A stretch of DNA of 36,660 nt from the IMG/VR virus record IMGVR_UViG_3300020042_003420, positions 1 through 36,660 of that record; one strand, 5' to 3'. Positions 1-36,660 of the stretch are shown in pieces. Both the position numbers and the translations under genes were made by a program. Numbering within the stretch: the stretch's first letter is position 1; each line of letters starts with the position of its first letter. The notes beneath the pieces were generated by a model that saw nothing but the letters and a program-made list of their open reading frames with translations, was not told the origin of the DNA and made no database searches. The stretch comes from a virus (Duplodnaviria > Caudoviricetes).

Positions 1-119
1 AATCAAAATGTTCAAACAAGTCCTGCAAAGTCTCCGGCATTTTGTCAGCATAGGCGTGTCCTAGTTCGTCGATTACGGCAATTCCGCCATTTTTTCCAGG
101 GTCAATTCCGATCGTGATC
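1..119. repeat. Terminal direct repeat (circular-assembly overlap), copy 1
   Basis: 1-119 is identical to 36542-36660 and falls inside a CDS, so it is most likely an assembler overlap. Confidence 0.97.
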
Positions 120-121
120 AT
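1..121 (-). CDS. 5' part of RuvC-like Holliday junction resolvase (continues across the circular junction to 36231)
   Basis: ATG at 121-119 overlaps the upstream TGA (ATGA); reads MITIGIDPGKNGGIAVIDELGHAYADKMPETLQD, containing the RuvC/RNase H IGIDPG motif. Confidence 0.9.
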   Translation of the reverse strand, partial: MITIGIDPGKNGGIAVIDELGHAYADKMPETLQDLFEHFD

Positions 122-324
122 TGGTTCCAGAGTTTAAGTTTTAGCTTCTTTGCGAGTCCGGTAATGGCGTAGTTTTCGTCATTGTCCCTGCAAAAGTGTT
201 TTGTTCGCTCTTTGTAAGCAATCCATGACCCATCCTTTGATTGCTCAGATTTGATTGAGTGATGTTTCATCCATTTTAGGCGCGGCGAGAGCTCTTCTGG
301 GAGATCGGTGAAAAGGCTTTCCAT
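118..324 (-). CDS. Hypothetical protein (MESLFTDLPEELSPRLKW...)
   Basis: ORF; stop coupled to the RuvC start; ATG start chosen at 324. Confidence 0.65.
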   Translation of the reverse strand: MESLFTDLPEELSPRLKWMKHHSIKSEQSKDGSWIAYKERTKHFCRDNDENYAITGLAKKLKLKLWNQ

Positions 325-464
325 AAGTTTTTGATGATTCTGATTGCAAACCAACTTGGTTTCTTGTTACTTCGTTTGCCAATGGCCTTCATTACCTCAT
401 AGGTTAGCAATGGATCGCGGCCAATGACGTGCAATGGTGATGAAAATGTTGTTATTCTGTTCAT
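276..464 (-). CDS. Hypothetical protein, 62 aa
   Basis: ATGA coupling with 461..655; overlaps the next ORF by ~49 nt. Confidence 0.5.
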   Translation of the reverse strand: MNRITTFSSPLHVIGRDPLLTYEVMKAIGKRSNKKPSWFAIRIIKNLWKAFSPISQKSSRRA

Positions 465-655
465 AATAGTTCGCTTCTGTGCCTCCAGATTTCCTTTTGG
501 CTTCTTGGTAGTTCAACGATGACGATATTGCATCCCTCAAATGTGCTTAAAGCATTGTTAAACCATTCTTGTTCGTGTTCTGTAGTGTTGTATCCGATAG
601 TCATTGGGACGTATCCGCGAGACTTTGCATCTGTTTCGTTTGTTGTTTCGATCAT
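461..655 (-). CDS. Hypothetical protein, 64 aa
   Basis: ORF in operon orientation. Confidence 0.65.
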   Translation of the reverse strand: MIETTNETDAKSRGYVPMTIGYNTTEHEQEWFNNALSTFEGCNIVIVELPRSQKEIWRHRSELL

Positions 656-667
656 AAAATTAAAGTT

Positions 668-718
668 GCCCCAAGAATAACGGACGGGCCAGCCGTTATG
701 GTATGCCTATTCTTTGGC
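668..718 (-). ncRNA. Structured intergenic RNA element: hairpin AUAACGG-CUGGCCCGU-CCGUUAU within an outer helix
   Basis: 7-bp stem 677-683/693-699; same loop and closing pairs as the hairpin at 35290-35313. Confidence 0.55.
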
Positions 719-726
719 CGATTGTT

Positions 727-999
727 TCAGAACGGAATGTCGTCGTCCTCTAAAGCCTGTTTTACTTGGTTATCAAAGACCTTGATCTTGGCATTGCCTA
801 GAATCGGGCCTTTCATCCCAGCCTCTTTCTGTTCCTTGCTGACATCCTGCACGGTGAATCCATCATTTCCATATTTGTCTGGCTCTTCACGAAGCAGAAC
901 AGTCAGATTGATATATCTTGCCCCTGTTTTCGGTGAGGTGTAAATCAGCGACTTGTCAATCTTGTCGAGATTTAGGTTTAGTTTAATCAGTTGTTTCAT
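727..999 (-). CDS. Single-stranded DNA-binding protein-like
   Basis: Acidic C-terminal tail EDDDIPF typical of SSBs; lies next to the exonuclease and ERF genes. Confidence 0.75.
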   Translation of the reverse strand: MKQLIKLNLNLDKIDKSLIYTSPKTGARYINLTVLLREEPDKYGNDGFTVQDVSKEQKEAGMKGPILGNAKIKVFDNQVKQALEDDDIPF

Positions 1000-1011
1000 T
1001 GTTTTCTTGTT

Positions 1012-1800
1012 TTAGACCAGCCATTTTGGGGCTGAGATTGTTTGAATTCCCTCAATTTGCTTTGGGAATTGATTTGTTTTTAAGCATTGCGTCCACTTTG
1101 ACAGGGCTTGCATATAACCATTGCGGCCAATCTGGATGAGTGAATCATCTAAATTCACCCAAGCTGATTCATGTGGCGATGATGTTTCAACGAAGCAAAA
1201 AAGGAATTCATTCCTATTTTCGCCAGATGCAGCATTCCACAAATCCAAGTACAAAGCAGCTTGCCAGTGGTATCCTCTCGAAATGATCGTCCTTGTCAAT
1301 CCATCAATGCCGTCAATGCTTGAAGTTGTCTTGAGATCGATGAGGCAATTTGAACTTGATGGCACAAGATCAATCATTCCCTTCAGCTTAACGTCACCGA
1401 TTTGGGAGTACACGGCGGCTTCTGTTACGCATGGCGAAATTGCGCCACTTAGGAATTCTTTAGCCATTTCGTGAGCCTTGTCAAAATCCTCATCCGAAAC
1501 AATTGTCATGCCAATTTCAATAGCTTCAGCTTTCCAGTTTTGAGCCTCCTTTGTGCGAAAGTTATCAAATGGTGAAACGACAAACTCATCCATATCATCT
1601 GGGGTCAAAGCAATGGCGTGTACAAGCCTGCCAAAGTCCATTGCTGGAGTTGATTCCCGCTTTTTGCCGTGAAGCCACTTGTAAGGGCTTTTCACGAAGT
1701 CAAACAGCATTGATTTGGAGACATAGCCTTCAAGGTTTTGAGGAGTTGCCCCGTCTTTGTAGTAATCGCGGCCAAGGTTATATTTTACAACTGCTTTCAT
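1012..1800 (-). CDS. PD-(D/E)XK exonuclease, RecE/exonuclease VIII-like (DUF3799 type)
   Basis: SKSML, FGRLVH, KGMIDLV...LIDLKTT and YHWQAALY motifs; adjacent to ERF. Confidence 0.88.
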   Translation of the reverse strand: MKAVVKYNLGRDYYKDGATPQNLEGYVSKSMLFDFVKSPYKWLHGKKRESTPAMDFGRLVHAIALTPDDMDEFVVSPFDNFRTKEAQNWKAEAIEIGMTIVSDEDFDKAHEMAKEFLSGAISPCVTEAAVYSQIGDVKLKGMIDLVPSSSNCLIDLKTTSSIDGIDGLTRTIISRGYHWQAALYLDLWNAASGENRNEFLFCFVETSSPHESAWVNLDDSLIQIGRNGYMQALSKWTQCLKTNQFPKQIEGIQTISAPKWLV

Positions 1801-2378
1801 TGTGCTGCCTCCATTTTCTTTTGTTTTGCATCAAGTGACTTTGTGGCAACTGCCATCTTGTCGATTGTGATGTCCTCCATTTTTTCGACTCCAAGGAATT
1901 TGCAGAACGCTTCTTCAGCGACTTGTAGTTCTTCCATCCGAGCTTGTAGACCCATGATTTGAAGCGGTGAGATCGGAACCTTTTTCATCGAATGAGCGGC
2001 TGATTGTCCATCGTCATCCTCTTGTGCGATTCCACAAACCGAAGCAAGGGAATATCGGCGAAGGTAGGTTGTGGCCGCTCCAATGCCTTGTGCGTCTGTC
2101 TTGGCAGGGATACATGATGAAACCCCTGTAATGGTTCCACCTCCAGCATGGGCCAAGCAGGTTGTGACACTTGCCATTGACCCGTCGAATGAAGGGATTT
2201 GCAAGATTGACAATCCATTGGCAGAATAGACTGGGCGAATGGTGTTTAATACCTCTGCCAAGTCTGCATATTTTGACTTGAAGTGAGGGTTGGTGCTGCC
2301 TTTTGTGGCGTTTTCAACTTCGCTTTGCGCTTTTGCAAGGGCCGCGAATAGTTCTGGTGTTGCGTTTTCTAGGTTCAT
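1797..2378 (-). CDS. erf: ERF-family single-strand annealing recombinase
   Basis: NPHFKSKYADL and GAATTYLRRYSLASVCGIAQEDDDG signature motifs. Confidence 0.93.
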   Translation of the reverse strand: MNLENATPELFAALAKAQSEVENATKGSTNPHFKSKYADLAEVLNTIRPVYSANGLSILQIPSFDGSMASVTTCLAHAGGGTITGVSSCIPAKTDAQGIGAATTYLRRYSLASVCGIAQEDDDGQSAAHSMKKVPISPLQIMGLQARMEELQVAEEAFCKFLGVEKMEDITIDKMAVATKSLDAKQKKMEAAQ

Positions 2379-2390
2379 TTTTTCGTTGTT

Positions 2391-2729
2391 TTATGGTTTT
2401 GCCGTAGCGGCGAGATCAATTTGGACATTTTCCTTGGGATAGCAAGATAATTCTTCAACTTTTTTCATCACGTTGGTTGCCCTAGCTCTGAAATCAGGAT
2501 CAATCTCAACAAGCATTCGCGTCCTTTGCCGTCCATGCATGACTGTTTGATGCGAGTTTTTCCCGAATTTCTTTGCGGTGTAGTTCAAGGAATGCACCTC
2601 CGAGTAAATGGTCATCGCTAACCATCGAGGTTTGACGTATTCCATCAAGCGAGTCTTGCAAACCATCTTTGCGGGATCGACTTCAAATTCAGCGGCGACA
2701 ATCTCGACAAGTTTTTCGAATTCGATCAT
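2391..2729 (-). CDS. DnaA C-terminal (domain IV)-like HTH protein
   Basis: IVAAEFEV...KTR...VKPRWLAM...AKKFGKNSHQTVMHG...DPDF resembles Bac_DnaA_C; ATGA-coupled start at 2729. Confidence 0.75.
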   Translation of the reverse strand: MIEFEKLVEIVAAEFEVDPAKMVCKTRLMEYVKPRWLAMTIYSEVHSLNYTAKKFGKNSHQTVMHGRQRTRMLVEIDPDFRARATNVMKKVEELSCYPKENVQIDLAATAKP

Positions 2730-2968
2730 TGGCTTAGAGCTACGTATGTTGGCTGGTCTTCGTATCGGATAGCATCCCCATCCCAAAACGGGCCAAGCAA
2801 GCCCGAAATCTTCATCGCGCCTTCAAGTTCGAGTCTTGCGTATTGGCTTGTGAATCTTCCAGTGATCGCGTGACCGTTTTGATCGAGAAACCTTGCGGCA
2901 TCATTTTCGTTGGCGAACTCGTAAGTAGCGAATGCGCTTTTTTCTCTTTTCGTTATTCTGATTTTCAT
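2726..2968 (-). CDS. Hypothetical protein, 80 aa
   Basis: ORF coupled on both sides. Confidence 0.7.
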   Translation of the reverse strand: MKIRITKREKSAFATYEFANENDAARFLDQNGHAITGRFTSQYARLELEGAMKISGLLGPFWDGDAIRYEDQPTYVALSQ

Positions 2969-3147
2969 TTGCTTGGTTTTTGTGGATTTGCAAGGATTAG
3001 GACTGCAACAATGTCAGCAAAGATGCAAGCCCAAAATAGGTTGTAGTTCCACTTTTCGGAGATCAACCCCGCTTGATGGACGCAATGGAATACGCCAACA
3101 TGGGCGAGAAGAACTATGGTGAAGAATGCGGCTGGGTGTAGTTTCAT
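2965..3147 (-). CDS. Small two-TM membrane protein, 60 aa
   Basis: Two hydrophobic segments; ATGA-coupled. Confidence 0.7.
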   Translation of the reverse strand: MKLHPAAFFTIVLLAHVGVFHCVHQAGLISEKWNYNLFWACIFADIVAVLILANPQKPSK

Positions 3148-3413
3148 GGTTTGAAATGATGTTTGTATCTTGGATGGGTTTTTAGTTTCGGTGCATTTTT
3201 GATTTGCGAGGCCGTAGCGTTCCAGCTTTGGCCTAAATAAGTGGCGATTTCTGTTTTAGTCATGCCGATTTGAAGCATTTGACTTGCAATAATGCTTTTA
3301 AGTCTTGAAGCGTTCCAAGTGTCTTTTTGAGTATTTTCCGCCATTATTTCAACCTCGCTCACTGGCGGGATTGCATTCTGGCAGACGTTTCGGATGATTT
3401 CACTCGGAAGCAT
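3144..3413 (-). CDS. HTH protein, weakly DnaA-C/TrpR-like
   Basis: GMTKTEIATYLGQSWNATASQIK HTH pattern; start chosen at MLPSEII. Confidence 0.55.
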   Translation of the reverse strand: MLPSEIIRNVCQNAIPPVSEVEIMAENTQKDTWNASRLKSIIASQMLQIGMTKTEIATYLGQSWNATASQIKNAPKLKTHPRYKHHFKP

Positions 3414-3618
3414 TTCGCGCCTCCCGAATGGTTTTGGCAAGCTCTTTCCTTGTAATCCTCATAGTGATTCCACTTGCCAACCATAGCATTGACTCTTTGC
3501 GGATGTTCCCAAGGCAGTCCTTCCAGTGAAACACATGGAATGCCATTGGGCTTTCCTCATACCATGAGGGTAAATTGTAAATAATTCCGTTTTCTGTTTT
3601 TCGGCGTTCGATTTTCAT
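3400..3618 (-). CDS. Hypothetical protein (MKIERRK...)
   Basis: A-rich leader AAAAACATG; ORF. Confidence 0.65.
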   Translation of the reverse strand: MKIERRKTENGIIYNLPSWYEESPMAFHVFHWKDCLGNIRKESMLWLASGITMRITRKELAKTIREARNASE

Positions 3619-3626
3619 GTTTTTAG

Positions 3627-4256
3627 TTAGTATTTTCCAAGGATGTTTGAGTGCGTTGGCTTGTCTAGCCCAATGACAAAGCGAGTAACCCATCCCGCGT
3701 CGGAAAGCTCATTGCGGTATGGGATGCCTAGACTAGCCAAATGGTTTGACATACTCAAAATGCTTTTCTCTACCCATTCCCCGCCGTAAATCGTAAAAAT
3801 TCCGATTCCATAGTTGGTTTCATAAAATCCAAGCCTTGCCGAATTGGAATCAAACCTTGCAAAGTTGGCAATGATTTGCGCTTTGAGCTTTTCCTTGCTT
3901 GTCTGGTGGCTTGCGTGATGCCCCCACAGTGAACAGTTCCAATGCGTTTCTGTGGAATTCCATGCTTCAGCGTGCTTTCCCCACGTGTCTCCATAGGCTT
4001 TGCAGTTTCGAGAATAGGTTTCGGGGTCTGGCTCTTTATATTTTGAGCAAAAAGCAGTGATGAAACTTCTCAAGAGTGAGTCTTCTTTCTTCGGGGTTTT
4101 CCAGTCGAATGTGTGAACCGTTTCTATGCCCTTGTGTCCGTATGGCCTTTGGATGCAAACTTTTGAGTCTAAAGGTATTTCTTCGAGTGGGTTATTTAAA
4201 ATAAGCGGTCTTCCTGTTACTGCTTGAATAAGTTCTTGAAATTGGTTTGTTTTCAT
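3627..4256 (-). CDS. Hypothetical early protein, 209 aa
   Basis: Long ORF with A-rich leader. Confidence 0.8.
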   Translation of the reverse strand: MKTNQFQELIQAVTGRPLILNNPLEEIPLDSKVCIQRPYGHKGIETVHTFDWKTPKKEDSLLRSFITAFCSKYKEPDPETYSRNCKAYGDTWGKHAEAWNSTETHWNCSLWGHHASHQTSKEKLKAQIIANFARFDSNSARLGFYETNYGIGIFTIYGGEWVEKSILSMSNHLASLGIPYRNELSDAGWVTRFVIGLDKPTHSNILGKY

Positions 4257-4264
4257 GTTTTCAG

Positions 4265-4681
4265 TTAGTTGAATTCTGTAATCATTTCGGGTTTTTCGTA
4301 AATGTTGATTCCTTCAAGGTCAAAAAGGTTTTCATACACTTCGAGTTCGCTTTTAGGTTCCTGCCGCAAGATATGGGCGATAGATTCACCGCTTTCTGCC
4401 ATCATTGCATAAGCTCCTTCCATCACTTCGAGATGCCATTGCAGGTCTGACTTAGCCTTTTCTAGCTTTGTTTCGCCGTCTTCCGGGTCTGCAATGCTTT
4501 CGAGGTACGCTAGCCTTTTCTGGTAAAGGCTCTCTTCCCTCGCCTGTTTCACGTTCTCAATGGTTTTGTTGATTTCCTCAATGTCCACGATGCTTTGCGC
4601 GTCACTTGTGCATAGCCCTTCGGCTTCAAGTTGTGCAACTCTTTCGGTATACCAGTCAATGTGCGATTTGTTTGTTTTCAT
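4265..4681 (-). CDS. Hypothetical acidic early protein (MKTNKSH..., 138 aa)
   Basis: Start reassigned to 4681 (AAAAGAACATG leader, avoids overlap with the upstream gene). Confidence 0.75.
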   Translation of the reverse strand: MKTNKSHIDWYTERVAQLEAEGLCTSDAQSIVDIEEINKTIENVKQAREESLYQKRLAYLESIADPEDGETKLEKAKSDLQWHLEVMEGAYAMMAESGESIAHILRQEPKSELEVYENLFDLEGINIYEKPEMITEFN

Positions 4682-4694
4682 GTTCTTTTCTAGG

Positions 4695-4931
4695 TTATTG
4701 GCGAGCATAGTCGCAAAATTCAATCCGAATGACAGAAATATCCGAAGGCTTGGTAATTGGCTGGGATTCATCAAATCGGCTAATATTGAATAATGTGGCG
4801 ACCATTCTTGCCGCGCCCCTGAAGGTTGGCTTTTTGGCAGAATAAGAGCGGATGAATGAGTAGGTTGACTCATACCCCCTGCCAGCTTTGCAATAATGGA
4901 TTGCGGTGATTTTTGTGATTGTTCTTTTCAT
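4695..4931 (-). CDS. Hypothetical early protein (MKRTITK...)
   Basis: AAAGAACATG leader. Confidence 0.7.
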   Translation of the reverse strand: MKRTITKITAIHYCKAGRGYESTYSFIRSYSAKKPTFRGAARMVATLFNISRFDESQPITKPSDISVIRIEFCDYARQ

Positions 4932-4989
4932 GTTCTTTGATTTGTTCAAGATTTGCGCTCTAACTGGGCCACAAGCTAGGCCGTGAGAT

Positions 4990-5205
4990 TTAGAGGCTCT
5001 TAATTACATTTAATGCGTCAACTTCACTTTGCAGGGAGTAAGATTGGAAAACCCATCCTCTTCCATATTTCTTGCCGCGATATTTAACTCCACCAAGTTT
5101 TCTGGCGATTGCTTCCGAAGCAAGGTAAAATGGTAGGTAATAACGGGGGTTCCCGTTTGAATCATTTTCAATGCGGATGAAGTCAGATTGGGTTAATTTA
5201 TTCAT
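4990..5205 (-). CDS. Small early protein, 71 aa
   Basis: RIENDSNGNPRYY...GGVKYRGKKYGRGWVFQSY resembles a recurrent small early phage protein family (from recall). Confidence 0.75.
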   Translation of the reverse strand: MNKLTQSDFIRIENDSNGNPRYYLPFYLASEAIARKLGGVKYRGKKYGRGWVFQSYSLQSEVDALNVIKSL

Positions 5206-5235
5206 GTTTTTTGTTTTCTTTGGTTTTGTTTGATT

Positions 5236-5264
5236 AACCCCGCCTGTCTGATTTAGGCGGGGTT
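5236..5264. promoter_or_regulatory. Strong intergenic stem-loop (AACCCCGCCT/AGGCGGGGTT)
   Basis: 10-bp perfect inverted repeat; U-rich tail only on the + strand, so either an antisense terminator or an mRNA-stabilising/processing hairpin. Confidence 0.6.
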
Positions 5265-5288
5265 GTTTGTTTCGTTAAATGGTTTAAT

Positions 5289-5480
5289 TTAGATTTTTTT
5301 TTTGCTAAGTGTCATTGATCCATTGATCCATTCAATCACGAAATCACCAGGATTCCTATCAATCAATTTTTTGGCCGCATCCTTCTCAGAGAATGCAAAT
5401 GATGCATCGTTCGGTAATGAGGCCTGGAATCCAATTTGCTTAGTTAATGGGTCGAGCATCCTAGTGATTTTAATTGTCAT
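5289..5480 (-). CDS. Hypothetical early protein, 63 aa
   Basis: ORF with AC-rich leader, directly downstream of the hammerhead. Confidence 0.7.
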   Translation of the reverse strand: MTIKITRMLDPLTKQIGFQASLPNDASFAFSEKDAAKKLIDRNPGDFVIEWINGSMTLSKKKI

Positions 5481-5510
5481 TTTCTTTGTTTAGTTTCTTT
5501 GGTTTGGTTT

Positions 5511-5560
5511 AGTCTCATCAGTTGCGTCATTAACGCAAGACGGCTTACGCCGTTTCGACT
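5511..5560 (-). ncRNA. Type II hammerhead ribozyme
   Basis: Minus strand reads AGUC-GAAA-CGGC GUAA GCCG-UC^-UUGCGU UAAUG ACGCAA-CUGAUGA-GACU: all core nucleotides, GUC cleavage triplet, stems I and III closed, stem II open. Confidence 0.93.
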
Positions 5561-5561
5561 T

Positions 5562-5792
5562 TTAGACAAGGTTTATGTGACCTGTAATGTGGTCAAAATC
5601 AGGGAAATCCGCGATTGCCTCAGCATCCTCAAAGGTTGGCTTTGAGTGCGAATAGATAGTTCTGACCGCATGGCATTTAGGCATTCCGCCAAGGTGTTTT
5701 AAAATGTCATCCACACTTTTAGCGGAAATCATGGTTTCCCCGTATGTGAGGATAACAAGGGTATATTTGATGTCGTAGGTTGCAATGTTCAT
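5562..5792 (-). CDS. First early gene, hypothetical (MNIATYDIK..., 76 aa)
   Basis: ATG at 5792 preceded by AAACCAAACCAAACAAAGAAA; lies downstream of the early promoter. Confidence 0.7.
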   Translation of the reverse strand: MNIATYDIKYTLVILTYGETMISAKSVDDILKHLGGMPKCHAVRTIYSHSKPTFEDAEAIADFPDFDHITGHINLV

Positions 5793-5845
5793 TTTCTTTG
5801 TTTGGTTTGGTTTGATTGTGAGCTTTGCTTCGCTCAACTGGAATC

Positions 5846-5874
5846 AAGGTAAATCATGGATTTAGCCCTGGCAA
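5846..5874 (-). promoter_or_regulatory. Early sigma70 promoter
   Basis: TTGCCA-N17-TACCTT on the minus strand with an AT-rich UP-like tract at 5875-5899. Confidence 0.75.
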
Positions 5875-5899
5875 TAAAAATCTTAATTATTTTTCAAAT

Positions 5900-6600
5900 C
5901 AGCTACAAGCCCCATAAACAAAGGGGTTGAGAGCCTTGGGAATCCATTCCAAACCCAGATTTTTATTAGCAAACCCCTAATCACTACATAGATGGCATAT
6001 ATATCAGGCCTTATGCTCTTTGGGGTTGTATTAGGCAAGGTCAGTAGCAGAGGCTTAAGTAAGCTTACTGGCAGGCCTCTAGCTCCCTTAAGGTGATTTT
6101 AACCATGGATGCTGATGGCTTGTCTATAGCTAATATTGGCAGTTGAGAGCTAATCCCAGTAAAAGCGTTGATTATTTTTGATACCCCCCCTTAAAATGTG
6201 GTGTTCAAGCGCACATCACGCTATTTCAGCCGTAAATGGGCCTAGAATCGCTTGGCATGGTTTATGGGGTAAGGCTAGGGCCGATCAATTCAAAGCGATT
6301 TCCATCTAACAATGTGACATGATGTAACATGGCATGGAATCTGTACTGCGCTATTCTTGTTACATTGTCCAGGTCATGGCGTTCTGCAGAACAATGGTCG
6401 CATGAACGCTGTTCGTTTGAATATGGCCTGGGGTTGAGCAAGTGATTCAAGCGGGTGATTTAAACGATCGTTTGAATTTGACGATTGGCGCAGGGATGTA
6501 ATGTTACATTGCGGCATTAGGGGGGGAGGGGGTTGAGGGTGGGCTTGGTTTAAAAATGTTGAGCGATTAACTCCCCAAACAAAAAATTCCCAAATGTTAA
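5900..6600. other. Non-coding control region between the divergent arms (candidate origin and/or packaging/terminus region)
   Basis: No credible ORF; contains palindromes, repeated motifs, and C7 and G-rich tracts. Confidence 0.6.
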
Positions 6601-6608
6601 ACATCTAC

Positions 6609-6636
6609 TTGACAGCTTTTGCTGTAATGATAATAC
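6609..6636 (+). promoter_or_regulatory. Probable promoter of the MTase gene
   Basis: TTGACA at 6609; imperfect -10 (TAATAC/GATAAT) just upstream of ATG 6642. Confidence 0.45.
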
Positions 6637-6641
6637 GAAGT

Positions 6642-7394
6642 ATGACTAAAAGTAATAGTAGGATCAGGTTGATATTAGGGGATTGTTTGGAGGAGATGAA
6701 AGGCATCCCTGATAGTAGCGTGGACATGGTGTTGTGTGATTTACCCTATGGTACAACGGCTTGCAAATGGGACACGATTATTCCGTTCGAGCCGTTATGG
6801 AAGCAATATAAACGAATCATTAAATCGCGTGGGGCGATTGTGTTGTTTGGAAGCGAGCCGTTTAGTAGCTTGCTGCGAATAAGCAACCTAAAACAGTTTA
6901 AATACGACTGGATATGGGATAAGGTACGCCCGTCAGGTTTTCAAATTGCAAAGTATGTACCGATGAAGCGACATGAAATTGTTAGCGTATTTTGTGATGC
7001 GTCACCTAGTTGGAATCCACAAAAAGAAAAACGCGATAAGTTGGTGAAGGGGCGGGTAGCTTCATCTTCGGATAGTTCACCGCTCGCGTATAGTGATGGT
7101 ATAACTAGAGTGTACGATGACAAAAACCCCCAGAGCATACTTACATTCAGCAAGCAGTCTGACGGAAAGTACCTACACCCCACTCAGAAGCCAGTAGCCC
7201 TATGTGAGTATCTTATTAAAACCTACACCAACAAAGAAGATACGGTGCTAGATAATACAATGGGTAGCGGAACTACGGGAGTAGCTTGCGTTAATACTGG
7301 GCGGAACTTCATCGGTATTGAGCGTGACAAAGAATATTTTGAAATTGCGGCTAGAAGGATAACTGATGCAGCAACCCACCAAACATTCTATTGA
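6642..7394 (+). CDS. DNA N6-adenine/N4-cytosine methyltransferase, beta class (orphan)
   Basis: GDCLE...DMVLCDLPY (motif IV), HPTQKP, VLDNTMGSGTTG (motif I), FIGIE; start likely at MTKSNS. Confidence 0.93.
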   Translation: MTKSNSRIRLILGDCLEEMKGIPDSSVDMVLCDLPYGTTACKWDTIIPFEPLWKQYKRIIKSRGAIVLFGSEPFSSLLRISNLKQFKYDWIWDKVRPSGFQIAKYVPMKRHEIVSVFCDASPSWNPQKEKRDKLVKGRVASSSDSSPLAYSDGITRVYDDKNPQSILTFSKQSDGKYLHPTQKPVALCEYLIKTYTNKEDTVLDNTMGSGTTGVACVNTGRNFIGIERDKEYFEIAARRITDAATHQTFY

Positions 7395-7419
7395 CAACCA
7401 TACCAACAATCTCTATAAC
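7391..7419 (+). promoter_or_regulatory. Sigma70 promoter for the tail operon, probably leaderless
   Basis: TTGACA-N17-TATAAC-N6-ATG(7426). Confidence 0.75.
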
Positions 7420-7425
7420 CCAGAC

Positions 7426-7680
7426 ATGGCGCGAGGTGATTCATATCAATTACAGGGACAGCAAGGTGGAGTAGTGTTTAACGCTGGAGGAGTTGCGAGT
7501 GGAAACTTTCGATGGATTCAGATTGTTAATGATACTATTTTTAGTGCGATTGCGAGTACGAATTTGACTGATGCTAGTAGCAAGTTAATTACGATTACGC
7601 ATCCTGCTGGTACTGGGTTGGGTGGTGTGTTTACAGGCTTTACTGTTACTTCTGGCGTTGTCATTGCATATACTGCTTAA
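7426..7680 (+). CDS. Small beta-rich virion protein (MARGDSYQ...)
   Basis: Gly/Thr-rich, ends VTSGVVIAY; first gene of the structural operon. Confidence 0.7.
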   Translation: MARGDSYQLQGQQGGVVFNAGGVASGNFRWIQIVNDTIFSAIASTNLTDASSKLITITHPAGTGLGGVFTGFTVTSGVVIAYTA

Positions 7681-10106
7681 TGTCGCAGTTTCGATCATCT
7701 GGTGGATTGGATGACTCCATTACCCAAGATGGTGATGGAGGGTTTGCGGGTGTGAACCAGCGGTTACAACTAAATCAGTTGGGAGTTGGTGAGGTGAGGG
7801 AGTCCTTGAACGGGAGGATGGAGGGTTATTGGAAACCTCGTAAGGGGATTGTGGCGAGGACAGGATCGTTGACCAGTGGAGGTAGTCCGTTACAACTGCC
7901 GTTCTTTTTGATTGATGCGGCTAAGAGCATTACGGCGGCAAGTGTTGCAACTGGGGTTGTGACGATTACAATTACTGGGCATGGGTTAACTGGTACGGCA
8001 TTAGCGCGAGTTGCAGGGTTAGTTGGCAATGTTGAGATGAATGGTGACGTTGTTTTAACTGTAGCCAGCGTAAATACATTAACTTATACGGTTACAGGGT
8101 TGACTTCGATTAGTGACCAGACAGGAACATTATCTACAACTCCAATCAATGATGCTGCCAACGTAAACGTAAGAGCATCCTGCTTGTTTAGTGACCCTAA
8201 CTCAGATAATGCTGAGAGCGTTGTGCTAGCGTTGGACTCCAAGGCAGTCTTGGTTAACCTCAATGGATACACTACGCAGGACATTAGTTACCCTACTGGG
8301 AAATCTTTAGCTGGGGATACAGACATGATACAGGCGTTTGACCGTGTGTATCTGTTCCGTGATGGGGCGCAGGCATTTGAATGGTTTCCTAATGGGAGGC
8401 AGATTGAGAGTGCTAGTTCTAGTGCATTTACTGTGACGATGCGGATCAAGGATCATGGGTTGACTGTGGGAGACAGCATTATCGTTAGTGGATTAACTGG
8501 AGGAACTCCTGCCAATGGGACATTTGCTGTTGTGTCTATTACGGATAAAGATGTCTTCACCTATACCTTTACAACCTCTCAAACTCAGACATTCACAGTT
8601 ACCGCTGGGATAATAAAGGCGGGTTTCACGCTTGTCCCCGGAGGCACTTATACCCAACCACAAGTATTTACTACAATTGGAAACAATGGCTCAGTAAGCA
8701 ATGGTGTTGTAAGCCTTACCGTTACTAGCAACACAACAATTTCTGCTGGCGATACGATTGTGGTCTATGAGACAACTGTTCCAGAGTTTAGTGCTATTTC
8801 TGGAAAGTCATTTGAGGTGTTAAGTGCGACTACTACAAACATCTCCTTTATTGCCCCAGTTGGAAATTTAGCGACTCTTGGAGGTGGTTTGCAGATTGAG
8901 TTCGGTGGGAGGTTTAGCGTAGGACTTGGTTTCATCCATCAGCCAGCCCCGCCTTGGGGTGTTTACTTCCAGCGCAGATTGTGGGTTCCATTTTACTACA
9001 CTCCTGCTGGCTCGTTTAGCTCTCCGACCTACACAGATAGGAACATTTCTGATGAGATTGCTGTTTCTGACATTTTAGATAGCCACACGTTCGATCAGAT
9101 TGCCAATCAGTTTAGGGTAACTGGAGGAACGGCAGATTACCTTGTGGCAATGCAGGGATTCTATGATGACAAGCTAGTTGTATTGAATCGTAATAGCTTA
9201 CATTTAATCAGTGGGACGCTTGGTAGCTTAGAAGACACTAAAGTTACGCAGTTGACTAACGAAGTTGGGTGCTTAGCCAAAAAAAGCGTTGTGATGAAGG
9301 GTAACGCCATGTTCTTTTTGTCAGATGAAGGCGTTTATGCTGTTGAGTTCCTGAATGATTACAACCTTCGTGGTGCGGATGAGCCTATTTCTAAGAATAT
9401 CCAACCATACATTGACAGAATTAACAAAAATCTAGCTGCTAATGCAGTTGGAGTGCTGTTTGATAACCGATACTACCTTGCTGTTGCATTGGATTCTATT
9501 GCTGGAGCTAATGATGCTCTTGGAAACAATACAATTTTGATATTCAACTTCCTAAACAAGGCTTGGGAGTCAATTGATACTTTCGGGGCCAATGATTTTA
9601 TCATCAAAAATCTAATCACTGGTAGTGCTGCCGAAAGAAACAACATCTATGCGGTTACTTCGCTGGGTGGTTTGCATGAATTAGAGGCTATTGAGACTTC
9701 CAATGATAATCTTGTGTCTGGAGGGACTGCTGCTAGTTTCAATATCAACTCGTCCTTGACTACTAGGGGGTACGCCTTAGGCAATCTTGATCGCAAGCGA
9801 TTCACTGACGGGCAAGTAACCATGCAATGCATTGGTGGCGGTCTTGGTGAGTATAACATTTCCTTTGCAGCAGAAGATCCAGATAATAATCAACCTATTG
9901 GGTCAACAACCGACTTCCTTAATGGTACTGTTCTTGGAACTGGTTCCGCGCCTGAGGATGAAACAGGCAATATCCGCTTTCGCATTGGTGGCATTAGGGG
10001 TTATGTAGGAACCCTAACCTTGACACGAACAATCGGCTCACCTAAAGTAACTTCTATTAGGGTCACTGGTTCAGTGACAAACAGACAAATCATTTCCCAA
10101 ACATAA
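7680..10106 (+). CDS. Podovirus tail nozzle / tail tubular protein B-like (P22 gp10/T7 gp12 position) with inserted beta-barrel repeats
   Basis: 808 aa; N-terminal DGGFAGVN, later VGCLAKKSVV..FFLSDEGVY propeller-like segment; repeated HGLTVGDSI.VSG...NG.F.V modules. Confidence 0.75.
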   Translation: MSQFRSSGGLDDSITQDGDGGFAGVNQRLQLNQLGVGEVRESLNGRMEGYWKPRKGIVARTGSLTSGGSPLQLPFFLIDAAKSITAASVATGVVTITITGHGLTGTALARVAGLVGNVEMNGDVVLTVASVNTLTYTVTGLTSISDQTGTLSTTPINDAANVNVRASCLFSDPNSDNAESVVLALDSKAVLVNLNGYTTQDISYPTGKSLAGDTDMIQAFDRVYLFRDGAQAFEWFPNGRQIESASSSAFTVTMRIKDHGLTVGDSIIVSGLTGGTPANGTFAVVSITDKDVFTYTFTTSQTQTFTVTAGIIKAGFTLVPGGTYTQPQVFTTIGNNGSVSNGVVSLTVTSNTTISAGDTIVVYETTVPEFSAISGKSFEVLSATTTNISFIAPVGNLATLGGGLQIEFGGRFSVGLGFIHQPAPPWGVYFQRRLWVPFYYTPAGSFSSPTYTDRNISDEIAVSDILDSHTFDQIANQFRVTGGTADYLVAMQGFYDDKLVVLNRNSLHLISGTLGSLEDTKVTQLTNEVGCLAKKSVVMKGNAMFFLSDEGVYAVEFLNDYNLRGADEPISKNIQPYIDRINKNLAANAVGVLFDNRYYLAVALDSIAGANDALGNNTILIFNFLNKAWESIDTFGANDFIIKNLITGSAAERNNIYAVTSLGGLHELEAIETSNDNLVSGGTAASFNINSSLTTRGYALGNLDRKRFTDGQVTMQCIGGGLGEYNISFAAEDPDNNQPIGSTTDFLNGTVLGTGSAPEDETGNIRFRIGGIRGYVGTLTLTRTIGSPKVTSIRVTGSVTNRQIISQT

Positions 10107-10107
10107 T

Positions 10108-10866
10108 ATGGCTGGAGTCGTAGAAACAACCAATACATTCGCAACAAACGATGTTATTACTAGCACGGCAATGAATAACATCATTGACCAGACGCTATTT
10201 ACAGAAGATGCAATTTCTGGAGGTACACTTGCGATGATTTCTGGAAAATTGAAGGTGGCAACAAGTGGCATTACCTCAAATGAAATGGCAGTTAATGCCG
10301 TTACAACAAATACAATTGCTGATTTAAACGTCACAACTGCAAAACTTGCTGATAATGCTGTAACTACCGCAAAGATTGCCAATCTAAACGTCACAACTGG
10401 CAAAATTGCTGACTTAGGGGTGACCACTGCAAAGATCGCTGACTCAAACGTGACCACTGCAAAGATTGCAGATGCAAATATCACCGCTGCAAAGTTAAGC
10501 GGAGCGCAAACCGGATCTGCTCCTATCTATGGTGCTAGAGCATGGGTTAGGTTCAATGGTAACAATAATGTTTCTGGAACTCCTGATGCCAGCAATACAA
10601 CTCGTCAAATTCTTGCAAGTGGAAATGTCACAAGCGTAACAAAATCCTCAACCGGACTATATGTTATTGCATTCACTACAGCTTTACCTTCTGCAAATTA
10701 TGTTGCGGTAGGAAGTAGGTCCTACAAAGCTGCAGATTCATCAAGTGTAACTATTCAAGCAAGTTCTCCAACATCGCAAACATCATCTGCATTTACGTTT
10801 TATACTTTAGATAGAACTGGAGGATCGACAAATAGTGATGATGTTCAAGTTGTTATTTTTGGATAA
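10108..10866 (+). CDS. Tail fibre protein with VTTAKIAD repeats
   Basis: ~7 tandem 10-aa repeats; C-terminal ARAWVRFNG...GNVTSV...GLYVIAF fibre domain. Confidence 0.8.
   Translation: MAGVVETTNTFATNDVITSTAMNNIIDQTLFTEDAISGGTLAMISGKLKVATSGITSNEMAVNAVTTNTIADLNVTTAKLADNAVTTAKIANLNVTTGKIADLGVTTAKIADSNVTTAKIADANITAAKLSGAQTGSAPIYGARAWVRFNGNNNVSGTPDASNTTRQILASGNVTSVTKSSTGLYVIAFTTALPSANYVAVGSRSYKAADSSSVTIQASSPTSQTSSAFTFYTLDRTGGSTNSDDVQVVIFG
10290..10500 (+). repeat. 30-bp coding tandem repeats (xVTTAKIADx)
   Basis: Repeated (G/A)T(C/G)AC(A/C)ACTGCAAA..TTGC units; boundaries approximate. Confidence 0.85.
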
Positions 10867-11199
10867 ATGAATGAATACCTTGAGCAATCAATCAAAATTT
10901 ACGAACATCATGGAATTGATTTTCATGGGTTGCTTAATTGGCATCTTTGTCATGGCATCGTTATTGCTAGTTTTGATGGATTCTCTATGGGATACTACAC
11001 TCGTCGTGAAGATCCGACAAATCCTACGCCAATTTATCATTCAGACTCGTTGTTTGTTACAATGTGTTGCGGCAATATGCAAAAATGCTTGGAATCATTC
11101 AAGGATGATTTTGAGTTTATTATTTTTCAAAGATCATTCAAAAACTCACCAAGGATAAGATCATATCCTATGCAAAAATTCTTCAAACAACTTAAATAA
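10867..11199 (+). CDS. Hypothetical protein in the T7 gp13/acetyltransferase-like position
   Basis: 110 aa; lies between the tail genes and the first ejection protein. Confidence 0.55.
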   Translation: MNEYLEQSIKIYEHHGIDFHGLLNWHLCHGIVIASFDGFSMGYYTRREDPTNPTPIYHSDSLFVTMCCGNMQKCLESFKDDFEFIIFQRSFKNSPRIRSYPMQKFFKQLK

Positions 11200-11206
11200 T
11201 ACGATT

Positions 11207-12094
11207 ATGGGCGGCAGTTCTCCAAACATTAAAGCACCAAAGGCAGATTATGGAAGCGATATAACATCGCTGTTGACTCCATTGAGCCAACAAATGGGCA
11301 ATATCGTTCAATTTGAAGCTCAAAATAGACCTACGCTTGGCAATCTTAATCTTGGGGATATTCAAACATTCTTCCAAGGTGGTGGTAATCAACAAGGTAT
11401 CTTGGGTCTTGGTGGACAGGCTTACGAAACTGGAGTTGGTCAACAACTTGCGGCACAACAGCAACAACTTGCTGGGCAACAAGGGCAAGTTCAAGGATTG
11501 CGCCAGCTCCAAGCTGGATTATCACCAGAAGCGGCAATGGCTACTCAACAAGCCTCTGATGCGGCTAGGACTGCTTATGCTGCATCTCTTGGAGTTACAC
11601 CAGAAGAACAACGCATGGCGCAGCAATCAGCGCGTGAGGCAGCACAATCAAGCGGTCGCCTTGGAGGTAACTCAGCCATTGCATCTGAAGTTCTTGGACG
11701 TGAAGACATCCTTGCTCGCAAACGTGCTGAAGCAGCGCAAGCAGGTAGCCGTGCGTTCCAACTTGGTCAATCTTTCTATCAACAGCCGGGGCTTCAAGCA
11801 CTTTATTCGACCCCTACTGGAATGCAAATTGGTCAGAATTACTTAAACTATGGTGTTCAATCCATTGGTCAATCCACACCACAACTCTTTGATGTCGGTC
11901 AAGCATTGAACCTCGGAGCGGCACAACGTCAGAATATCCTGTCAGCTCAACAAGCCAACGCTCAAGTCAGTGCATCAAACCGAGCATCCACAATGGGTCT
12001 TATTGGTGACGTGATTAAAGCTGGGGCAAGTATTGCAGCCGCACCACTTACAGGGGGGACATCACTTATTGGTCTTGCAACACTTGGGAAATAA
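11207..12094 (+). CDS. Internal virion/DNA ejection protein 1
   Basis: MGGSS start, Q/A/G-rich helical sequence, hydrophobic C-terminus (AAAPLTGGTSLIG). Confidence 0.7.
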   Translation: MGGSSPNIKAPKADYGSDITSLLTPLSQQMGNIVQFEAQNRPTLGNLNLGDIQTFFQGGGNQQGILGLGGQAYETGVGQQLAAQQQQLAGQQGQVQGLRQLQAGLSPEAAMATQQASDAARTAYAASLGVTPEEQRMAQQSAREAAQSSGRLGGNSAIASEVLGREDILARKRAEAAQAGSRAFQLGQSFYQQPGLQALYSTPTGMQIGQNYLNYGVQSIGQSTPQLFDVGQALNLGAAQRQNILSAQQANAQVSASNRASTMGLIGDVIKAGASIAAAPLTGGTSLIGLATLGK

Positions 12095-12100
12095 TAATTT

Positions 12101-13606
12101 ATGGCACTTCTAGGACAATCAATCAATCCAGCACTATTCGTTCAAGATTACTCTGGTTTTGCAAAAGCCGCAGCGATCCAAGCGCAGGGAATGCAAAATC
12201 TTGGCCAGCAGATTCAAGGTATTGCACAAGACTATACTGCTAATAAGAAGGAAGAATCAAAGCTAAGTGCAGTCAAGAAAGCTGGCATTGCTGATATTCA
12301 AGCGGCTATCCAGTTAAGCAAATCGAGCGGTCTTGGCCTTGAGTCAACGCTTGAGCCTTTACTTGCTGCCGCAACAGATCCAAACTCATCATTGATAGAA
12401 CAGGCTGCTGCTGCACAACAAGCATCGCAAACTATTGGGACAACGATGAATAACAAGTTCAAGATTGAAGAGCTTAACATGCAGCGTCAAGCAGCTTCAA
12501 GAGCAGGAGCAGTGGATGCGGCTAGGATTGCTGAAATCGGGAAGGAACGTCAACAACAAAATGCTTTAGCAAGTATTATTGGTGATCCATTGTTTAATGC
12601 TACAGTTGAAAAACTTCCTGTAGAGATAAAAAATTCAATCTTAGCCCAGTCTTCAAATTTCACTCCTCAACAGAAGTTTGATTCAATCCCATTATTAAGT
12701 AGATTTATTCCAGAACAAAAAGGTTATCGCATTACGACACCAGAAGAAGTTCTGAAATATGGAGGAGCTGGTCAGATCAATACTGAGACTGGGAAATTTG
12801 AACCTCTTCAAACTAGTCAAGTGCCAGAAGGTTATCGCATTACTACACCAGAAGAAGTTAAGACTTATGGAGCGGTTGGGCAAATAAACATTAAGACTAA
12901 TGAATTCAAGCCAATTCCCCTTCCATCTGGAACACAAGTAACAGTGTCTCCAGAAGGAAACGTTGTATTCGCTCAAGGGGCTGGAGTTGGAGCACCAACA
13001 AAAACTGAAGTTGCATTAGCAGCACAAGGAAAACAAAAAATAGAAGGATTAGTGCAATTTAATGATCTTGCTGCAAATTTGATTCCAGAACTTGAGCAAC
13101 AAGGTACTGGAATTGTGGCTGGAACAGCAAGAGCTATTGGATCATATGTTCCATCATCAGAAACTCAAGCTCTTCAAGACAAACTATCTACCGTTAAGAA
13201 CTACCTATCTAGGGATTACGTTAATACGCTTAGAGCGGCCTCACCAACAGGAAGTGCGGGTGGGTCAATTACTGAAAAAGAATGGCCTCGATTTGAGAAT
13301 CAATATGGAGTTGTAGACGCATCCAGAGGTCCAGTACAAAATATTAACAATCTTCAAAAAATTGGATTCTATCAATTTAACGCCGTTCATGGAACCCCAG
13401 CAGAACGAGCGCAACTACTTAAAGAGGGAAAAATCACTCCAGAGCAAAACGCTCAAGTAGAACAAATGTATCTTGATATGAGAAATCGACTTAAAATCCC
13501 TGCAACTGGAATTAAAGATGTGGCTGGATCAGAACTAAAAGTATCAATGCCAAAATCAAACCTATCGCCAACAGTTCTGGAAAAAGCAAAAGCATTGGGC
13601 CTTTAA
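12101..13606 (+). CDS. Internal virion/DNA ejection protein 2
   Basis: 501 aa, A/Q-rich; gene position; internal 36-aa duplication. Confidence 0.65.
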   Translation: MALLGQSINPALFVQDYSGFAKAAAIQAQGMQNLGQQIQGIAQDYTANKKEESKLSAVKKAGIADIQAAIQLSKSSGLGLESTLEPLLAAATDPNSSLIEQAAAAQQASQTIGTTMNNKFKIEELNMQRQAASRAGAVDAARIAEIGKERQQQNALASIIGDPLFNATVEKLPVEIKNSILAQSSNFTPQQKFDSIPLLSRFIPEQKGYRITTPEEVLKYGGAGQINTETGKFEPLQTSQVPEGYRITTPEEVKTYGAVGQINIKTNEFKPIPLPSGTQVTVSPEGNVVFAQGAGVGAPTKTEVALAAQGKQKIEGLVQFNDLAANLIPELEQQGTGIVAGTARAIGSYVPSSETQALQDKLSTVKNYLSRDYVNTLRAASPTGSAGGSITEKEWPRFENQYGVVDASRGPVQNINNLQKIGFYQFNAVHGTPAERAQLLKEGKITPEQNAQVEQMYLDMRNRLKIPATGIKDVAGSELKVSMPKSNLSPTVLEKAKALGL

Positions 13607-13616
13607 TCTTAATAAA

Positions 13617-16600
13617 ATGGGACTATACGAAGATTTAGATTTAGTAAAAGCTGGACAAAGCAAACTTGAACAGCAGTTTGGACAGTTGTCAGATGAGTAT
13701 CAATCTCTTTTGGCATCTGATCCATATGGTGCAGAACAGAAGAAAACACAGGCATCTCAAGTACTTCAAGATATTGAATTATTTTCTGGAGAAGGTGAGA
13801 AACTAAAAGCCCAACTTGCTAATGATCTAAAGAATTCAAAATATCTCACATATGGTCTTGGTGACACGAATGCTCAAATCTCATTTAGTGATGAGGCAAT
13901 CAAAAACAAGACAGCGGAGGCATTATCAAAATTCATCGGAGAGCCTGTTGACGTAACTACTGGACTTGGATATGCCGACAGGACTGCTGATGCGTTCTTA
14001 AGGGATGAGTCAAAAGATGAGTATCTTGCCAACAAGTACGGCAAAGATAATGTTAAGACTGTTAATGTTGGAGGATCACCAACCAGAATTGTAAGGAACG
14101 AAACAGGTAGATGGGTTGCAATGAACGAGATGGGTGGATCGTTAAAGGATGCTCTTCCGGTATTGGGTGAGGTATTCCCATTAGCGGGTGCTATTCTTGG
14201 AGGCATTGGTTTATCTGCACTTCCGGGCGCGCCACCTATTGCTGCATCGGCAGTTGGGAGCGGTGCTGGATATACTGCTGCTGGAACACTTCAAGATCAG
14301 GCAATGAAGGCTTATCTTAAATACTCCTCTGGAGGAACGCTTAAAGAGAAAATAATGAAAGCCTATCTTGGGGCTGGAGATGGACTTGCTGAATCATTTG
14401 GCAAGCGATCAACCGAAGCACTTCTTGGAGTTGGACTTGAATATGGAGTAGGCAAATTAGCAAGCCCATTACTAAGGAAAATGGGAACAGCCAAAGTTGA
14501 CGAGTATTATCAAGGACTCAAAAAAGCCGAGGAAGACCTTGCATCAAGAGGATACTCAATGAATGTCGCCCAGCTTGTTCAAGGTGGTGAGATGCAAAAT
14601 AAAAAATGGCTACAGCTTGCCCAAGATCGTCCAAATTCACAAGTTGCAAAAGATATTCAAATTGGAGTTGAGCGTCTTCAGGGTTTGAAATCAGATTTGA
14701 CTCCTGCTCAAAAGTCATCAGCACTCTATAAAAGCACATTAGATAATATCCGACAAGCCCAACAGACTACTGCTGACATGGTTGGCTTGTACGATCAGAA
14801 AGCTGGAAATATCCTAAGATCAAATCTTGATGAGCAAACTCAAAGTTTGGTATTTGGTAGTCTTGAAGACACTCATAAACTTGGGTCTGATTTATTTAAA
14901 GCCCTTGGCAAAGCCGAGAAAAAAGCTAATGATATTAAGAATGAGACATATGCTCCATTCTATGAGTTAGCAGAAGGAAGGGTATCAGTAGATCCTATTG
15001 AGCTTGCCAAATTTGTTGAGAAAAATTATTACAGCAGCATTCTTAGAAACCCAACACTTCAAGCTGAGTTGGACGTATTAAGAGCGCGTCCACAAAACCT
15101 AAAAAGAATCAATAGTATTGATAATGAGCTGAAATCAGTAGTAGACCGAGATAAAAGAGCACAACTTCAACTTGAACGTAGAGAACTTGAGCAGCTTTCT
15201 GGAAATCTTAACATCAAACAGTTGAATGATACTGTTAGAAAGTTTTCAGAAGCATACCCAGATTCTGGCATGACTGGTGCTACAACATCAAAACAAGTTG
15301 CTGGGGCAGCAGCAAATGACATCAGGACATTTAGAAATAATGTTCTTGATAATCAAGGTTTGCTTGATGAATGGAATAATGCAACTCAAGTTTTCAATCA
15401 AAGACTTGGATTTGAAGAAGGTACTATCGGAAAGTATTTAAAAGAACTTTCTAGCGGAAAACCAAATATGGACGAGACTGAAATAGTAAATTCCATATTG
15501 AATACTCCTAGGACAATTACAGATGCTGTCACGGCATTGAGTGTTGGCGATCCAGCAGTTGCATCTCAATTAGTGAAACGTCTTCAAAATGCTTATTTCA
15601 AAAACATTGGAATATCAAATCAATCTGGCCGCCAAGTTGATGGATTTAATTTTGATGAGGATGTTGTAAGGTCGTTGTTTGGATTTAATAGTGCTGGGCA
15701 ACCCAATTCAGCATATGGAGATAATATGATTCGCAAGTTATACTCTCTTCAAGATGCAATTAACGCTAAAAATCTTGATCCAGCAAAATTAACAATGAAG
15801 GATATTGATGATTTGTCTGGAAGTCTTTCTAGGAATTCAGAAAAAGAGCTAAGAAACAGCATCGAGAAAAGAATTCAAAATCAAATGAGTGTGGATCAAA
15901 CTAAAAATGATTCATTAATGAAGATTGCTCTAAAGGGTCATAGGGAAGCCCTTGTTTCTGGGGAATTTCCAGAAGCGTTATGGAACGCAAATCCAGATCA
16001 GCTTAAAAAACTTCTCGCAATCATGCCAGATGCTGACAAAAAAGTTTTATCTGGAGATATGGCTGAACATTTATTTGCTAAATATCCTCCAAGCGGTGAG
16101 TATGGAATTCATGGCGAGTTGCTATGGAATGGCAAACTACTGCTTAAAGACTTTGCGAAAAATCCTAAACGGGTGCAAGTTCTTCGTGGTGTTCTTGGTG
16201 ACGAAACAGTAGATAATGTGATTTCTGCATCAAGGCTAATGCAGGCAGCAAAAAATAAGCCTGTGGCAAAAGGTGTTCCGCAAGGGGGCGGAGTAATCAA
16301 TGATGCTGGAGTTAAATGGTATTTCCCGATTGAAAAAATTGCCTCTGGGATTAGAAATAGTTGGATGTCTGCCGCATATAGAACTGGAGATTTGTCTCCG
16401 CTTCTTCGCAACATTGCTCGAAAAGAAATTACTGAAGAAGAGTTTAAGAAAAATGTATCAAATACCATGTTGAAACTTGCAAAAACGTCTGCTGGAATTG
16501 AAGCTATGACTCAAAGCGGACGATACAATCCAGAGTGGGCAGCTTGGTTAGGAAACAATTTGGGAATGAGCAGCAAAGAGACTCAAGACTATCAAGAAAA

Positions 16601-16619
16601 ATATGGAGTTGGGCGATAA
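13617..16619 (+). CDS. Large internal virion/DNA ejection protein 3
   Basis: 1000 aa, helical, with a Gly/Ala hydrophobic segment near residues 180-225; gene position. Confidence 0.65.
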   Translation: MGLYEDLDLVKAGQSKLEQQFGQLSDEYQSLLASDPYGAEQKKTQASQVLQDIELFSGEGEKLKAQLANDLKNSKYLTYGLGDTNAQISFSDEAIKNKTAEALSKFIGEPVDVTTGLGYADRTADAFLRDESKDEYLANKYGKDNVKTVNVGGSPTRIVRNETGRWVAMNEMGGSLKDALPVLGEVFPLAGAILGGIGLSALPGAPPIAASAVGSGAGYTAAGTLQDQAMKAYLKYSSGGTLKEKIMKAYLGAGDGLAESFGKRSTEALLGVGLEYGVGKLASPLLRKMGTAKVDEYYQGLKKAEEDLASRGYSMNVAQLVQGGEMQNKKWLQLAQDRPNSQVAKDIQIGVERLQGLKSDLTPAQKSSALYKSTLDNIRQAQQTTADMVGLYDQKAGNILRSNLDEQTQSLVFGSLEDTHKLGSDLFKALGKAEKKANDIKNETYAPFYELAEGRVSVDPIELAKFVEKNYYSSILRNPTLQAELDVLRARPQNLKRINSIDNELKSVVDRDKRAQLQLERRELEQLSGNLNIKQLNDTVRKFSEAYPDSGMTGATTSKQVAGAAANDIRTFRNNVLDNQGLLDEWNNATQVFNQRLGFEEGTIGKYLKELSSGKPNMDETEIVNSILNTPRTITDAVTALSVGDPAVASQLVKRLQNAYFKNIGISNQSGRQVDGFNFDEDVVRSLFGFNSAGQPNSAYGDNMIRKLYSLQDAINAKNLDPAKLTMKDIDDLSGSLSRNSEKELRNSIEKRIQNQMSVDQTKNDSLMKIALKGHREALVSGEFPEALWNANPDQLKKLLAIMPDADKKVLSGDMAEHLFAKYPPSGEYGIHGELLWNGKLLLKDFAKNPKRVQVLRGVLGDETVDNVISASRLMQAAKNKPVAKGVPQGGGVINDAGVKWYFPIEKIASGIRNSWMSAAYRTGDLSPLLRNIARKEITEEEFKKNVSNTMLKLAKTSAGIEAMTQSGRYNPEWAAWLGNNLGMSSKETQDYQEKYGVGR

Positions 16620-16641
16620 CAACGTTATTCCCAGAAAAGAG

Positions 16642-16670
16642 TTGCTTTCTAAACACTTTGGTATTACAAA
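16642..16670 (+). promoter_or_regulatory. Possible leaderless promoter for the terminase operon
   Basis: TTGCTT-N17-TACAAA-N6-ATG(16677); same geometry as the promoter at 7391. Confidence 0.5.
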
Positions 16671-16676
16671 GAGTAA

Positions 16677-17243
16677 ATGACCGATGAAACTCAAACACAA
16701 CCAACCGAGTATAAGAACATAAGGGAGGAGAAGTCTGCTTGGTTTCTTGAGATTAAAGAAAGAGCCAAGAACCTTCCAAGGGGTTCAGTTGAACACTATG
16801 CTCCAGCGGTTGCTGCACAGGCACTTTGGATGCTGGCTCAAGGGGCAAGGATTAAATCAATCTCAGAAAAGACTGGCTTAGGGCATGAAACAATTCGTAA
16901 ACTTGAATGGAGACATAATGACACGCTTGAGACAAAGCGTAAGGAGTTCTCCATGCGTTATGCGATTGCTGCCCAAGAGTACACTGACCTGTTATTTGAA
17001 AAAGCTGAACAATTATCCAATGATTCAGATGCTCTATCTAAGATTTCTCCAGACAAACTGGCTCTTACTATTGGGATTATGACCGATAAAGCAGCTCAGT
17101 TGACTGGGATGGCTGGAATGGTTATCGAGCATCGCAAGGGAGCATCCATTGATGACGCAATGAAGATGATTGCTGAAACCAAAGCAAGGATTGCAGAACG
17201 GATTAAATCCCAAGCAATCGAAGCTGAAATTATCGAAGAATGA
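16677..17243 (+). CDS. terS: Terminase small subunit (putative)
   Basis: HTH (IKSISEKTGLGHETIRKL), helical oligomerisation region; coupled to TerL. Confidence 0.7.
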   Translation: MTDETQTQPTEYKNIREEKSAWFLEIKERAKNLPRGSVEHYAPAVAAQALWMLAQGARIKSISEKTGLGHETIRKLEWRHNDTLETKRKEFSMRYAIAAQEYTDLLFEKAEQLSNDSDALSKISPDKLALTIGIMTDKAAQLTGMAGMVIEHRKGASIDDAMKMIAETKARIAERIKSQAIEAEIIEE

Positions 17244-18838
17244 TTTGGAAGCAGCATCAGATTCTATCTCCTCCAAACGACGATGAGATTGCGCTTATGG
17301 AACCACAAGAGCTTGTGGATCTTCATAAAGCGTACCATGACGCCATTGATAATTCAGAGAAAGACCCCTATCGCTTTGGATTTAGGCTTCCTCACTGGAT
17401 TAAAGCTGAAGAACAACTCGATGAGGTAAATGAAATCCTTGCATTGGGAGGGAATCGCAGCGGGAAAACTCAGTGGGGTGCATTCTCCGTTGTTCGTGCA
17501 GCAGTTGAGAATCCAAAATCTGAAATCTTTTGCTTTGCTCAAACCTCTGAAGTCTCGATCCGCCAGCAACAAAGCGCGGTTTACGATTGGCTTCCTGCTG
17601 AGATGAAGACAAAGCAGACTTCGGCCAATGCTTATATCAGCTACACAAAGAAGAATGGATTCACGGATTCGTCATTGATCCTGCCGAATGGGAGTCAAAT
17701 CATATTTAAGACTTATTCACAATATCAAAACAACCCAACCATCCTAGAAGGTGCTGAATTGGGGAGTCGAAACCCAACTTGGCACAATGTTGGAGTCTGG
17801 CTTGATGAGTATCTTCTTGGCCCAGAACTAATCAATACTCTCCGCTTCCGATTAGCTACTCGAAATGCCAAGATGCTGGTTACCTTCACGCCTATTGATG
17901 GTTGGACAGAAGTAATCAAGGAATATCTTGATGGAGCAACTATTATCGAGTCTCGCAAAGCTGAATTGCTTAAAAAGGAGCTTGTCCCATACGTTCAGCG
18001 GAGTAAAAAGCGTAATGCTTCAATTCACTACTTCCACTCTCAAGACAACCCATTTGGAGGTTACGAACGAATCAAGGAAACCCTCATCGGCAGATCGAGG
18101 GAGGAAATTCTTATTCGTGCTTACGGAGTTCCAGTAAAATCCCAAGCAACAAAGTTTCCCAAGTTCAATACTGCCGTCAATGTCATTTCTCCAGACATGA
18201 TTCCAGAAGAAGGAGTGACAAGGTATCATGTGATTGACCCTGCTGGAGCAAAGAACTGGTTCATGTGCTGGATTGCCGTTGATGCAAGTGGAACATTCTA
18301 CGTTTATCGCGAATGGCCGGGGGTTGATGTAGGTGATTGGGCTGAATGGAAATCTGGGAAATGGATTGGTGGAGAAGGAGCCAAGGGGCAAGGATACGGC
18401 ATCAGAGATTATGCTGATCTTATTCTTGATCTTGAGGGCGACGAGGAGGTCTTTGAGCGTCTTATTGACCCAAGACTAGGCGCAGCACGTTATCAAGCCG
18501 CTGATGGGGCTTCTAGCATCATTGAAGACCTGTCTGATGCTGGTATCGTTTGCGTTCCTGCTCCCGGACTAGAAATTGACGATGGATTGCAAATTCTTAT
18601 CGGCAAGATGTCATGGGATACGGCAAAACCAATGGACTCAGTCAATCGGCCAAGATTCTATGTCTCAAAGAACTGCGAGAACATTATTGCGGCATTATCC
18701 GAGTACACTGGAGAACAAGGCTTGAAAGAAGCATGGAAAGACCCTATTGACGTTCTTCGATATGCCGCAGTTGCAGGAATTGACCATGCAGATGAAACAA
18801 AAACATTTACAACCATCCAAGGCGGTGGTGGATACTAA
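17240..18838 (+). CDS. terL: Terminase large subunit
   Basis: Walker A GGNRSGKT, Walker B VWLDE, coupling motif TFTP, nuclease motifs VIDPA and KDPIDVLRY. Confidence 0.93.
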   Translation: MIWKQHQILSPPNDDEIALMEPQELVDLHKAYHDAIDNSEKDPYRFGFRLPHWIKAEEQLDEVNEILALGGNRSGKTQWGAFSVVRAAVENPKSEIFCFAQTSEVSIRQQQSAVYDWLPAEMKTKQTSANAYISYTKKNGFTDSSLILPNGSQIIFKTYSQYQNNPTILEGAELGSRNPTWHNVGVWLDEYLLGPELINTLRFRLATRNAKMLVTFTPIDGWTEVIKEYLDGATIIESRKAELLKKELVPYVQRSKKRNASIHYFHSQDNPFGGYERIKETLIGRSREEILIRAYGVPVKSQATKFPKFNTAVNVISPDMIPEEGVTRYHVIDPAGAKNWFMCWIAVDASGTFYVYREWPGVDVGDWAEWKSGKWIGGEGAKGQGYGIRDYADLILDLEGDEEVFERLIDPRLGAARYQAADGASSIIEDLSDAGIVCVPAPGLEIDDGLQILIGKMSWDTAKPMDSVNRPRFYVSKNCENIIAALSEYTGEQGLKEAWKDPIDVLRYAAVAGIDHADETKTFTTIQGGGGY

Positions 18839-18839
18839 T

Positions 18840-19115
18840 ATGAGAAAAGTAGTTAAAAAACTAGGCCGTCCTAAAAAGATGGATAAACCAGAAGAAATCA
18901 TTGAAATCCAAGTTGATGAAGATACTTCTGAGGATCAAGTCTTTGATGATATCCTTGTTTTGAGGAAATGTCCAAATCCAGATTTTGTTGTTGGAAGACT
19001 TGATGGCTTTGCAATCAATATCCGCTGTGGACGAAAGGCATCAAATAGGTTAATAGGAAAGCAGATTTCCATCAAAAAGTCAAAGGACGAAGAGATTTAC
19101 CATTATTTACCATGA
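18840..19115 (+). CDS. Hypothetical protein (MRKVVKKLGRPKK...)
   Basis: Fills the TerL-portal gap; ATGA-coupled to the portal gene. Confidence 0.7.
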   Translation: MRKVVKKLGRPKKMDKPEEIIEIQVDEDTSEDQVFDDILVLRKCPNPDFVVGRLDGFAINIRCGRKASNRLIGKQISIKKSKDEEIYHYLP

Positions 19116-21184
19116 GCAAATACGAAGCAGAAATAGGCGACGAGTCATTGATTTACGCTGATGACGAGCCTGATGTTAGAATGCTTACGATGGCTTATGA
19201 TACCATCCTTATTGAATTGGATGAATACTTTCAAAGCTGTCAGCAATCATACCAAGATCGACGTAACATCTGGGATGGTAAGTCTGATGATCTAAGGAAA
19301 CATGGAGCAAATGCCTTCCCGTGGGAAGGTGCTAGTGACCAAGAAGTCAACATCGTTGGTGAGCGCATTGATATGTTTGTGTCAATTCTTGACCAAGCAT
19401 TAAGCCGTAGTCATATCAAGGCATTCCCAACAAGCATGGCATCAATGCCGAGGGCATCAATGGTTTCCTCATTCTTGAAGTGGATGCGATCAAGCTACAT
19501 CCCAAACTTTCGCAACGAAATGGAACTTGGGGCGAACTACTTGCTTGAGAAGGGCATCATGGTTTCCTATGTTGGATGGAAACGTGAGAAACGCACATTT
19601 TTGCAAGAAGTGTCTTTAGAGCAAATTGCCCAACAATCACCAGATTTGGCTAATTTAATTGTTTCTGGAACTGACGATGAGACGATCCTTGCGATGCTGG
19701 AGCAAGCATTTCCAGATTTAACAAAGAAACGTGCCAAGAAAGCCATTAAAGACCTTCGCGTGACGGGGATGGCTAAGATCCCAATTCCTCGTCTGTCAGT
19801 TGATTGTCCAGTTGTTCATTCTTGCTCATCGGATGGAGAGATTTTATTCCCTCCGTATGTTTCAGACCCACAACGTAGCCCGTATGTGTTCTGGCGCACA
19901 TTCCTTACGGCTCAAGAGCTTGAGAAAAAAGTAGCAAACGAGGGATGGGATGAAGATTGGGTGCGTGGAGCAATCGAGGAACTACGCGGTAAAGACTCCA
20001 TGTACATTGATGGAGAGAAGCTAAAGACAGTTAGTCGCTTGCCAATCACAGATGACAATGATCTTGTAATGGTAGTCTATGGTTATCAACGGCTTATTGA
20101 TGAAGAGGATGGCTCAGAAGGGATTTATTGCACTATCTTCCATCCACAGAAAGAAGGATACGCAAAATACGAGCTGCTTAATGGATATGATGACTATCCA
20201 TTCATTGTAACTCGCCTTTCAAACGATCAAAAGCGCATGTACGAAGTTCAGACATTCTCTGACATTCTTCGTGGACCGCAAATGCAGATTAAGACTGAGC
20301 GTGATTCGCGTGTAGATAGGGCATCTATTGCCACTTTACCACCGATCATGCACCCCGCTGGTCGCCCTCCATCTGATTGGGGGCCGGGCCGCAGGGTTCC
20401 TTACCGTCGTCTTGGTGAGATTGCTTTTGGCCCTGTTCCACAAATGGATCAAGGATCAATGGAAGTTGAGCAATCAATGCGTCTCCAAGCAGATCGTGCA
20501 GTAGGACTTGACTTGACTAATCCGATCTCAGCTATTCGCCAGCAATTCTATGTTGGTAAGTTCCTTGACCATGTTCGTGATGTTCTAGCTCTTGCTTGGA
20601 AACTCTATCAGCGAATGGGGCCAGATGAAGTGTTCTTCCAAGTCACTGGGAATCCAAACCCACAAGTGATGTCAAAGGGAAGTCCAGATGAAAACTTCTC
20701 AATTACTGTTGCCTTTGACTCTCAATCAAATGATCCAGAGACTGCCGAAGCCCAACTGAAAAACATGATTAGTCTTGTTCAGATGGATCGTAATGGCATC
20801 ATTGACATCAACAAGATGCTTGAGTTTGTCGCGTCATCCATCAACCCAATTTTTGCGGATTATGTGTTACAACCTGCTGAAGAGTCCCAGCAAAAAATTG
20901 CTAAAGCGGTTACGGATGATCTCGCAAAAATCTTCTCTGGAATCGAAGTTCCTGCACAAGCTAATGGAGCGCAAATTGCAATGCAGATGGTTCAAGCCTA
21001 TGTGCAACAACCAGACATCGCCCAACGCGCTCAACAGGATGAAGCATTTGCAGAAAGACTTCAGAAGTATGCTGGTCAGTACCAGTTTATGCTTCAACAA
21101 GCTCAGAATGCTCAAATCGGACGAATCGGAACTGCCCCTGCTCAAATGGGCGGAATGCAGACTCAACAAATGAATCAACAATAA
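19112..21184 (+). CDS. Portal protein (podovirus/P22-like)
   Basis: 690 aa after TerL; FPWEGASD motif; Q-rich helical C-terminal barrel. Confidence 0.85.
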   Translation: MSKYEAEIGDESLIYADDEPDVRMLTMAYDTILIELDEYFQSCQQSYQDRRNIWDGKSDDLRKHGANAFPWEGASDQEVNIVGERIDMFVSILDQALSRSHIKAFPTSMASMPRASMVSSFLKWMRSSYIPNFRNEMELGANYLLEKGIMVSYVGWKREKRTFLQEVSLEQIAQQSPDLANLIVSGTDDETILAMLEQAFPDLTKKRAKKAIKDLRVTGMAKIPIPRLSVDCPVVHSCSSDGEILFPPYVSDPQRSPYVFWRTFLTAQELEKKVANEGWDEDWVRGAIEELRGKDSMYIDGEKLKTVSRLPITDDNDLVMVVYGYQRLIDEEDGSEGIYCTIFHPQKEGYAKYELLNGYDDYPFIVTRLSNDQKRMYEVQTFSDILRGPQMQIKTERDSRVDRASIATLPPIMHPAGRPPSDWGPGRRVPYRRLGEIAFGPVPQMDQGSMEVEQSMRLQADRAVGLDLTNPISAIRQQFYVGKFLDHVRDVLALAWKLYQRMGPDEVFFQVTGNPNPQVMSKGSPDENFSITVAFDSQSNDPETAEAQLKNMISLVQMDRNGIIDINKMLEFVASSINPIFADYVLQPAEESQQKIAKAVTDDLAKIFSGIEVPAQANGAQIAMQMVQAYVQQPDIAQRAQQDEAFAERLQKYAGQYQFMLQQAQNAQIGRIGTAPAQMGGMQTQQMNQQ

Positions 21185-21223
21185 TCTCCGTTAATAAACA
21201 ATAACTAACAACTAAATAATAAT

Positions 21224-21469
21224 ATGCCAGAAAATAAAAATAAAACAAAAAGAATTTATCATGCTGATTCATACACATATGATGAATACTCATTAGGAAT
21301 GCAGAAGAAAAATTTTACTGATCCTGTAATGGAAAAAGCTTATGATGAAAGAATGAAACAAGGTGGAGTTGGCCCAGAAAGAGGCTCTGATTACAATAAA
21401 AGAATTATAGCTAATTTAAATAAATCAAGAGGAACAGTCTCATCAGCAGTTCGCAAAGAAATTAAATAA
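21224..21469 (+). CDS. Hypothetical AT-rich accessory protein, 81 aa
   Basis: ORF with A-rich leader. Confidence 0.6.
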   Translation: MPENKNKTKRIYHADSYTYDEYSLGMQKKNFTDPVMEKAYDERMKQGGVGPERGSDYNKRIIANLNKSRGTVSSAVRKEIK

Positions 21470-21470
21470 T

Positions 21471-21647
21471 ATGAAAAAAAAGTCCACGGTTAACGCAGCA
21501 GGTAACTATACCAAGCCAACCATGAGGAAGGCGTTGTTTAATCGCATTAAAGCAGGGACTAAAGGTGGAGACCCCGGAGAATGGAGTGCCAGAAAAGCAC
21601 AATTACTTGCTAGTGAGTACAAGAAAAAAGGAGGTGGTTATCGATGA
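21471..21647 (+). CDS. Small basic protein, DUF5872-like N-terminal half (58 aa; not in the ORF track)
   Basis: Hand translation MKKKSTVNAAGNYTKPTMRKALFNRIKAGTKGGDPGEWSARKAQLLASEYKKKGGGYR. Confidence 0.8.
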   Translation: MKKKSTVNAAGNYTKPTMRKALFNRIKAGTKGGDPGEWSARKAQLLASEYKKKGGGYR

Positions 21648-21874
21648 AACCGTCTCAGCAATCCCTAAAGAATTGGAGTGACCAGAAGTGGCGAACCTCT
21701 GATGGTAAGCCTAGTAAGGGCAAGAAACGCTACCTGCCAGACGCTGCTTGGAATGCGCTTAGTGCATCTGAGAAGGCATCAACTAATCGCGCCAAAGCAA
21801 AAGGTAACGCACAAGGTAAACAGTTTGTCAAGCAACCTAAATCAATCGCTCGTAAAACGTCAGCATACCGATGA
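21644..21874 (+). CDS. Small basic protein, DUF5872-like C-terminal half
   Basis: QQSLKNWSDQKW...RYLP..AW..LS..EK..TNRAK...GKQFVKQP; ATGA-coupled. Confidence 0.8.
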   Translation: MKPSQQSLKNWSDQKWRTSDGKPSKGKKRYLPDAAWNALSASEKASTNRAKAKGNAQGKQFVKQPKSIARKTSAYR

Positions 21875-22062
21875 AGAAAATCAAACTCGCAAACGATGTA
21901 GCCCGATGCAATGGCGTGGGTTTCGATGAGGGTGGCGAGTGGGGATGGCGTGAAGGCTGTGAGACCTGCCTACGAAGAACAGCCCCTCGTCCAAAATACT
22001 ACTCTATGATTGCCCCACCTCCCATTATTGCTTTTGAATGCAAATATCTGATTGAACCATAA
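21871..22062 (+). CDS. Small Cys-rich protein
   Basis: DVARC...CETCLRR...C pattern; coupled on both sides. Confidence 0.65.
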   Translation: MKKIKLANDVARCNGVGFDEGGEWGWREGCETCLRRTAPRPKYYSMIAPPPIIAFECKYLIEP

Positions 22063-23075
22063 TGGAAAAAGATCCTAAAAAAATAGCAGAAAAAATCAAT
22101 GAAATTTTAAGAATGGGGCAACGATCTCAATCTAAAGAAGATCAGGAAAAAATTGTTAAAATGATTTCTGAGCTTTCTACAGATTACTCTAGCCCAGAAT
22201 ATCCCAAAATGAACATTTCTGATTTTATAAAAGGAAACGCACAAAAAGCGGCTTTATCTCCTCAAGAGATGCTCAAGTCGTATTATGGAGACAAACTTAA
22301 TCAAGAGATTATCCGTGCAGGAAATTATAATATAAGCAGACCTGTCATAACGCCTCAATCATATTCAGCGATATTTGACACAATTCAAGGAAGTAAAACT
22401 AAAGATTATGGTTCCTCTTACAGTGTTGGCAAAAATGTAAATCCAACTGCTGAAGTTACCGTTGGTAGTGGACAGAAAATTAAAGAAGAAAATAATAAAA
22501 CTTACAGCAAGTGGTTAAGTGGCAATGATCCAGAATTAAAAGCTAGAGCATTGGAATATTTTAAAACTAATTCTTACGATCCATCAATTTTAAATTCTAA
22601 TCCGCAGAGTGCGTTAGAACATGAAATAAGTCATCACATAACAGTTCCAGATTCATTTTATTCCATTTATAGTCTTAGAAAAAACAATGGCAAACTCCCA
22701 CTTGCAGTCGAAGCAAGAAACAAAGGAAAGATAGCTTCCAATAAATTTAAAGATTTTGGAGAACATACTGGGATAGAAACAGAAACAACACAAGCTCTTT
22801 CTCGTTTTCAAAGGGAAATGTTCAAAAATACTGGCAAAAGATTGATTCCAAACGAATTTACAAAACTAGTAAATTCTGGTGAAATTCCAGATTTCTTAAC
22901 GCAAGAGGGGCGAAGAATTTTGATATACGCTCGTAATCTAAAGGAGGTAGCAGATAAATCAGAAGATGAAGAAAAGAAAAAAAATGCCAAAGAAGCATTA
23001 AAAGCAATTTCTAGAATGGCTCCAGCGGTAGTTAAAAACGAAAAAAAATATGGACTCAATTTACCTATAGGATAA
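22062..23075 (+). CDS. AT-rich accessory protein with a zincin HExxH motif, 337 aa
   Basis: ALEHEISHH plus a downstream Glu-rich helix (ETETTQA). Confidence 0.6.
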   Translation: MEKDPKKIAEKINEILRMGQRSQSKEDQEKIVKMISELSTDYSSPEYPKMNISDFIKGNAQKAALSPQEMLKSYYGDKLNQEIIRAGNYNISRPVITPQSYSAIFDTIQGSKTKDYGSSYSVGKNVNPTAEVTVGSGQKIKEENNKTYSKWLSGNDPELKARALEYFKTNSYDPSILNSNPQSALEHEISHHITVPDSFYSIYSLRKNNGKLPLAVEARNKGKIASNKFKDFGEHTGIETETTQALSRFQREMFKNTGKRLIPNEFTKLVNSGEIPDFLTQEGRRILIYARNLKEVADKSEDEEKKKNAKEALKAISRMAPAVVKNEKKYGLNLPIG

Positions 23076-23094
23076 AATAAACTAAAATTTTTAT

Positions 23095-23337
23095 ATGGAA
23101 AAAAGATTTAAGAAAACTGTAACTAATCCCGCTACAGGACGCAAGAGAACCGTAAAGTTTGGGCAAGCAGGTAAAGCTGCTGACGGAGGTGATCGCATTC
23201 GTCCGGGTACGTCTAAAGGTGATTCTTATTGCGCTCGTTCTGCAAAGATCAAAGGTGATTGGAAGTCAGATCCTAACTCACCAAATAACTTGTCAAGACG
23301 TAAATGGAAATGCAAAGGCTCTAAATCAATGAAATAA
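23095..23337 (+). CDS. Small basic protein (DUF6321-like)
   Basis: VKFGQ...SYCARS...DPNSPNNLSRRKWKC motif common in aquatic phages (from recall). Confidence 0.7.
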   Translation: MEKRFKKTVTNPATGRKRTVKFGQAGKAADGGDRIRPGTSKGDSYCARSAKIKGDWKSDPNSPNNLSRRKWKCKGSKSMK

Positions 23338-23338
23338 T

Positions 23339-23557
23339 ATGACCCAACTACCAAAACCAACAATTCAACAAGCCGTACAATCACTCTCTGATCGAGACGA
23401 ATTCAAGGTGATTATCCAATTTATCCGAGATGAACGTGAGCGATTCTTTGCGGATCTTCGTATAGCACAAGACACTAACGATGTAATGAAAATTGCAGGT
23501 TCGATTTCTACCCTTGACGAGTTATTAAATTTATTGCACATTCCCGTCACTCAGTAG
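23339..23557 (+). CDS. Small helical head-region protein (Bbp19-like position)
   Basis: 72 aa; lies just before the scaffold gene. Confidence 0.6.
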   Translation: MTQLPKPTIQQAVQSLSDRDEFKVIIQFIRDERERFFADLRIAQDTNDVMKIAGSISTLDELLNLLHIPVTQ

Positions 23558-23588
23558 TTGTGTTCTGAGTTTCATGTTCGGTGTTCGG

Positions 23589-23625
23589 AGAGGGGCTAGG
23601 GTTAATTCTCTAGCCTCTCTTTTTG
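23589..23625 (+). terminator. Rho-independent terminator
   Basis: AGAGGGGCTAGGG...CTCTAGCCTCTCT hairpin followed by TTTT. Confidence 0.8.
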
Positions 23626-23660
23626 TCTAAGGCTAGTAATGTAACTATTAAAACTTTGCA

Positions 23661-23690
23661 TTGACATGCGCATCATTGTTACATTACATT
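23661..23690 (+). promoter_or_regulatory. Sigma70 promoter for the scaffold/capsid operon
   Basis: TTGACA-N18-TACATT directly after the terminator. Confidence 0.7.
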
Positions 23691-23734
23691 CCGATCATCG
23701 CCTTCGCTAGGGCGCATTAACTAGTGTTTTAATT

Positions 23735-24784
23735 ATGAGTAACAATCAAGCTGTCGCTGGGGCTGAAGAACCAGTGTCTAACATCTCAATCGAAGAGCTA
23801 ATTGCTCAACGTATTGGAAAAGCAACTGCATCCCAAGAAGAACCTTTAGAAGAATCTGAAGAGGAGACAGAGGAGGAAGATGATCTTGCCAGCTCAGAAA
23901 GCGAAGACGTTGAAGAATCCGATGAGGAATCAGAAGAAGAGAATGAAGAAGAAACCGAAGGGCAGAATGAAATTGATCTCTTAGACCTCACAACTGAGCA
24001 AATCCAAGAGCTTGCTAAAAAGGGCAAAAGCCGACTCCTTCAACGAATTGGAGAACTCACGGCACAGAAGAAAGCCCTTGAAGAAAAGCTCACGGCCCAA
24101 CCTCAAGTTGCGGAGTCCAAACGAGAAATCCCGCAAAATGATATTCCAGAATCTATTCGCTCTCTCAAGACATTTGAGGAGGTTAAGAATAAGTTTGAAG
24201 AATATGAAGCAGTGATCGAGGCAACAGATGATCTTCTTCGTCAATATCGTAAATACGATGACGATGACATCATTGAATACCAAGGTCAGGAGCTTACCAA
24301 ATTGCAGATTGAAAATGCTAATATCAACTCAAGGAAAGCACTGACAAAGTATCTTCCTGCTCAACAACAACATCTAGGAAAGATCGCTCAATACGATCAG
24401 CTTAATAAGCAATATGTTGCCGCAATCGAGCAAGAAGTTCCAGAAATCAATGACTCCGAAAGTGAAATTGGTAAGAACTATGCAAATTTCATTGCCGATC
24501 CACTCATCGAACGAGTACGAAAAGAAATCCCAGAAATCGGAATTCAGATCGAATATATCCTTGGTCATGCTGTAAGGTCTATCTTTGCAGGTAAAAAGCT
24601 AAAAAATGCAGCTCCAGTAATGGGAAGTAAATTGAAGGCAAGTCCGCCATCAAACCCAGTTGGTTCTGGTGCAGCAAAATCTAGCGTTAAGCCTACACAG
24701 AAAGTCAAAGATGCATATCACAGGTTTGAATCTTCTGGTCGCCCAGAGGATTGGATTGCTGCTCGCATTTCAAAATTCAAGTAA
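23735..24784 (+). CDS. Capsid scaffolding protein
   Basis: Very acidic N-terminus, coiled coil (RIGELTAQKK), basic C-terminus; immediately upstream of the MCP. Confidence 0.85.
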   Translation: MSNNQAVAGAEEPVSNISIEELIAQRIGKATASQEEPLEESEEETEEEDDLASSESEDVEESDEESEEENEEETEGQNEIDLLDLTTEQIQELAKKGKSRLLQRIGELTAQKKALEEKLTAQPQVAESKREIPQNDIPESIRSLKTFEEVKNKFEEYEAVIEATDDLLRQYRKYDDDDIIEYQGQELTKLQIENANINSRKALTKYLPAQQQHLGKIAQYDQLNKQYVAAIEQEVPEINDSESEIGKNYANFIADPLIERVRKEIPEIGIQIEYILGHAVRSIFAGKKLKNAAPVMGSKLKASPPSNPVGSGAAKSSVKPTQKVKDAYHRFESSGRPEDWIAARISKFK

Positions 24785-24815
24785 CTTAACTTTCGATATT
24801 TAAAAATATACTATT

Positions 24816-25808
24816 ATGGCTATTTCCGCTACATACAATCCAAATGCCCCAGCCCAAAAAACTGGCACGGGTTCCGCAATCAGTAATCGTGAGGATCTCA
24901 GCAATGAGTTGACCTTGCTCGCACCAGAAGAAACCCCACTCTTGAGCCTTTGCTCCAAGGGCCGTGCTTCTGGTACGTTCAGCGAGTGGACTGCTGACAA
25001 ACTTGCAACTCCAGTTACTACTGGTATCTCCGAAGGTTCTGACGTTACCTCGTTCAGCGACAAGTTCTCTGATCGCGCTCGTCTTGGAAACTACGTCCAA
25101 ATCTTCCGCCGTGACTACCTTGTCTCCAATCTGCAAAATGCAGTTAGCTCTGTTGGCCCTGCAAACGTGGCTCAAGCTGAAGCTAAGTGTATGCGTGAGT
25201 TGAAGCGTGACGTGGAAGCCGCTATCTGCTCGGATAACGATCTAAGCGTTGAGAATGGTGCTGGTACTCCATACGCCCTCCGTGGCCTTGGTAAATGGCT
25301 TCAATCGACTGCTCTGTCTGGTGTGCCAACGGCGTACCTAACCCCTTCTGATTCGATTCAGTCTGGTGGTGCTACCCTTGCTGAAAGCTCCTTCAATACA
25401 ATCATTGGTTCGATCTTCACTGAAAATGGTGAAGCCAATTCGCTTACCTGTATCGCTGGTGTTGCTCTTCGTAAGGCAATCTCCAACTTCACTCGCAATG
25501 ATGGTGCTGCAAGCAACGAAAACATCTATATGGTCACTCAAGATGCCGTTGCTAAAAAGGTTACTCTGTCCGTCAATCTTTATGATTCCGACTTTGGTAT
25601 CGTAAACATTGTCAATGGTAACCCAAGTTGTATGCCTGCCACAAGCCGTGGATACGTCATCAATCCAAAGTATCTTGCATTCAACACTCTCATCCCAATG
25701 GGTGCTACTCGTCTTGAGAACCAAGGTGGTGGCGAGCGTGGATTTGTCGATATGACTGGTACGCTTTGCGTCAAGCATCCTCGCGCACACGGCAAGATCA
25801 CTGCTTAA
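24816..25808 (+). CDS. Major capsid protein (HK97 fold, DUF5309/SU10-like)
   Basis: NREDLS...PEETPL, EW..D.L, NYVQIF, ELKRDVE, YDSDFG motifs; 330 aa; biased codon use. Confidence 0.9.
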   Translation: MAISATYNPNAPAQKTGTGSAISNREDLSNELTLLAPEETPLLSLCSKGRASGTFSEWTADKLATPVTTGISEGSDVTSFSDKFSDRARLGNYVQIFRRDYLVSNLQNAVSSVGPANVAQAEAKCMRELKRDVEAAICSDNDLSVENGAGTPYALRGLGKWLQSTALSGVPTAYLTPSDSIQSGGATLAESSFNTIIGSIFTENGEANSLTCIAGVALRKAISNFTRNDGAASNENIYMVTQDAVAKKVTLSVNLYDSDFGIVNIVNGNPSCMPATSRGYVINPKYLAFNTLIPMGATRLENQGGGERGFVDMTGTLCVKHPRAHGKITA

Positions 25809-25840
25809 TTCATCAATTATAGAATAAACTAAATAAAATT

Positions 25841-26275
25841 ATGCCTCAACTATCTAATAACGAATCACGCGGTTTCACCCATTATTTCCGAATCACTGGT
25901 ACGGAACTAGCTACTACTGGCTATTTGACATCGACGGAGAAATTGATTTTCAAGCTCCCTCCGGGTGCCATCATCACCAATGCTGCCGTATTTGTTCAAA
26001 CAGCACTTGCTGGCGCGACTGATATTACTATCTCCGTAGGTAGCATTACTGGCACGGCTACAAACCTTATCGCTAGTATTGACTTGGATGCGCTTACTAA
26101 AGTTACTTACAATACTGGGTCTGCTATTGATACTGAGCCCGGCCTTGTAAATAACACCACTTCAGCGGTAGATATTTTTGCTCGTTTTGGTGGAACTCCA
26201 TCCACTCTTACCGCTGGTGACTTCACTATTGGTCTGACGGTTCTTGATCTGGGCGGCATCGCAAGTAACGCTTAA
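25841..26275 (+). CDS. Capsid decoration/cement protein (putative)
   Basis: Beta-rich, Thr-rich 144 aa (LPPGAII..A.V) between the MCP and a terminator. Confidence 0.65.
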   Translation: MPQLSNNESRGFTHYFRITGTELATTGYLTSTEKLIFKLPPGAIITNAAVFVQTALAGATDITISVGSITGTATNLIASIDLDALTKVTYNTGSAIDTEPGLVNNTTSAVDIFARFGGTPSTLTAGDFTIGLTVLDLGGIASNA

Positions 26276-26283
26276 TTAAATTT

Positions 26284-26320
26284 AGGTGGGGGAGGTTAAA
26301 ATCTCCCCTGCCTTATTCTT
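26284..26320 (+). terminator. Rho-independent terminator after the capsid genes
   Basis: AGGTGGGGGAGG-loop-TCTCCCCTGCCT followed by TATTCTT. Confidence 0.65.
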
Positions 26321-26608
26321 ATGAACATCTCCGAAGCAGCGTTGAATCACGCCCTCATTACAGAGCTTTGTAGTGGTCGTAAATTCATGGAAGCTAAACA
26401 AGAGCTTCGTGAACGTGATTGTGCAAGGGAAGCACTAGCTGCAAAAGGACACAAGAGCATCCCGCAGCTTGGCAAATTAGCCGCTGTTATCCCACAACAT
26501 GAATACTTTATCATGCGTGAGCGTTATGGTGAAGACTGCTGGCACGACAGGGAATTCGTCCGCGACTTTCAAAGGACTCAATCACACCTTGCAGTACATA
26601 AAATCTGA
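26321..26608 (+). CDS. Hypothetical protein, 95 aa
   Basis: ORF coupled to the next gene. Confidence 0.7.
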   Translation: MNISEAALNHALITELCSGRKFMEAKQELRERDCAREALAAKGHKSIPQLGKLAAVIPQHEYFIMRERYGEDCWHDREFVRDFQRTQSHLAVHKI

Positions 26609-27231
26609 TGCAATATCGAACCTTCGCTGATCTATACGCACTCATTCAAGCACTTTGCGGAGTTAGCTTTGCTGTTGTTACTGAAAAGCCTCGTATCAAG
26701 GCATTGATAAATCGTAGGGCGCAAAAAGCGTATCGTTCAAGCAATTATTGGCCTCGTTATCTCAAGGTTGGAGAAGAGCGCACGGTTGCTAATGGATCTT
26801 TGATTGGCTATACTCAATCTGGATTGTCATCCATTGACACATTCCTTCGTATTCACAAAATTGCTCCATACATGACTACATCGTCACAGGAGTATGACTT
26901 CATGGTTGGTGCTTCTGGGGCGACATTGATTGCAGGAACTCTTAATCCGACATCTGCGTTTGTTACCTACAAGGAACAAATTTCCACAACTCAATTTGGT
27001 GACGGATCTGGAGAAGACACTAACATTCCTTATGAGTGGTTCCAATATCTTGCTCATGGAACCTATGCAGACTATCTTCGTGCTGAAGGTCAACAAGAAA
27101 AAGCAGCTCTTGCTGACCAAGAAGCAACTGAATTACTTCAAGACGAGTTAATTCGCATTGACGAACAACATACTTTACAGATTGTTGCGAATCGTATATT
27201 TACAAACGCAAACAATCAATCTAGGTACTAA
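26608..27231 (+). CDS. Head-tail adaptor / tail tubular protein A-like
   Basis: 207 aa; TFADL...IN.A...W and IPYEWFQYLAHG.YADYL adaptor-like pattern. Confidence 0.65.
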   Translation: MQYRTFADLYALIQALCGVSFAVVTEKPRIKALINRRAQKAYRSSNYWPRYLKVGEERTVANGSLIGYTQSGLSSIDTFLRIHKIAPYMTTSSQEYDFMVGASGATLIAGTLNPTSAFVTYKEQISTTQFGDGSGEDTNIPYEWFQYLAHGTYADYLRAEGQQEKAALADQEATELLQDELIRIDEQHTLQIVANRIFTNANNQSRY

Positions 27232-28517
27232 TGGAATACTCACTCTCAAGCTCACTTGTAGGAGGATCTGGTTCAATCAACCCAGATGCGTTGTCATTGG
27301 ATCTCCAGTTTGCTTCCGACAAGACGCTCACTGCGCGTAAGGGGCCGACACCAGTGCTTACTAGGGCGAACACAACAGCTACATTTGTTGGCAGTAATGG
27401 AACAATCCAAAACGCAACAACGAACGTGGCTCGATTTGACCATAACAAATCGTATTCTTCTGCGTACTTGGTTCTTTCTGGATCTCCAGTAGATTCCAGT
27501 AGCAATGCTGTAGATATTGCTGGGCCAATTGAATTTACTGGATGGGATGGAAGTAGCCCAGTTCAATTTCCGGGATTTAATTATTCAAATTTATCAATTG
27601 GATTCGCAGAAATTGCATTCAGCGGAAGTTATTGGTTAGTATCTGCAAATGATGGGGATTTTACAGCTCGAAGATTAATATCAGACGGGATTAATGGATC
27701 TTACTCTATTATTAATGGATCTGGAACTCTTACAGTAACTGCTGTACATCCGTGCAAAGGGCTACTTATTGAAGAACAAAGGGAAAACATTTTAACCAAC
27801 ACAAATGGCGATTTGTCTACGCAGACAAAGACTGTGACTGCTGTTCAGCACACTCTTAGCTTTTATGGAACTGGTCAAATTGAACTTAGTGGCGCAGCAG
27901 CAGCAGTAGTATCTCCAGCGGGTAATTACGGAGATCGAAAAACTCTGACATTTACTCCTAGTGCTGGCAGTTTGACTTTGACTGTTACTGGTTCAGTCCA
28001 ATTTGCTCAACTTGAGATTGGTGCTTTTGCTACAAGTTTTATTCCTACATCTGGAACTTCTTTGGTTCGCTCTGCTGACGTTTGCAGCATTACTGGATCT
28101 GACTTTACTAGAATATGGAATCGTTTTGCTGGAACAGGAATCGCAAGCATCAGTGGCATGTCTTCAAATTCTGGACGTTTTATTGCAAACAATATCGGAG
28201 CTAGAGCATTGGAAGTTTACAAAAGTGGTGGTAATACTTTGTTCTTTGAGGCTGGTGGCTCACAAGAAATAATTATTTCAAGTTCATCGACAATCCCATT
28301 CAAAGTAGGGGTGGCATATGCCATAAATGACTACCAAGGATCATTTAATGGAACATTAGGTGGAGTTGATACCAATACTGGCGGAACCATTCCAGATGCC
28401 ACATCACTTAGTATCGGCAATTTGAATAACGGCAATTTTATTAATGGGACTATTTCATCAATACGTTACTTCAAGAAACGTCTAGCAAATGCAAAACTAA
28501 TCACCTTAACCACATGA
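27231..28517 (+). CDS. Spike/fibre protein with a C-terminal lectin-like beta domain
   Basis: SLDLQFA...TR...ARFDH / KGLLIEE.R.N / AQLEIGAFATSFIPT...RSADV motifs typical of aquatic phage fibre/spike proteins. Confidence 0.75.
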   Translation: MEYSLSSSLVGGSGSINPDALSLDLQFASDKTLTARKGPTPVLTRANTTATFVGSNGTIQNATTNVARFDHNKSYSSAYLVLSGSPVDSSSNAVDIAGPIEFTGWDGSSPVQFPGFNYSNLSIGFAEIAFSGSYWLVSANDGDFTARRLISDGINGSYSIINGSGTLTVTAVHPCKGLLIEEQRENILTNTNGDLSTQTKTVTAVQHTLSFYGTGQIELSGAAAAVVSPAGNYGDRKTLTFTPSAGSLTLTVTGSVQFAQLEIGAFATSFIPTSGTSLVRSADVCSITGSDFTRIWNRFAGTGIASISGMSSNSGRFIANNIGARALEVYKSGGNTLFFEAGGSQEIIISSSSTIPFKVGVAYAINDYQGSFNGTLGGVDTNTGGTIPDATSLSIGNLNNGNFINGTISSIRYFKKRLANAKLITLTT

Positions 28518-28843
28518 CGGACTACTTACTTAAATTCCCAAGCAAACAAGTCGCTGAACAATTCGGCATCGCCAACGGATTCGCGCAGCTCGACGAGGTG
28601 TCTGGCTTAGTTTTCTCGTTTCTAGCCTCACACACTCACGCACTCTGCGAGATCGGTGAGCATAACGGCGATGGCAACTTCTGGGTTCTATTCCGCGACC
28701 TTGTCGGCATCCCGATTCCAGAAGGCGGCGAGCAGTTTATCTACTGGTCATCCAACATGACTATCACGGACGATACGGGCAGCGTGATCCCTGTCCCCCG
28801 TCCAGAATCTTCCCCTGACGTACCCAGCGTTTTCTGGGCATAA
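28514..28843 (+). CDS. Fibre-associated small protein (chaperone-like)
   Basis: MTDYLLKF...PSVFWA; ATGA-coupled to the fibre gene. Confidence 0.6.
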   Translation: MTDYLLKFPSKQVAEQFGIANGFAQLDEVSGLVFSFLASHTHALCEIGEHNGDGNFWVLFRDLVGIPIPEGGEQFIYWSSNMTITDDTGSVIPVPRPESSPDVPSVFWA

Positions 28844-28859
28844 TCAAAAACAAAAAAAT

Positions 28860-29009
28860 ATGAAAACCACTATCCTTGGAGTCCTCACTATTGTCGGTGC
28901 AGTTGTATCTGCTGCCACTCAGTTCCTCACCTCTGGGTCTATTGACTTGCTGTCCATCGTTCCCGCTGTCACGGCTGGTTTCGGACTCATCAAAGCTAAA
29001 GATCAGTGA
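28860..29009 (+). CDS. Holin-like two-TM protein (49 aa; not in the ORF track)
   Basis: Hand translation MKTTILGVLTIVGAVVSAATQFLTSGSIDLLSIVPAVTAGFGLIKAKDQ; A-rich leader; upstream of the endolysin. Confidence 0.75.
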   Translation: MKTTILGVLTIVGAVVSAATQFLTSGSIDLLSIVPAVTAGFGLIKAKDQ

Positions 29010-29010
29010 C

Positions 29011-29181
29011 ATGAATGACCATCTCAGGAACGCAATGCACGGGGCATTTGGCACTATTATGCCCACCATTGGGCTGGTCACATCCATGCAGGAGCAGCTT
29101 GAGTATGGTCTTCGCATCACATCCTTGATTGTTGGCATATTTGTCGGTATTTTGTCATTGACAAAAATAATCAAGAAGTAA
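29011..29181 (+). CDS. Second holin/antiholin-like membrane protein (56 aa)
   Basis: MNDHLRNAMHG...ITSLIVGIFVGILSLTKIIKK; start reassigned to 29011. Confidence 0.65.
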   Translation: MNDHLRNAMHGAFGTIMPTIGLVTSMQEQLEYGLRITSLIVGIFVGILSLTKIIKK

Positions 29182-29191
29182 CCATCCCGAT

Positions 29192-29755
29192 ATGACATTC
29201 AGCGCAATATGCGAACTGCAAGAAAAGGTTGGTGCTTATGTTGATGGCTTTTGGGGGCCAAAGAGCATTGAGGCTTGCCAGAAGCACTTAAAGAGCCTTT
29301 ACCCCAAAGTTAATCCTTGGCCTAAGTCAGATGGGGAAAGTCTATTGGCTTTCTATGGAAGGCCCGGTGATGAATCAAAGCTCGTATCCATAGGGGTTTC
29401 TCACTTGAACATTGAGTACGATGGATCTCCAGTATCCGTTATTCGATGCCATGAGCGAGTTGGGAAATCCTTGTTCAAAGTTCTGACTGATATCAGTGAA
29501 TCTAAAGATAAAGGCGTGTTGAAAGAATATGCTGGAGTTTTCAACAATCGCCCAATGAGGAATGGAAGACTTCCATCACTCCACGCTAGGGGGGCGGCTA
29601 TTGACCTAGATCCAAATAGGAATGACAATATGGCTCATTGGCCAACTAAGTCATCAATGCCACTTTCTGTGATGGAAGCATTTGCGAGAGAGGGTTGGTT
29701 GTCTGCTGGGGTATGGTGGGGTCGAGATGCGATGCATTTCCAAGCAACCCAATAA
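29192..29755 (+). CDS. Endolysin: PG-binding helix plus M15-family (L-Ala-D-Glu-type) zinc peptidase
   Basis: LQ..VG..VDGFWGPKS; SLHARGAAIDL; DAMHFQ. Confidence 0.88.
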   Translation: MTFSAICELQEKVGAYVDGFWGPKSIEACQKHLKSLYPKVNPWPKSDGESLLAFYGRPGDESKLVSIGVSHLNIEYDGSPVSVIRCHERVGKSLFKVLTDISESKDKGVLKEYAGVFNNRPMRNGRLPSLHARGAAIDLDPNRNDNMAHWPTKSSMPLSVMEAFAREGWLSAGVWWGRDAMHFQATQ

Positions 29756-29760
29756 TAACT

Positions 29761-30060
29761 ATGAAAATCCCTAAATCAGTATTGATTGGAGGGATTAAAT
29801 TCAAGATTCGCATCAAGAAGATGGAGTCTTGGGGTGAGATGCACTTTGATGACAAGGAGATCCACATATCAAAAAACTCCATCCTCAAAGAGCATATTTT
29901 TCTTGACACGCTTCGCCATGAGATGCTTCATGCGTCATTATCAGTCGCTGGAACATCATGGAGTGATAAGTATGACGAAGAATCCATAGTTCGCGCGATT
30001 GAGAATATCTTCTTCCCTGCGTTTAACTTAATCAAAAATCAAATTAGCGATGGCATTTAA
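29761..30060 (+). CDS. Small zinc metallopeptidase-like protein (minigluzincin/ImmA-like)
   Basis: MKIPKSVLIGG...DTLRHEMLHA...EESIV; start reassigned to 29761. Confidence 0.75.
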   Translation: MKIPKSVLIGGIKFKIRIKKMESWGEMHFDDKEIHISKNSILKEHIFLDTLRHEMLHASLSVAGTSWSDKYDEESIVRAIENIFFPAFNLIKNQISDGI

Positions 30061-30778
30061 AAAATTCCTAGTATGTGCTGATAATCACGGGCATCTTGTG
30101 AATCAAGAGTGCAAGAAGAAGTTCATAGACTTCAAGAAAGAGTGGAAGCCTAATTACACCATTTGCTTGGGAGACATTTGGGACATGAACGGACTCCGTA
30201 GGTCTGCTGATGACGAGGAGAAGCGCGAAGGCATTTCTGCTGACTTCAAGGCTGGAATTGAGTTTCTTGACATTGGGTTTAACTACCTAACGCTAGGAAA
30301 CCACGATGCAAGGCTCTGGGAGGCCGCTGAAGGCGCAGCAAATGGAATACTGCGTGAATCATGCCAAGAGCTTGTAAAGTGCGTTACAGGCGAGTTCAAG
30401 AAGCGCAAGATCAAATGGGTTCCGCACAATGTTAATTCGTATTTGCAACTTCCAGAAGGAGGGCCAAAACTCATCCACGGGTTCTTAGCTGGAATGAATC
30501 CCGCTAAGGCGCATTTCGAGCGGTTCGGTAGCTGTTTATTCGGCCATGTCCACGCTCCCTCATCATACGTTGCGAAGCATATTGACCAAGGACAAGCGTA
30601 TGCTTTACCGTGCATGGCAGATATTGAGTCACTAAAGTACGCTGAACGCTATCCTAATCGCCTTGGATGGCGTAATGGCTGGGGCTTTGGCATAATCAAT
30701 GAAAAGACTGGCAAATGGTCTTTCTGGAATGTAACCAAGGAAGACGGGTCTTACATCTCCCCAATGGGAATTTTATAA
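30050..30778 (+). CDS. Calcineurin-like metallophosphoesterase
   Basis: DNHG, LGDIWD, GNHD, HG and GHVH motifs in canonical order. Confidence 0.9.
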   Translation: MAFKKFLVCADNHGHLVNQECKKKFIDFKKEWKPNYTICLGDIWDMNGLRRSADDEEKREGISADFKAGIEFLDIGFNYLTLGNHDARLWEAAEGAANGILRESCQELVKCVTGEFKKRKIKWVPHNVNSYLQLPEGGPKLIHGFLAGMNPAKAHFERFGSCLFGHVHAPSSYVAKHIDQGQAYALPCMADIESLKYAERYPNRLGWRNGWGFGIINEKTGKWSFWNVTKEDGSYISPMGIL

Positions 30779-30784
30779 TACGTT

Positions 30785-31018
30785 ATGAAACACAACACAC
30801 AAAAAGCATTATCAAGCCTTGATTTCGCAATCGCAGAATGTACTCGGCCATCTAAAATGGATGATGAGTTCACGCTCGCGGAGTATATCGTGAAATCAAA
30901 AATGCCACGAAGTACGGCTCAACAAAATCTTGACAACCTTGTAAGGAGGGGAGTCTTGAGCAAGCGGAAGATTTCCATTGATGGATCTCTTCGCAACTTG
31001 TTCAAGAAAACCTGCTAA
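30785..31018 (+). CDS. Winged-helix DNA-binding protein
   Basis: FTLAEY...MPRSTAQQNLDNLVRRGVLSK. Confidence 0.7.
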   Translation: MKHNTQKALSSLDFAIAECTRPSKMDDEFTLAEYIVKSKMPRSTAQQNLDNLVRRGVLSKRKISIDGSLRNLFKKTC

Positions 31019-31040
31019 ATTGCAGGATGATATTACAAAA

Positions 31041-31223
31041 TCAATTTTGAAATGCCTTGCCGTAATTCTGGGGTGGCATTACCTTGAATGAATCAAGTCT
31101 TCGTGCTGTAATTTCAAGAATTTCTGTCAGTCTGACCACTTCGCTTTGAAGCTCCTTCTTAGTCATTTTCTCAACAGGCTTCCAAGAATTGTAGTCAGGT
31201 TTTGTTTTTGGGGGTTTGTCCAT
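31041..31223 (-). CDS. Hypothetical protein, 60 aa
   Basis: ORF flanked by an 11-bp direct repeat. Confidence 0.6.
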   Translation of the reverse strand: MDKPPKTKPDYNSWKPVEKMTKKELQSEVVRLTEILEITARRLDSFKVMPPQNYGKAFQN

Positions 31224-31243
31224 ATTTCAATTTGTTCAATTAT

Positions 31244-31825
31244 CTAAATTGCAGATTGCTTTCGATAGCTTTCCCAATCAAAGTGCAAACCAAGTCCGTT
31301 TTCGCGGATTCTATCAAGTATGGCTGGAGACATGGCTTGTGCAAACTTCTCCCTTGAGTAATTGGAAATCAGCATTGTCGGTCTACCATCAGCATATCTT
31401 GCATCAATGATGGAGGTCAGCTTGCGATCCTCAAAAGAAGTCTCCCCACGCTCTTGGATCTCGTCAATCACAAGAAATGCTGCTTCTGAGTACTTCTTTA
31501 CAACTTGCATCTCTGACATCTCAGCCTTAGGATAGAATGATTCACGAAGCTCCATGAAGAGCATAACGGCGGTTGTGTAGTAACACGGCCTTGACTTACG
31601 GATTGATGACATCCCGACAGCGGGAAACTCATCTCTTGGCATAGCACAAGCCTTTGCAAGCTCATAAGCCATGCGAGACTTGCCAGTGCCATTGGTTCCG
31701 TAGGTGACAAGTATTCCCCCAGATTCGACTACTGGCTTGCTCTTGTTGAATGCATCATGCCACTTGTCTCCCACAGGAGGTGCTGCATCTTTGTATCGTT
31801 CGGGAAATCCTTTTAGAATGTTCAT
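31244..31825 (-). CDS. DnaC/IstB-like AAA+ ATPase (helicase loader)
   Basis: GFPERY, Walker A GTNGTGKS, Walker B LVIDE, IIDARY...PTMLISN, ILDRIRE. Confidence 0.9.
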   Translation of the reverse strand: MNILKGFPERYKDAAPPVGDKWHDAFNKSKPVVESGGILVTYGTNGTGKSRMAYELAKACAMPRDEFPAVGMSSIRKSRPCYYTTAVMLFMELRESFYPKAEMSEMQVVKKYSEAAFLVIDEIQERGETSFEDRKLTSIIDARYADGRPTMLISNYSREKFAQAMSPAILDRIRENGLGLHFDWESYRKQSAI

Positions 31826-31829
31826 TGTG

Positions 31830-32252
31830 TTAGTATTTGTTCAAGATGTTCGTGATTGAATACCTCTTCCTCATGTCGATCAATGCCAATTTGTCAACTG
31901 GCTGAGTTTTCTCAATCTTTTCTGACTCCTCTGTGCGAATTAATCGCTCAATCGCTTTGGATTCAGTGCATTTAAGCCTCTTGGCAAGCCTTTGTACTCG
32001 CTGGTAAGTCTCAACAGTTAATCTTAAAGCAACTTGAACTCCTCGCTCCTCTGGGGGCATTGGGTCACGACCGCCAACAAACCTAAACTTCTTCATGTCC
32101 TCGCGGGACATCTTTGTCTTGGTTCCTGTGATGCGTTTTAATGGTTTCCCAATCGCCTCTTCCCAAGAATGATCGTTCTGATTGCTGCCTTGGGTTGTCG
32201 AAAAGCCTTCTGATGGGATTGTTTCTCCATCCATATCCGTATTCTCCATCAT
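31830..32252 (-). CDS. Ribbon-helix-helix-like DNA-binding protein (start uncertain: 32252 or 32111)
   Basis: GGR.P...GVQVALRLTVETYQRVQRLAKRLKCTESKAIERLI. Confidence 0.6.
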   Translation of the reverse strand: MMENTDMDGETIPSEGFSTTQGSNQNDHSWEEAIGKPLKRITGTKTKMSREDMKKFRFVGGRDPMPPEERGVQVALRLTVETYQRVQRLAKRLKCTESKAIERLIRTEESEKIEKTQPVDKLALIDMRKRYSITNILNKY

Positions 32253-32331
32253 AATCGTCTAAGTCTTGGTCAAATTGATGTTGATTCATAGAGCGGCAAG
32301 TGGTTTTTGCAACTCTATTGTGAACAATCAA
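32083..32331 (-). CDS. Possible hypothetical protein overlapping the RHH ORF
   Basis: ATGA-coupled to 32328..32540; compatible with an RHH start at 32111. Confidence 0.35.
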   Translation of the reverse strand: MIVHNRVAKTTCRSMNQHQFDQDLDDYDGEYGYGWRNNPIRRLFDNPRQQSERSFLGRGDWETIKTHHRNQDKDVPRGHEEV

Positions 32332-32540
32332 TCATAGCAAGTAATTTTCTGTTGTGTTTTGTAGTAATTATTCTTGCATCGTTGTTGCTGTGCAGCCCTT
32401 TTTTCTGGGTCAAGATAAGCCAGCTTCTTCACTTCTGATATGCACCGAATGCATCGAGTTTTGTGACTCTCATAGAAGTGATTTGCTGGTTTATCCTGTT
32501 GGCATCTTCTGCACCATTGAGTTTTAGTCGAGAAGGTCAT
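32328..32540 (-). CDS. Small zinc-finger protein
   Basis: CRRC...K....FY....CIRC. Confidence 0.7.
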   Translation of the reverse strand: MTFSTKTQWCRRCQQDKPANHFYESHKTRCIRCISEVKKLAYLDPEKRAAQQQRCKNNYYKTQQKITCYD

Positions 32541-32844
32541 CTTGAACCTTCTTCTTGAGATTATCCAAGTCTTCCCAGACTACGTTGAGCCGTTCAACGG
32601 CATCGCTTATTTGGCCCTCAAGCATCTCGTCATACTCAAGGTACATATCCCTCCATCGCTTTGCTTCTTGTTGCCATAGATCGCGTTCCGCAACAATATC
32701 TGAGTGTCCTTTCTGCCATATATGACAACTACGAACTGCCTCATCGCGTTCGGCAACAACTTCATCAATGCGCTTGAGCATATGCAAGTAGTTTTCCTCA
32801 TGCGCTTGCGCTCTTGATTTCCAGATTTCTAGTTCAGTTTCCAT
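32524..32844 (-). CDS. Coiled-coil protein with AERD repeats
   Basis: Start METELEIW at 32844; VVAERDEA and IVAERDLW repeats. Confidence 0.65.
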   Translation of the reverse strand: METELEIWKSRAQAHEENYLHMLKRIDEVVAERDEAVRSCHIWQKGHSDIVAERDLWQQEAKRWRDMYLEYDEMLEGQISDAVERLNVVWEDLDNLKKKVQDDLLD

Positions 32845-33154
32845 CGTTTTGTGTTCTATAATTTTTATCGATTTCAGCAAATGCTGAAAGCATTGATTTT
32901 TCTGAAAGTGTGATGTTTCGCGCCATATAAATTTTGTTGCAAATACGTTCCGCATCTATCATCCGTACTTGCGTTTCGCCTAATCGCTCGACTAAATAGT
33001 CCGCTTGTCGCTGGTACATATCGCGTTCGCTGCATAGTTCCTCCATCCGATCCGCTGCTTCTGCAATGGCTGCATTGGCAACTCCATCTTCTGACTCAAT
33101 GTCATTAGCTAAGATGCGTAGTGCGCCGATAATTGTTTCTGTGCTGCTTCTCAT
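32834..33154 (-). CDS. Hypothetical coiled-coil protein
   Basis: ALRILANDIESEDGVANAAIAEAADR; ATGA-coupled. Confidence 0.7.
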   Translation of the reverse strand: MRSSTETIIGALRILANDIESEDGVANAAIAEAADRMEELCSERDMYQRQADYLVERLGETQVRMIDAERICNKIYMARNITLSEKSMLSAFAEIDKNYRTQNDGN

Positions 33155-33504
33155 GCTTCATCCTCCCATTTCCCAAGTGTCCGCAAAAATGCTTCTGCTC
33201 GTTGGCGAGCGGTTGCTGTCATTGGAGCAAAAATAGGTTGCTCTGATTCCCATGCTGTAGATGTGAGCATTCGTGCATATTCTGCCGCTTTGATAGGATT
33301 TAAGGTCTTCTCGGCCTCATGCATGGCGTTGAGATCGTTGAGGTAGTCGGGCCTGTCATGGTTGAACCGCAAAACTCCATTTGGGTCCATGCACCATTTC
33401 TCTGGCATAGACCAACCCTGCTTTAGCTTCATTACGTCGGGATGGTCAGCGTCCTTCCATCCACACGCCTTTGAGATTGCTTTGTTGATTTGTTCGTTAG
33501 TCAT
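33151..33504 (-). CDS. Phage protein, ABA-sandwich-like
   Basis: MTNEQIN.AI...GW...PDYLNDLNAMHEAE...ATARQRAEAFL. Confidence 0.65.
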   Translation of the reverse strand: MTNEQINKAISKACGWKDADHPDVMKLKQGWSMPEKWCMDPNGVLRFNHDRPDYLNDLNAMHEAEKTLNPIKAAEYARMLTSTAWESEQPIFAPMTATARQRAEAFLRTLGKWEDEA

Positions 33505-33580
33505 AATGCTTGTAGTAAATTAACATCATTGCAACCACCATGCCTCCGGCGATTGCGAGTTGAATTGTTTCGTCAGTCAT
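33497..33580 (-). CDS. 27-aa single-TM microprotein (not in the ORF track)
   Basis: MTDETIQLAIAGGMVVAMMLIYYKHYD; AC-rich leader. Confidence 0.55.
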   Translation of the reverse strand: MTDETIQLAIAGGMVVAMMLIYYKHYD

Positions 33581-33595
33581 TTTGGTTGGTTGTTT

Positions 33596-33940
33596 TTAAA
33601 TATCCCACATGCTCGCAAACTCTCCGCAAAATCCGCATTCTTTTGGCGTGTCGTGTGATCGGCTAATGGCTATTTGAGAACGTCCGCAAGCCGAGCATCG
33701 TTGCTCGCCCATGCTCATGTTGTCGGATTCGCAGCGTTCCAGTTTGAAGTAGTCCTCCATCGCTATCACCATGCCTTGACCCATCGGGGAGCCGTAGCGG
33801 TATCCAGTAACCTGTTCGCAACGGTCGGCATCCCACAGGGCTTGGCAGCACATGGCGAGCTTCCCAAAGGTGCATTTAAAATGCATCCGCAACAATGCAA
33901 CAGTGCGGGCCTCCAATTCGGTCATATATACGTCAGTCAT
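33596..33940 (-). CDS. Cys-rich protein with a C-terminal zinc ribbon
   Basis: Start MTDVYM at 33940; CSAC...CGFC. Confidence 0.65.
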   Translation of the reverse strand: MTDVYMTELEARTVALLRMHFKCTFGKLAMCCQALWDADRCEQVTGYRYGSPMGQGMVIAMEDYFKLERCESDNMSMGEQRCSACGRSQIAISRSHDTPKECGFCGEFASMWDI

Positions 33941-34115
33941 TTTTGTTGATTGGTTGTTTGGATGAAACTCCTGCTGGGTCTGGCTGGACTTCATTTCCGC
34001 AAAAATCGCAGATGCCTCCTACAAACCCTCTAGGCTCATTGCAGCATTCCACTATCCATCTATCGTTTTTTAGGATGAACTTGTTGCCATGCTCATCGAC
34101 ATACGTTCCGTCCAT
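33933..34115 (-). CDS. Small zinc-binding protein
   Basis: TAATG coupling at 34115; CC...CDFC. Confidence 0.6.
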   Translation of the reverse strand: MDGTYVDEHGNKFILKNDRWIVECCNEPRGFVGGICDFCGNEVQPDPAGVSSKQPINKND

Positions 34116-34384
34116 TATTCCAGTACCTCCTGCACGGTGATGCGTTCCCATTCATTTGGCCCATACCATTTGTCTGGATTACTATTGAGTACTTTACCCG
34201 CCATATGTAGCCATACATCCCATGTGCGCGGTTCTGGTTTGATGCGGTAGCATTTTGGGTCAAATCCAAATTCTAAATTTACACCATCTTCCCAATGACC
34301 ATCAATATGCTTAAATTGAATTTTTTTACCATCTGCCAATGCTTGTACTAAAGGCAGGAATAAGAGTGCGTTTTCTTTGTTCAT
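34115..34384 (-). CDS. Hypothetical phage protein, 89 aa
   Basis: LPLVQALADGKKIQ...YRIKPEP recurrent phage motif. Confidence 0.75.
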   Translation of the reverse strand: MNKENALLFLPLVQALADGKKIQFKHIDGHWEDGVNLEFGFDPKCYRIKPEPRTWDVWLHMAGKVLNSNPDKWYGPNEWERITVQEVLE

Positions 34385-34572
34385 GTGTCGTCTGCTGCTA
34401 GTTCTTCGATCTCCAGTAATTTACCCACAATTTTGTGGGCGGTTTCCAATGTCATTAGTGAGTCCTTATTCGCTGGGAAGTCTTTTTCGTTAAGTTTCAT
34501 AACCCAAAGGCTTGAGTTGGTGTTATCGTCAATTAGGGATTGGTCATCCCAGAGTTCTAGTGTTATTTTCAT
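34381..34572 (-). CDS. Hypothetical acidic protein, 63 aa
   Basis: ATGA-coupled on both sides. Confidence 0.65.
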   Translation of the reverse strand: MKITLELWDDQSLIDDNTNSSLWVMKLNEKDFPANKDSLMTLETAHKIVGKLLEIEELAADDT

Positions 34573-35225
34573 GCTTGTCCCTTCGGTTTGTCGTCGTTCT
34601 TGATGGTCATCTTAAATCCAACGCGAGCAGCTTTGTGGTACACCACAATGCCTTCTGGATTCATGTATTCTAGTGAGGCTACGCTGCCCAAACACGCAAG
34701 TCGGTTTAATTCACTTCTTGCGGCAAGGGTGCTGAATAACCCATCATACAGTACAGGAACCACTTTGCAACAAGCAGGCGCGTGTTCTTGGAACACAGGC
34801 GGTGCTTTTGGATTATCGCTGGAGATAGAAGCTGTTGGCTTGTCATGCTCGACCCAACGGGTAGCGTTGAAAAGCGAGAAGAACCGCTCGCCGTTTTTGT
34901 AGCCGTAGCCGCGTTGGATGCCACTGCCCCACCACTCGCCAAAGTGGTGTCCTTCGCCTAATTCGAATAGCTCAGACGTATGGTCGTATACCCATCTAGC
35001 AAAACCAAAGTTGTCGTCTGCTAAGGTAATCCAACGGTTGCGGCTACCAACCCACATTCCCAAAGGAACATTTTCTGTGTACTGGATTCCAATGCACTGT
35101 GCATCTCCAGAAATGTAAGGGCCAATGTAAATGCTGGCATTAGTGCCGTCGATTTTTTCAGTAATAATGCACTCGCGTCGAAGGCGAGCCATTTTCGGGA
35201 ATGGTTTGAATTCTAGTGTGTTCAT
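34569..35225 (-). CDS. ATP-dependent RNA ligase, minimal Rnl2-like nucleotidyltransferase domain
   Basis: Motif I TEKIDGTN, Ia GSRNRW, III FGEWWG, IIIa FSLFN, IV PEGIVV, V FK. Confidence 0.88.
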   Translation of the reverse strand: MNTLEFKPFPKMARLRRECIITEKIDGTNASIYIGPYISGDAQCIGIQYTENVPLGMWVGSRNRWITLADDNFGFARWVYDHTSELFELGEGHHFGEWWGSGIQRGYGYKNGERFFSLFNATRWVEHDKPTASISSDNPKAPPVFQEHAPACCKVVPVLYDGLFSTLAARSELNRLACLGSVASLEYMNPEGIVVYHKAARVGFKMTIKNDDKPKGQA

Positions 35226-35236
35226 AGTTTTAGTGG

Positions 35237-35320
35237 GGTGACGGCCCGTTGACTTTCTGCAAATTTGGAATTCGCATGGAACCTTTACATTGTGGGACGG
35301 GCCAAGCCCACAACAGCACC
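35237..35320 (-). ncRNA. Pseudoknotted multi-stem RNA in the RNA ligase leader
   Basis: P1 GGUG/CACC; P2 UUGUGGG/CCCACAA; P3 UGCGAAUU/AAUUUGCA; P2 loop GGCCCGU complementary to downstream ACGGGCC. Confidence 0.65.
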
Positions 35321-35325
35321 AAGAG

Positions 35326-35400
35326 TGGTCAGCGAGCAGGATTCTCTACCTGCGTTTCCCAGTTTATCGGTCTGGGCGGATTCGATCATCCTATCGCTGA
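35326..35400 (-). tRNA. Non-canonical tRNA-like RNA (loop centred on GAU, Ile-like), ends in CCA
   Basis: UCAGCGA UA GGAU GAUCGA AUCC G CCCAG ACCGAUAAA CUGGG AAAC GCAGG UAGAGAAU CCUGC UCGCUGA CCA: four perfect stems but aberrant loops. Confidence 0.75.
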
Positions 35401-35405
35401 AGGTA

Positions 35406-35603
35406 TTATTGGTAGTAATCTTGGTATTTAAGTTCGCATTCTTCACAGATAACACCAAGGAAGAAGTGATTAACCATTTCAACTCCGCATTCACAAAAGT
35501 CAACATTTGAGTCTTGCTTTGGCTTTCTAAAGATACTTTCATAGTTTTTGCTATAAGTATCCATATCAACTGGTCTAGGTGAATCTCCTTTTCCTGCGCT
35601 CAT
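35406..35603 (-). CDS. Small phage protein with a C-terminal Zn ribbon
   Basis: GKGDSPRP....Y..NY..IF motif plus CEC...CEEC. Confidence 0.75.
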   Translation of the reverse strand: MSAGKGDSPRPVDMDTYSKNYESIFRKPKQDSNVDFCECGVEMVNHFFLGVICEECELKYQDYYQ

Positions 35604-35803
35604 TTTACAAGTTTATACTTTGCAAAAGTTTTGCCGTTAGCTTGTTGATTGATTGTTTGAATCATGTACCCCATTTCGCGTAGGTCATGGATTCTAGCAC
35701 TCAATCGAAAGCATCCCCATTTATTCAAGGCTTGAATCGGAGTAATTGCATAACCTCGATTTAACCATGATTCCAGCTTTTCAATAATTGACTTCGCCTT
35801 CAT
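35600..35803 (-). CDS. Winged HTH protein
   Basis: ITPIQALNKWGCFRLSARIHDLREMGY.I.T; start at 35803. Confidence 0.8.
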   Translation of the reverse strand: MKAKSIIEKLESWLNRGYAITPIQALNKWGCFRLSARIHDLREMGYMIQTINQQANGKTFAKYKLVK

Positions 35804-35984
35804 ATTCTTCTGATTCGATTTCAAAATTAAACTTGTTATGCAGTTCTGACCAAATTGCCCGATCAATTTCTTGACTGACAACTTCATCAGTTGGATCGTC
35901 AGAGTGCTTCTTGGATTTCCTTAATCCATAAAGAATTCCTGTTTCAATGCAGTCACTTAATATGTTGTATGTCTTAGGTTTCAT
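35781..35984 (-). CDS. Hypothetical protein (MKPKTYNILSDCIETG...)
   Basis: ORF in operon; start at 35984. Confidence 0.7.
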   Translation of the reverse strand: MKPKTYNILSDCIETGILYGLRKSKKHSDDPTDEVVSQEIDRAIWSELHNKFNFEIESEEYEGEVNY

Positions 35985-36234
35985 TATTGTTTTCTGGTTG
36001 CGAGAGAAGATTGACTTCAATTTCCCTCATTTCAAGCACAATTTTCATGTATTTTTGTGCAGTCTTTTTGTCTGAGATAGTTTCTAGCTTCTTTTCAAGA
36101 CATTTTGGGCATTCATGTCCTCCTCTAGCTTGTTCTTGACAAGACTCATTCCAGCATTTCGAGAAGGTTGATGGCCATCTTGGGAATTGCCTGTGAATAA
36201 GTGAGAATAACTGCTCTTTTCCGTATGGGGTCAT
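35974..36234 (-). CDS. Cys-rich hypothetical protein
   Basis: C....C....RGG..CPKC; coupled to the RuvC stop. Confidence 0.65.
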   Translation of the reverse strand: MTPYGKEQLFSLIHRQFPRWPSTFSKCWNESCQEQARGGHECPKCLEKKLETISDKKTAQKYMKIVLEMREIEVNLLSQPENNNET

Positions 36235-36660
36235 TTCTGCCTCCTTCCGTATTCAGCGATTAAGAGAGAATCTGCTATTGCATGGGTCATCTTAATGCTT
36301 GGGAACATCTCTTGAGCCTTTGCCTTAGTGATGCCCTTGTCGCCCTTCGTGAGGCATCCTAGAGCCTTCTGCCATACTTGTGGCCTAATCCTCTCAAAAG
36401 GTATGCTGCAAGCCGTCAGAGCCATTTCCAAATGACCAAAGCCATTGCCAAAAGTAAAAGCACTTTTAACGCCCATCTGGGGCGATGAATGCACTTGCTC
36501 GAGATAAGCTCGGCGATCTCCAGTATGAGACAGATTGAGAGAATCAAAATGTTCAAACAAGTCCTGCAAAGTCTCCGGCATTTTGTCAGCATAGGCGTGT
36601 CCTAGTTCGTCGATTACGGCAATTCCGCCATTTTTTCCAGGGTCAATTCCGATCGTGATC
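36231..36660 (-). CDS. RuvC-like Holliday junction resolvase (start codon at 121-119 across the junction)
   Basis: IGIDPG, YLEQV, SAFTFG..FG, P..WQK and ADSLLIAEYG motifs. Confidence 0.9.
   Translation of the reverse strand, partial: ITIGIDPGKNGGIAVIDELGHAYADKMPETLQDLFEHFDSLNLSHTGDRRAYLEQVHSSPQMGVKSAFTFGNGFGHLEMALTACSIPFERIRPQVWQKALGCLTKGDKGITKAKAQEMFPSIKMTHAIADSLLIAEYGRRQK
36542..36660. repeat. Terminal direct repeat, copy 2
   Basis: Identical to 1-119. Confidence 0.97.

What the first reader, a model, noticed from the sequence alone, without database searches (positions are those of the whole stretch)
34569..35400. Candidate RNA module: tRNA-like RNA -> pseudoknot RNA -> minimal RNA ligase on one transcript
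Seen: the 180-nt gap before the Rnl2-like ligase gene is almost entirely filled by two structured RNAs, a CCA-ending cloverleaf and, 5 nt later, a pseudoknot ending ~11 nt before the ATG. Known: T4 counters the anticodon nuclease PrrC with an RNA repair pair (Pnk/Rnl1), and phage tRNAs can offset tRNA-targeting defences. Inference: this may be a compact anti-defence or RNA-repair unit in which the tRNA mimic is a decoy, sensor or ligase substrate and the pseudoknot processes its 3' end or controls ligase translation. I know of no described system with this layout.
Basis: partly seen in the sequence, partly recalled or inferred. Interest (0 to 1): 0.85.

Follow-up and report, generated by a model that had tools for sequence, protein, structure and literature searches.

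The report
Misshapen phage tRNA mimics beside ligase
A phage carries, next to an RNA ligase gene, a conserved misshapen tRNA look-alike with isoleucine identity marks and a second conserved RNA predicted to be knotted; related phages mix the three parts freely, so they are likely separate tools, probably against host defences that attack tRNA, rather than one fixed machine.

Summary
The window is a complete 36.7-kb phage. The 180-nt gap before an Rnl2-like, nucleotidyltransferase-only ligase holds two conserved elements. RNA 1 (35326-35399, minus strand) is a real cloverleaf: 12 of 20 pairs change on both sides and the GAU anticodon is kept in 33 of 33 anticodon-blind hits. Its geometry is odd: 6-bp acceptor plus 5-bp T-stem, 9-nt anticodon loop, 8-nt variable T-loop, no elbow signature. 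ARAGORN and Rfam miss it. RNA 2 (35239-35321) is conserved, but its pseudoknot stems show no compensatory change and it has no HDV/theta topology; it does show a tryptophan-like loop and an acceptor-like stem. The three-part module does not hold: 4 of 48 contexts have it, 60 of 80 ligase contigs lack RNA 1, and 4 of 8 near-complete RNA 1 genomes lack the ligase. Best reading: freely shuffled accessory parts, with RNA 1 likely a tRNA-Ile mimic against tRNA-targeting defence. No function was tested.

The parts
35326..35399 (-). RNA 1: non-canonical cloverleaf, 74 nt. Acceptor 6 bp (35399-35394 with 35335-35330); D arm 35391-35378; anticodon arm 35376-35358 with a 9-nt loop (GAU at 35368-35366); T arm 35353-35336 with an 8-nt loop; A73 at 35329; CCA at 35328-35326
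   Evidence: fold z -4.2; 98% of cells paired, 12 of 20 pairs with double-sided change; single copy in the genome; the only hit of a generic cloverleaf descriptor in the window
35239..35321 (-). RNA 2: conserved element with a predicted H-type pseudoknot (P1 35314-35307 with 35296-35289; P2 35303-35297 with 35249-35243). A hairpin 35276-35258 in loop 3 has a 7-nt loop (35270-35264) centred on CCA. P2 is followed by G and (C/U)CA
   Evidence: 13 variants; pair counts; chance test; 9 IMG/VR contigs
34569..35225 (-). 218-aa ATP-grasp RNA ligase-like protein, nucleotidyltransferase domain only
   Evidence: PF09414 E 2.6e-12, phrog_548 E 2.5e-27; motif residues invariant in 42 homologues; model pLDDT 85.9; best fold matches NgrRnl and T4 Rnl2
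35406..35603 (-). 65-aa ORF of unknown function directly upstream; homologues often precede RNA 1, and one follows a tRNA-Leu gene in L018 (context only)
34381..34572 (-). 63-aa ORF after the ligase; homologues directly follow RNA 2 or RNA 1 where the ligase is absent, which marks the ligase as an optional insert (context only)

Best explanation
RNA 1 is a conserved, misshapen tRNA look-alike with isoleucine identity marks that is likely cut from the early transcript and would act in trans as a decoy or nuclease-resistant stand-in against a host defence that attacks tRNA-Ile; RNA 2 and the ligase are separately shuffled neighbours, not parts of one fixed unit. Shown: structure, covariation, invariant anticodon, near-invariant discriminator, free elbow loops, independent distribution of the three parts. 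Inferred: excision by host nucleases and CCA repair; binding by an anticodon- or acceptor-reading toxin or synthetase; poor ribosome use (11-bp acceptor branch, usually C before the anticodon, no elbow signature); the ligase resealing 5'-phosphate/3'-hydroxyl nicks in tRNA without a kinase partner. RNA 2 is read, with less confidence, as a second mimic (tryptophan-like loop, pseudoknotted acceptor-like stem) or as a 5' leader.
For: Covariation: 66 cells with double-sided change, 0 of 500 shuffles and no slid control close. Anticodon kept while the stems vary: GAU followed by AAA in 25 of 25 and 33 of 33 stretches from scans that left the anticodon free; these are overlapping, related sequences. 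A73 in 33 of 34 and following CC in 33 of 34 unique cores. C4-G69 invariant. Anticodon, discriminator and C4-G69 are listed as Ile determinants in PMC9976931 (section read). U8 and G53-C61 were invariant in 23 of 23 though not required by the selecting pattern. T-loop middle is free, with 9 different loops among 34 cores and one 9-nt loop (L313). Shared by 36-kb and about 60-kb phage types that otherwise share little beyond this accessory array. Ligase-positive relatives lacking RNA 1 carry other tRNA-like genes: Rfam tRNA in 7 of 14, against 0 of 8 RNA 1 genomes, including two odd cloverleafs with an 8-nt T-loop of the same format. Precedent for phage tRNAs defeating tRNases: PMC11464382, PMC10264068 (passages). 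Toprim cuts leave ligatable ends and a single nick was repaired by T4 Rnl1 and Rnl2: PMC12445682 (passages).
Against: No function, expression, RNA end or host was determined. No known phage-defence nuclease specific for tRNA-Ile(GAU) turned up in the search listing. All variants come from one narrow group, so invariance partly reflects kinship. One variant has C73 and one lacks CC. tRNA-Pyl lacks the elbow signature yet translates (PMC7609411 passages), so missing GG/TPsiC does not prove a decoy. tRNA-like leaders raise translation in cis in vitro (PMC9142559 section). Published cases are non-cleavable working tRNAs, not decoys.
Confidence: 0.45

Rival explanations
1. RNA 1 is a working, aminoacylated tRNA-Ile of unusual geometry that reads AUC/AUU on the ribosome and so replaces host tRNA-Ile; the shortened acceptor is offset by the longer T-loop and anticodon arm.
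For: Ile determinants kept. Length 74-75 nt is near canonical. Core tertiary positions are kept. tRNA-Pyl and mitochondrial tRNAs translate with 6-bp anticodon stems and without the elbow signature.
Against: Prokaryotic tRNAs are described as having a 12-bp (or, for Sec, 13-bp) acceptor branch read by EF-Tu (PMC5389517 passages); this one has 11. U before the anticodon occurs in only 2 of 34 cores. Ile and Trp usage is ordinary.
Confidence: 0.17
2. Both RNAs act in cis on the early mRNA: a tRNA-shaped translation enhancer or processing signal, and a 5' leader knot or two-state switch that protects or gates the gene array behind it.
For: RNA 2 ends 13 nt before the AUG in the window and close to an AUG in relatives. 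It starts about 7 nt after a sigma70-like promoter in 6 records. An alternative nested fold that covers the sequence just upstream of the AUG is also compatible with its C/U variation. ACCA of RNA 1 can pair with the UGGU that opens RNA 2 in tandem loci. tRNA-like leaders raise translation 2- to 6.3-fold in vitro.
Against: The gene that follows differs freely. A cis enhancer need not keep a specific anticodon and discriminator (the ACCA end mattered little). The yjdF-type effect needs the D-loop GG, which is absent here. No T-box bulge in 13 of 13.
Confidence: 0.2
3. One reading: a dedicated unit in which RNA 2 is a ribozyme or regulator that matures RNA 1 or controls the ligase, and the ligase acts on RNA 1.
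For: Exact layout in 4 of 48 contexts (window, L008, L010, L141). Ligase near RNA 1 in 20 of 34 contigs. All 9 RNA 2 contigs carry RNA 1. tRNA-plus-ribozyme units exist in gut phages (PMC10879173, parts 1-2 read).
Against: Each part occurs without the others in near-complete genomes. A loose HDV descriptor hits 0 in the window and 1 of 13 variants, against 14 of 100 shuffles. The spacer is about 20 nt in the other 9 tandem contexts, beyond the theta rule of 5 nt. The ligases behind the tandem do not group on the tree: the window's nearest ligase (L001, 88%) has a different layout.
Confidence: 0.07
4. The elements are decaying tRNA relics or DNA-level cassette ends carried along by recombination in an accessory array, without a current RNA function.
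For: Cassettes are visibly reshuffled around a shared A-rich translation-start sequence. Wobble polarity does not fix the strand: 6 G-U against 4 A-C cells among 34 cores.
Against: 98% pairing with compensatory change in all four helices once the D-stem register is corrected. The sense strand folds better (z -4.2 against -1.9). Loop and 3'-end invariants make sense only on the coding strand.
Confidence: 0.08

Closest known systems
Phage tRNAs that neutralise tRNA-targeting defence (T5 tRNA-Lys against PARIS, PMC11464382; anticodon-loop hypothesis, PMC10264068)
   Same: Phage-encoded tRNA-shaped RNA with an altered anticodon arm and kept identity bases; plausible anti-defence role.
   Different: Those are canonical tRNAs that translate. 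RNA 1 has a 6/5 branch, a 9-nt loop and no elbow signature, and ARAGORN and Rfam miss it.
Non-canonical tRNAs: allo-tRNAs 8/4 and 9/3 (PMC5389517), tRNA-Pyl and mitochondrial tRNA-Ser(UCN) (PMC7609411)
   Same: Altered stem lengths, loss of D/T-loop signature, some phage-borne or linked to toxin-antitoxin loci.
   Different: The passages read describe 12- or 13-bp acceptor branches; '11 bp' has 0 occurrences in PMC7609411. RNA 1 has a short variable loop and an 8-nt T-loop.
tRNA-associated theta (minimal HDV-like) ribozymes (PMC10879173)
   Same: A pseudoknotted RNA directly after a phage tRNA; an RNA ligase is often in the same genomes.
   Different: RNA 2 lacks P3/L3 and the nested second knot, is often far from RNA 1, and the ligase there is the DRB0094 family.
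Plant-virus tRNA-like structures with a pseudoknotted acceptor arm (PMC9976931 passage)
   Same: RNA 2: 7-bp stem inside a knot, followed by G and CCA or UCA, with an anticodon-like loop.
   Different: DNA phage, internal position, no covariation in the knot, CCA in only 6 of 13 variants; aminoacylation untested.
T4 Rnl2 / Naegleria NgrRnl ligases and the T4 Pnk-Rnl1 repair pair
   Same: Nucleotidyltransferase fold and motifs.
   Different: 218 aa against about 335-340, no C-terminal domain, no Pnk kinase found. The family is common in phages without these RNAs (83 INPHARED records).

Membership tests
canonical tRNA (RF00005) | four-helix cloverleaf with N73-CCA end | tested here: met
   CC in 33 of 34, CCA in 23 of 34
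canonical tRNA (RF00005) | 7/5, 12-bp acceptor branch | tested here: not met
   6+5 in all cores
canonical tRNA (RF00005) | 7-nt anticodon loop with U33 | tested here: not met
   9-nt loop; U before GAU in 2 of 34
canonical tRNA (RF00005) | D-loop GG and 7-nt TPsiC loop (signature as described in PMC7609411) | tested here: not met
   no GG at 18-19; 8-nt loop with free middle; no ARAGORN or Rfam hit
tRNA-Ile identity set (PMC9976931) | GAU anticodon, A37, A73, C4-G69 | tested here: met
tRNA-Ile identity set (PMC9976931) | minor determinants at 12:23 and C29-G41 | tested here: inconclusive
   12:23 is C-G or A-U; 29:41 is C-G in 29 of 34 but depends on the register chosen
tRNA-Ile identity set (PMC9976931) | isoleucylation by IleRS | not testable with these tools
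   needs an assay
theta / HDV-like ribozyme (RNA 2) | nested double pseudoknot with P3, L3 and catalytic C in J4/2 | tested here: not met
   loose descriptor 0 hits in window, 1 of 13 variants, 14 of 100 shuffles (no positive control was run); Rfam none at E 10
theta / HDV-like ribozyme (RNA 2) | cleavage site within 5 nt of the tRNA 3' end | tested here: not met
   true only in the window; about 20 nt in 9 other tandem contexts, 1.7-3.4 kb in 6 records
theta / HDV-like ribozyme (RNA 2) | Mg-dependent self-cleavage | not testable with these tools
   needs an assay
pseudoknotted viral tRNA-like structure (RNA 2) | pseudoknot acceptor arm ending in N73-CCA | tested here: inconclusive
   7-bp stem plus invariant G; CCA 6 of 13, UCA 7 of 13; no double-sided change, 2 breaks in P2
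pseudoknotted viral tRNA-like structure (RNA 2) | anticodon-like loop matching the discriminator identity | tested here: met
   loop YUCCAAA in 13 of 13 while 9 of 12 stem columns vary; CCA and G73 are bacterial Trp determinants. The scan left the hairpin free and found only these contigs
pseudoknotted viral tRNA-like structure (RNA 2) | free 3' end and aminoacylation | not testable with these tools
   no raw reads available
T-box riboswitch (RNA 2) | antiterminator bulge UGGNACC (motif recalled) | tested here: not met
   0 of 13; no Rfam hit
Rnl2-like RNA ligase | nucleotidyltransferase motifs and fold (motif names recalled) | tested here: met
   K24 of EKIDG, R64, E97, F119, E191 and K205 invariant in 42; Foldseek E 2e-4 to T4 Rnl2, TM 0.42
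Rnl2-like RNA ligase | C-terminal domain after the nucleotidyltransferase domain | tested here: not met
   protein ends 13 residues after K205; longer homologues were not searched
T4-type Pnk plus ligase repair pair | polynucleotide kinase in the same genome | tested here: not met
   PF13671 in 0 of 1 and 0 of 9; other kinase families not searched

The most novel reading that the evidence does not exclude
These phages make a kit of deliberately distorted tRNA decoys: a 6/5 isoleucine cloverleaf, a pseudoknotted tryptophan tRNA-like structure (an architecture I know only from plant RNA viruses) and, in relatives, further odd cloverleafs. The decoys soak up tRNA-targeting defence enzymes without entering the ribosome, while a stand-alone minimal ligase reseals nicked tRNAs or decoys. 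This would be a class of RNA anti-defence factors that tRNA finders miss.
Probability: 0.25. Interest if true: 0.85.

Novelty: new variant of a known kind. Interest (0 to 1): 0.6.

Why it matters
Phage tRNAs are known to counter tRNA-cutting immunity, but the cases read here are ordinary tRNAs. A compact, covariation-supported family with an 11-bp acceptor branch that keeps only identity bases is missed by ARAGORN and Rfam. It gives a ready test of whether phages use non-translating tRNA decoys, and of how short an acceptor branch bacterial machinery tolerates. It also suggests that phage tRNA repertoires are undercounted.

Tried and rejected
Rfam (gathering on the window, E 10 on 35000-35700) and ARAGORN: nothing. 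No DNA match to the 180 nt in INPHARED phages, and no cloverleaf pattern hit in GTDB genomes.

Host: one terminase hit on a 7-kb contig in an Actinomycetota MAG, too weak to assign a host.

RNA data: two runs with small shares. One 193-nt contig of a relative spans the upstream ORF, RNA 1 and the next start. Contigs cannot show ends, strand or level, so this is no evidence either way.

D-loop/anticodon-loop kissing was considered and dropped, because variants L002, L009, L014 and L124 break it. Hammerhead, twister and glmS core motifs: 0 of 13 in RNA 2 (motifs recalled). A pistol-like reading was compared by eye from memory and did not fit. Stop-codon recoding or a Trp-suppressor role: all three stops are used.

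Rows dropped before counts: 8 of 32 stretches were not cloverleafs; 1 of 41 (L174); 3 of 12; 20 weak hits, of which those examined lie in a dnaB-like coding region. GAU counts are by construction and are not used as evidence. MAFFT misplaced the D-stem gap in 3 of 23 rows of A1, which lowers the D-stem counts.

Not in print: 9 paper searches listed no description of this RNA. In the IMG/VR structured-RNA survey PMC10690425, 4 of 6 text-held supplements were searched without a hit. The two zip files and three oversized files could not be read, so either RNA may be among its 10,006 candidates. Weinberg-type motif lists beyond Rfam were not checked. Look-ups of earlier scan findings by place and sequence were empty.

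Full report
Setting. The window is a complete 36,660-bp phage record with direct terminal repeats. Head, tail and lysis genes lie on the plus strand; recombination, replication and many small genes lie on the minus strand. The finding lies in the minus-strand array of small genes. The ORF 34569-35225 is a 218-aa PF09414/phrog_548 protein. Catalytic-motif residues are invariant in 42 aligned homologues (motif names recalled). The model (pLDDT 85.9) matches NgrRnl and T4 Rnl2 best, at modest TM scores of 0.41-0.47, and has no C-terminal domain. The family is large and ordinary: at least 7,999 homologues and 83 cultured-phage records. No AAA_33 kinase is present in the window or in 9 near-complete relatives, so a T4-style Pnk partner is not evident.

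RNA 1. Bases 35399-35326 fold into a cloverleaf that is both MFE and centroid (z -4.2, 0 of 200 shuffles; the opposite strand gives -1.9). ARAGORN and Rfam find nothing. Homologues came from ligase-anchored loci and from pattern scans. In 23 distinct sequences, 98% of cells pair and 12 of 20 pairs change on both sides; no shuffle of 500 and no slid control comes near. The geometry is constant and non-canonical: 6-bp acceptor, 4-bp D-stem with a 6-7-nt loop, 5-bp anticodon stem with a 9-nt loop, 4-nt variable loop, 5-bp T-stem with an 8-nt loop. Two scans that left the anticodon free returned GAU followed by AAA in 25 of 25 and 33 of 33 stretches (overlapping, related sequences). The base before the anticodon is C in 31 of 34 unique cores, the discriminator is A in 33, CC follows in 33 and a full CCA in 23. 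C4-G69 is invariant. Anticodon, discriminator and C4-G69 are Ile determinants (PMC9976931, Ile section read). U8 and G53-C61 are invariant in 23 of 23 without being selected for, whereas the D-loop GG and TPsiC signature are missing and the T-loop middle varies freely. Selection therefore keeps the fold and the identity bases but not the elbow. That the RNA is made, processed or charged is not shown.

RNA 2. Bases 35321-35239 are conserved in 13 variants and 9 IMG/VR contigs; three scans found no more distant members. An H-type knot of 8+7 bp with a 3-nt first loop is possible, and 34 of 2000 shuffles allow a 7+7 knot. However, neither knot stem has a double-sided change, five pairs are broken in single variants, and the overall covariation score is within shuffle range (52 of 500). 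A nested alternative that pairs the 5' end with the sequence before the AUG fits the variation as well. It is not HDV/theta-like (no positive control; theta criteria from PMC10879173, parts 1-2 of 7 read). One feature points to a second mimic. The hairpin in loop 3 keeps the 7-nt loop YUCCAAA in 13 of 13 while 9 of 12 stem columns vary, three pairs with double-sided change. The 7-bp knot stem is followed by invariant G and CCA (6) or UCA (7). CCA and G73 are bacterial Trp determinants, and viral tRNA-like structures have pseudoknotted acceptor arms (PMC9976931 passages). This reading is an inference from few, close variants.

The module test. RNA 1 is on 20 of 80 ligase contigs, all among the 41 contigs (ligases 59% identical or more), and on 0 of the 39 more distant ones. 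Of 34 IMG/VR contigs with RNA 1, 14 have no ligase match; many are fragments, but among those at least 90% complete the ligase is present in 4 of 8. G045 and G049, complete with terminal repeats, carry both RNAs and no ligase. G032 carries RNA 1 and ligase without RNA 2, and G028 and G034 carry the ligase alone. Of 48 distinct contexts, 10 have the RNAs adjacent and only 4 have the ligase next. In 6 records RNA 2 starts about 7 nt after a sigma70-like promoter, 1.7-3.4 kb from RNA 1. Two loci join RNA 1 directly to a ligase start identical to the window's, with RNA 2 absent. The ligases behind tandem RNAs do not group together (tree of 42 rows, distant loci left out). The 36-kb type and the roughly 60-kb type share mainly this accessory array. 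So the layout in the window is one arrangement of a fast-shuffling array. The loose link (ligase 14-1261 nt downstream where present; RNA 2 always with RNA 1, 9 of 9) could be shared purpose or hitchhiking.

Context that favours a tRNA-like role. In 14 ligase-positive records without RNA 1, Rfam tRNA matched in 7; in 8 near-complete records with RNA 1, in none (the two sets differ in completeness and lineage). These are Thr, Leu, CAU-type and one irregular long-arm gene. L018 and L020 also hold odd cloverleafs that ARAGORN misses, with a 6-nt anticodon loop and an 8-nt T-loop of the same format; the L018 one just reaches the Rfam tRNA cut-off. They link RNA 1 to real tRNA and suggest a wider set of distorted genes.

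Mechanism. Most likely (0.45), RNA 1 is released from the early transcript, CCA-repaired, and engages a host factor that reads the Ile anticodon or acceptor end, acting as a decoy or resistant stand-in during tRNA-directed defence. The ligase would independently reseal 5'-phosphate/3'-hydroxyl nicks, the end type that ATP-grasp ligases need (PMC7824862 passages) and that Toprim tRNases leave (PMC12445682 passages). All these steps are inferred. Rivals: cis leader or switch (0.2; PMC9142559 abstract and section 8), working tRNA (0.17; PMC7609411 and PMC5389517 passages), relic (0.08), the fixed three-part unit (0.07). PMC11464382, PMC10264068 and PMC13056530 were seen as passages only.

Novelty and verdict. 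Neither RNA is in Rfam or in cultured phages, and nine paper searches listed no description. The alignments of the IMG/VR survey PMC10690425 (passages read) could not be opened, so prior computational listing is not excluded. It works like a phage anti-defence tRNA but is not a canonical tRNA, not a theta unit and not a Pnk/Rnl1 pair. Rating: new variant of a known kind, interest 0.6.

Noticed in passing
window 5509-5560 (-): Minimal type II hammerhead ribozyme core with all three stems, in a gap of the early leftward operon; found by a descriptor script only here among the fetched loci, not listed by Rfam even at E 10. Core motifs recalled.
   Followed up: partly
L018:5136-5212 (+) and L020:5019-5092 (+): Further odd cloverleafs about 1.4 kb downstream of the ligase: extended acceptor (8 bp in L018; 7 bp plus an extra base in L020), 6-nt anticodon loop, 8-nt T-loop; they lie in small clusters with canonical tRNAs and another shared, unannotated sequence block (L018 about 5255-5335, L020 about 5260-5340).
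   Followed up: partly
L341:1501-1591 (+) (G028): Irregular long-variable-arm tRNA-like gene whose anticodon ARAGORN cannot call; the loop contains CUA, so possibly an amber-suppressor-like or broken tRNA.
   Followed up: no
L208, L231, L253 and related loci, about 3120-3200 (-): A 17-nt stretch of the common RNA 1 D-arm is exactly complementary to the coding strand of a dnaB-like helicase gene of another phage group. The window's own D-arm differs; probably chance.
   Followed up: partly
window 35329-35318 (-): The ACCA end of RNA 1 can pair with the UGGU that opens RNA 2 in tandem loci, masking the CCA end; UGGU is invariant in 13 of 13 RNA 2 variants, also where RNA 1 is far away.
   Followed up: partly
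window 30050-30778 (+): Metallophosphoesterase (phrog_221) at the end of the late region; it could in principle heal RNA 3' ends but is not linked to the ligase.
   Followed up: no
window 5850-5900 (-): Sigma70-like promoter with an A/T-rich upstream element at the start of the leftward operon, read by eye; similar in form to the promoter before stand-alone RNA 2.
   Followed up: no
window 35406-35603 (-): Small ORF with a conserved N-terminal AGKGDxPR-like motif, widespread in aquatic phages (138 relatives), no Pfam, PHROG or NCBIfam match; often next to RNA 1 or a tRNA.
   Followed up: partly
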